Made by a program: the position numbers and the translations under genes. A DNA stretch of 64,000 nucleotides from Callorhinchus milii (taxonomy: Eukaryota): contig NW_024704742.1 of NCBI RefSeq assembly GCF_018977255.1, positions 51,276,001 to 51,340,000 on the forward strand, read 5' to 3'. Each line of letters starts with the position of its first letter. The first letter of the stretch is position 1. The notes beneath the pieces are model-generated. The model was not told the origin of the DNA, did not search any database, and saw only the letters and a list, made by a program, of their open reading frames with translations. Shown here piece by piece: positions 1 through 64,000 of this stretch.

Positions 1-469
1 TCGACTGTTTGTGGGACACTGCTGTGCGCAATCAGCTACTGCAATTCACCCAAAAATATACAGTCAATTAAATTTACAGAATATTCTGGGAAGCACTTTG
101 AGACATCTCGACGACATGATATGGCGCTATATCAAATGCAAGAATTATTATTATGATTATCAGATGTAGAAGAAAACTATTACAGAGGAAAAATCAGCAG
201 GAACTAATCAACTCAACTTACAAAACAAAACTGTTTTAGGGTTCTTCTAAACATCAAAATATTTGAGCAACAGGACTTATTATACTTTATACTTTTGCTG
301 GGAATAGAATTTACCCAATGCCTGAGAGGGCCATGCTTAATAAACACAATCTTTTCTTTGTATTATTTGTTTGCCAGTTAGTGGCCTCGCCTTGCAATTG
401 AGAGGACAAGGGCTCGATTTGGCAAGTTTCCTTACTCCACACACCTGTTTACCTAGCAGTAAGTAGGTA

Positions 470-2070
470 TCCAGTTGTTGCAACAACAACAACTCGACTC
501 AGAGCCGGGGGGCAGTGACCATAAGCACAGCCGAAAAGCAAGGTTTTCAGGCGGGCCTTGAAAAAGGGAAGAGAGGGGGTAAGGCAAAGAAATTGAGGGA
601 GAGTGTACTAAAGTTTCACAGAGTAGTGGCTGAATGTGCGACCTCCAATGGTTGAGAGGGTGCGAGGGACAAGCAAAAGGCCAGTGCCAGTCAAGTGGAG
701 GGGCCGGGTGGTAGATTGGGGAGTGAGGAGGTCGGAGAGGTAGGGAGGTGCCAGGGAGTGAAGGGATTTGAACACAAGCGTGAGGATTTTGAAGTTGATC
801 CATTCAGTGATGGGGAGCCAGTGGAGCCTGGACAGAACTGGTGAGAAGTGAGTACGGAGATTGGTCCGGGTCACTATGCGTACAACAGAGTTCTGAATGA
901 GCTGGAATTTTTGAATAGGAAGGTGGTCCTGGTCAGGGACTGGATATGAGGAGGAAGGACAGCTGGAGGTCGAACTGGACGCCTATATTGCACACTGATT
1001 CCGTGAGTCTGAGGGAGAGGCTGTGGAGGTTGAGGAGTTCAGATCCGCAGGAGTGAAAACGTTGACGGGTGCTGAGGTGTATGGCTTCCGTCTTGTCCAC
1101 ATTCAGCTGCAGGAAGTTTGCGCTCATCCAGGCCTTAATGTCTGCCAGACAAGCTGATAGAACGTGGAGTTGCAGCTGGATGAGGCAAACTTGAGTTGTG
1201 TGTCATCCACATAAATGTGGAAGTTTACCCCATGTCTGCGGATGGCATCACCAAGAGGGAACATGTAAATGAGGAAAAGGGAACCAAGAATGGAACCCTG
1301 TGGGAGCCCGCAGGTGAGCGGGCAGGAGGAGAAACCATTTGCTGAGATTAAGTGGAGGTGGTTGCTTAAGTAGGACTCAAACCATACGCATATGGTCCCA
1401 CTAAGGTGGATGACGGAGGAGAGACTGGAGGAGGATGGCGTGGTCGACTGTGTCAAACATAGCAGAGATCCAGGCGGACGAGGAGACAGAAGGAGCCCTG
1501 GTCGCAGATAGAGAGGTCGTTTTTTTCGACTTTGACAAGCTCTGTCTCTCTTCATGCAGGTGATTGTGGTTGAGAGGGAGGAGGGAGAAACAGGGTCAAA
1601 GGAGGTTTAAGGAGGAGGGAGTAACAGGAGCTGCGGCGGAGGAAGAAGGCGGTGTGGATGGTCTGGGTGGGGTGGAAGGGGACAAGGGATGGGGGGACAA
1701 CAATGTCCCCAAGCAGATGCTTTCAATCTTTGAGGCGAAGAAGTCTAAGACCTCGTGGCATTTGATGTGAGGATAGAGGGGGCTTGAGGGGGTGCTCGGA
1801 GAAGTTGATGGACGGTGCAGAACAGTGTCTTTGAGTTGTTTTTGGCCTCCAGGATGACTTTGGAGTAAAAGTCAGTTTTGGCCTGTGAAAGGAAGAGGCA
1901 GTAGGTACAGAGGTGCTTGAGCCACAGATAGCGGTGAATCATGAGGCCGGATTACTGCCGTCTACACTCGAGGACCCAGGGTGGGGTTTTAATTGAGCGG
2001 AGATGACTGTTGTACCAGGGGGAGCGGATGGATTTGGAAACAGCCCTGGATTTCAGGGAGCCAGGGATTA
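470..2070 (-). mobile_element. L2 LINE, decayed ORF2 (RT region to 3' end)
   Basis: ORF fragments with GLPQGSILG, FHIYVDDTQL, NFLQLNVDKTE and LHWLPITEWINFKIL; (TTG)n tail near 475-492. Confidence 0.92.
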
Positions 2071-3141
2071 GTTGACTGACGGTTGCTTTCTGAGTATAAT
2101 ATAAAAAAAAGTTCACTCAATATACGACTGTTTGTGGGTCACTGCTGCGTGCAATTGGCTGCCGCGTTTCGCCTGCAAACTAGTCAATTCACTTTACAAC
2201 ATATTGTATGATGCACTTTGAGACGTCTCAACACGATTAGGCGCTGTATCAAATGCAAGGTGTATTATTATTAAGGCATAAGCAGAAAAACAATCAAAGG
2301 ACTTGCAAATATTTCCTCTTAATATGCTTGGAATTGCTTTTGGTGCATTATTTGATCAAATCTAATCCTTAAAAGTGTCAAGTCGATTCCTGGTGCATAT
2401 CCTTTATATTCAAGGCTACAGTATTATATATTTTAATTACAAGAATGATTTGCTTTGCTTCTGTTTACACAGCTCCCTCAAGGGCTAATCTGTGAAATTC
2501 ACAATCAGCAGAACCATTCCATCTAATACACATTTCTTTTAGTATTAAATCTTTTCAGAATGTGAACATAATGAATCATGAAAAAGCTTTGGGTTTCAAT
2601 TTAAAGCACCTTTGTGCTATTGATCACAAAACACGAACAACTTGGTCAGTCATAAATCTGATCACTTGCGAAGCAGATATAAAATCTGAAGTTTTTTTTA
2701 CATTTCGCATTCAATTTTTGCATTTCTCCCAAAATAATGTTTTCTAAATTCCAATAAAACAAAGTTAAACTTCTTACCCAAGGATATATTACAATCATAT
2801 GGGCATTGCAAATAAAATATCATGGGAGGAATGAGGTCAGCCTCAAACTATCTATCAAACTGCATTAGCACATTGGGAGCAGGTTTGTGCTCAATTTTAG
2901 CAAAATCTTAGTCTACTTTGGTCAAAAAAAACTATAGTTTTAACAAAACTATAGAGAGGAAAATTGCTGAAAACAGTTTTAAAAAATAGGTCTTAAGGCA
3001 CTTTCTGAAGGCAGAGAGGGAGCAATCAGAATGGATGCAGAGTTGGTTTAAGTTGGGTGGGATGAGGCAATGGAAGGATTTGAATGGGAGGAATGAGAAT
3101 CTTGATTTTGGTAAATCATTTGGTAAACATTTTCAGAATAA

Positions 3142-3796
3142 ATATTTTTGGTAGCTGCTAACAACTGTGGGATTGGATGTTGTAAAAAATGTGCACTAAT
3201 TTACTTACGTTTGTTCCCATCAACTTCCCATCAAAGTTGGAAAATTTTCATTAATCAAATAGACAAAGGAAAGGTACTTTCTAGCCTTTGTGAACCAAGC
3301 AATGCAACTTGCTAGCTAGCTTGTATGTATGTAGAAATGTATCTCTCTGTTGAACTAAAATCAGAGATCACTGGGAACACTCAGCAGGTCAGACAGCATC
3401 TATGGAGAGGAAGTGAGTTAATGTTTCAGGTCGATGACCTTTCGTCAGAACAGAGAATTCAAGGTCACTGACTGAAACGTTAACTCACTTTCCTCTCTCC
3501 ATAGATGCTGCTCCTCACCTGCTGAGTGTTTCCAGCAACTTCGTTTTTTATTTCAGATTTCCAGCATCTGCAGTATTTTGCCCTCTCTGCTGAACTCTGT
3601 GCTCAATCGCTCCTGATTTGTTTCTCCAAGATACAGATGTTTGCTCCTTTATCTTCTCTTACAACGCTCCCAATCTAATGTATTAGCTCCTCCTTTGGAC
3701 AAAAAGGTAAATTTACAGTTTTACGTTGTTTAAGTTCATGTACTGTAAATGGTTTCTCATGACAGAATTTTTAAAACAATTCCCACTTGTCAATAA
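3142..3796 (+). pseudogene. Decayed orphan ORF, X-type domain (copy A1), interrupted by a hairpin element
   Basis: Reads IFLVAANNCGIGCCKKCALIYLRLFPSTSHQSWKIFINQIDKG..LACMYVEMY, then SVLNRS*FVSPRYRCLLLYLLLQR..MVSHDRIFKTIPTCQ*; aligns by eye and colinearly with the ORF at 33270-32781. Confidence 0.6.
3357..3582. mobile_element. Inverted-repeat (hairpin) insertion resembling Penelope-type terminal repeats, with 14-bp target-site duplication
   Basis: Arms aacactcagcaggt..cagcatctatggagag..gtgagttaatgtttcag and their reverse complement; direct repeat ctctctgYtgaact at 3343-3356 and 3583-3596; family assignment from memory. Confidence 0.75.
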
Positions 3797-4444
3797 ATGA
3801 TGAATTTTGTTATGAAGCATTTTAACTGCTTTGCAGAAAACCTCTTAAAAATGTCAGATGTTGGGTCTACTCCCTTTCTTTTTACAAATTTGTGTGTTCA
3901 AGTATAGATTTGTTTTGATCAGCCAGCTATACATGTGAAAAACGATACCATGCTTAAGCTTAACAGTCTCCAAACCAAACAACTAAGTGCTCCATACATG
4001 TATGGTTTCCATTTGTTTGGTATGAAACCCACACATTCTCCTCAGGAGGCCATACCTTGCTTACAAAATTGCAGAGAAAATTACAAAATCCGTTTGAGAA
4101 CTCCAGAGGGTGGATTGGAGTGCTTCTGAAATTTAACCAAATAAAAATGCAGAGAACTTCTAAGCTCCTTAGATCACCTTGTGGCTATTTGCGACACATT
4201 ACTGGGTGTAAAATGCCTGCTACGGTTGTCTACAAAAAAAATCAATGCATTGGAAAGAGCGTTTGTGGCATTTCAATACAATAAACTAGTAATTTACATC
4301 ATCGTTTTTGCACGACACACAGTAACTAGTCAAGGCTGGGACAGTTCTGGTCTGCACTACACACCATGTTGCTTACCAAGGGAGCCATGAGTGGAATCTC
4401 AGATGCACCTCATCCACACAATTTCAGAAAAGCAAAGTGATTAA
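3797..4444 (+). pseudogene. Decayed orphan ORF, Y-type domain (copy A2)
   Basis: TAA-ATG junction at 3794-3799; 216 codons in one frame with 4 internal stops (3905, 4127, 4142, 4388); AATAAA at 4443-4448; resembles the ORF starting at 32779. Confidence 0.62.
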
Positions 4445-4719
4445 TAAAATACATTTTCCAAAATGATTAAAACTGCTATCTTATTTATTAAGATAAGTGG
4501 GATTTTCCACTCCAAATAAATTGTACATCAGGATCAGATTTAATCCGACCACTAAATCTGAAAAAGCACAACTAATACTAATCCATATTTTATCCACATC
4601 TCAAGCTATGTGGCCAGACTCAACATTAACAGAAAATGTTTATGAAGCCGGATTTAAATTGCTGCAAGTGAAAATTTTAAAATAAATGGCTTTATTACAA
4701 CAAATGTAGCATCAGATGC

Positions 4720-5235
4720 CAGCCTAGCTCATTGACAGTACTCTAGCCTTCGAGTGGCCAGTTCAAGCCCTATATCGGGACTCTGAACTCCTAATCTCAA
4801 CTGATACTACTGAAGTGGAGTCCTGTAGCTCAGTAGTTAGAGCACTCGCTTTGCAAGCGAGAGACCGGAGTTCAATTCCAGGCAGGGCAAAAAGCACTAT
4901 ATCAAATGCAAGGATTATTATTATTGTTATTATAAGTGTAGAAGGAAATGCAGTGCTGCAGGAGTATTGCAGTTTCGGGGGTGCCGTCATTCAGATGACA
5001 ATAAACTGAGGTTTATGATCTGTCTGCTCAAGTAAATGTTAAAAGATCCCATGGCACTAATCGAAAAGAGAATGTAATTTCTTCCAGCAACAAACTCCAG
5101 ATAAAACTGATCGTTCACTTAATGGGCATTTGTGGGGCATTGCTGTATGCAAATTGGCTGCGCATTCACTACCAAATACAGACACTACACTTTACAGTAA
5201 AACATCTTGGAAAATGCTTCGAGTCATTGAATACA
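4720..5235 (+). mobile_element. Deu-domain SINE (SacSINE1/AmnSINE-like), decayed, with nested mini-SINE
   Basis: ggtgccgtcattcagatgacaataaactgagg...aaaagatcccatggcact core, repeated elsewhere in the window. Confidence 0.75.
4815..4932 (+). mobile_element. Internally deleted tRNA-headed SINE (head fused to tail)
   Basis: gtggagtcctgtagctcag..gttcaattcc head joined directly to gcactatatcaaatgcaaggattatt tail. Confidence 0.85.
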
Positions 5236-5249
5236 AGTCCTGTAGCTTT

Positions 5250-5620
5250 GTGGAGTCCTGCAGTTTAGTGGTTAGAGCACTGAGGAGGAGTGGGGTTTGA
5301 TTCCTGGGCAGGGCAAAACCTTAGGCAAGTTTCCTTACTCCACATGCTTGTTTACCTAGCAATAAGTAGAAACCTGGTTGTTAGTCCATTGATGGATCAC
5401 TTTTCCAGGGGCACTAATTCCTTCAACAAAATAATAATAAATTGGTCACTCATTGGTCACACGACTATTTATAGGACACTGCTGTTCACAATTGGCTACC
5501 GCGTGTTGCCCACAAAATATCCAGTCAATTCACTTCACAGTATATTCTGTGAAGCACTTTGAGATGTCTCGAAGACGTGATAATGCGCCATAAGATTTGC
5601 AAGGATTATTATTATCATTA
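5250..5620 (+). mobile_element. tRNA-derived SINE with L2-like tail
   Basis: A/B-box head, shared body, tgcaaggattattatt tail. Confidence 0.88.
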
Positions 5621-6639
5621 TGAAGTGATAAGGTTCGATATCAAATGCAACAATTATTTTATATGCCCTACAATTTTCTCAGTAACCAAGTGCAGATTAT
5701 TTCTCAAAGCCTTCATTAATAACAGACCTATTTAATCAACAATCAACACTGGCATTGACTGGCAGTCCACAAGAAGCATGTAAAAACAGGACCTGCCTCT
5801 CCCCTCCACACATGCTAAACAAAATCAATTCTAAACAGGAGTTTTAAAGGAATTTTCCAGAGCTGCAATCCAATTCATGTACGATCATCTGCACTACTCA
5901 ATTAGATTACTGACTTGAAGTCACTTCTTGGCACTCATTTCCAGAGTTGATATCCATTTAATGTACACATCATATGATTTTGCTTTATATTACATAAAGA
6001 CATTGAAAACCCATGAATGTATAAACAAACAAGAAACAAAAATTGCATTTGTATAGCACCTTTCACGTCGGGAGGACTTCCCAAGGCGCTGGACAATCGG
6101 TGTTTCAGTGCATATAAACAGCAGAGAACAAGAAACGGAATCACTTAGGGAACGATTACTACACGATTACTACCGGAGAGCAATCTGCCAATCGACTTAC
6201 AACCGGGTTCCTATTTACTGCTAGGTAAACAGAGTAAGGAAACTTGCAAAAGGTTTCACCCTGCCAGGAATTCAACCCGGGTCCTCTGGCTGTGAGGCAA
6301 GCTAACCACAGCCGTATGGGTCTACACGTCATACCTCCCTCTTTATCTGCAAAACCAATTTAAAAACCTTCTCTGACTGCGAATTTTGTCACCTCACTCT
6401 TAACCACCCTCAACTCTACCCAGCTCAAACTCCCACATCTTTGTAAAGCACTTTAAGATGTTCTCTTAGACAAATGAAAAAAGTATTTAAATGCAAATTA
6501 GTTTTGTAAGTGCTTAGTTTAACAAGTTTTGTCCTAACCCAATTACCCTTCCTAATAACCCATTCTAGTCAATCACCCTTAAAGTAGAGGAATATTGCCC
6601 ACTTACTGCCTAAATTTTCACTCCAAGGCCCTAAACTCG

Positions 6640-6853
6640 CTTTTCTACTGTTATTTAATTCACCAAGTAATGATAATGGAAATCATGTAATTTTAGTATA
6701 CCTTCTGATTGCTGGGGTTGGTATAGTTCAGGGCTGGAATTTATGAAAACCTTTTGATCCAACTCCTCTTCCATTGTTTGTCCAATAGAAAGTAGGCTCA
6801 AACGCCTCATTTTTAGAAGCCTTGGAGCACTACCACGAACTGTACCATCTACT
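6640..6853 (-). repeat. Local duplicate of 7533-7746 (3' part of the Y ORF)
   Basis: 214 bp with about 5 mismatches, one creating a premature TAA. Confidence 0.95.
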
Positions 6854-7529
6854 CTCTTCTGCTCTGTGAACTTGATGCATCTTTCTAGATTGTTTCCTGC
6901 ATCCTATTTAACATTTTACATACACTACATACTTCAATTACGTCCCCTGATTGCATGACTTCTGCCATCAACCCTGAAATGATTTGGTAATGCAGTCCAA
7001 TATAATATTGCACTTGATTATCGCTATTTCACACTGGATACACTATGAGCACTACATCATACATCAATGGATGCACTGTACTTAAGACACAGCGATTAAT
7101 GAGTTTGATTCATTGAAACACTATGTCCCACAAACAGCCAAAGGAGTGAAGGTCAAATTAATCTGGAGACAGTTTAACATCTCATGCAAAAGATGGCAGA
7201 TATAACAATGCAGCGGGTCTCAGCCTCTCAGTAAGAACTTGAACCAGTCTTCCGACTCAGAAGAGAGAGAAGAGGAAGCAGACAGGTTACAAGACAAATC
7301 CCAAAGCCACCTTACTCAACACCTCCTCCCATTTTGATCTAATTCCCCTTTACCACTTACTTTGCTTCTTTTTAGCAGTTACTGTGTAATGTTGTACACA
7401 AACAGAAAAACATTGTCACAATATCCACTGTGAGGACTACATCATACATCAATGTTTATATTGTACTTAGAAGCCAAATGTATACTATGTATCTCTGCAA
7501 TGTTAAGTCTCTTTAATTTAAACATTAAT

Positions 7530-7802
7530 TTACTTTTCTACTGTTATTTCATTCACCAAGTAATGATAATGGAAATCATGTAATTTTAGTATACCTTCTG
7601 ATTGCTGGGGTTGGTATAGTTCAGCGCTGGAATCCACGAAAACCTTTTGATCCAACTCCTCTTCCATTGTTTGTCCAATAGAAAGTAGGCTCAAACGCCT
7701 CATTTTTAGAAGCCTTGGAGCACTACCACGAACTGTACCATCTACTTCCAGAACTACATCCCCAGATATAGTAGCAGGTACGACACGCTTAAGAAAATTC
7801 AT
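7530..7802 (-). CDS. Orphan 90-aa ORF, Y-type (copy C), uninterrupted
   Basis: MNFLKRVVPATISGDVVLEVDG...; ATG overlaps the upstream TGA (ATGA); ATTAAA at 7517-7512; expression unknown. Confidence 0.55.
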   Translation of the reverse strand: MNFLKRVVPATISGDVVLEVDGTVRGSAPRLLKMRRLSLLSIGQTMEEELDQKVFVDSSAELYQPQQSEGILKLHDFHYHYLVNEITVEK

Positions 7803-8117
7803 TTTATAATTCTAATGGCCCAATAATAAAAATACAGAGCAGCGCCCGACTGCTGTTCCTCACATATTCGAGTACTCATGAAAACGTCCTTGAAGTTTAC
7901 GTAAAGGTATTTATAGTGGATTGCGGTGATGCAATGCTCATTGGGTGTTGTCAAAAAGCTGCAGATCAACCAACGGTTATCATCAAGGAACGTTTGGAAC
8001 TCGACCCCTCCTTCACGTGTAGAGTGATCGAAAATACAGTCAACCAATTGAGCACGTAGCTGAAGGTGTGTTTTAGCAACAAGGAAAGGTCAATCTACGT
8101 TTCAACAGAATGTACAT
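7799..8117 (-). pseudogene. Orphan ~105-aa ORF, X-type (copy C), one frameshift
   Basis: MYILLKRRLTF(fs)LVAKTHLQLRAQ..GGVEFQTFLDDNRWLICSFL..AIHYK..IIK*; CpG-rich relative to flanks; TATA-like run at ~8137-8146. Confidence 0.62.
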
Positions 8118-9482
8118 CTGGTCAGATCTGGACAGGATATATATAAACCCCTAATAATTTTAGGATCAGTTTACAATTTCCTAATTATTTCTTAATGCAA
8201 CACAGTCAGAGAGGGTGGAGCTCTACTCCTCCAACATTAAAAGCTGCTGTTCCCCAGAGATAACAAATATCATTTCATCAACAAGTTGAAGAAGCATATC
8301 AACATTCACAGTTCAAAAGTTCCACATATTTTATCTCTCCTACAAATTATTTCCCATATAACCTTTAATCCATGCAAAACTGTTCAAGGCAGAGAAACAT
8401 TAATGCAATAAGATGTTTTGCACATAAAGATTTTTTTAAAAAACAAAAAGGATTTTTCTTTATACAGAATGTCTGGTGAACTTAGCTAAGACAGCAGCAT
8501 GTAAAGTACAATTATGTGAAACAGGAATTATAATTTGTATTAAAGCAGTCAGTAATGTACTTTAAAAGAGCAATTCATGATTTGAATTCACTGAATAATT
8601 AAAATATTCAAAGAGCATTTTAATTGGAGGCCGAAATATTCTGTATTTGGAGAAAAAATCCAGTATTTATCGCACAAATTGCTGTTTTGCATATAGCAAA
8701 TATTTCTCGATATTTAAGCATGTAACTTGTTGGCAAAAATATTTTACTGGTGAATACTATTTACTTAAAGTATTAAACAACTTTATTATGACAAACCCTC
8801 TATAATTACAAGGCTCCTCTGTGGAAAAGGTTTCAATATCTGGGTCTTCAAAAAGCTAAGGACAAAGGACTTTTACACCAGGATAACATTCATTCTAGTG
8901 TTTAAGTATGGTTAAATAGGGTTTGATTTCTCAAAAATACTTTGAATTCATAACTATTTTGTGCTTCTGTTCCATATAATGTGTTGATTTAAGCCCCAAA
9001 AGTGGCACTGAGGTGGAGAAGTAAAAAGGGCTCACTTCAGAGGGATACAGAATATTCATACTTGAAATATCAACAGTGGAACAGGCAACAGTGGAATATC
9101 AAGTTTATGCCATGAATGAGAGAACCTGAAACTCAAGCATAACTGTTTATTTACAAATAAATGAAAAATTAGAAATAGAATAAACTCAGCAAACTTCCTC
9201 ATTATATAGTTTGTTTATACATCTTCTCCCACCACATCACCATATTGCTAGAAGCAGAGACCATACCATAATATTTACATTACTAATATTTATATTACTT
9301 GGAACCTCATTCTTGGGAGTGCCTCAGCTCTCTTATAAGGAGGCAGCAGAACAATTGCATGCATGAATTAAAACAAAGAAAGCTTCAGGTGCACCTTAAG
9401 TGAACGATAGGTTCATACAAAGTTTTGTATTTAAAAGTTGATCTAAATTGCTAGTACTCATAACACAGCTCAGCCCACTGAG

Positions 9483-12454
9483 AATATGTATGGAATATTA
9501 TTAAGCAGGTTTCCATAAACATTCAAAGAACAGGTGGAAATATTCCATTAGAAACTAAAAAATAATTCAACCTCTAACTTTAAATAAATTTAAAATTAAA
9601 TATGGAACTTACATGTGAAGCTAACAAAAAGCAACTACACCTGGTAGTTAATAGATTTACCCGTCAGATCAAAACAGTAGTACAGATATTATATAAACAG
9701 TATACATACAGTTCAAGGAACTAGTTTTCCATATATATTGATAGAGGCCTGTTGTACATTGCCCACGATGAAAGCACACAAGAATGAGTTGCAACTTTTT
9801 CTGCTGGATCGGGACAAAGAATAATGTAATAGAATTTATAACCTTATTCGAATAAATTATTTGATATCTGAGAAGAAAGTATATAGTCACAAATAAAACT
9901 TAGCTCCTGTGACTTTCCAAAATAGACAAAACTCAACTGCAAATTTAAATATAAACCTCATATGACATCTTAGAATTGCTCTAAGACCAAATAACATAAG
10001 GTAAATTTGTACTCTGAAACACAAAGCTCATAGGCACTAAAAGTACAACAGCAAACAGTGAAAAAGTCTTGAAATTTATATGTACAAATAGTAAGTCAGA
10101 CATGCGTTAATACAAAACAAAAAAACAATTTCTAAGTAATGTTACAACAGTCTAAATTTTTCAGGACTCTTTGCAAACATGTAGATTACATACCTTCCCA
10201 ATGAACTTGTTGCCAGAGGCTGACATGTGCAATCATTTGTGTGAGACAAGCAATACATATTGTAAATAATTTTGTATAGTCAAAATGCTGCTCGCTCGAG
10301 GGTTGTATTTCTTAACATAGCACCGATGAACAAATCTTATCCACTTGGCATTGCACATTTTTCTTAACAGCTAATAGGGCATCGAAGATGGAAACAAAAA
10401 ACTCTTAATGTTGAGAAAAGTCCTCTCAAGAATCTATCCATCATGCAGAGGCTTGCAAGAACTTCAGAACATCTGGCTCTTCATATGTAACATGTTCAGG
10501 CTATATAGGATTAGCATGAACCAGTCAACATTTAGTTCCACAAAGAATCAGGTTTTCTTCAGCTGGAAAGAAATTGTCAGGATTGATCTCATCTATTCAT
10601 ACAGTGTGAGCAACTCATATGATCTGATGAAAATATAGACAGACCTTAAAAAAAAACTACTCTGACCAACAGAGGTGATCTGTTTCTTGAGTTTTTATAG
10701 TTCAGTTACAAATTCTTAACTCGCTTTTGGGCTGAAAAATGAACATGAGGTTGGTTTCAGTTCCCTATCTCTGACCTGCTTACACCCCACTCCACCATCA
10801 GCCTCCTGCACATTCCTCATTCCCTCCTCCCCACCATCAGTAGCCATCCTTTTAACCACTGCACCCCAAGAAACTGGAACTCTCTACCTCAATCCCTCTG
10901 CCTCGTCTCCTTCAAATCACACCTGAAGACCTTATTCTTAAAACTGTGCCTATGGTCACCTCCCCCCTCTCCCTGGTTTGCCGTCAAGTTCTGCCACAGT
11001 TAAGTTCAGAGATGTTACCCTGCACGCAGGGCATTACATGAATGCAAATAGTTGCTGCTGTTGTCTCAATATTCTATAACCATGTACTGTTTTCATCAAA
11101 AAGAAAAATGATCCACATGATTTCTGAACAGAGTTTGAAAGGAGTCCCCACCATTGGTTGACTTGCATGTTTCACCGTAGAGTGATCTGTCTCCACTCTA
11201 TTTACAACATTTATTCTGACTCAGTGATTTGAACACCAAACTTGGTAACAGAAGGTCCTATTTTTTAATCCTAGCAGGGACCAGTCAGGTGTTCACTCTT
11301 TCAAGATCAATAAAATAAGTACTTGAGATTAAAACACTCTTATAGTTATCCAAAGCACTGTTGAAGACTGACCAGGCTAATTCATCAATTAATCTTGAAA
11401 GTATAGACATGTCCTCAGCCTTGCAAACCAAGATAGGATAGTCAATCCTTCATTCTTGTAGACTTTTAGTTACAAGTATCAATGGAACCCAGTTATGGAA
11501 GGAACCCTGTTTCAGGATAATAAACCCAAACATTGCATTATAATAGGGCACAAAACAAATGCTTAAATCCTAGGACGATATGTTTTCACCCAGAGAGTAG
11601 TTGGGAGATGAAAATTAGTCAGGTAGTGGAGGCGTAGTCCATTGTTAGTCTGTTAGTCACTGCTGGTGCAAACACTGATTTCAGGAACGATCTTAGGCTC
11701 CTAGAAATCACATTTGGTAAATCGGGCAGATTCAAGAAAGGTGTACTTAACTTCTTAGCGTACTTTGAAATGTATCATCAAAGGCATTAGTTTAGAAGAT
11801 CTCCAGAAACTTCTTGCCAACATCAGTTGTTCCCTTGTGTCAGCATCACTCAGTAAGTAGTGCTCTCACCTCAGTCAGAAGCCCCACATCAGGCTTCGAA
11901 CTCCATGCAGTCTAAGCTGACTGCAGTCCAGGGCCGCACTGCATTGGTGGAGGTTTCAGATGAAATACTAACCCAAGGTACCGCCTGCTTTGGCAGGTAT
12001 CCATAAACCAGTCACCCACCCAAACTCCCATGGAAAATCACATGCAACAAGTTCAACTAATGAAAGTTCAAGAATATTCAATTATCTTGATGAGCACCAC
12101 TTTTGTAAAAATAGCTACCACAAAGATCTCAACTTTAGTAAACATTTGTATGTGTTTACAAAAGCCAGAGAGTAGTTTCTTTTCTTTAGAATATTTTCAA
12201 AGCAACATCCCATGCATTGGACTATCTAGTGAATGGCAACAATCTGCAGTTATGTAACTTCTTTCATATTCGGTCAATTAAACTATAAAATTAATCTTTC
12301 TCCTTTACTGGTGATTATGGAACAGTGCACTATTAAAGCTTACAAGAAAGGATCAAAATGGACCAAATGGCTGATTTCAGTGCTGAAACATATTAGGATT
12401 GTAAGACTGTTGGACATATTCAGCGTACCAAATCTTCATATGGAGAAAACATAG
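9483..12454 (+). pseudogene. Heavily decayed cluster of X/Y-type ORFs (copy E), interrupted by L2, CR1 and SINE fragments
   Basis: Motif matches near 9690-9745, 10215-10275, 10408-10638 (open 76 aa), 11130-11175 and 12075-12135. Confidence 0.45.
10770..11063 (+). mobile_element. L2 3' fragment
   Basis: ctggaactctctacctc..cacctgaagacc..tgcaaatagttgctgctgttg tail. Confidence 0.8.
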
Positions 12455-12974
12455 CTATAAAATCCATGTTTAAGTAGCTTCCAGCATTTCTGCAACAATA
12501 TTGCAAGTAATGAAAGGAAGGGGTTTGGGAGATAACATGTTCCAATGCTAAGGAGGTGTTCCAATGCAAAGCTGCTTAAAGAGCAAGCCTCTACTGTCTA
12601 CATTCACTGCCTAAGCTCACAAATTATGAATGTTCAATTGGAAAATACCAACATGAATTATTCCCTTCAGGAGAGAGAGTAAAATTAAAGACATTTAACA
12701 GGTTCTGTCTAATCCATCTAAATAAGAAAGATCCACCAAATCCACCCACTTGGATTCAATGGCTGTCATTAAATTATGCCGTAAAAAAACACAAAGGGAC
12801 ACAAACACTCTAACATGAACATTGGATTAGCTTTACAAGTTCAGGCACTTCACAGCATCAGACACTAAATGTCAGATCAAGTAAGTTTTTTGCTGCAGAA
12901 GAGCACCTCCTGGTGGCCTGACAGAGCAGTGTTGAGATTTCCACAACTTTGGCTGATTCAGCTTGATGAGGTAC

Positions 12975-13125
12975 AGGAACATAGGAACAGGAGGAGGCCA
13001 TTCAGCCCTTCGAGCCTGTTGCGACATTCAATTAGACCATGGCTGATCTGTACCTCAATTAATCCTTTCAATTCCAATTTCCCGCTTTGTCCCCATATCC
13101 CTCAATACCCTGACCTACCAAAAAC
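12975..13125 (-). mobile_element. CR1 3' end nested in a Deu-SINE region
   Basis: aggaacaggaggaggccattcagcccttcgagcctg matches the CR1 tail at 24300-24420. Confidence 0.75.
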
Positions 13126-13144
13126 AAAACTAATATGCAATTCT

Positions 13145-13425
13145 GAAGGGGTGCTGGATTGTTAAAGGTGCCGTCCTTGAGATGAGATGTTAACCTGAGA
13201 TCCCACCTGCCTGCTCAGGTGTAATGTCAAAGATCCCATGGCACTATTCCTGTCCAAAAATTAAAATTGATCATTCAATTCATGGCTGTTTGTGGGACAT
13301 TGCCATGTGCTAACTGGCTCCCAGATTCACTTACAAGTACATGGTCACTGCACGATAAAATCTTGTTAAGCATTTTGAGGTATGACAATATAAGGTGCAG
13401 TATCAAATGCAAGAATTATTATTGT
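13145..13425 (+). mobile_element. Deu-domain SINE
   Basis: ggtgccgtccttgagatgagatgttaacctgag..aaagatcccatggcactattc; L2-like tail. Confidence 0.8.
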
Positions 13426-13664
13426 TCATCACCAATGTCCACATACAAACAGAAAGGTCAAACTATTTGACAAAGTTACAGATGCCACTGTATATAGTGC
13501 CTTTTCTTTAGCCTGGAATTTTTTTAAAAAAATTTTAATAAATGAAAACAAATAAAGTTCATAAAGAAATAAAGATTCAAGTTAAAAATGGAAGTAATAA
13601 TATAAAAATATTCCTTTCATTTGATATAACGTCTTATCACATCGGCAATTTTTTTTGGTCAACC

Positions 13665-14130
13665 GGATGTCAAACACATGTGGAAACCCATCACCAAACT
13701 TAAGAGTATCCAAACCAAACTGAGAATTCCATGCGTCCCACTTATACATTGAAATTCCAGAGATATTTATTGGAATGGAACTCTTCCCCTGGAGGAACGC
13801 ATCCGGCTTATCTAATTATGGAAGGAATTGGGAACCCCAGTGTGTGTGTTGGGGTACTGCAGGAGTCTAACCAGCTAAAACCATATAGCTTGCCATTGGG
13901 AAACTTTCCCGCTGCTTGTCCAGCTAGGACCACCTTACCCATTACGGCTTTGGCTTGCAGGGGTAATGGTGTACTGTAACCAGCAGTGCCCTCTGCCTGG
14001 CTCAGGAACTGGACTATCAAGGCCACCACAGAGGGTGAGCTCGATACCAACATCCCAGTGCCAAACAAGTCACCTTGGAACCAGCTTAGCTCCTCGGAGA
14101 CCCCGCTTACCTCAAGAGTAATGGACCTTT
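13665..14130. repeat. Unclassified interspersed repeat (homologous to 48150-48735)
   Basis: cacatgYggaaacccatcaccaa..gagtatccaaaccaa..ccacagagggtgRgctcgat..gagaccccRcttacc shared with 48150-48735; partial reverse copy at 54825-54976. Confidence 0.85.
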
Positions 14131-14174
14131 TGACATTTTCAATCATTAAAAAANGGACGCTATTGTTTAAAAAA

Positions 14175-14450
14175 ATGTATACCTCACTAAAACAAAACAT
14201 TGCTTAATGCAGGAAATATTTATTCACACAACACAAAGCATTGAAACTCCATCCACTAAACTACAGCATTAATGTATTACTTGTTTACTTGCACAATAGA
14301 AATTATTGTATTTCTAAGGCTGAGAGCTCAGCATCTTGGCAACTTTCATGCTGTAAATCTTCATATCCTTTCATAACATTTTATAGCAAAACACAGTACT
14401 TAAACAACTACTCTGACCTATGCCTCACTTTCTATTGCAAATCCAAATGA
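14175..14450 (+). pseudogene. Orphan X-type ORF (copy F), one internal stop
   Basis: MYTSLKQNIA*..LLVYLHNRNYCISK..LCLTFYCKSK*; TAAAAAAATG start; stop overlaps a next ATG (ATGA). Confidence 0.5.
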
Positions 14451-14639
14451 TAGGTAAGGTTAAATGTAATTACTTTTGCTAGTTTTTAATTAAGTTTCAA
14501 GTGACATTATCTCATTTAATCAAAGATACTCATATTGTTAGTGTTATCCTTTAAAGTGCTACCTTTATTTTTGTATATTCAGGGGTACAACAAGGTACAG
14601 GTAAAGGTAACTATTGCAAAGGCAATTCTTGCATATATT

Positions 14640-14997
14640 TATAATAATGCTTGCATTTGATATAGCGCCTTATCATGTCCTCAAGACGTCTCAAAACGCT
14701 TCACAGAATATACTGTAAAGTTGACTGTTATATTTTATGTGCGAAACCCAGGAGTCAATTGCGCACAGCAGTGTCCCACAAACACTCGTGGATTGAACTG
14801 ATCACTTTATTATTTTACCCCAGGAAAAGCGATTCCCAATCTACTAACACCCAGGTTCCTACTTACTGCTAGTGCTAGGTAAACAGATGCGTGTGGAGTA
14901 AGGAAACCTTGTCCAACGTTTCACCCTGCCCGGGAATCGAACCCAGGTCCTCTCGCTTGCGAGCCGAATGCTCCAACCAATGAGGTACACGACTCCA
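14640..14997 (-). mobile_element. tRNA-derived SINE with L2-like tail
   Basis: Full head, body and tail on the - strand. Confidence 0.88.
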
Positions 14998-17900
14998 TAA
15001 ATATGGTATATTTGAACAGATATTAGCAACACAAGATTTGGACAAATTGTATTAAGATAAACAACTGAGTTACGATTTCCCATATCTTAAGGGGGGGGGT
15101 GGAGAGAGAAAGAGAGAAAAGAGAAAGTGAACAAGTTCCACAAATGGCAGAATTGATATGTGAAGTTCATATTTGGTACTTTTTGGACTGATGCAGAACA
15201 TTGCTGCAGAGCTTTTAGTTCCCTAGTGTAAACGTCAGCAGCTCTTGTGATTATGCAAAGAGCTGAAACTCCAGAAACATCTCCGATTTTGCAATTTGAC
15301 CTCATCAATTCCATCAAGTCTCATATTGTAATAAATTAAGGAGCAAGACATTTTCTCTGTAGCTTTTCAAATAATATTCCATCACAGAGCAAACAGAAGA
15401 CTTGTAGAATATTGAAACTTCCACCAACAGGGCCAAGCATTCTAAGTGGTTTCCACACTTGTAGTATTGTTCCCAGCTATAGCTTTACCACCTATTTGCC
15501 AGTGGATATTTTGGATGTGATTAATCAGCCAAGGATTTGAATAAACTTGCTCTTACAGCTGGCAAAATGAGGATGCAGAATGGAGAAAACACAACTGTGA
15601 AGCCATAGGTTCTGAAACAAATGCATCCAGGCAAGTGGATTGCTTGGATGCGCAAAGGCCCTCGCCCTTAAACAGCTCATTGGTTACACCAATATAAACT
15701 CTCTCCCTCAATGCTTCCACCTTGATCCCCCCACTCCCCATTTTCAGATCTTCGACCTTGCTTAGGGTCACTCCCCCTGGCTCTGCCACTGTTCTGCACT
15801 CCGAGATGCTACCCTGTCCGAGCAGTGCCATATAGATGCAAGTTGTTGTTGTCTTGAACACATCTGGTCAACTACACCACTGATTGTCCATTTTTGAAGT
15901 TGGAAAAATGAGCAACACGATCCAACATACAAGTACATTTGCAATAAATCTTAAAGCAGTTAAGAATCTAGAGAAAATATTTATTTTGTGTAATTTGATA
16001 CCAATCCAAACATACCTTGGGGAAAACTTGTGATAGCGCAGTTGGCTGGGTCCAATGTCTTTTATCTATATTGCGCACAATATTTTGACAACAAAATATA
16101 CAGTCAATTCACTTTACAGTACATTCTGTGAAGCGCTTTGAGATGCCTTGAAGACATGATAAGGCGCTATATCAAATGAAAGGATTATTATTAATGTGTA
16201 TGAGTCACCGATAGTCACTTTGTTACGCCAACGGCACTTCCCACGCAAGTGCAACAACAACAACTTACATTTATATAATGCCCTTCACCAATTGAAGCAA
16301 GTGCAGCACATACACATTGATGACAGCAGTGGTTCAATGTGCATAACAGGAAGAGACATCAGTAACTCACAACCTGGAATAGGCAATGGAACGTTGGAAG
16401 CCGGGTATAGCGGGTTTCTGGTTAGCACGTTCAACTGTTAAACTATAAACCAGCTAATGAAGGTCCACTGAAGGATACTATGACCAAGATGCTCGGTATG
16501 TTGAAAATATACAATTAGGAATTTTTTTTAAACCTGTACCTGACAGCACATGATATATCATTTGTTTCGTCAAAACTTGCTGGAAAAAAAACTTAACTCT
16601 TTCCAATCTTTTGAAAAACCATGCTTAGTATGGTAACTTGCTTTGCACAGCTGTAGCAATATCTCAAAAACAGTTTTCAACAAAACCTAGAAAAGGACAT
16701 GAATTCAAAAAAATCTTTCAACCAAGTCAGCCTCTGCAATTGTGAATAGGAAATTAGTTGAATATACATATACCATGAGCTGGTGGCAATTGTGATGTTT
16801 AGCAATGATTTTTATTTTTAAAAGAATGGGATAAAATTGATGCCTTTACATTAATTTTAATTTACCAGCTTAGTAATTAATATGCACACTTTTTGATTCT
16901 GAAACATGAAGAAATCTTTGATGCGACAAATACTCTTTAAACATTCTGTGAATCTTCAAATGCAGTTTTCACATTCTATTGCTGCTAAAAAAACGTTCCA
17001 GCTTCTGAGTTCAATTTAAAAACCCATAAAGTCAAATAATAAAGACGAGCGGATAGCCTGTGCCTAAATTTCCATTCGTCAAGGGTGGCTGCATTTTTCT
17101 ATTATGATGTCAATAGAATTTGAGTTATGATTAAAAAGTGCATTTTTGCAATGATTCGATTCAACAGCAATGTTAAACCTCCTCTGAGTCACTGTTGGGC
17201 TTTTTTCATGTCAGAAAGAAGGTGACAGTTTAATAATTCTCTGTTCATTGCACACAATACCAAAGCTATATGGAACCAGTTTCTGAAACCAAGAGAGGAA
17301 AACTGAGAAATGCATAGATGTTTGAATCAACCACTTTGTAACAATAAAATTCCAGTTGCGCCAAATGATTTTATAATAATCCTTGCATTTCATATAGTAC
17401 CTTGTCAGATCTTTGAGGTGTCTCAAAGCGCTTCACAGAATACACTATAAAGTGAATTGAACGTATATTTTGTGGGCGATTTTATAGTGTTTTACTTGGT
17501 CTAGAACCAAGAGGTTTACCCAAAATAGTAGTTTTGCGCTGTCAGAGCAAATAAAGGGTGCCCAAAACGTCGTGATAACTACTCTATCGTCAAAAAAAAT
17601 CATCTTTTGTTTAAGACCTATTAGACACTGAAATCATGACTTTTTGATAATCCCGTGTAAACAATGCAAATTTTAATTCTACTCCACTCACTCCCATTCT
17701 CAGGAGCATTAGACAGAAAGGAGATGTGTGGCTGTCCTGGCTGCAGATCTTTCAGTGATAAAGGGGAGAAAATTCACATTTTCATAGTCCCCGCAAGCTC
17801 TTGAGAACCTTCTAAATGCTACAAAGCAGCAGCCTGGGTTTTGGACCCATTTGTAGGCCCCAAGTCTTAGTGCCTGAAAACCTCTGGAGAACTTGAGTTT

Positions 17901-18652
17901 TGGAACTAATAGAAAATATTTTTCATCAGTTGTCATACCTAGCCTAGGAAAGATCGTGGCTGTTCTATTTTTAATTCTCATCTTTCTTTACTTTGTCTAC
18001 GTTGCATTCATTTACTTATTGCAGTTATGCGATGGACTTGCATTGAAAAGTTCTTGAACAGCTATTAAGAAAAGACTGAGGCTCTTAAACTCTTGTTCCA
18101 AATTCAGCTCGTTTGGAACCAGATAAACAGCCAAAGGAATACCATGAAACCACATTAATCAAAAATGTTGGAACGGGCCCCAAGCTAGTAGTCAGTGATC
18201 ATGCCAGATAGGGTGGGCCTGCAAATCATCTGGCTGAAAACAAAACTAAAAGAACCCTTTAACTATCAAAAATTTAAGATCACAGAAACTAAAGAGGAAA
18301 TCTTCAAATTACCCTATCCAGCTGTCAAACTGGAGCTGCTATTGCAAAACAAAGCCTGTGAAAGCTCACGCCAGTGTTTCAAAAAAGTTTGAGCCACTGT
18401 GTAGATTATCTATCGGTCATATGAATGAACAGAGATTTGGCTGCCACACTGTCCACAATAACCAGAGTTGTACTGAGTGGTCAGCACCGTGGTCAGCACT
18501 AGAAGGTTCTGGCAGATCATTTAACAATGTGAGACTCCTGCTTTTTATGAAACAGGCAAGTTTTATGCATTTGTTAACTGGTCCTGTAAAGAAATAGAAA
18601 ATCGCCCAGATGTGAAGTACCCTAGGCGAACTACAACCAACACAGTTTAGTG

Positions 18653-19030
18653 TGGAGTCCTGTAGCTCAGTGGTTAGAGAACTCGCCTTGCAAGTGAGAG
18701 AAACTGGGTTCAATTCCTGGCAGGGCGAAACATTGGGCAAATTTCTTTACTCCACACGCCTCTGCAGTAATAGGAACCCGGTTGTTAAGTATATTGGCAA
18801 ATCACTTTTCCAGGGATAATAATCACTAAAAAAAATGTTTATAATAAAATAATAAGTTGGTCACTCAATCCATGACTGTTTGTGGGACACTGCTTTGCGC
18901 AACTGCCTGCCACATTTCGCCCACAAAATATACAGTCAATGCACTTTGCAGTATATTCTGTGAAGCGCTTTGAAACGTCTCAGAAACATATGGTGCTATA
19001 TCAAATGCAAGGATTATTATTATAATTATT
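18653..19030 (+). mobile_element. tRNA-derived SINE with L2-like tail
   Basis: gtggagtcctgtagctcagtggttagag head; caaatgcaaggattattatt tail. Confidence 0.92.
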
Positions 19031-19779
19031 GCTCTTGGTGACCTCATCCGCAGATATGGAATGTAATTTATAATAGTAATAATGATCCTTGCATTTGATA
19101 TAGCACTTCATCACGTCTTCAAGACATAAGGTGCTATATTTCCAAACAATTTCCACCCAATCTTCCCTTTCTCCGATAGGCTTTTAAAATCCAACTTAGT
19201 GTCCTCTAACAATTTCTTAATTTAACTTTGAAACTCTTTTCATCTTTCTAATAGTGCTATACTATGAGGCATTGCCCTTCATCTAGAATCTCAAGGACAA
19301 AAAAGATCTGGTGGGATTCTGAAAGAAGCAACATTTTACTCTCCAGGATTGGACTGCTGCTCAAGAAAATGTAGTGGAGAAAAACAGGCCAAAATAAATG
19401 CATCTTCCTCTCGAACACACATGGCTATCCTCACACATGGGATATTACCCGCCCCACCATGCACATAATTGGAAAAGGCTATCTACCTTGTAGGGTCTCC
19501 GTTCTTCGATTGTAGCATCCGCAACACACCTCTGGGTTGAGCCAGGCTTGGACCAAGTTCTGGGGGAAATCACATGTACATTAATGTCTTATTATAGGTT
19601 TTCAACTGTCACCAATCCCAGCTCCAACACTCTACAAAAAGCGAGTACACATTGTTGGTTATTTCTAGAACACCTTGCACTTATATGGATTATATAAATT
19701 ATTAAGTAAGTTGAAAGTCACAATGCACTTTTAGAGAAACATCTATGGGGTATCAGCCTCTGTCAGCGTTCTCGCCACT

Positions 19780-20075
19780 AGCCAGAAGACTGTGTGTAGG
19801 TTTAAGACTCACATCAGGACTTTCAGTGAATAATTTAAGCTAAAAATCCAATGCAGCGCTAGGGGTGCACTGCATTGTAAGAGGCACCATTCTTCAGATG
19901 AGACGATAAACCAAAGTCCCATCTGCCGGTTCAGGTGGATGTTAAAAGATTCCATGACACTATTCTCCTGGTCAAGATTCTCACAGACAAAAAAAAAAAG
20001 ATTGATCATTCATTTCTTTTTTTTGTGGGACATTACTGTGGGCTGTCAGGTTTCCTACAACTATATTAAATGTAA
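19780..20075 (+). mobile_element. Deu-domain SINE
   Basis: cagatgagacgataaacc..caggtggatgttaaaagattccatgacactatt core. Confidence 0.75.
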
Positions 20076-20649
20076 GTTATTAAACTTCTCCACAGAAATA
20101 AATAATATATATTCCCCACAAAATTTGAGTTAAGGTTGTCCGTTGTGGAGGATTCTACATTCAAAGACCAATAGACCTATATACAGGTGATTTTTCTCTC
20201 TTTATTTTGTTCTATCCATACCTCTAACCTTACAATATTAAGAAACTAAAGGAGAGAGGGAGGGTTCATGCAGGGAAGCGGATTTCCCAATCGGCAAAAC
20301 AAACCTGCAAGACATGCGTCACCTAAGATCTAAACAATAGTGCTTTTCTGAATGCATGTGGATTACTCCACATAGTGGCTTTACAGATAGCATTAATAGA
20401 AGTTTCCCTAAGGAATTCTGTTGTACAGCTGTGGAACATGTCGAATAGTTGTTGATATGGTTTCCTGCAAGAAAGAATGCTAACAGTTGAGTACACACCA
20501 ATATTCATTTAGCAAGATGTTATTTGGAAGGAAGTTTTCCTTTAGTTTTAGGACCTTTGTGATAAATGATAAACTATGGCAAAAGACTGAATAAACTAGT
20601 TTCTTTAACCTAAAAAATATGCATCTCAGAAGGGACCATATGGAGTTAA

Positions 20650-21636
20650 ATGGAAACAAACAGGATAGGGAAGGAAACATCTGAAGAACACAACACCAAG
20701 GAAACAGAACAAAAGGGCACGGGAGAACATCTTGATGCTATAAAATGATGATACGGTTAATATTTAGATACAATAATACAAAATAGGCCAAATTATACTT
20801 CGTCCAAAAACTCTTGTGATTTCCTTTTAGTCATAGGAGACTTACGAGGCTATTGAGAAGTCTCCAACACAATTGCTTTTAGAAGTTGCTGCGATGTGGC
20901 ACGAGTCTTCTCACTTGTATATTTATCCACACCATTTTTCCTCAACATCGATCATGTTGACCTGAATGGTGCGCGTGCTTGTTTTATAGATTATAAATGT
21001 TTCAGGCATTTGCAGCAGTGCTTAAAGCTCTCTCAGGTGTCAGACAACAGAGCATCACTGGACTCCTGGAGCATCCTGAGCTTTGAAGAATTCTCAGGCC
21101 ATTTAAATCCAACTGATCTAACGACATCGGTTGACCCAATGGAACTAAGACGAGCAATATCATTCGCGCATTACAAACGATCTATTCCACTGATTCATGA
21201 TCAGGTTCATGATTTTTTTTCAAAAAAAAAAATGTTTAAAATGAAGTCGTTTGACTTGTTGGGTCGGTCATCAGGTGTCAAACAGCACGCCATGCTCCGA
21301 AGTGCCATCGAGAACGGGTTGGCCTGAGCCGTATATGGATCACCGCCTCGTGCTGCTAATGATTTCGTTATACACAGCTTAAACCTTGTGGCGGAGCGAC
21401 ACCCCCATGGTTTGGCTGGGACCCTGCGACTCAGTGCAAATGAAGTCCACAACCTGAAGTTGGACCAGAACTTTATAATCTGTTATACGCTTAAATTCCA
21501 ACTGACCAACTGTCAAGACGGTGTGGTAATTGGCACATCTCTATGGATCAACTCGAGTAAAAAGCTCGATCCATTCTACAAAAAAAGTACAGATTTTTTA
21601 AATATCATTTTAAACAAATTCGGAAACATCCTTTAA
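20650..21636 (+). pseudogene. Decayed intronless 328-aa orphan ORF with two X-type domains (copy D)
   Basis: One frame from TAAATG (ATG 20650) to TAA 21636 with 5 internal stops (TGA 20746, 20749, 20854, 21325; TAA 20758) and no frameshift; joins the listed ORFs 20896-21327 and 21388-21636; CpG-rich. Confidence 0.75.
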
Positions 21637-22689
21637 ATTTTTTTTTAAAATTAGTGACAGACCTAATCGCACAAAGCTGACAAATTTAAGAACCGGACAA
21701 CCTATGTACTATATTTGTAAACGTGTCTGCGCTAACTCTACAACAACAACAAGATTGCATTTATAGAGCGCTTTTCACGTCGGGAGGACATCCCAAGGCG
21801 CTGTACAGTTGGGTCAGGACCCGAGCAGTGGGGGAAATGGTCAGGGTGAGGGGAGGGAAGGGAGGGAGCGAGGAGGGGGTAGAGAGTCGAGCTGAAGACG
21901 CGAGGGGATTAACAGCAACAACAACTGGCATTTATATACTGGCTTTCATGTCGGAAGGGCATGCCAGAGGCTGAGGAACAATTAAAGAGGAACAATCTGA
22001 GGTCTAGGCTGGACTCACAGTGGGGAAGTGCAAGGAGCAATGAATTGACGATCTATCGCGTGCGTTTCCCCCTTTACACTGCTCAAGAGCTGAGAGATCA
22101 CATGGCCCACGATGTCAGGAAAGGTCACAGAGGGAGAGCGCCGTCACCCGTGTGATCTCTCCAGCCACAGACCCGGGTCTGGCTCACCCTAATGGCGTGT
22201 GTATACAGCATGCAAATCAAACAGTAGCGAGCGATAGCAATGTTCCCTTGACCTATTTAAAGCTGCACAAGCCCAATTTGTTTTTAAATTTGGATCTGCA
22301 GTCTGTTTTCAAACTAAGATTTGAAATTCTTTTCAAATTTTTTGAAATAAGATTTTTTTTTGAAATTAAGATTATTGAAGAAGATGTTTTGAGGTCTATA
22401 GCTTCCATTAGAGGTTTTATTCAGAGGTAAATCAAAGCTTCACATCTCGTCTTTGTGAACTCAAAGGGAAAAATAATACGAGCAAGACAAAGTTATACTC
22501 TAAAGATAAGAAATGCTTACTTTAGAACATCAAGATGAACAAAAAGCAAATTAAACAGCTACAGTAAAATTTTAGTTAAATGAAACTGACTGTGGATAAC
22601 AGAACTGTACTGCATTAAACGAATGAATTAAAAATCCTATTTTCTGGCTAAGCATATAATCCTCGCCAGTTGTCAGCCGGCCTCATCTC

Positions 22690-23035
22690 TGGGTCCAATC
22701 CCATGTTGGAACTTTGATCTCACAGACAGACACTCCAAAACACTGGGAGCGCTGCATTATCAGAGGTGCCATCTTTCAGATTAAATTTTAAACTGATATC
22801 CTATCTGCTGCTTCGGGTTGACCTTAAAGATCCCATGACACTATTGAAAAAGAGAAGAGTTTCTCCTGGATTTCTACACAATAATCCTTCACGTCTGTTT
22901 GTGAGATATGACTGCACACAAATTAATGGTCGTGTCCTTTGACAAATACAGTCACTACGCTTTATGAAGTTCCATGGGAATTGCTTTCAGATTTTTCATC
23001 ATTATAAGCACTATATCAGTTGCAAGGATTCTTAT
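22690..23035 (+). mobile_element. Deu-domain SINE
   Basis: gaggtgccatctttcagat..aaagatcccatgacactattgaa core. Confidence 0.72.
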
Positions 23036-24295
23036 AATTCCAAACATTTGCGGCTGTGAAAAAGATCATTCATTGATAAGCACAATTGCAACATATTCTA
23101 CGATTTATTAGAGTAAATCCTGTAAAGCACTTTGAAGTGTCCACCAATGTGAAAGGACCTGTACAAATTAAAATAATTTTTTATTGTTTTTTATAGTGCC
23201 TATGATTTTAAATGTCTCAAAGTATTTTACAGGCAAGTATTATTTAGTTGGTGCCTTTTTTGGCACATGCAGAAACCCATTGCTATGCTTAAGAGTATCC
23301 AAATGTGCACTGCAATTCCCCCTCATCTCGAATGGCAGAATTGTTCTTCCAAGTCATGATGAGGAGCCAGGCTGGCTGTTCTGAGCCGGAGGTAACCCAA
23401 ACCACTCGCTACGCCCCCTCCCCCATAATAATCCCTAGTCAGTTTTGTTACAACATTTTTAACAACAACTCTAAACTCCTTGATTAGGTAAATATTTGGA
23501 CAACTCTGCAAGAAGCTTTATTTTGTGGATGTTTTATAGCGTACTTTAATTTCTACATACAGACTTGCAATTTGAGGCCAAGCCATGATTGTTAGGGGGA
23601 TACGAGTTGTTTGTTTAGTGTAAGGCAAAACCCCTGGTACTATACTTTGCTGACAAACTAGTGAAAATATTGCATTTGTGCAATATTTCATGGCACTTAA
23701 CACTGAGCATTAGTTTTTTTGTCCACTGTTGAAAGCTCTGAATTTTGAGCAATAATTAATTCAGCTCAATTACTCTAATCTGAAGAAAACACTACCAAAC
23801 ACAGTGGTTAAAAAATATCTACTTAACTTTCCAAATCGTTTGATTTTAAATAGGAGAAAGCTTTGAAAAGGCAATGCCTGCATTGGTAATGTTTAGTAAT
23901 GGAAAAAACATGATATACCGCACTGAACCCTGGTAGGAAAGTTCACAGTACACAAAGGTAAATTCCCACTAGGTAAATAAAATGAATGGAAAAAACAACA
24001 ACCTTGAAAACAGCAATGCCTCAACTTCTGCTGTTTCTATACAAACCAAAAGCACAAATTCCATGTTGTTCACACAAATGCAAAATTTAACCAAGCGAAG
24101 CTGAGCTCCCACGCATTATAAATCCAGTGTCAGTTTATCAAAGTATTATACACCTACTGTAATAGGTAAACTGTCAAAAATGCGTATGGAGCTATTTGTG
24201 TAACGTTTTGCATAAAGACGTCACAAATTTGCAAACTGATGCCAATCCAGACGATAAGCACGAGGGATGGTTTTGGTTGACAGTAAGAGTAAATA

Positions 24296-24925
24296 CATAA
24301 CATGTAGGAGCAGGATACGCCATTCGGCCCTTCGAGCCTGCCCCACCATTCAATCATGGCTGATCTTCTGATCTAACTTGTTAATAACCTGACCCTGCCT
24401 TATCCCCATATCCCTTAATCCCTTTTGCAATAAGAAATCTATTTATCTCAGTCTTGAATATGTTCAAGGACTGAGCGTCAACAGCCCTTTGGGGTAGTGA
24501 GTTCCATACATTCACCACCCTTTGAGTGAAGAAGTTCTTCCTCAACTCAGTGTGAAAGGGCTGGCCTCTGATTTTAAGGTTGTGACCCCTGGTTTTAGTT
24601 TCTCCAACCAGGGGAAACAATCTCCCACTATCTACTCTATCATGCCCTTTGATGATCTTATAGGTTTCTATAAGATCCCCTCTAATTCTTCTATGTTCTA
24701 GAGAATATAGGCCCAAATTGGTCAGCCTATCCTCGTAACTCATCCCCTTCATCCCTGGCACTAACCTAGTAAATCTACACTGCACCCCCTCCAAGGCAAG
24801 TACGTCCTTCCTTAAATGAGGAGACCGAAACTGCACACAGTATTCCAGATGTGGTCTCACCAGGGCTCTATACAGTTGCAGCAAGACTTCCCTACTCTTA
24901 TACTCTAATCCTTTCATAATGAATG
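24296..24925 (-). mobile_element. CR1 LINE, 5'-truncated, ORF2 C-terminus still open (178 aa)
   Basis: LYRALVRPHLEYCVQF, LYSLEHRRIRGDLIETYKI, FFTQRVVNVWNSLP; 3' UTR follows. Confidence 0.95.
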
Positions 24926-24999
24926 CTTACCCTATATGTTTACCCTTCTCTTGTAACAAGGAATAGATACTTTCCCTCCAACAAGAAGTTACACTTGAA

Positions 25000-25900
25000 T
25001 AGCATCTTGCATGTGACCGACTGAGTAGCCAAGCTGGGAGGGAGCTTGGAGATTATGCAGGAGGGGGAAAGTGTCTGAAGGTGGGCAGTATTCTGTCTTG
25101 AATTGATAGCAGAGAGGGAAAGGCAACATGGAATGATTTCAGGACAAAGTTCCAGAGAGAGAGAGAGAATAAAGTAGCTGAAGGCTTGCTCATCTTTGGT
25201 GGTGCGGAGGGTATGAAGTAGGCAGAGAAGAGAAAATAGCCAGGGAAGTAGAGAGAGGTTATGAAGCCCAAATTGATTCCCCGGGGAGAGCCAATGGAGC
25301 TGGGTGAGAATGCGTGATCTGCTCATGGAGTCTATCACGGAAGAGGTTACAGGTTGTGGAGTTCTGGATCACTTGGAGATTGTACAAGATGGGAATTGGA
25401 GACTAGCAAGCAGAGAGTAGAAAAGTCAAATCTGGAGGCACCAAGGTTTCCATAGCCTTGCACCATTATAGCTCCAAGGCACTGTCACTAGTAAGGGGCG
25501 ATATATAAACAAAAGATGTTGTTGTGGCAGAGACAAGCGAGTTGCGGAGATGGAAATACTTGGTCAGCTCCTACATGGAAAGTTTGAAGGAGAGTCAGAG
25601 TTGATCAAAGCACCAAGATTCCAGACAGGCCATGTGAGCTAAAGCAAACAGCCGAGACAATCAATATCTGAGGTGAGGAGGCACCAATGGGAACCAAACA
25701 GAATAGCTTCAGTTATGCCAACACTGAAGAAAGTTACAGCTCATCCAGCACTCGATGTCTGACGGACAGTGTATCAGAACATCAGTGAACCTGGAGTCTA
25801 TGATCGAGGCAGAAAAGTTGGATGTCATCTGGAAACATTTAAATGGACCCCATGCCTGGAGATGATGTCACCAAGGGGGTAAACATAGATGATGAAAAGG
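25000..25900 (-). mobile_element. Old L2 fragment(s)
   Basis: ILTQLHWL remnant; gatgatgtcaccaagggg RT-region remnant. Confidence 0.65.
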
Positions 25901-26135
25901 ACATGTATGTGTTCGTGTAGGAACAAGAGTAGAAACCGTAAGATGAGACAAACCACTAGAACAAGTAGGAGTGAAACCAGTAAAGTTCAGAGTCTCCATT
26001 TGAAACCACAGAAGACAAAAATGCTCAAGCATTTCTTGACTGATAGGATGTTAAAGATCCAGCAAGGGTTGCCCAGCTAGAAGTCCTTTAGTCCTTATGA
26101 ATACAAATGTAAAATGGACAGATTTATGTACTTAC

Positions 26136-26227
26136 CTAAATTTCATACGATGATTGATTCCGCATAAATTCCATAGATTCAGAAATGCCTTCCTCAAACA
26201 GCAAGATCAAAAGAGGGCAGAATACAT
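26136..26227 (-). other. Candidate 5'-untranslated exon of the - strand gene (probably FRYL)
   Basis: ttgcag| acceptor and ag|gtaagt donor around 92 nt of non-repetitive sequence. Confidence 0.4.
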
Positions 26228-26964
26228 CTGCAATATATAAACAATTCAAAGTGCTAGTTATTCATACACAAAGTAAGCTTTAGAAGTTTAATTGAAAAAA
26301 AATCATGAACATTCTTGACTGGTTACTCATGTAAAGCACAGAGAGTTTAATCAACTTTACCCACTCTGCGTAAAGCTGATTCCAATCTTCTGGGTTAAAA
26401 ATCTCTTAAAACCCATCTGTTCAACTGTGCCCTTGGTCTTCACACTTGGACAGCATCCACTATTACCACTGTTGAGCTCTTTGTGTCATACATGAATAGT
26501 ATGACTGTATATAGATGCAAATTATTGCTATTGATAGCGAAAAGGAAAATACCTCGCTTTGCTTGGTCACATAGTTCAAAGCAAAAATAGCTTTGATAGC
26601 TCTTTCTTCTTAAAATAACCCCCACCTTTGTAGTTTTGCAATTATCAATTCCGCAAGTTGATTTGATTGTGCCTCTCCTTTTCAAGGAGCTAAACCACAA
26701 AATGAGATTGAAATCATTATGTGGAGAAATTTGGAATTGAATCCACAAACTACCTTCTCCACTTTCAAAGACTCATCAATTCACGGACTAAATAAATTTT
26801 AAGAAAGACTAAGAAAGTCTCTAAGAAGCCTGGATTAAGATGGGAATTGGGGTAATTGTCTGATCTTCTGCTATTCATTCCTTAACACTTGTATGTCTTA
26901 ATTTCCAGAGATTGAATAGAAAAAGCATTTGTAAGATTTCTGCAATTTGCAGTGCCTGAGCTAA

Positions 26965-29900
26965 TCATAGAATCATATAGCACAGAAGGAGGCCATTCGA
27001 CCCATCTTAACCGTGCCGGCTCTTTGAAAAGAGTTTCCAAATCAATCCCACTCACCCGCTCTCCCCATAGTCCTGCAAACTTGTCCTCCCCAAATAATCT
27101 ACTTCTCTCTTAAAATTTGGTATCGAATCGGCTTCCACCACCTTTTCAGGCAATGCATTCCAGATCCGAACAACTCGCAGTGTGAAAAAATTTCTCCTCC
27201 ACCTTCCCTCTGTTTCTTTTAACAACTATTTTAAATCCGTGCCCTTGGGTTACTGACCCACACACCAGTGGAAATAGTTTCTCCTTATTCACCTTATCAA
27301 ATCCCCTCATAATTTTGAATACTTCTATTAAGTCTCCTCTTAACCTTCTCTGCTCCAAGGAGAATAATCCCAGCTTCTCTAGTCTCTCCTGATAATTGAA
27401 GTCCCTCATTCCTAGTACCATCCTGGCAAATCTCCTTCGCACCCTCTCCAATGCCTTGACATCCTTCCAAAAGTGTGGTGACTAGACCTGAACACAGTAC
27501 TTTAACTGAGGCCTAACCAGTGTTTTATGAAGGTTCATCATAACTTCCTGACTTTTGTATTCTATGCCCCTATTTATAAAGCCGAGTATCCCGTACGCTT
27601 TTTTTAACAGCTTTATCTACCTGTCCTGCCATCTTCAAAGATTTACTTGTATGAACCCCCAGGTCTCTGTTCCTTCACTGCCTTTACGATTCTGCCATCA
27701 GCTTATACTGTCTCTTCTCATTCTCCCTCACAAATGCACCACTTCACATTTTTCCACATTAAACTTCACCTGCCACGTGTATACCCATTTCACCAGTCTG
27801 TCTATGTCCTCTGGCAGTCTGCTACTATCCCCCTCCCTGTTTACTATTTTTCCTAGCTTAGTATCATCTGCAAACTTGGAAATTGTACTCCCTATACCCA
27901 AGTCCAGGTCATTTATGTAGATCAAAAAACAGCAGTGGTCCCATTACTGACCCCTGGGGGACACCACTGCACACTTCCCTCCAGTCAGAAAAACAACCAT
28001 TCACCAGCACTCTCAGCTATCTGTCTCCCAGCCAGTTCTGTAACCAATGCTGCCACTGTCCCTTTAATACCGTGGGCTTCGATTTTGCTTACAAGCCTCT
28101 TATGTGGCACTTTATCAAACGCCTTTGTGGAGTCCTGTAGCTCAGTGGTTAGAGCACTCGCTTTGCAAGTGAGAGACCTGAGTTCAATTCCAGGCAGAGG
28201 GCGAAACCTTGGGCAAGTTTCCTTACTCCACACAGAGCCTAATAATAATCCCTCCAAAACCAAAAATAATAATAAATTGGTTATTTTCAATCTACGACTG
28301 TTTGTGGGACATTGCTGTGCGCAATTGGCTGCTTTGTTCGCCCACAAATATACAGTCAATTCACTTTACAGTGTGTTCTGTGAAGCGCTTTGGGATGTCC
28401 TCCTGACATGAAAAGCGCTATATCAAATGCAAGGATTATTATTATTTTGAAAATCCTACACTCTCCTCCAATACTGTGGCATTTGCCTCATCCTCTTTTG
28501 TGAAGACAAATGCAAAGTACACATTCAGTACATCACTCTGCCTCCACAAGATTTCCTCTTTGGTCCCTAATTGGATCCACCCGAGTTGAACTAACCTTTT
28601 ATTCTTTATATGCTTATAAAATACCTTAGGGATCCCTTTTGTTACCCGCTAATCTTTTCTCATACAATCTCTTTGCCTCTCTTATTTTCTTTTTCAGTTC
28701 TCCTCTGTATTTCCTATATTCTATTTGATTATCTTCTGTACTTTGGACATTTATCATAAGTCTCGTTTTTCTGTTTTATTTTAATCCCAATTTCCTTATT
28801 CATCCAGGGAGGTTTGGATGCACTACTTTTGCCCTTCGTGGGAATGTATTTGTTCTGTCCCCGAACTATCTCCTCCTTGAAGGCTTCCCATTGCTCATTA
28901 GCTATTTTACCTGCCAATCGTTCTTTCCAGTCCACCTTGGCTCGGTCCCTTTTTAACTCACTAAAATTAGCTCTCTTCCAGATGAGTATCTTCACCTTTG
29001 ATTGTTCCTTGTCCCTTTCCATTAGTATTCTAAACCTAATGATGTTGTGATCACTGTTGCCTAGATGCTCTCCTATTGAACCCTGTTCCACTTGCCCCAC
29101 TTCATTCCCCAGAACTAGATCCAGCACTTCCCACTATTTGGTGGTCCTAGTATACACCTAACAGAGTAACAGCTCCTTTTCTGCTCCTTAACTCTAACCA
29201 AATAGATTTTGTTTTTGGACCCTCTCGCACATTGTCCTTTCCAAGGGTTGTAACCATGTCTTCAATCAATATTGCCAATACCCCCCACCCACTCCTTTTT
29301 TTTCTTCCCTGTCCCTCCTGAATGCATTGTAGCCAGGAATATTCAGCTCCCATTCCTGCCCTTGTTTGAGCCAGGTCTCCGTTATTGCCACTATATCATA
29401 ACCCCACATGTCAACTTGAGCCTGCAGCTCACCAATCTTATTTGTCACACTCCATGCATTTACGCACATGAACTCCAATACCGACCAAGTCTGCTCTACA
29501 TTTCTCCCCTGTCTAATCCCTCCTTTTTCTGGATTACTCCTTATTACATTGCTATTCGTCTTTCCCAGCCCTCTATGTAACTTGTTTGACCTCTCTGATG
29601 CTATATCCTGATTCCCTTCCCCCTTCGAAATTAGTTGAAACCCTTCCCCACAGCACTAGTTAACCTCCCTGCGAGGACATTGGTCCCAGCCCTGTTCAGG
29701 TGTAACCCATCCACATGGTACAGGTCCCACCTGCCCCACAACTGGTCCCAATGATCCAGGAACCTGAATACCTTCTTTCTGCATGATTTCTCCTGTTATG
29801 CATTCATGAGTTTGATCCTGCTGTTTTGATACTCACTTGCATGAGGCACTGGGAGTAATCCAGAGATCACCACCTTTCAGGTCCTAACTCTTTAGCTTTT

Positions 29901-30220
29901 TCCCTAGCTTTTGATACTCTCCCTGTAGGATCTCAGCCCTTGCTTTCCTTACGTCATGGATCCCAAAATGGACCAGGACTTCTCGATGTTCCCCTTACTC
30001 CTGTAGAATATTTTGTACCCATTCCGTGATGTCTTCAACTCTGTACAAGGGAGACAATATACCATGCGCGTCACATCTTTGGTTGCAGAAACACCCGTGT
30101 ACTCCTTTCACCATTGTGTCACCAATGACAATTGCATTGACACTTTTCCCTGGGATTCCTGTGCATCCACCCCTGTGCTTTTGACTCTCCTCCCCGGTAT
30201 TTCAACTGCAACCTGGAAGG
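26965..30220 (-). mobile_element. Long CR1 LINE (upstream region, APE endonuclease, RT, 3' UTR) with internal deletion and nested SINE
   Basis: YDIVAITETWL, LDLVLGNE..LGNSDHNII, KAFDKVPH, SKFADDTKL, LFSLEQRRLRGDLIEVFKI. Confidence 0.95.
28127..28446 (+). mobile_element. Young-subfamily tRNA-derived SINE inserted in CR1
   Basis: Nearly identical to 40187-40510 and 54977-55302; splits the DFQ/KAFDKVPH codons. Confidence 0.95.
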
Positions 30221-30440
30221 TCTAAAGGCCTTGTTTGCTGAAATCAACATTTCTATTTATTACATAATTTCAAAAACAATACGATTAAACTAAACTTTCA
30301 ACCCTATGGCCTCCATGTCGAGACAGTTCATCTTGAAAAGCCCTCTTCCATATGCCACTCACAGATTATCACACTGAAAGCTTTGGAATGACAGCTGAGA
30401 CAAACAATAAAGTTCAACCTGATCTTTCTCTTGTTGAAAC

Positions 30441-30622
30441 CTGGTCAAACTTCAATAGTCTGTCTCCCAACTGGCTATAAATGATTTTTGCCAATCAGAG
30501 AATAGATTTATGGCATGGGTACTAGTTACTGAATGGTTTGTGCGTCCCTGGGGTCACAGAAGAAAGGTAACTTTACTATTTAAGCTCAAGGTGAATAAGA
30601 ATACAAAACAAAAGTTTAAATG
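30441..30622 (-). other. Candidate 5'-untranslated exon of the - strand gene (probably FRYL)
   Basis: Strong polypyrimidine acceptor ttctcttcttcccatttctttattttttcag|; donor uncertain (cag|gtttca at 30440 or cag|gttgaa near 30418). Confidence 0.35.
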
Positions 30623-30895
30623 CTGAAAAAATAAAGAAATGGGAAGAAGAGAATATTTTAATATTACAATAATGGAGCAATTTGTAACAACTAAAATCTT
30701 AAGAATAGTTATCCAAGGGCATACAGTATACAAGCAGCAAATGCAAATTATAGTTTGGTTTAGATTGAATGGTTGATTTCCCCAAGGTCCATTCAAAGCC
30801 CGTAGACCATCCTTTGGGCAATCGAAGACCTTTGAAAAGATCATGGAGAATACCATTAAAGAACCAATCGCACTACTGGTTCTTTGATAACATTT

Positions 30896-31215
30896 AATCC
30901 TGTAGCTCAATGGTTCGACAACTCGCATCGCAAGCGAGATACCTGGGTTTGATTTCCGGTAGGGAGAAACCTTGTTTACCTAGCAGTAAGTAGGAACCCA
31001 GTTGTTAGTCAATTAGTGGATCACTTCCTTCAAAAAATAATAAAATGGTCATTTCAATCCATGACTGTTTGTATGACACTGCTGTGCATGATTGGCTGCC
31101 GCATTTCCCCACAAAATATAGTCAATTCACTTTACAACATATTCTGAGAAGCTCTTTGAGACATCTCAAAGACACGATAAGGGGCTATATCAAATGCAAG
31201 GATTGTTATTATTAT
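30896..31215 (+). mobile_element. tRNA-derived SINE with L2-like tail
   Basis: Head, body and tail recognisable. Confidence 0.88.
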
Positions 31216-31689
31216 TTATTATAACATTATACACAAAGATCCAAATTTGGTGTTCTGCCTATGAGCTCCTAAAGGCGGTGATATATTGCTGTGGCATAGC
31301 TCCAAAATGTGCTGGCAGTCCTCCATGTTGACATTCTGCTAGCATGATCTTGAATAGAATCTCAACACGTTTAGCACAAGAGGCCATTCAAGCCTATACT
31401 GCCTCTGCTGGGCTACCTTTCCCACAAGAGTCACTCTTATGTGATGTCCTTTTTCCTCTAATTTTCGGCGCCTCATTTTTTTAATATAAAAGATGCATCG
31501 AATTTACCAACGTGGTGCTCGACTTGGTTTCACCAGCCACATGTAGCAACATGTTCGAGTCGCAACAACATTTGTGCAAAAATGTTTTATTCCAATCCAC
31601 CTTTCTGCTTCTAGTAATAATCTTGAATTTATACACCCATTCATCCATGGGTGATAGGAGCCAAGTGCGTCCTTATCTTGCTAAATGTT

Positions 31690-32060
31690 CCCAGGTTCAA
31701 GCCCCACATCGAGACTTGGAACTCATATAGTCTATGCTGACACGAGCAGTTTGCTGCATTGTTGAAGGTGCCATGCTTTGGATGACATGTTAAACCAAGG
31801 TCTCAACTGCCTGTTCATGTGGTTGTTGAACATCCCATGATATTTTTTTTTGAAAAGAAGTCTTTTGTGTCCTGTGCCCTGCTCAACACTTCCCTCAAAA
31901 TTTGGTCACTCACTTCATGTCTTTTATGGAACATTGTTTTGCACAATTAGCTGCCTCATTAACCCACAAAGTACATAGTCACTTCACATCCTGCAGTAAA
32001 GTGCTCTGAGATATCCTCCAGACATGGAAGGCGCTGTATCAAATGCGCGCATTATTTTTA
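31690..32060 (+). mobile_element. Deu-domain SINE
   Basis: ggtgccatgctttggatgacatgttaaaccaagg..catcccatgat core plus tail. Confidence 0.75.
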
Positions 32061-32779
32061 TGCATGTAATTATACTTTACAAAACTGGCTTGGTGAGATC
32101 GCAATCAGAAACGGTGATTATTTTCCCCCCTCATAATTCAAGGGACAATGAATATCATTGTAATGCAGCACTATTGCCTGAGCTGAGATGATAATTTCAC
32201 ACAATACATAGATCCACAGACCTTGCAGCTATGTCTTCAGATTTTGTTTTTTAATAACTATTCAACTTTTGACTGCAAAGAAATAATCGTGACACATTTT
32301 ATTCCTAACATTACACTCAGATACTGTAAATAATAATCCTTTCATTTGATATAGCGCCTTATCACGTCTTCGAGACTTCTCAAAGTACGTCACAGAATAT
32401 ACTATAAAGTGAATTGAATGTATATTCTGTGGGCGAAACGTGGCAGCCAATTGCGCATAGCAGTGTCCCACAAACAGTCGTGGATTGAGTGACCAAATAA
32501 ATAGACCTTTATCAATGTTTGATCATCTACAGTACCTACAGTCATCTCCCACTCTCTCCTGCTCAACGTCAAGTTTTGCTACTGTTAAACGTTCCTGCAT
32601 GAAGGGTGAAAGTTGTTGTTGATGTAAACAAGAAAACATCAAATATGGTATGGCAGGAACACAATTAATTTTTTTATTAACTTGTAAGGTCTACGTTCGA
32701 AACAATTATTTTACTAGTTAAATTCACCATACCACTCGTGCTAAATTCAAGTCAGCGCTGAATTATTTTCCCAAGACAT
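32060..32779 (-). pseudogene. Decayed Y-type ORF (copy B2), split by a 5'-truncated SINE at ~32332-32496
   Basis: TAA-A-ATG junction; ..VSNVDL/QVNKKINCVPAIPYLMFSCLHQQQLSPFMQERL..KVYYL[SINE][16 protein letters not shown]; reconstruction needs 2 frameshifts. Confidence 0.58.
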
Positions 32780-32780
32780 T

Positions 32781-33270
32781 TTACACCCAAAGCAGGATTT
32801 CAATAGGATACTTCAGTATAGCAACTCTATAGATTTTGTCAAAGGTCCTCAGACTTATAAAATGTGTCACTGTCTTTTGCTGTAGGCTGACTATAGTTTG
32901 TGCCTTGAGCATTAAATATCTGGACAACTGGATTGAATTGTACACTGCATGCCAGGCAGGCACAATCCACGCTGAATTCCTGAGGGTGGATTTAGTGGAG
33001 GTTCTCTTATACTGTTCGCCATAGTATTTCATCTCTACAATGCACAGGTTATATTTCAAACTGAAGAATAACAAGTGCTAGGGAGACCACCATGGGGCCA
33101 TTACTGGTCGATCCCCCAGAGGAAATCGATAGCAATAAACAATGAAATTGTCTGGAGGGAAAATATGCGCTTAAATTCCACAACAGAATATAGACGCACA
33201 TGGAAACCAATGTGAAACCAATTCCTGGGAGCTCCATCACTGATTCTGAGGCCTAAAATTGAAATCTTGT
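32781..33270 (-). pseudogene. Decayed X-type ORF (copy B1)
   Basis: NWFHIGFHVRLYSVVEFKRIF(fs)PPDNFIVYCYRFPLGDRPVMAPWWSP*HLLFFSLKYNLCIVEMK..LLWV*; last 97 codons open. Confidence 0.62.
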
Positions 33271-33299
33271 TTTAGAAATGTGACTGTAAAACTGAGATC

Positions 33300-34035
33300 C
33301 CATCAATGGCTTCTACCCTGCATCTCTGACCTCCTCAACCTCCCTAGCCTATCCCTCAGACTTACTGAATTAGCGCACAACTTAGGCGTCCCTGACTAGG
33401 ATTGCCTTCCTCCACCTCCGCTACATTGCCCGCCTCTGACCATACCTTACCCCAGACGTAGCCAAAACACTCGTCCTGCCCATCACCTCCTGACTTGACT
33501 CCTCAAATGCCCTCTTTGCCAGTCTCCCCAACTCCACCGTGCACAGGATTCAACTCATCCAAAATTCTTCCACCCACACACTCACCCGTACTGAACTCCG
33601 TACCCCCATCACACCAGTTCTAGCCAGAATCCACTGGCTCCCTGTCATTGAATGGATCGATTTCAACATCCTCACACTCGTTTTCAAATCCCTTCATGCC
33701 CTGGCACCTCCCTACCTCTCCAACTTGCTTACCCCTAATCCGCTGACCCTGTTCGGCTGGCTCTGGCCTTATGCACATCCCTAGTGCCCTCCGTTCCACC
33801 ATCGGTGGCCGCACTTACAGCCACTACATCCCAAAACTCTGAAACACTCTTCCTCTATCCCTCTACTTTGACCCTTCCCCATTTTCAGGTCGCATCTGAA
33901 GACCTTCCTATTCAACTGTGCCTATGGTCACCTCCCACTTCGCCCGGCTCGGCCCTGTGCTCCGTCCGGCACAGTCAAGCACGCTGGAACGCTACCCTGC
34001 ATGAGGGGCACTATATAAATGCAAGTTGTTGTGTG
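33300..34035 (+). mobile_element. L2 3' fragment
   Basis: IQLIQNS, PITPVLARIHWLPV; ataaatgcaagttgttg tail. Confidence 0.92.
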
Positions 34036-37000
34036 TTTTGATTCAAACAAAATTTATCCAATGGGAGGGAATGAGGAATAATCCAATACTTTGAAATGTT
34101 ATGGACTTGCTTCAGATCAGTATGTATTTGCCTATCAAATGCATACTAGTCATTCAACAACACTGCAGTATATCCTTTGGCACCAATTACAACCATTATA
34201 AGTATAGCTCCTGTAATATAGAGGTTTATTTTGCACACCAACAAAGTTTGAATTGATACCGAAACAATTGTAGATTTCATGTCTGAAGTCGAACTTGGCA
34301 CATTCAGTACTTAGGGTATCTACAGAATATGCTTGAACAATCCAGGGGGATGAATTTAACCTTTTTCATAAGCAGCTGATTAATTCTAGTTATTGAAGCT
34401 ATCATTCACACATTTGAGAGAACACACAAGCCAAGTAGTATTTCATTACACATGAATAATGCATCAACTTGTGTACTAGAAAAACATCACTACTGATGCT
34501 ATAACAGTTGTTCAGTCAATTAGACCAGAAAATAAAAGGGGAACCCGACGCTTTGAAATAAAACATTCCTTTCCACTCTTCCTATTTTTTGCTTCTGCTC
34601 TTTACAGTACTGCATACATACCAATAACTACCCCGTATAAACCTTTCATATTTTGCTTTCACTAGAGTACCGAGTACTAGAAAAATACATTTAATGGTCA
34701 TTTTTAAACAGGTGGCTATTTGTAAATAATGTAGCACATGCTTGGACTACCAAAATACCAGTAGCAAAACCCCAGAACAGCTGGTAAGAGAAATTAGTGA
34801 TTTTATCTCCAATATCAAGAAAAATATAAATTGAGCTTTCAGTTGATTCAGTTACATTTTGCCCAATAATACTTTTTGTATCTTGATACCCAATACTGTT
34901 GATTGCTGGCTCAATCATTTGAGTATTTGCTGCAATGATTCCTAAATGTGCAAACAATTACTTGCAATATTAAAAGTTCCATACAAGTATAGAAATTTAC
35001 AATAAGTAGGATATTCAGCCCATTGTGCTTATGCTGGCTCTCTGGAAAAAAGAGAGGTCCCAATTTTGTTCCCAATCTCCTGTTTATTTTCCCCATGCAC
35101 TTTTATATTTCTAGTTTTGGTTATTTACCTAATTCCTTCTTAAAACTTAATATGAATTATGCCTCTAGAAGGGGCATTCCATGTGCTAACAACTCTATGT
35201 AAAAAGTATTGGAGTTTTAAAGAGTACATTAGGATACAGCTGGAATCGAACCAGCTAAAATCGCACAGCTTACTAGCATGAGGTACTGTAAGCTTCCTGC
35301 TGCTTCGCCAGCTTACACCATACTACCCTTTAGGTAGTGCAATGCATTGGAGTGTCTGCCTAGACAATATGAATGCAAAATCCTGACATGGGCCTTGCAC
35401 CGCTGGCTTCCTGACTCAGAAGTGACAGTGCTACCTTAAACGTTTCTGATTTTTCATGATTTGTGCCTTTTTTAAAAAAAACATGGCTGAACCATGAGTT
35501 TCCATTAAATAATCACTAGAACAAAATGACAACCCTATAAAACCTGTAATCAGTTTTAGTTTATTTGAGCAGATAGCCAGGGTTGTCCATTCACCCCAAT
35601 TAATGTGAAATAGTCTCGGAGGATCTTGTTCGTGGAGAAGCATGTTCTTTGTGTGATTCTCACGGAATTCTGAAACATTTCACGAAAGGATCCTAAAGCC
35701 AATTCTGAAATATTTATAAATTTATATTTATGAAATATTTTTTCCATTAATTAAAGACTGAGAGGGAAGAGGCAAGACATCCAGCATTGATTCGCTCCAG
35801 TAGTATTTATACCTCAGAGCTGGAAATTGTATTTTAAAACCAAACACTAATTTTACCCAATGGCTTGAAACACAAAGCAGATATGATCTTGTGGCACTAA
35901 CTGCATTTACACAACAATTTCAGTATAACAAGACTAAGTTTACAATCAGGAAACTAAGAAGAAATAAAATGCATCTATAGTGATTTACTATAAATGCACT
36001 TTACAGCAACTGCCAAATGTTGTGGTTTTTCTGTGTTGGCAAACTTGGCAGCCAATTTACACACAACACAATTGCCTGCCAAAGAAACTAGATAAATTTG
36101 CTTCTTTTAAATAGCCCTCAACTGTGAGCACAATCTCCAATATGGGTCTTGAATCTATAACCTTTTGATCCAGAGGAACGGGCAGTTTCTGAGCTGTACC
36201 TTTATGAATCTATGAACCCAGCACTCCATACCAATAGGAAGCATGACTGCAATTGGCAGACATGGTCCGTCCGGTCAAGTTATTCACTACAGCAATGTGT
36301 TAAAATATCAGGGGACATGAGGAAATAATTATAAAAAGTAGAAAGTTAACAATAAAATAGTCTGCCATTCATCCCATCTCATTTGTGCTACTGTTTTTGT
36401 AACTTATAACTTTTTTAAAATTAACTAAGGTCCATTTTATATGCAGTTTAATAGACTGGTGGGACAATTTACATGAAGAGGTCATTAAGGTGAACAGCAC
36501 AAATTGGTTTAAAAAGCAGCTCTATGGAGAGAAAAGGAATAAGATGTAGGAAACAGTCTGACAGATGGGGTTAAGGTAAATCAAATTGGAACAGACTTGT
36601 CGCTAAGCACCTTCCCAGTTTCACAATAATTATGTTCGGACTAAAAATGATAAGTAAACAAGTGACAATGTTATCAATCTAGAAAGAAACTGAGCTATGG
36701 AGAATGAGAGCGTGAATATGAAATGAAGATCGAGTATTTGAAATTCTAAGAGTGCATTCAGCTTCCTCTCAAATTAGTTTACTTTCCCGCACAACTGTTC
36801 AAACCTATCTCCATCTCAGCTTCATTCTCAATTTCTTCCATAGCTCAATGTTTTTCTAACCTGCTTTCTTTCTCTACTTATTTTCCTCAACTGTCAGACA
36901 CATCTGCCAAAAGCCCAGAATATCAGCAACATTTTCATAATCCACTACTGAACAAGTGTTTGCTACAAAAAATATTCTTAAACAAAATACACCAAACTAG

Positions 37001-40000
37001 GTCAAAATATGTGTCAACGGTCAAAGCATTACACATTACAATGCAGTGCACTTGTAAATCAAATAGAAATACTGGCTTAATCGACTTCAGCTGCTGATTT
37101 CTGCTAGAAGCATGTGTGTGTGTATGTGTACAAGGACAAAGCTGGACTTCCCTGTCACTCTGTGCAGTTGACAGTCAGGCAGCACTCATTGCTGCTTTAA
37201 CCCACAACTCAAAGGCAAGAGTGCTACCAACTGAACCAGGCTGACACCTTGGCACATCTTTCCTTAAAGAGCCAAGTGACACATCACACCTACATACCAA
37301 GATGTGATTGGATTGGTAGAACATATGTCAAGTTTATCTCAGAAATCCCCATTCTTCCTACCCTTGGGCTGATCATTTGAAGAGGCTGATTCTTTGCGGC
37401 TTATATTCTGTATGCATGGAACCTGAAGCCTACAGATAAATAAGAGCAGATTACAAGACCAGCATCTGAAGGGCCAACGGCTTCGCTCTCAACATTTTCC
37501 TAATATAAAGATCACTTCGCCAACAATTAACAGTAGAGTCGACAAATAGTTCCCATATAATGTAAGGACATTGTTTTCCATGATTCATTTATAAAGATAA
37601 GACTTATGCGGGTTTTCCTGTATATCTTTGTGCTACTTCAATTCTCAGGATCATCCCAGTTCCAATCAATAACAAACCACAATGTGGGAAAGAAACTGTT
37701 TAATCTCCCATGAGCAATCGTGGTAAGATAAGGATCTAACAGGTATAAACCAATGGTCTACCGCTCTTTAACGCAGCATAATCAACCCAATAATATGTTG
37801 TGCCACAGGGCTTCTCCTAAGTTACATTTTCAATTAAAAAAATTCTGTACCCTGTTTTATATAATAATGTGACTAGGTAACAGTCAAATTGTTGAATACA
37901 AATTATCATTCCTTGTAGATTTGGATTTTGTCTATTTTTCTTCTACCTTAATCATCGGTGCTAGCACAATCCAGCAGACCTAGACATAACTCATACATAG
38001 GATTAACTAGTATTCTATTAAGAAAACACTGCAGCTCACAATTGTGCCTAAAAGCAAATTCTACATGCTGGCAGTTTTACTAATCTCCCTGACCACAACA
38101 CCCCCCACAGCTTGGGCCCAAATCCCTGACTGTCCAGCCCCTTGGGACGACCTCCCGACATGAAAGGCGCTATACAAATGTAATTTTGTACCAAACATAA
38201 ACCTAATTCATGAGTAACATTTTCATTTGGCGGAGGTGTGAGCTGTATTGGGATTCTGAGATTGTGTCTTTAATGAATGCATTGATTGTAGGATCGCATT
38301 GGCTACCTCACTCTTTCAAAAGCAAAAACAATCAACAATTTCTATTGTGAATGATACAACTAAGGAGCTACAGAACACTAGCTACTCATCTGTAACAACC
38401 ATTTAGTTCACTAACTTGTGCTACAATGTCAAGAACCGACAGTACAAGGCTTGTTCAATACTGCAAACCAAAAGTTGACATCATGAAACTCAGTGTGAAC
38501 TGAACAGACTTATCAACAGAACACTCCAGGTAGCATAATGCCTGCTATGTACGACTGTACACTAGGTACATAGGTTGAGAACACAACGGTCCTTCACACC
38601 AACCATTTACAATAGTATGTCTGTCTCTCGGTGACCTTAGATCTTTTTACCAATAAGTCCAGAGTCTTCGAAATGAAATGGCAACTTAACCATTATTTTG
38701 AACCTACTTGGTCTACTGTAAAGTACAGAGCTGGTACGTGGGGAGTTCTTGTCTGGTATGAATAAGACCATTCACCAGAGCTGTAGTGCTAACAGCTGTG
38801 GCTAAAAATGTGGTTGTGTTTGAGGAAGATTCGGCCGGTTGCCTGTAAGGCAAAAGTCAGAGCACCATTCATTGCTGTCCACCCTAAAAGCAAAAATGAG
38901 GTTCTATTTCTCTCACCACTTCTCAATGGTTCTCCCAGATTCTTCCTTTTCAAGAAGTCATTGCACGATCTATGTTAGTATGCAGAATAGTGTTGAGGTG
39001 GAGCCTATTCTACAGCAATAGAATAAAAAAAAATTCATTCCAGAATTCGAATACGAACAAAGACGAATATACCAGCAAAACAGACTTGCAGGTTTACAAA
39101 AAGTGTGTATTTGCATGAATACCTTCAAAATATCTGGTGTTTAGTGGTGAGATGAAAACAATTTGTTGCATCTACTTGTTTGGATAGTAATCGGTGTTTG
39201 TTTCAAAACATGCTTCAGCTAAAAGGGAAATTGTAAAACACAGCTTGGAAAGTCCCCATTATAAGTGCTAACAAAATTCAGTGTTCAGCAATGGCGCACA
39301 AGGCTTGTAGATTTTAAAATAGTTTACACCATTGGTGAATGTCAACTTGCCACAATCTGACCTCTACAAATGGAGTTGATGTGGCACACTCGATACTGCT
39401 ACTTGCTGTGCCACTAAATGATTGCATGCAGTTTTGTGGTGTTTTCCCACACCGTAAGATGTTGGCCTTGGCCAGGGTGACAGCGGATGGAGAGGAAGCA
39501 GGAAGCTAATCATCCTAGCCTCCTCATGTATGTATCAGCCAAATCAAAAGTGGCACTAGGGGCAGGTTATTCAAACAGAATATGGTGTGCAGGACTGTAG
39601 ACTTAAGAAAAACAGCACTCTAAAAATTAGGACTGTTTTTTAAAAAAAATTGAAAGACCAACTCAACACGTGCACAGATCTACCAACTTTATATTGTAAA
39701 ACTTCTCTGTAAATTACTAAAACAGCTAGCTAAATTCTCAGCACAATTATTATTATACAAATGCATGAGTTTGCAAGGTGCTGAACATAACCCACAGGAT
39801 GCGGTAACAGCAAACCTCAGTCGTTGGGCATTCAATTTAGTCAAACATTAACCTTCCAGCTAAATAAAGTAGAAGGTGAAAATATATTTCTATTAATGGA
39901 GTCAGAAAGGAAGCTCTGCACAGCAATGTTTGGACAAAGATGTAAGCACTAACATTTGTGCTGGGCAGGCAGCCCTCTGGTATTTTGGTCAATCAGTAGG

Positions 40001-40186
40001 TTTGAAGTGCTGTCCTTCAGACTAAATGTCAACTAAGGTTCGTTCTACCTGTTCTGGGGTTTCAGAAGGTACTGAAGACTCCACACACTATTCTAATGAA
40101 GAGCAGGGTCACCCACTTTCCTGGTTAATACAGCTTCCCCCATTCAAAATTATTGTTTTTCAAAAAAGATGAAATGCACCCATTCA

Positions 40187-40510
40187 TAATAATAATAATA
40201 ATCCTTGCATTTGATATAGCGCTTTTCACGTCGGGAGGACGTCCCAAAGCGCTTCACAGAACACACTGTAAAGTGAATTGACTGTGTATTTGTGGGCGAA
40301 CGCGGCAGCCAATTGCGCACAGCAATGTCTCACAAACAGTCGTAGATTGAAAATGACCAATTTATTATTGTTTTTGGTTTTGGAGGGATTATTATTAGGC
40401 TCTGTGTGGAGTAAGGAAACTTGCCCAAGGTTTCGCCCTCTGCCTGGAATTGAACTCAGGTCTCTCGCTTGCAAAGCGAGTGCTCTAACCACTGAGCTAC
40501 AGGACTCCAC
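40187..40510 (-). mobile_element. Young-subfamily tRNA-derived SINE
   Basis: Nearly identical to 28127-28446 and 54977-55302; intact A/B boxes; (TAA)n tail on the + strand. Confidence 0.95.
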
Positions 40511-41237
40511 GCTTCATGCTGTTTAACTGGTATTTATCGATCCCTCCAAGTCTGACTTATGAGTCAAACAGGCTGGTTAACAATGATCAATACTTGCAGG
40601 TCTCCATAACTCCTTAGTCAGTTCAATGCCACATACATCACATTCAACTTCCTAACAGACTTTTTGAACAATAAAGACACAGTGTGAATTGTGCCAACCT
40701 CACTCTTTAGGACACAAACCCAGGAGGTTCTGGTCCCAAAGCCAATACTCAACCAATTGAGCTACCTACGAAATTAAAAAAAACTGACCACCACACTTAA
40801 CTTAATTCCATACTGAATGCAGTTGAACCTTATGTTGAAATTGTGACTGAAAACCTTGGGAGTAACATTTGTCTAGTACACACAACTTATCTGCCCACGT
40901 GCATAATATTTTGTTTGCAGTTAACAATTGGGTCTGTCAACCATTGACATAAAGGTTGCAGAAAGTTAAATTTTGTGTTGGTAAACCCACACCTTTTATT
41001 TAAGTTTGTAAGATTTTTAAAACAAGGAACAAAAAAAAGCAAAAAACACAAATTACTTAGATGGGTAACCTAAGGACAGAAAAAGCAACTCTTTAACTTT
41101 GTACTTTAGAGATAGTTTTTTTTCAAGGGTATTTTGCAGTTTGAAACTTGACTTAACTTGCCCGCTTCAAACATAAATCACAAGATGTGAAAAAAATTAA
41201 AGGCTTTGTTCACAGGTGCTTGCTCCACATATATCAC

Positions 41238-42215
41238 TAACAACAACAACAAAATTACATTTATAGAGCGCCTTTCACAACACACATAAGGAGCTGGAGA
41301 GTCAGGGGTCAGGATCCGAGCACGGGGGAGGGGTGGGGTAGGGGTGAGGGAAGGCAGAGGGGTGGGAGGGCGACTGAAGGCACGATCAAGGAGGAGGGTC
41401 TTGAGACCGGCCTTGAAGGGAGGAAGCGAGGCAAAGGGACAGTGGGATGGAGCTCCAGAGTATGGAGGCAGAGAGGTTGAAAGCTTGGCCCCCGATGTGT
41501 GTGCGCGGCTGCAGGTCGGGCGGGATACATGGAGCAAGCCAGAGCCCGCTGAATGGAGGGAGTGGGCAGGTTGGTCGGGAGTCAGCAGGACAGGGAGGTA
41601 GGACGGGGTAAGGCCATGGATGGCCTTGAAACTGAGGACAAGGATATTGAATTCGATCCTCGGGGGGATGGAGCCAGTGGAGTCAGGCGAGGGTGGGAGT
41701 GAGGCGGTGTTGCGGAGGTGGTGGTAGGCAGTGCCGGTCATGGCGCGGATGAGATAGGAAAGGACAGTTTGGGGTCAAATACGACACCCAGGTTCCTGAC
41801 TGGCTTAGTGAGGTTGAGTGTGCAGCTGTGGATTCTGATGCCGCCAGCGCCTGAGGTGCGGAGGCGCTGGTGTGAGCCAATCAGGAGGGCCTCGGTCTTG
41901 CTGACGTTCAGTTGGAAAACGTTGTCCTTCGTCCAGGACTTGATGTCGGACAGGCAGTTGGTCAGGATGTCAGTGACCCTGGAGTTCAGGGTAGAGGCAG
42001 AGAGATAGATTTGGGTGTCATCCGCATACATGTGGCAATTTACCCCATGTCCGTGAACGATTTCACCAAGAGGGAACATGTAGAGGGTGAAGACAAGGGG
42101 ACCGAGGACAGAGCCCTGAGGAACGCCGCACGAGACAGTACGGGTCTGAAGGAGAAGCCGTTTGCAGAGACGAAGTGGAGGCGGTGTGAAAGGTAGGACC
42201 TGAACCAGTCAGATT
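41238..42215 (-). mobile_element. L2 3' fragment
   Basis: [28 protein letters not shown]; (TTG)n tail. Confidence 0.93.
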
Positions 42216-43109
42216 GTGCGTAATTCATCCAACCTAAAAACTGAGATGCTGCTCAACATCAGTTTGGAATGGAATCTGAATTTGCAGAGAGCTTAATTGC
42301 TCCGAGATACAAGCCACGCAAAGAGCACCACACAAATGTAAGTTGTTGTTGGAATTAGTGACAAAGAAGTTAAAGTTAGCCCCTGCCTTAACTGAGTACA
42401 TTGAGAAATGTAATTACAATGAGGCTCGGTCGAGTGTAACACTAACACACATCAGGACCATACTCACCAGCAAATGTGCACACGACTATACCCAGAACAG
42501 CAGAACAACCTCAACAAGCACACAAAGGTCTGACAACCATATGTGAACGGGCAAACATCATACCCAAACCAGACAAGAATGTACATACATAAACTTCAGA
42601 ACGAGACCTAAAATCTCACCCAAACAAACAAGAGTCATACAGAGAAACCATAAACATCTTACATACCACAGATCAGTGAGTTGATGGAAGCTTACACACC
42701 GACACATACACACACACACACACACATCAAGGCTCGGCAGTGTGCACATACATGCATAGACACACCACATGAGGGTCACATCAGAGCCAGTACAGTGTAA
42801 ACATTCTCAAGCACACATCACATACAGGACAGTGAATACACACGAGTCATGACAGTGTAAACATTGACATACGCATTTCAAAACCAGACCCAGGGCAGTC
42901 TAAACACTGACAGGCGCACACACCAGAGCACAGGCACAAGACAGTGAGACAGTGAGCGCGCAGAAGCCAGGACAGGGACAACCCGGTATGTAAAGTATAA
43001 CTCGAGTTTTGTAACGGTCTGGAATCAGTGACAAAGGCAGAGAAAGCAAAGAAGGCCCCGACTGAGTGCAATTATAGAGAAATACACAATGGGGCCTCGA
43101 CCAGAGCAA

Positions 43110-45990
43110 CACACACAGCCCCACACACACACACACACCCACACACACACCCACACACACACAGCCCCACACACACACACACACACCCACCCACACACAC
43201 ACCCCCCACCCCCAAACACACCTCCCCCCCCACCACACCCCCCCCACCACACCCCCCACACACACACCCCACACACACACACACCCCCACACACACCCAC
43301 CCCCACACCACACCCCCCCACCACACCCCCCCCACCACACCCCCCCACCACACCCCCACACCACACCCCCACACCCACACACACACACACACCCACACAC
43401 ACCCCACACACACCCCCACACACACACACACACACACCCACACACACACACACCCCACACACACACCCACACCCACACACACACACACACCCCCACACAC
43501 ACACACACACACACCCACACCCACACACACACACACACCCACACACACACACACACCCACACACACAGCCCCACATACACAGCCCCACATACACACACAC
43601 CCACACCCCCCCACACACACAGCCCCACACACACACACCCCACACACACCGCCCACCCCCACACACACCTCCCCCCCCACCACACCCCCACCACACCCCA
43701 CACACACACCCACACACACACCCACACACCCCCACACACACACACACACACACCCCACCCCCCCACCCCCCCACACACCCACCCCCCCCACCCCCCCACA
43801 CACCCACCCCCCACACACCCCACACCCACCCCCCCACACACCCACCCCCCCACACACCCACCCCCCCACACACACCCACCCCCCACACCCACCCCCCCAC
43901 ACACACCCACACCCCCCACACACACACACCCCCCACACACACACACACACCCCCCACACACACACACACCCCCCACACACACACACCCACACACACACAC
44001 CCCCACACACACACACCCCCACACACACACACCCCCCAACACACACACACCCCCAACACACACACACAGCCCCAACACACACACACCCCCAACACACCAC
44101 ACCCCCCAACACACACACCCCCCAACACACACACCCCAACACACACACCCCCCACACACACACCCCAACACACACACCCCCCAACACACACACCCCCAAC
44201 ACACACACCCCCCCCCAACACACACCCCCCACAACACACACACACCCCCCAACACACACACACACACCCCCCAACACACACACACACACACCCCCCAACA
44301 CACACACACACACACCCCCAACACACACACACACACACCCCCAACACACACACACACACCCCCCAACACACACACACACACCCCCAACACACACACACCT
44401 CCCCCCAACACACACACACACACACACACACCCCCCAACACACACACACACACTCCCCAACACACACACACACACCCCCCAACACACACACACACACCCC
44501 CCAACACACACACACACACCCCCCCAACACACACACACACCCCCCAACACACACACACACCCCCCAACACACACACACCCCCCAACACACACACACCCCC
44601 CAACACACACACACCCCCCAACACACACACACCCCCCAACACACACACACACACTTGACACTCACACCCACCCCCCCACACACCCACCCCCCACACACCC
44701 ACCCCCCCACACACCCACCCCCCCACACACCCACCCCCCCACACACCCACCCCCCCACACACCCACCCCCCCACACACCCACCCCCCACACACCCACCCC
44801 CCCACACACCCACCCCCCCCACACACACCCCCCCCCACACCCACCCCCCCCCACACCCACCCCCCCCCACACCCCCCCCCCACACACACCCCCCCCCACA
44901 CACCCCCCCCCACACACACCCCCCCCACACACACACCCCCCCCCAACACACACACACTCCCCCCCAACACACACACACACCTCCCCCCAACACACACACA
45001 CACACCCCCCAACACACACACACACACCCCCAACACACACACACCCCCACACACACACACCCCCACACACACACACCCCCACACACACACACCCCCACAC
45101 ACACACACCCCCACACACACACACCCCCAACACACACACCCCCAACACACACACACCCCCAACACACACACACACCCCCAACACACACCAACACACATCC
45201 CCCAACACACACCCCAACACACACAGGCACACACACCCCAACACACACACACACACCCCCAACACACACACACACACCCCCCAACACACACACACACCCC
45301 CCAACACACACACACCCCAACACACACACAGCCCCAACACACACACCCCAACACACACACACAGCCCCAACACACACACACAGCCCCAACACACACACAG
45401 CCCCAACACACACACACCCCAACACACACACACACCCCAACACACACACACACCCCAACACACACACAATTCCAACACACACACACACCCCCAACACACA
45501 CACACCCCCCAACACACACACACCCCCCAACACACACACACACACCCCAACACACACACACACACTTGACATTCACACACACCCCCCAACCCACACACAC
45601 ACCCCAACACACACACCCCCAACACACCCCCACACACACACACACCCCCCAACACACACACCCCCCAACACACACACCCCCCAACACACACACAACCCCA
45701 ACACACACACACACCCCAACACACACACAACCCCAACACACACACACACCCCAACACACACACACACACCCCAACACACACACACACACCCCAACACACA
45801 CACACATCCCAACACACACACACACCCCCAACACACACACACACCCCAACACACACACACACACCCCAACACACACACACACCCCCCACACACACTCCAC
45901 ATACACACACACCCCCAACACACACACACACACACCCCCCCACACACACACACCCCCCAACACACACACCCCCCCACTTGACACTCACAC
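43110..45990. repeat. Complex (CA)n/Cn low-complexity array with CCCCAACACACA subunits
   Basis: About 2.9 kb almost entirely C and A on the + strand. Confidence 0.98.
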
Positions 45991-46305
45991 ACAGACGCTG
46001 GACGGAGCTCCCCTCAGGTTAAGGAGCTGCTGTCACGCTCTCCGGCTCTTTGTTCACTCTCACTCAGAGCCCGAGGCAGCCGGAGAGCCGCGCACACACA
46101 CACACACACACGCAGAGCCCCTCTCACCACCACCACCACCACCAGCAGCAGCAGCTTTGTTCGCTCTCCTCCCGCCGTCAGCTTTTCACGCCGGCGAGTG
46201 AGCGCCTGAAACGAGGTCCGGGACCGCGGTCCATCGCCTCCCGTCCCCCCACCACCACCACCGCCGCCGCCACCGCCGCGTGTAGCAGAGCAGAGCGGCT
46301 CGTAC

Positions 46306-46520
46306 CTGCGGCCCCGGGGCTGTGGTCCGCTCCGCTCCCCGCCTTTGTGTTGGGTCAGTGCCGCCTCCCACTGCTCTCAGTCCCCGGTGCTGACCCCGGC
46401 CTCCCTCCCGCCGCGCTGTGCCGGTCTGTCTGGGCCCTGGTGCTCGGCTCCTCGCTCCGCTCCTCTGTATCGCGGTCCTCACCACCGTCTCTCTCTTGGG
46501 TTTCGCTTTCTCCAGGATCG
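46306..46520 (-). other. FRYL: Candidate non-coding first exon of the divergent gene
   Basis: cag|gtacga donor at 46306/46305 (alternative |gtgagt at 45988); identity rests only on the head-to-head FRYL-OCIAD1 arrangement known in human; no FRYL coding sequence recognised. Confidence 0.4.
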
Positions 46521-46943
46521 CTCACCGCTGTGGCTCCCAGTCCCGCCCTCGGCCTCGCCTGATTGGTCCGCTGACGTCACCGCGCCAGGGCACGCCGCTC
46601 GCAGCCCTGGCCGGCGATTGGCCAACGGCGGCATCGATCATGTACGTCATAGCCTCGCGGCAGCTACTTCCGGAAGGGTGAGGAGCGCTTCCTGGCGGTG
46701 AGAAGGCGGGAACCCTGTCGCGGTACATGGAGGCTGGAATGGCCATCGCTTCCTGTGCTTGTCACGTGACTGTCTTCCGGTACACGGGGGAGGTGTGAGG
46801 ATCATGGGCGGCGGCGGTGGTTTCACTTCCGAGGTCAGGCGCCTGGCGCAGCAGCCACTGCTTCCGGGGAGGGGCGCGAGCTGGAGTCTGTTGGAGGAGA
46901 AGCTCGAGGTCGCGGCTCGTGCTTTACGCTGTAACGGTCGGAG

Positions 46944-47000
46944 ATGCAGTCAGAGTCCGACGGTTTGAGCGGCGCGGAGCGCGGCTCACCCTCACCACAG
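46944..47000 (+). CDS. OCIAD1: OCIA domain-containing protein 1, first coding exon (MQSESDGLSGAERGSPSPQ)
   Basis: ATG in the CpG island; cag|gtactg donor; phase 0 matches the next exon; poorly conserved sequence. Confidence 0.65.
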
Positions 47001-47002
47001 GT

Positions 47003-47352
47003 ACTGCCAGGCCCGGGGAGGGGGCACCGCCAGGCCCGGGGAGGGGGCACCGCCAGGCCCGGGGAGGGGGCACCGCCAGGCCCGGGGAGGGGGCACCGCC
47101 AGGCCCGGGGAGGGGGCACTGCCAGGCCCGGGGAGGGGGCACCGCCAGGCCCGGGGAGGGGCACTGCCAGGCCCGGGGAGGGGGCACTGCCAGGCCGGGG
47201 AGGGGGCACCGCCAGGCCCGGGGAGGGGGCACCGCCAGGCCCGGGGAGGGGCACTGCCAGGCCCGGGGAGGGGGCACTGCCAGGCCCGGGGAGGGGGCAC
47301 TGCCAGGCCCGGGGAGGGGGCACTGCCAGGCCCGGGGAGGGGGCACTGCCCA
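47003..47352 (+). repeat. 22-bp G-rich minisatellite, about 16 units
   Basis: (gccaggcccggggagggggcacY)n. Confidence 0.97.
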
Positions 47353-47449
47353 GGCGGGCGAGGCGAGCCAGGCAGGCAGAGCCGAGCAGGCGGGAGAGAC
47401 CGCGACAGAGCTGTGAGGAGCACAACAACCACCGCAACAACAACAACAA

Positions 47450-47857
47450 CAATAATCCTTTGCATTTGATATGGCGCCTCTCATCGCGTCTCCGAGACGC
47501 CCTCACGGAATACGCTGTCAAGTTATACTGTTGATTTCTGACTGTGCTCGTGGCGTAACGTGAATTGACTGCACATGTTGCGGGTGAAACGCAGCAGCCA
47601 GTTGCGCACCGCGGTGTCCCACAAACAGTCGCGGATCGAGTGACCAAATTATTATTTGGTTTTTTGGAAGGAATTGTCACCCCCCCCCCAGAAAAGTGAC
47701 CCGCCGATCGACTAACACCCAGGTTCCTACTTCCTGCTGTGTAAGCAGAGGCGCGCGGAGCAAGGAAACTCACCCGACGTATCGCCCGGCCGGGAACAGA
47801 ACCCGGGTCTCTCGCTTGCGAGGCGAGTGCTCTAACCACTGAGCTACAGGACTCCAC
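47450..47857 (-). mobile_element. tRNA-derived SINE, CpG-rich copy
   Basis: Full head, body and tail. Confidence 0.92.
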
Positions 47858-48149
47858 TAAGTCAAGTTAAGGTCCTGTCTGTCTGTTCAGACGGACATTC
47901 GAGATCCTATGGCACTGTTGGAAAAGAGAGTTTTTCCTCTCTCTCTCTCTCTCTCTCTCCCCGTGTCGCCGACAAGCCCCCCGATAAAATCACACTCACT
48001 CCGCTCACAGTGGGACATTGTGAGTTATGAAGCGCTTCGGGACTCTCAACCACGCGATCAGGCACTATATCAAATGCAAGGATTATTATTGTTATAATAG
48101 TGGGAAAAAAGAGCAGAGATAGGGGAAGCATAGAGAATTTTTTTTATGG

Positions 48150-48735
48150 TGTCTGCCACATGCGGAAACCCATCACCAAGCTCAGGAGTATCCAAACCAA
48201 GCTGAGATTTCCATGCCGTCCACCTACACGTGGAAATCCCAGAGATAGATTGTGGGAATGGAATGCGCGCTCGCTCCCTGGAGGGACACATCCTGCCCAC
48301 CTTATTCCGTAAAGTATTGGATGCAGGTTGGCAGGAGCGCCCCAGAGTATGTTGTGGTATCGATAAGAGTCTATCCAGCTAAAACCGCAAAGCTTGGTGA
48401 TGACATTGCTGTCTTACAAGCTTTCCCACTGCTTGCCCAGCTAGGACTACCCTACCTGTTAGGGTTTGGGCTTGCAGGGTTAACAGGAGCTTAGTCGGAT
48501 GGCTCCCTGCCCCTGGTGAGCTGGTCTGACCTTCAAATGCCGTACCTCCATGCTGATGAGCTGTGCTCTGCGCTGTCAGCAGTGCCCTGGGATACTGCTG
48601 CCCTCTCTGGCTCAGGGGCCTGATTACTGAGACTGCCACAGAGGGTGGGCTCGATTCCAGTATTCCATTGCCAAACATGTCACCTTGGAGCCAGTTTAAC
48701 CCCAAGGAGACCCCACTTACCCCCACCCCGAAGGA
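48150..48735. repeat. Unclassified interspersed repeat (homologous to 13665-14130)
   Basis: Colinear similarity, with about 100 bp of extra internal sequence. Confidence 0.85.
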
Positions 48736-48976
48736 TAGTCATTAGTTGGTCGTTTGACATTCAACAAGCAGGTGTTTGAGCCCTCACTAGGTCTACAGTA
48801 GGTAACAGGAACTTCCTGCAAGCTTGCCAGTGGGCAACACATCTCAGCATGAAAATCATGAGAGCATTGCCACCATCTTCCTGTACACAGCTCAGGCACA
48901 TGTTGTTTCCTATTAAGTAATGGTTCCACCAATTGGCGACGTGGTGTTTAAGCAGCAGCTGTTTGCCTCTCTGCAG

Positions 48977-49027
48977 GCCAATCAAGGTGGGTTCCAGGCG
49001 AAGTGTGTTCACGAACCCAGACTCCAG
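48977..49027 (+). CDS. OCIAD1: Possible 51-nt cassette exon (ANQGGFQAKCVHEPRLQ)
   Basis: ttgcctctctgcag| and cag|gtaaca sites; phase 0-0; no stop. Confidence 0.4.
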
Positions 49028-49332
49028 GTAACACCTTCCAGCAGAGAGACAGAGCAAAGCGAAGAGAGTAGCAAAGAGAGAGTGAAGCTGGAGTGGCTGG
49101 CGAAAGAGAGAAAGCGCAAAGCTGGGGGTAACTTGTTCAATTTGTATTTTGTAAACTAAGCAGGTGAATTAAAGAAATCTTTTAGAAAATAACATATAGA
49201 AGTGTTATGAGCCTCACATTCATCTTAGTTCTTTTATTATCATAACTGCTCACTTGTGTAATATACTAAATGTTATTGTATTCTCTTTCCTCCTGAGTGA
49301 ATGAATGAAGGATTTTTTTTATTGTGCTGCAG

Positions 49333-49417
49333 GATCCAATGAGTGGTTCGTACATTCCTACGGAAGATGAAAAGAGGGTCTTCAGAGAATGCAATGAAGA
49401 GAGTTTCTATTATAGAT
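49333..49417 (+). CDS. OCIAD1: OCIAD1 exon (DPMSGSYIPTEDEKRVFRECNEESFYYR)
   Basis: OCIA domain start; ag/gt boundaries. Confidence 0.96.
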
Positions 49418-49444
49418 GTAAGAATTTATTACTAATTTACTAAA

Positions 49445-50022
49445 AATTTACTATCCTTAATCCTGCTACTGTATAAATCATTGGTGAGACTATATTTAGA
49501 GTACTCTGTACAGTTCTGGTCGTCGCAGTACAAAAAAGATATTGGAGAAATGGAGAAGATACAGAGGAGGGCAACCAAAATGATTGAGGGAATGGAGGGA
49601 CTGGACTTTCAGGAATAAATTGGGCATGTTCATCCTGGAAAAGAGAAGATTGAGAGGTGACATGATTGCTATCTTTACGACTCTAACGGCTAGGCAATAT
49701 AGATCATGACAGGCTGCTTCAATTTGTCCAGAATAGTAAAATCAGAGGGCACGGCCTGCGATTGAAATTCAGAACAAATCTATGCAAACACTATTTCAGT
49801 GAGCAAATAGTGAACCTGTGGAACAGGCTCACTAGGGAGACAGTTTAAGCAGGATGTGTTGATTCTTTCAGACATGGATTAGATAGTTTTCTTTTAGGAA
49901 ATAACATTATGGGATTCAGTACATGGGTAGTTTGGGACATATGTGCACCGACCGCCAGGAAGGTGGAAGGTGAACTAGATGGACCTTGGTCTTTTTTTGT
50001 CTAGCATTTCTTATGTTCTTAT
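49445..50022 (+). mobile_element. CR1 3' fragment
   Basis: LYKSLVRLYLEYSVQFWS and LEKRRLRGDMI remnants. Confidence 0.88.
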
Positions 50023-50918
50023 TTCCTGCCAACAAATTTAGGTGTAATGGTTAAATTTGTTTCGGAAAGTTATTTAATAGCTGTTTTAGTTGTAATGAAT
50101 GAAATTAATGTATACATTAAGAGCAATGCAATATTACAACAACAACAAAATTACATTTATAGAGCACCTTTCACATCGAAAGGATGTCCCAAAGGACTGA
50201 ACAGTCAGGTGTTGGGGCCCCATCATGGGGGAGGGGTGGTGTAGGGGTGAGGGAAGGCAGAGAGGTGGGAGGGAGACCAAATGCTGTACCTCGATGCCCT
50301 TGTCCCACCCGATGTACATGATCTCTTCCCCACCTGCTCCCTCCATCCGATCAACTAACTCAGGCCTGCTCTGAGCTACATTTCTGCCACCCCTCTGGAA
50401 CTCTCTTCCCTCAGTGCCTATGTGTCTCATCTCACTCTGCTTGTAGAATCTCTGCAAAACCTTTCTCTGGCTGAGGCCATCTTGGCTGACGCTTTTTTGA
50501 CTGTTGCACGCTTAGACAATAAATAAAATGTTATGCAATTTTGTACTGGTCAGTGATGCATTTGCAAATGAAAAGATCAGATTGTCATCTTATAAAACAT
50601 ACTACTGGCTGTCCACTACACTAATCCAGATACGTTTTCCTTTACTGTTCATTAGCATCACTAGTATTGGGGTCTATTAACATGATTGCAAGTGTTCACT
50701 CTGAGACTCAACAGTCTGATCAGGACTCAAATCCAAATCCAGAATATTTTAACAAATTGTTCCCTTAGTCTTTTTATTAATATTGAGATAATATAGATGT
50801 AGATACTGCATGCTTGAATATTTTGGAAAGTGAAATTGTTATTTGGTAGTCCAAATTTACCTCTTAATTGTATTTTACCAAATTACCTCTTAATTGTAGC
50901 ACATGTTGTTCCTTACAG

Positions 50919-50972
50919 CACTGCCATTTTCTGGGATGAGCATGCTTCTAGCTCAAGTGTTGATCTCTAGAG
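50919..50972 (+). CDS. OCIAD1: OCIAD1 exon (SLPFSGMSMLLAQVLISRG)
   Basis: 54 nt; ag/gt; phase-consistent. Confidence 0.95.
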
Positions 50973-51152
50973 GTAATGTAAAACAAAAAACACTTATTTG
51001 AAATTTATCGCATGACAAATGAATCAATATTAGCTATAGTCATTATACTTGACAGGAAATTCCTGTAAAGTGATTTGAGGCATCTCGATGATGTGATAAG
51101 ATCAAATGCAAGGATTATTTTACATAATATGTTCTTTATCCTTCCCTTTTAG

Positions 51153-51200
51153 GAATACTTTCTTCTTCACCTAGATTTGGGTCTTTACCTAAAGTTGTGT
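51153..51200 (+). CDS. OCIAD1: OCIAD1 exon (ILSSSPRFGSLPKVV)
   Basis: 48 nt; ag/gtaagt; conserved GSLPK. Confidence 0.96.
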
Positions 51201-53166
51201 GTAAGTGAGATTAATATTTATTTACTTAAGCAACACAGAAACTGTGATTTGAACAGCATGCATCTGTACTGCTATTCAGGGTTGTTAATTCAACAGTTGA
51301 GTACAAGAATCTTCCATAATTTATTTTGTATCCAAAAAACATTAAAAGTTGTGCATCATCTGTAACTTCTAGAGCAAAACTACCAGATTACAATTTAACC
51401 GTGTGTATATATGGCTGGTGAGCTATGTAACCTTAAAAAAAAATAGATTTAGAACCATAAAAAATTACGGCACCGAAGAAGGCAATTTGGGCTACTATGT
51501 ATTTGGTGGCTCTTTGAAAGACTATTCAGTCCCATTTACCTTCCTTTTTCTCATACCCTGCAGATTATTCCTCTATAGATATATCTAGTTCCTTCTTGAA
51601 AGCTAATTGGATCCTACTTTGACCATCACGTCTGGAAGGACGTTCCACTCTATAGACATGAAAAGCGCTATATCAAATGCAAGGATCATTATACCAAAAA
51701 TACTCCTTATTGCTCTCTTGCTAACTAGCGTAAATTGATACTATCTAGTTACTGACATCTATCATATTTTCTCTGTTCCAATGAAAATAGGCACAATTTC
51801 TCTAGTTTCTACTGACAGATGAAAGCACAATGGTATTGTTTTGGTAAATCTCTGATTTGTTTGACAGGGTTTTAAAACGAAAATGTATTATTTGACTGAG
51901 GAGGGTATAAAATTCATAAAATATAATTTGTTTCCAGCATACAACAATTGAGGGGGATATGATTCCAGTTCAAAATAGTGAGAGCCTGAGATGATGTAGG
52001 TAATTTTGGACAGTGAAGACAAAATTGAAGAATACACATTTAAATTGAACTAGTTTACCTACAAAATCATCACTTTACAGAAAATACTGTGAAGCGGTTT
52101 GAGACATCTTCCTGGCATAAAAAGCACTATGATAATAGTTGCGTTTGATTGTCTCAGGTGAGGCTAGAAATTAGGTTTTATTTTCCCCTCCTGCATGGTA
52201 GTGAATCAGTGGAAAAAGTCTGCACAAATGTAAACTAAACTGAGTCAATGTCTGCTACAAAACTGAGCTAAACAAATAAATGGATTTTGCAGGATTAAGA
52301 TGCTTCAAGATATGACATGTCAGTTTGAACAGTAGAGATTTGGAAATGGTTGAATATGCTAAAATAGTATATTTTCTTTGAGGAAAGTGTATTTGTACGT
52401 CTGCTTCAAAGTTTATTGTGTAGTATTTGGTGATCTAAAAGTTACTTTATATCTCCAATAAGCAATAGCAGGAGGTCTGCCAAAGATGGAAGAGTACATC
52501 GACAGTGTGCATGTAGCCAGGTGGCGTTAGAGCCAGATACAAGCAAATACCAGAAGGTAGTAAAATAAATATTACCAATTAAAAGTATTTCACCCAAACA
52601 TCCCAAAGGAGGTGGGGGGTGAAATTGGTGCGGTTTTAATTCACTCTATGTTCCCAAATGTAAATAAACTACTCAATTGCATTTATGGAAAGAGAATATG
52701 TTATGTTATTGCTGAATGCAGGAATTGCTAAGAATGTGGAATAATGTGTGCAGCTTGGATCACCTAATATTATGAAAGATATTATTGTCCTTGATAGGTG
52801 AGCAACCAGGATGATAACTTGGGAATCTGTAATGAGGAAAAATTAAGGAATTTGAGCTTCTCTCCAGAAAACAGGAGATTGTGGATAATAGGAAATTGTG
52901 GATTAAGAAATAAATTAAATGAGGTTGGTGTAGAAACGTTCCTGCCACCCTTTCCAAATATTTTATTTTCTACTGGATTATTGAATTGGAATGAGGGAAG
53001 GGGAAAAAGTAACAGCCACAATACAAAAGTGGTTTGCAGACGAATTATCTTTCATAGCTGGAGAGAAAATGAGAGTAGCGAACTACATCTGCTGTGCATA
53101 ATAAATGGAATAGAGAATATTTGAAAGGATGGTTACTTATTACTGTTGGATGGATTTCTTTCTCAG

Positions 53167-53296
53167 TTGCTGGTGCTTGTGGTTATCTGGCAGGAAAGAT
53201 TTCCTACATGAAGATATGTCAGGCAAAGTTCATGAAACTGGAAAATTCACCATTAGCAGAAGCTATACGGACAGGAAGAAGAATCCACCCATCACA
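53167..53296 (+). CDS. OCIAD1: OCIAD1 exon (FAGACGYLAGKISYMKICQAKFMKLENSPLAEAIR..)
   Basis: OCIA domain C-terminus; donor gtcagt; phase 2. Confidence 0.95.
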
Positions 53297-53413
53297 GTCA
53301 GTAGCCACTGTTTCATGTTCCCTTTGTAATGTGTTTTTGTGTCTTTGAATATTGCAGTTGTAGCAAAACAAATTCTGTTTTTACAGTTCACGGAAAGTTT
53401 AAAAACGCTTATT

Positions 53414-53770
53414 CGGAGTCCTGTATCTCAGTGGTTATAGCACTCGCAAGCGAGAGACATAGGTTCAATTCCTGGCAGAAATGTTGGGCAAGTTTCCTTA
53501 CTCCACATGCCCCTGTTTATCGAGCTGTAATTAGGAACCCCATTGTTAGGCAATTGGCAGATCGCTTTTCCGTGGGTAATAATTGCATCAAAAAAATATT
53601 GGTCACTTCAAACCACAACTGTTTGTGGGACACTGCTGGTGCAAATCGGTTGTCGTGTTTCGCCCACAAAATATACAGTCAATTCACTTTACAGTATATT
53701 CTGTCAAAGCACTTTGGGATGTCTCGCAGATGTGATAAGGTGTTATATCAAATGCAAGGATTATTATTAT
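53414..53770 (+). mobile_element. tRNA-derived SINE with L2-like tail
   Basis: Head, body and tail. Confidence 0.9.
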
Positions 53771-54058
53771 AATTGCTCCCAAGTATAAACTAGAAGTGTT
53801 TAAAATGTGTTTTTAAAGGGTAAATATTAGCCTTCTAAAATTGTTAGAATATTAACATCAAATAAGATGGTACTTTCCTGCTGTAAACACTTGCAGGTCA
53901 TCATTGGCTCTTCTTCCTCATGCCCTAATATTCTGCCAACAACAATAATTCACATTTATATAGCGCCTTTATTCGGGATAGTGTCCCAGAGCCTTAAAAC
54001 ATTCCCTCATTGTTTTCAGCTTTTACCTGCAGGTAATAAATGTTTATTTCACTTGCAG

Positions 54059-54255
54059 TTTTTCAAATGTGAAATCCGGATTTACTGACAGCCCTGTAAA
54101 ACAACCAGCAATCTCCTCTTCACAGTTTGACAGGCCATCCTCCTACTCCGATGATTACAGTTATGCTGATCGCTCTCTGTCTAACTATAATGAAGTACCA
54201 TTCAGTTCTTCACTCAGTGAGTCAGCTCCAACGGGGGCTGACAGCACTTTAGAAG
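54059..54255 (+). CDS. OCIAD1: OCIAD1 exon (Ser-rich; ..VPFSSSLSESAPTG..)
   Basis: PFSSSxxESAPTG motif; ag/gt; phase-consistent. Confidence 0.92.
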
Positions 54256-54976
54256 GTATGTGTTGTGTTTTAGAAACAATTGGGTAATTCTACTCAGTGG
54301 AGGACAAAATCGCAAAATGTATTTAATTGAAGGGGGAGAATCTACATGAATCTACTGAATGGAATCCACAGAAATATTCAGGTTGCTTTAATGCAGTCCA
54401 ATATTTTGCACAGTTGCTTTACAGAAGCTAATGCTTTTGTTTGTCATGAAAATAACATTGACCACGTTCTTGAACAACAATTAACTTTTGGAATTTTGTA
54501 GCAGCTGTTTCAATGACTTTTTCATAACTCCATTTTATAAACCTCACATAGAAAAAGCCATTGTTGTATTGGAATATATTGGTTGTATTTTGCTGTTCAT
54601 GAAATTCAGTTGTTTTTATTCTGAAATTAATTTCCTAAATTCATTTGTTTGGATAGCTGAGCGATTTAAGGACTGTCAATACCAACCTCAGTACTTCACC
54701 CTTATCACATTCCCAGGCTTTTTTGTCGAATTATATGAAGTGCTTTGAGACGTCTTAACCACATAAGGTGCTCTATCAAATGCAAGGATTATTGTTATTA
54801 ATTGTAACTGATTAAACTCTAGCGGAGCACCCCATGTACACTCTGGAATCTCCAAATCTTGGCTCAAATGTGCAAAGACTAGCACTTCATGTTTAGGGAT
54901 TATGTGAACTGGGTGATTCCCTCTGAGGAAAGAGAGTACACTCCATTCCAGACAAATGGAAATTTCCATGTATAGG

Positions 54977-55302
54977 TAATAATAATAATAATCTTGCATT
55001 TGATATAGCGCTTTTCACGTCGGGAGGACGTCCCAAAGCGCTTCACAGAACACACTGTAAAGTAAATTGACTGTATATTTGTGGGTGAACGCGGCAGCCA
55101 ATTGCGCACAGCAATGTCCCACAAACAGTCGTAGATTGAAAATGACCAATTTATTATTGTTTTTGGTTTTGGAGGGATTATTATTAGGCTCTGTGTGGAG
55201 TAAGGAAACTTGCCCAAGGTTTTGCCCTGACCTGCCTGGAATTGAACTCAGGTCTCTCGCTTGCAAAGCGAGTGCTCTAACCACTGAGCTACAGGACTCC
55301 AC
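54977..55302 (-). mobile_element. Young-subfamily tRNA-derived SINE
   Basis: Nearly identical to 40187-40510. Confidence 0.95.
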
Positions 55303-55773
55303 AAAAAGGGGTGGAAGTCAGCTGTTTAGTTTGGACACTCTTAAGGACTACGGCCAGTTTCTGCATATCATACACAAAACTAACCAAAAACAATAATGTT
55401 TTGTGCTAGCATGGGAGGGGCATTATACATTTTGACACCATATTGTATATCTCTATCCACTGTATGCTTAGCTGAACAAAACTTCCACTTCTTGACAGTC
55501 TGAGAAACTGCTCTTTACTCCCACTCTTTTTCTATTTTCTAGTTATCTCTTAATCTATTCTCCTACGACTCCAAATGCTTAGAATTTTTGCCTTTTGTCG
55601 CATCTTATCAGAGACTTCTGGGAGTCCATATCCCTCACATCCATTGCATTTCCCTTATCTATTTTATCTTTTACAAAAAGTTAAATAAGGTTGGTTAAGC
55701 ATGATTTTCCTTTCTTAAAGCCACAAACTGTTCCTATAGCTCCAAACATAAATGTATTTTTCTCTGATGGCAG

Positions 55774-55926
55774 AACCTAATGAAGTGTCAGAAGAATTCC
55801 AGCCTGAAAAGAAACACATGACATACGAAGAATTAAGGAACAAAAATAGAGAGATGTACGAGGTTACACTGACACAGAAAGCAGAGTCTTTCAACAAACC
55901 TTCAGCCAGAGCTCCCAAAACGGAAG
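55774..55926 (+). CDS. OCIAD1: OCIAD1 exon (..TYEELRNKNREMYEVTLTQK..)
   Basis: Conserved TYEELRNKNRE; 153 nt; ag/gt. Confidence 0.96.
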
Positions 55927-56676
55927 GTAAAATATGAAAATACAGTATTGTGAAATATGTTCTAAATTACTGGCTAAAATAAATCTGCACTTGTGGGAGA
56001 AAACCTTGTAGGCCCATTCTTTAAGCCCCCTGAAAAGTTGCATCTTCAGTGTCGGTCTCTAAAAAGTACACTTTGTCGAAGTTCAGAGTTTAATCTAAAA
56101 TGTATTGTTCAAACAATTCTTAGGTGATATAATAAACTAAATTGGTGGTATACCTTTAGATATAGTGGACCCTGTAGATCTTCTGAAGATTCTTTATCCT
56201 CTTTTTAGGGATGAGAAAGCAAGTAATTAATAAGTGTTTCTTACAGAAGGGATCATGTCCACTTATTTTCTTTCCATAACATTCTCTCCATGTTAAACTT
56301 CGCAACTGCCTACTTCACTAAATTAGCTTTCTCACCCATGGAAATAGTGAAATTTGTGGGCAACCTTGTAATTTTTAAATGTGTGTCATTCTTGTATCCA
56401 GCAATTCTAATGTGTGATACATACTCAACAAATTGAGTCAGATATTACTGGCTGGGTCAGTGATTACGCAGAACCAGGATCTCAAACGACAGATTTGCCT
56501 GATTTTGATTCAAAACCTTTTCCTCCATTTGAGAATCCACCTGTTGGTTTCATGTAAAGGCTACAGTATGTGTAGAAAATGTATTAAAATGTAAACTCAT
56601 TGTGCCATAAATATAACCGTTAGGTTCTTGTATTCTTGTAATGATAATCCTATTGTGCTCCTGTTTCTTTTTCCAG

Positions 56677-56714
56677 TAAAAACCAATCAGTATGGTGATG
56701 CCTGGGAAGACTAA
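56677..56714 (+). CDS. OCIAD1: OCIAD1 last coding exon (VKTNQYGDAWED*)
   Basis: tttctttttccag| acceptor; NxYGDxW terminal motif; TAA. Confidence 0.95.
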
Positions 56715-59199
56715 AGAAACACTGTGCACGACGTTCATGGGTAAAGTCTTCAGATTGTGGGAATAATCCACCCACTTCTTGGAAATATGGATACCTGAAA
56801 TTGTGTGTTTTTAAAAACTTTGTTCAATTTGATCCCAAACTGATTGGTCACAAGGGTATTACGTTGACTTGAATGATGGAATCCTTTTGAACTATTACAA
56901 TGGTGCATTGATCAACTATTTACAACTTGGTCATGCCAATGTTTTATTGCTTTATTCAAAAGATTTATCTAATCCTTCGCTTCAGAATTGAGTTAAAGTT
57001 CAAAAATATTTAATGTTCTGCATTCACTTTAAACATGGCAATTTTCAACAATGAAGGCATTCAGAACAAAATATTACTTTAACTTCAAATATTAAAGGGA
57101 CATCCTCAGAACGAACGATTGATTTATTTCCAGTAGTGAGATGCCTCACTGCTGTACCCACTGATCAGATTTGCCTTTTAAATTAAACAGATTCAACCAA
57201 AGTGATGGACTGTGTACAGTGTGATTCTTGTAACAGTGCCATGTGATTACAGTATTCATATAATTCAGCTATTTTTCTTAGTTCAAGTATCAAGTTGACT
57301 GTAAATGAATTAAAGATATTTGTTCTTATGTTTTTTTTCCCAGTGTGCTTTATCAAGAATTGAAACAAAGTTTGTATTTTTACAATGTAAAAAAAACACA
57401 AATTTTTCAGATTTAAAAAGTGAATATATGTGAAATATGCTGAATTTTGAAATAGATTTGCAGACAATATGGTGGTGTAGTAGATTTATTTAAGCACTTC
57501 GGGCATGAGACTCAAAATCCTGAAAACCATTCAATGGGAAAAGTGGTGGAGGGGTGGTATTCAGTGGGATGTAGTGGTTAAGTAAGTTAAGTATTGCTTT
57601 GCACTGGGCTTTGATATAAAGCAGTGGTGGTCAACCTTTATGGTTGGCTTACAAAATATATTTTCTTGATTGATTATTTCTTCAAGAAAATTAAATTAAG
57701 ATAAATATGGAGATGCATTGATCAATTGAACACTAACTAGTGGGAATGTTTGGGGGCCACTTCTTCATAGCCATGGGTTGGCCACCACTGGTCTAAAGCG
57801 ATCTGTCGTTCAGCAGCAGAGCTGATTGTGTAATGGGTGGATCTCTTTGCCAAGACCTGTTGCATGACAACCTGGATTGAGAAGGTTAAGACAAGTAAAT
57901 TTGGTGTGAGGCATTGAACTTGGACCTCTAGAAAATCAAGGTGGTTTGTATGTCGCAAGTTATCCCATTGTGGATCCTTCCACTGTGCTGCAAAACGAGG
58001 CTCAAATATGCCCGGTGCATCCAAATACCTGTGAGTATCACTTGCCCTTTCACCGCAGCTAATGAGGATATTAAAGTATGGCATGACAACTGTTAGAAAG
58101 AATTGTCTGGTGTGCAGAGAGGCACAAAATACAGTCAACACACTTTCCATTATATCCTGTGAAGTGTTTTGAGACATTCCCCTGATGTGAAAGGCACTAT
58201 ATCATGTAAGAATTATGAATTATTTGTAGTCTTGATCTCCGGCAGTTGTTTTTGTTTGCTGTGGCCCAAATGGTAATGCTAGACTCTCTTGAAAGGATGA
58301 AGGTAATTATTTGGTCTGGTGGTTTTGTTTTTGCACAAAAGAAAACCATACGTTTTTGTTTTCAATTAAATATTCCAATATGGGCCATTTTTAATCTCTC
58401 TTCAGTCATTGGCCAACATGTCTGCAAATACGCACTTTATATGCCATTTCTTTTTCCTGTTTCATAATTTATGCTCCCAAAGAAGGATCTTGTTTCATTG
58501 CCTTGTTGCCAATTAAAATGAGAAAAGGTTTCAATCACAATCTTTCTGACCAACACTTGCAAGTCCATCTCTGCTTGCCTGAGTGGTACAGTGAAAGGCA
58601 TCAACAGGCTTCCTGGTATTCTTGACAGTTGGATTGAACAATTAGTGTAAAACCTTAAGCCTCCCTGCAATATTTAGCCTCACTTCAGTTTGTTAAATTA
58701 TTCTGGTTGCAACTTCTCCCTGCTACTATGGAGTGTATTGGAGAAATTGTACTTTTATCCCATTCAATCTGTCCGTTTGTTTTGTTTCCATGTATATCTG
58801 GGATGCAATGCTCTCATCCAAGAAGATGTACTTGTGCCCAGTCAATATTATTAGACCAAATTGAGCCATTTTAAAATGGCAAGAGAGGATTCTTTCTGTG
58901 TTATTCTCTTCCCCTTACGCCATAGGCAAATAGCTTTTTTTCTCTTCTTTTGGCCTTGTTAAGATCAGCAACTCTCCATTGGAGGAAAATTCAGGTTTCT
59001 AGCTAACCCTTGTGTAGCACTGGTTTCTTGTGTTACCTAGGAGCTTCTGTTGGTTAAGATTAATATTCTGGTAATACAAGTATGATGGTTCAGAATCCTG
59101 TACAAGAAAATGTGTCCACTATGCAAATGAGACACAGTTGTGTTCGATGTATTGTGCTGGTTTAGTACAAAAACAACAATTACATTTGTATAGCGCCTT

Positions 59200-60178
59200 G
59201 GCTCTGTCCTTGGCCCTCTCCTCTTTAATATCTACATGCTCCCCCTTCGTGACATCATCCACAGACATGGAGTCAACTTCCACATGTTTGTGGATGACAC
59301 CCAACTCTATCTTTCTGTCTCCGTCCTCAACTCCAGGACCACTGCTGTCCTGACCGACTGCCTGTTGAACATCAAATCCTGGATGAGGGCAAATTTCTTA
59401 CAGTTGAATGTGAATAAGACTGAGGCCCTCCTGATTGGCTCAAGCCAGCGCCTCAGCACCTCAGGCTCTGGCAGCATCAACCTCCATGGTTGCACACTAC
59501 AACTCACCAAACCAGTCAGGAATCTAGGTGTCTTGTTCGACCCTCAACTGTCTTCTTCCCCACATTCAAGCCATGACCTGCTCTGTCTCCCCTCACCTCC
59601 GTCACATCGCTCGACTCCGCCACGACCTCATCCCTCAGGCCGCTGAAACTTCTTCATGCCTTCATCACCTCCAGGTTCGATTATACAAACGCCCTGCTTG
59701 TTGGCCTTCCCAACTCCTCCCTCCACAGGCTGCAGATAATCCAGAACTCTACATCCCGTGTCCTCTCCCACATCAAACTCAGTGACCCCATCTCCCCCAT
59801 TCTCGCCCGACTCCATTGGCTCCCTATCCTTCAGAGGATCCAGTTTAAGATCCTGGTCCTCACCTACAAAGCCCTCCATGGCCTCGCCCCACCCTACCTC
59901 TGCGACCTCCTAACCCCTTACCAACCCGCCCGTTCCCTCTGCTCAGCCGGCTCTGGCCTGCTCCATGTTCCTCGACCCACCATTAGTGGGAGAGCCTTCA
60001 GCTACTCTGCCCCCAACCTCTGGAATTCCATCCCCCAATCACTACACCTCACCCTCTCCATTCCCCCCCCCCCCCCCCACCCCAGCTCGGGTCTGAAATG
60101 CTGTACACAGTCTATCGCCTTGGGACGTCCTCCTGACGTGAAAGGCCCTATACAAATGTAATCTTGTGATTGTTGTTG
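59200..60178 (+). mobile_element. L2 3' fragment
   Basis: [22 protein letters not shown]; tail gggacgtcctcctgacgtgaaagg..ttgttgttg. Confidence 0.94.
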
Positions 60179-61945
60179 ATGTCAGGAGGACGTCCCAGGG
60201 CGCTGGACCATCAGTGTTTCAGACTTGAGCGGGTAGGGTGGAGATCAGGGGAGGAAGAAGGGTGACCGAACGCACGGTTGAAGAGGAGAGTCTTGAGACT
60301 GGTCTTTTAAGGAGGCGAGGGAGTGAGGCGGAGGGACTGGGGGATGGAGTTCCAGAGGGTGGGGGCAGAGTTGCAGAAGGCCTGCCCGCCAATGGTTGGG
60401 CGGGTGAGGTGGGGAATGTAAAGCAGGCCAAAGCCCACTGAGCGGAGGGAGACGGCAGATTGCTAGGGGCTTAGATGGTCATTGAGATAGGGCGGACAAA
60501 GGCCATGGTGGGCTTTGAAGTTGAGGACCAGGATATTGAACTGTATCTTCTGTATGATGGGAAGCCAGTGGAGTCGGGCGAGGATGGGGGTGATGGGGTC
60601 ACAGAGCATGGTGCGGGAGAGGACACAAGCTGCAGAGTTGTTGTTAATGTTGGATGATCTGCAGCCTATGGAAGGAGGAGTTGGGGAGGCAGACAAGCAG
60701 GGAGTTTGCGTAGTTGAGCCTGGATGTTATGAATGCTTGTGTGTGAGGGTCTCAGTGGCTTGTGGTGTGAGACAGTGGCGGAGCCGGGAGATGTTGCGGA
60801 TGTGGGGGAAGGCAGAGTTGGACACAGCACGGATTTGGGGTAGAAAGGATAGTTGAGGGTCAAACAGGACGCCAAGGTTCCCGACTCGCTTAGTAAGGTG
60901 GAGTGTGCATCCTTGAATGATGATGCTGTCAGTGCCTGAAGTGTGGAGTTGCTGACGGGAGCCAATCAAGAGAGCTTCGGTTTTGTTGACGTACAACTGT
61001 AGAAAGTTAGCTCTCATCCAGGATGTTTGACTGACGTTCTGTCAGGACAGCAGTGGTGTCAGAGTCAAGGGTGGAGGCAGAAAGATACAGTTGGGTGACA
61101 TCCCCATACATATGGAAATTCACCCCATGTCTGCGGATGATGTCACCAAGAGGGAGCATATAGATATTAAAAAGGAGGGGACCAAGGACAGAGCCCTGAG
61201 GAACGCCGCACGAGATGGCGTGCGGGCTAGTGGAGAAGCTGAAGTGGAGGCAATGTGAGAAGTAGGATCTGAACCATTCAAGGACAGAACCATGAGGTAA
61301 GGTAAGAGGAGAGGCGGTGGAGTAGGACAGGGTGGTCAACGGTATCAAAGGCAATAGAGAGGTCAAGGAGGATGAGGAGGCAAAAGGAGCCCTGGTTGAG
61401 ATGGAACAAAATCGCATTTGTCACTTTGACCAGGGCCGTTTCTGTCCTATGGGCGGCATGGAAACCCAATTGGAGGGGTTCATGAAGGCAGTGGTGGGTG
61501 AGGAATGAGTGAAGCTGGGAAGCAACGACTTGTTCCCGGACCTTGGAAAGGGAGGTTGGAGATGGGGCATCAGTTTGAGAGCAGGGATGGGTCCCGGGAG
61601 GGTTATTTAAGGATAGGAGTGATGACAGCAGTTTTTAGAGGGTTGGGAATGGTGCCAGTGGACAGGGAGAGGTTTATGGTGTCTGTAAGTAGGGAGCAAG
61701 GAGGTGGAGCTGGGAGGTAAGGACAGGGTCGGGGGAACCAGGTGATCTGTTTCATGTGAGTTATGGTTGTGATGGGAGAGAAGGGGAAAACAGGTTCAAA
61801 GGTGTGGAGGGAGGGATGGGTAGTGGCCGGAGTGTGAGGGGGAGATGGGGTAGTGGTTGGAAGGGCAGAGGCAACTGGGCAGATACCTTTGATTTCGGTT
61901 TTGAGAAAATCCAGCATCTCCTCGCAGTTGGCGTACAAGTACACA
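60179..61945 (-). mobile_element. L2 fragment (RT region to 3' end), tail-to-tail with the previous copy
   Basis: [36 protein letters not shown]. Confidence 0.94.
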
Positions 61946-62429
61946 AATGTCTCAAACCAACTGCTCCCAAACCCTTATTCACCTCAGTTACCTTCTGCTT
62001 TTCTAATGCGCTTCTCACTAGTTCCCTAGCTCCACAATCCATAAGCTACAACTTATCCAAAACTTTACCTCCCTCACCCCCACCAAACTCCACTAGCCCA
62101 TCACCCAGTTCTCATCAAGCTCCACTGGTTCCCTGCCTCCCAGTGGATCGATGTCAAGATCCTCCCTCGCCTATAAATACGTTCACTGTTTCACATTCAC
62201 AAGGAGCTCCTCGTTTCTAATTTTCTAACCCACTCTTCCGCTCATCCTTTCCATTCAGCAAACTCAGTCTTGCTGCGAGTTTCCCCATTTCCATGCCACT
62301 ACTGGTGGCCAAGCCTTCAGTTCCTAATAATAATAATAATAATTATTCCTACACCTCTAACCTTTGAAATTCCCTCCCTCTACCATTCAGTCTTGCCCCT
62401 CTCTTTCTGTCTTTTGCCTTCCTCAAATT

Positions 62430-62790
62430 CTACCTCCATGAACGCACCTATGGCTACCTCTGCGACCTTCTAACCCTCTACCAACCTGCCAGCTCCCTCC
62501 ATTCAGCGGGCCTGCTTCACATCCCTTACCCGCACCACCATTGGCGGGAGTGCCTTCAGCCACTCTGCCCCCACCCTCTGGAACTCCATCCCGCAGTCCC
62601 TCTGCCCTGCCTCCTCACTTGCCTCCTTCAAGACCCTCCTCCTAGACCATGTTGTCGGTCATGAACCTTCTCCCCCTGCCCTCCAACCTCCCCAGCCCGC
62701 AGCTCGAGTCCAAAACACTGATTGTCCAGCGCCTTGGAACATCCTCCCAACATAAAAGGCGCTATACAAATATAATTTTGTTGTTGTTGT
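62430..62790 (+). mobile_element. L2 3' fragment
   Basis: gccttcagccactctgcccccaccctctggaactcc; (TTG)n tail. Confidence 0.9.
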
Positions 62791-64000
62791 CCTCCTTCCC
62801 CCTCTCTCTTGTTCGATGTCTAACGCTGTCATTGTAAAGCACTCCCAAGACATTACCCTCCGTGAAGGAGGTTACATCAATGCAATTTGTAGATGTAAAA
62901 ACGATAATTTCAGTTGCTGGTGAAATAAAATCACATATTACACCTCAGTATTTATTTAGAAATATTCTGCATTACAAATGTCTCAGTAGATCTGTTTATA
63001 ATATCTTGTCAATTAAAACTGAAAGTATCCATTTTTACTCTTCGGAATTTCTCCAGCCAGTTGCAGACATAAAGAATATTCAATCTTCAGACATCTTTAG
63101 AACTATGGAAAAGAAATGAATCATTTAGCATCATTGAAAAGTTCAGAAACCAGATCAATATTCGTTTTCTCCTTCGAGGCCTAGTACTGATTGATTTAGT
63201 GTTGATCTAAGAAGTATTGGATAGTGGTTAGATGAATATTTGTTACCAACACTGAGAATACTTAAGTAAATAACTCAGAAATTTTAATTTGTACACCGTC
63301 TCTGCTATATAAGGAGACGTAGCTCTCTTCAGATACAAACATAATGGCTTAGGGATAATATCTATACCAAGTTGAGCAAACAATTGGGGATTTTGTAAGT
63401 TTTCAAGGAAATGCAGCCTATTTGTCATCATTGACAAATTTGATGTTCTGTAAAGTTTATCTGCTTAATGGTAGACTATCGTAGCAATGTTAGGTTTAAA
63501 TTGAAGCATATCTTTCTTACTTGGGCTCATTTTAAAACCATCCAGAGCAATTGAACAGACAAGAATTATTTTATCCAAAGTCCATTATTTGCCATGTCAA
63601 TCAGTCGTCAACAAAATGACTGATCAACTCATTTGCACTTGATCCTCATCTCTGTTTATGGTACCAACAGAGAAGCTGGTGAAGTTGTGCCTGATCATTC
63701 TGTATCAATCAGAATTCAATACTACCGATGAAGCTATACAAATCACTCTTTCCACCTGCAAAACCCATTCCACGAGCATGTCACCACCTCGAACTGTCCA
63801 TTTCTGTGCAAACCATCAAATTCAGAGCTAACCATCACAGGTGGAACTTGTTGCTCAATGACGAGGTTTGAGGAAATCTGCAACTTGCACAGTACAATCT
63901 TTCACAAACAATTTCATACCAGCAGTGTCAAATTTATGAGGTATCCGTCCTTATTAGATTTTACTCTCATTGCATAATTTTTCACCCAACACACTGCATT

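What the first reader, a model, noticed from the sequence alone, without database searches (positions are those of the whole stretch)
7512..8146. Cassette C: best-preserved compact bicistronic unit (TATA-like run, X, ATGA overlap, Y, ATTAAA)
Within about 630 bp there is a TATA-like run, a 105-aa ORF broken by a single-base frameshift, an overlapping intact 90-aa ORF and a polyA-like signal. It retains many CpGs, unlike its flanks, which suggests a younger or protected insertion. It is the best query for identifying the source.
Basis: partly seen in the sequence, partly recalled or inferred. Interest (0 to 1): 0.78.

Follow-up and report, generated by a model that had tools for sequence, protein, structure and literature searches.

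The report
Orphan two-gene insert in FRYL intron
A single-copy 0.6-kb patch in a likely FRYL intron of what is probably a chimaera (cartilaginous fish) holds two overlapping reading frames that match no protein in the databases searched, and is most likely a fairly recent, probably inactive scrap of a still unknown DNA virus, though chance frames in an unmethylated host element are not excluded.

Summary
All the parts are there, on the minus strand: TATATATA (8145), ATG (8117), a 96-codon open frame X out of register with that ATG, an ATGA overlap, a 90-aa ORF Y, and ATTAAA (7517). CpG o/e is 0.78-0.92 against about 0.2 in the flanks. Five other sequencing runs carry the same break, so it is no assembly error.

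Y looks coding. Of 151 comparable ORFs it ranks first for codon-position GC bias and for CpG, and it alone has both a TATA box and a polyA signal (criteria chosen post hoc). X's bias is not significant. CpG patches (11 of 80 random loci) and abutting frames (10 places in 720 kb) are not rare alone.

The patch is single-copy apart from a 214-bp local copy of part of Y. It lies in a likely FRYL 5' intron. No homologue was found by sequence, profile, language-model or fold search.

Best reading (about 0.6): foreign coding DNA, probably from a nuclear DNA virus, inserted recently and now decaying. 'Bicistronic' is unsupported: no TURBS motif, Y has its own TATA box, and X's ATG sits at the expected cap site. 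A second orphan coding-like patch lies 13 kb away. The donor remains unidentified.

The parts
8138..8145 (-). TATA-box consensus (TATATATA), 28 nt upstream of the ATG at 8117
   Evidence: the TATAWAWR motif occurs 0.53 per kb per strand in unique DNA here
8073..8117 (-).
   Evidence: same letters in contigs of runs X1-X5
7799..8089 (-). Frame X: 96 codons open, ends in TGA overlapping Y's ATG; no homologue; codon bias not significant
8060..8093 (-). Splice-acceptor-like motif (branch-like TTGAC, 69% pyrimidine, AG-free, CAG) leading into frame X; an alternative to the frameshift reading
   Evidence: such motifs occur 0.39 per kb per strand, so this is weak
7908..7915 (-). Second TATA consensus (TATAAATA) inside X, 113 nt upstream of Y's ATG; candidate own promoter of Y
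7799..7802 (-). ATGA stop/start overlap in the context TATAAAATGA
7530..7802 (-). ORF Y, 90 aa, intact; GC1/GC2/GC3 = 0.59/0.30/0.30; low-confidence all-beta model; no homologue
7512..7517 (-). ATTAAA polyA-signal variant 13 nt after Y's stop; no poly(A) run follows; abuts the end of an old host duplicate (7375-7511)
6640..6853 (-). Young 214-bp local copy of Y codons 20-90 (5 differences in this assembly, 4 codons changed, one to a stop)
7793..8056 (+). 88-codon open frame exactly opposite X, no ATG until codon 48; probably the shadow of X, but the strand is not settled by composition

Best explanation
This single-copy, CpG-rich patch is likely a short piece of foreign protein-coding DNA, probably two tandem small genes of an unsampled nuclear DNA virus or virus-like mobile element, that would have been pasted into a probable FRYL intron by DNA-break repair fairly recently and is likely now decaying without function. 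SHOWN: the layout; single copy; same orientation as the FRY-family exons; CpG retention; codon-position bias of Y; presence with the same break in five other runs; a later 214-bp local copy of part of Y; no detectable relatives. INFERRED: foreign origin (compact ATGA overlap, CpG not yet eroded, no host paralogue); a nuclear DNA-virus donor (TATA boxes and polyA signal retained, so a DNA fragment rather than a cDNA; no poly(A) run or target-site duplication, so not a LINE retrocopy); insertion by repair; youth (no more than about 5% drift if neutral); no function. In the donor, Y would more likely have been read from its own TATA box at 7915 on a transcript sharing the polyA signal with X (nested 3'-coterminal genes, as recalled for herpes-like viruses) than by termination-reinitiation.
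For: Y periodicity chi2 24.1, 0 of 2000 shuffles. GC1-GC2 of 0.289 is the highest of 410 stop-free control frames. Among 151 ATG ORFs of at least 80 aa in unique AT-rich DNA, Y is first for GC1-GC2 (3 of 151 reach 0.2), first for surrounding CpG (2 of 151 reach 0.7) and the only one with both TATA (8 of 151) and polyA signal (20 of 151). Amino-acid composition z=2.4, just below LINE relics. The frame pair arises in 0-1 of 5000 shuffles. CpG o/e sits at about the 99th percentile of 5370 local unique windows, in a genome whose likely species has 69-72% CG methylation and hypermethylated gene bodies (PMC5437953, passages). Single copy. An old host duplicate (6992-7129 / 7375-7511; 0 of 400 controls score as high) stops at 7511, next to the ATTAAA. 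No convincing target-site duplication and no poly(A) run. Under neutrality 558 open nt survive with p 0.30 at 2% drift, 0.05 at 5% and 0.003 at 10% (assumed rates). The four codons that differ between the two Y copies all change the residue.
Against: No homologue ties it to any virus, and no viral hallmark gene lies in the flanks. X has no significant coding signal (p=0.19; 8% of control frames match its GC pattern), and the opposite strand looks as coding. Language-model recognition is below the level of known families for both (X 1213, Y 2057; threshold 2300). AlphaFold single-sequence models have pLDDT about 51. CpG-retaining AT-rich patches occur in 11 of 80 random loci. An ATGA-overlapping pair of 97/107 codons occurs in L135 with no coding signal, so real DNA yields this layout more often than my Markov null (1 in 6 Mb). 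Y's chi2 is reached by 7 of 410 frames, itself included. The joint criteria were chosen after seeing Y. The upstream junction could not be located. No outgroup with an empty site was available.
Confidence: 0.6

Rival explanations
1. It is host non-coding DNA: a small unmethylated regulatory patch (enhancer or alternative promoter in the FRYL intron) that kept its CpGs, and the frames, TATA runs and ATTAAA are coincidences picked out of AT-rich sequence.
For: Such CpG patches are in 11 of 80 random loci. Abutting frames of at least 75/75 codons occur at 10 places in 720 kb. AWTAAA occurs 2.1 and TATAWAWR 0.53 per kb per strand. No homologues anywhere. X shows no significant bias. The longest single open frame is not significant (p=0.12).
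Against: Y is top of 151 control ORFs on two measures and alone has both signals. The pair is almost never produced by shuffles of the patch itself. The CpGs lie within the two frames and none lies between 8100 and 8630, upstream of the TATA, where a promoter island would be expected to extend.
Confidence: 0.22
2. It is an expressed gene of the host, either co-opted or lineage-specific: Y is made from the TATA at 7915, or the patch is spliced onto FRYL 5' exons through the acceptor at 8060 and acts as an early terminal exon using ATTAAA.
For: Same strand as FRYL. Y is intact. There is an acceptor-like motif leading into frame X. No differences in 7717-8500 in runs X1-X5, against 5-8 in the adjacent 6806-7562.
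Against: No splice joint or transcript end at the patch in the three RNA-guessed runs, whose contigs run through it like the flanks (contigs cannot show absence). The variants seen in Y change residues (7634, 7637), though they cannot be assigned to one copy. The invariant stretch may only reflect haplotype structure. Acceptor-like motifs are common.
Confidence: 0.1
3. The donor was cellular, a bacterium, phage or compact-genome parasite, and ATGA is a prokaryote-type translational coupling; the TATA and ATTAAA are incidental.
For: ATGA overlaps are common in prokaryotes (PMC6728339, start of abstract in listing). The sizes fit many two-gene operons. No CpG depletion.
Against: Nothing in 1.84 billion representatives for X, in the 5.8-billion-protein word search for X and Y, in GTDB genomes, in metagenomes (one search gave only a 28-aa pattern-seeded match in a non-ATG frame), in phages (Y) or plasmids, or in PHROGs and NCBIfam (only E 0.13). 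No Shine-Dalgarno-like run before either ATG (read).
Confidence: 0.08

Closest known systems
Non-retroviral endogenous viral elements in vertebrate genomes (PMC11089739, passages; PMC11521997, listing and supplement search)
   Same: Single-copy, fixed, gene-sized fragment in host non-coding DNA with one broken and one open frame; such elements are reported from cartilaginous fish, including a short hepadnavirus element in Callorhinchus milii.
   Different: Those are defined by similarity to a known virus; this has none. No hallmark gene lies nearby.
Nackednavirus smORF1/smORF2 (PMC5604429, PMC12474061, PMC12691608, passages)
   Same: Two small tandem ORFs of about 100-140 aa of unknown function in a fish DNA virus; proto-nackednavirus smORFs have no known homologues.
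   Different: There the pair lies between DR1 and the core ORF, followed by core and polymerase. Here no such ORF follows Y and a polyA signal does. No sequence match was found.
Calicivirus and influenza B termination-reinitiation (TURBS; PMC10275272 section 9, PMC5972666 passages)
   Same: AUGA stop/start overlap between two ORFs.
   Different: The UGGGA core of motif 1 is absent on the sense strand of 7480-8200. These are RNA viruses, whereas this patch keeps TATA boxes.
Nested 3'-coterminal gene pairs of large nuclear DNA viruses such as herpesviruses and alloherpesvirus-derived Teratorn (layout recalled; my paper search for it returned nothing)
   Same: Tandem compact genes, each with a TATA box, one polyA signal, no CpG depletion.
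   Different: No homology, no core genes, no transposase, single copy, 0.6 kb.
Repair-mediated (templated) duplications of nearby DNA (earlier finding e1-9367838, an unchecked AI note)
   Same: The 214-bp near-identical copy 893 bp away, without a repeat signature, fits this kind.
   Different: It explains only the copy of Y, not the origin of X and Y.

Membership tests
Non-retroviral endogenous viral element | Detectable homology to a viral protein | tested here: inconclusive
   No hit (one 9-residue seed match in an unrelated ORF tail). The sensitive search covered X only; divergent accessory genes would be missed.
Non-retroviral endogenous viral element | Integrated in the host chromosome and inherited | tested here: met
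   On a 139-Mb contig; contigs of runs X1-X5 join it to both flanks.
Non-retroviral endogenous viral element | Empty orthologous site in a related species | not testable with these tools
   No eukaryotic relatives are held; only organism A held the sequence.
LINE-mediated retrocopy | Poly(A) tail after the polyA signal | tested here: not met
   No A-run downstream of 7512.
LINE-mediated retrocopy | Target-site duplication | tested here: inconclusive
   Only 7-9-mers that do not sit at both edges; the upstream edge is unknown.
LINE-mediated retrocopy of a host gene | Parent gene elsewhere in the genome | tested here: not met
   Own-genome searches with DNA, X, Y and the opposite frame found only the locus, its 214-bp copy and one E=0.41 match in a CpG-poor collagen-like intron; these searches give lower bounds.
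TURBS-type bicistronic unit | AUGA or UAAUG stop/start overlap | tested here: met
   7802-7799.
TURBS-type bicistronic unit | UGGGA motif 1 upstream of the overlap | tested here: not met
   Absent; motif as given in PMC5972666.
Nackednavirus-derived element | Core and polymerase ORFs downstream of the two small ORFs | tested here: not met
   No Pfam family at E<=1 in 12 flanking frames (6340-7530, 8100-9600) read with X at stops.
Nackednavirus-derived element | Similarity to smORF2 proteins | tested here: inconclusive
   No direct comparison was possible; general searches were blank.
Transposable element | Multiple dispersed copies, terminal repeats or a transposase/RT domain | tested here: not met
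   Single copy; no Pfam hit.
Functional host protein-coding gene | Transcript and purifying selection | tested here: inconclusive
   No listed holder is on record as RNA; RNA-guessed contigs show no joints; too few variants, and no orthologue for dN/dS.

The most novel reading that the evidence does not exclude
Cassette C and the second orphan patch 13 kb away (20745-21633, plus strand, 291 codons with two TGA stops) are fossil fragments of one undescribed family of DNA viruses of cartilaginous fish. Both start an ORF in the same TATAAAATGA stop/start context and keep their CpGs. X, Y and that third protein would be founding members of protein families absent from the collections searched, usable as baits to find the virus in chimaera and shark reads.
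Probability: 0.2. Interest if true: 0.65.

Novelty: new member of a known kind. Interest (0 to 1): 0.36.

Why it matters
Screens for endogenous viruses rely on similarity to known viral proteins, so fragments from unsampled viruses stay invisible. If this patch is such a fragment, it shows that CpG retention plus codon-position bias plus compact gene layout can flag them without homology. It would also give protein baits for viruses of chimaeras. It does not point to a new mechanism, and nothing shows a function in the host. If the non-coding rival is right, it is an ordinary intronic CpG patch.

Tried and rejected
Homology searches, all blank. Word search of 5.8 billion proteins for X and Y at near lengths only (longer and shorter forms were not searched). 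phmmer of X against 1.84 billion representatives (Y was not run, cap 1). ESM Atlas. Pfam, PHROGs, NCBIfam. PDB sequences. IMG/VR, metagenome and GTDB scans. Phages for Y and plasmids for X and Y. Exact look-up, 0 of 5. Rfam over 6300-9600. Earlier findings by place, sequence and words.

Weak hits rejected. L007: a 9-residue seed in the tail of an unrelated ORF. L150-L153: a 28-aa seeded match in a frame without ATG (2 of 4 inspected). L004: E 0.41, collagen-like intron, no Y behind it. L068 and L069: a repeat and a chance match for the second patch.

Folds. Both single-sequence models have pLDDT about 51. Foldseek gave no match at E<=0.001 (viral; PDB for Y). VIA for X: best Z 7.2, rmsd 3.5, 92 aligned (phage neck protein), tied with PilO; this is within the range the tool calls common. 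VIA for Y was not obtained.

Ideas tested and dropped. The old duplicate 6992-7129 / 7375-7511 as decayed Y paralogues: a 'DVVL.VD' resemblance, but p=0.14 and 0.77. That duplicate continuing beyond 8146, which would fix the upstream junction: p=0.15 and 0.27. Assembly error or contamination: rejected. X and Y related to each other: score 25, no.

Expression: no RNA holder listed; this is no evidence either way.

Literature. No paper on this locus turned up in searches. 'Callorhinchus' and 'milii' were absent from the supplementary files searched for PMC11089739 (12 files) and PMC11521997 (files 9 and 12 not searched). The closed supplements of bioRxiv 10.1101/2025.04.19.649669 (listing only) could list the locus.

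Full report
CONTEXT. The window is G000:C1:51,276,001-51,340,000 of a 991.5-Mb genome. FRY-family exons (PF14222) lie on the minus strand 86-104 kb beyond the patch. OCIA-domain exons lie on the plus strand at window 49348 and 53163, and a CpG island lies at about 46-47 kb. fryl is the conserved neighbour of ociad1 (PMC5943604, passages). The patch is therefore very likely in a 5' intron of FRYL, in sense orientation; the exon map itself was not built. Earlier scan notes label this genome as elephant shark (unchecked AI notes); I did not verify the species by a call.

OBSERVATION. On the minus strand lie TATATATA from 8145 and an ATG at 8117 that opens 14 codons. A frame out of register with it is open from 8089 to 7802 (96 codons, X). 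X ends in the TGA of an ATGA whose ATG starts Y (7802-7530, 90 aa), and ATTAAA follows at 7517. CpG o/e is 0.78 over 7512-8146 and 0.92 over 7691-8110, against 0.21 and 0.17-0.20 in the flanks; no CpG lies between 8100 and 8630. Of the 8 runs laid, 5 (X1-X5, two studies) have contigs spanning the break with no other letters and no gaps. Their contigs also bridge the 7512 edge. The patch is chromosomal and the break is shared.

COPIES. DNA and protein searches of the genome find only the locus and a 214-bp, 98% copy of Y codons 20-90 at 6640-6853. The two copies differ at 5 bases here, changing 4 codons, one to a stop. In X1-X5 they collapse into one contig of about double depth, so they are near-identical in those individuals. 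This looks like a young local repair copy or conversion. An older host duplicate (6992-7129 / 7375-7511; 0 of 400 controls as high) ends at 7511, next to the ATTAAA, which may mark the downstream junction. The upstream junction was not found. There is no poly(A) run and no convincing target-site duplication.

IS IT CODING? Y has GC1/2/3 of 0.59/0.30/0.30 and chi2 24.1, reached by 0 of 2000 shuffles. In 720,648 bp of unique DNA (the 264-kb neighbourhood plus 80 evenly spaced 10-kb loci), 7 of 410 stop-free frames reach that chi2, Y included and several others exon-like; none but Y reaches its GC1-GC2. Among 151 ATG ORFs of at least 80 aa, Y is first for GC1-GC2, first for surrounding CpG, and alone has both a TATA box 20-130 nt upstream and a polyA signal just downstream. 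I chose these criteria after seeing Y, so the joint rarity is overstated. Y's amino-acid composition scores z=2.4 (reference frequencies recalled). The frame pair appears in 0 of 5000 and 1 of 5000 dinucleotide shuffles and once in 6 Mb of Markov sequence.

AGAINST. X has chi2 8.6 (p=0.19). The plus-strand frame exactly opposite it (7793-8056, 88 codons) scores as well or better (purines at position 1: 0.62 against 0.52), so X's strand rests mainly on the ATGA junction. Real DNA gives abutting pairs of at least 75/75 codons at 10 places (13 rows collapsed), 4 with exact ATGA, one of them AT-rich and without coding signal (L135). AT-rich CpG-retaining patches are in 11 of the 80 random loci. 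Language-model recognition is low (X 1213, Y 2057) and both AlphaFold models have pLDDT about 51.

HOMOLOGUES. None. Searches covered 5.8 billion proteins by shared words at near lengths and 1.84 billion representatives by phmmer, for X only. They also covered Pfam, PHROGs, NCBIfam, PDB sequences, IMG/VR, metagenomes, GTDB genomes, phages (Y only) and plasmids. Fold searches gave nothing significant. Twelve flanking frames have no Pfam family, which excludes an adjacent polymerase, capsid or transposase of known type.

HOW IT MOST LIKELY CAME ABOUT. A methylated vertebrate intron erodes CpG (PMC5437953 passages: 69-71.6% CG methylation, gene bodies hypermethylated). A single-copy patch that keeps CpG, has a coding signature and has no host parent is most simply foreign and young. 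Under neutrality 558 open nt imply no more than about 5% drift (assumed rates). Retained TATA boxes and the missing poly(A) tail point to a DNA fragment rather than a cDNA. Tight overlap with polymerase II signals points to a nuclear DNA virus or virus-like element. Entry by break repair is inferred from the lack of transposon or LINE marks. All of this is inference; no donor was found.

THE BICISTRONIC CLAIM. It is not supported. The TURBS core UGGGA (PMC5972666, passages; PMC10275272 section 9) is absent. A consensus TATAAATA at 7915 could drive Y on its own, with a shared polyA signal; such a transcript would still carry two upstream ATGs (7879, 7865). The upstream TATA is 28 nt from X's ATG, so with the usual spacing of about 30 nt (recalled) the cap site falls on that ATG. 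An acceptor-like motif ending at 8060 offers a spliced entry into X instead of a frameshift, but such motifs are common.

A SECOND PATCH. The only other AT-rich patch with CpG o/e of 0.8 or more in the 264-kb neighbourhood is at about 20.8-21.8 kb. It has a plus-strand frame of 291 codons with two TGA stops (2 of 3000 shuffles) and an ATG at 20745 in the same TATAAAATGA stop/start context as Y, though out of register with that long frame. It is single-copy and without homologues, and its codon bias is not significant. It is unrelated to X and Y in sequence. A common donor is possible but unshown.

COMPARISON. It works like a non-retroviral endogenous viral element (PMC11089739, passages), but the defining feature, viral homology, is not shown. 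Nackednavirus smORF pairs resemble it in size, but the core and polymerase ORFs are missing. It fails the tests for a LINE retrocopy, a transposon and a TURBS unit.

VERDICT. Observation confirmed; interpretation partly supported. Odds: foreign, probably viral, inert fragment 0.60; coincidental frames in a host CpG patch 0.22; expressed host or co-opted gene 0.10; cellular donor 0.08. Novelty: new member of a known kind, provisionally. Interest 0.36.

Noticed in passing
window 20745-21633 (+), also 21961-22152 and 22044-22427 (+): Second single-copy, AT-rich, CpG-retaining patch: 291 codons with only two TGA stops (2 of 3000 shuffles), a TATAAAATGA stop/start context like Y's, interrupted downstream by a young SINE-like repeat at about 21740-21892; no homologue found.
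   Followed up: partly
window 6640-6853 vs 7533-7746: The 214-bp copy ends exactly at Y's last sense codon. The copies differ at 5 bases in this assembly but collapse together in five other runs, so the differences are polymorphic or being homogenised.
   Followed up: partly
window 6992-7129 vs 7375-7511: Old local duplicate (core of 47-56 bp at 80-83% identity) whose second copy ends immediately beside the ATTAAA.
   Followed up: yes
window 6806-7562 vs 7717-8500: Other individuals differ from this assembly at 5-8 sites in the first 755 bp but at none in the adjacent 784 bp; haplotype structure or constraint.
   Followed up: no
window 42900-46000 and 46921-47432: About 3 kb of CA-rich degenerate repeat and a 23-bp minisatellite flank the CpG island at 46-47 kb between the FRYL-like and OCIAD1-like genes.
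   Followed up: no
window 49348-49452 and 53163-53252 (+): OCIA-domain (OCIAD1-like) exons, head-to-head with the FRY-family gene.
   Followed up: yes
window 18201-18392 (+): 63-aa Lys/Glu-rich ORF in unique sequence that reads protein-like; not searched in this frame.
   Followed up: no
L135:2235-2848 (+): ATGA-overlapping open frames of 97 and 107 codons without CpG excess or codon bias; used as a chance control.
   Followed up: partly
L128:8641-9156 (+): Another AT-rich CpG-retaining unique patch with a 159-codon open frame and some codon bias (chi2 20.7); may be an exon, not identified.
   Followed up: no
window 14154: The single N of the window.
   Followed up: no
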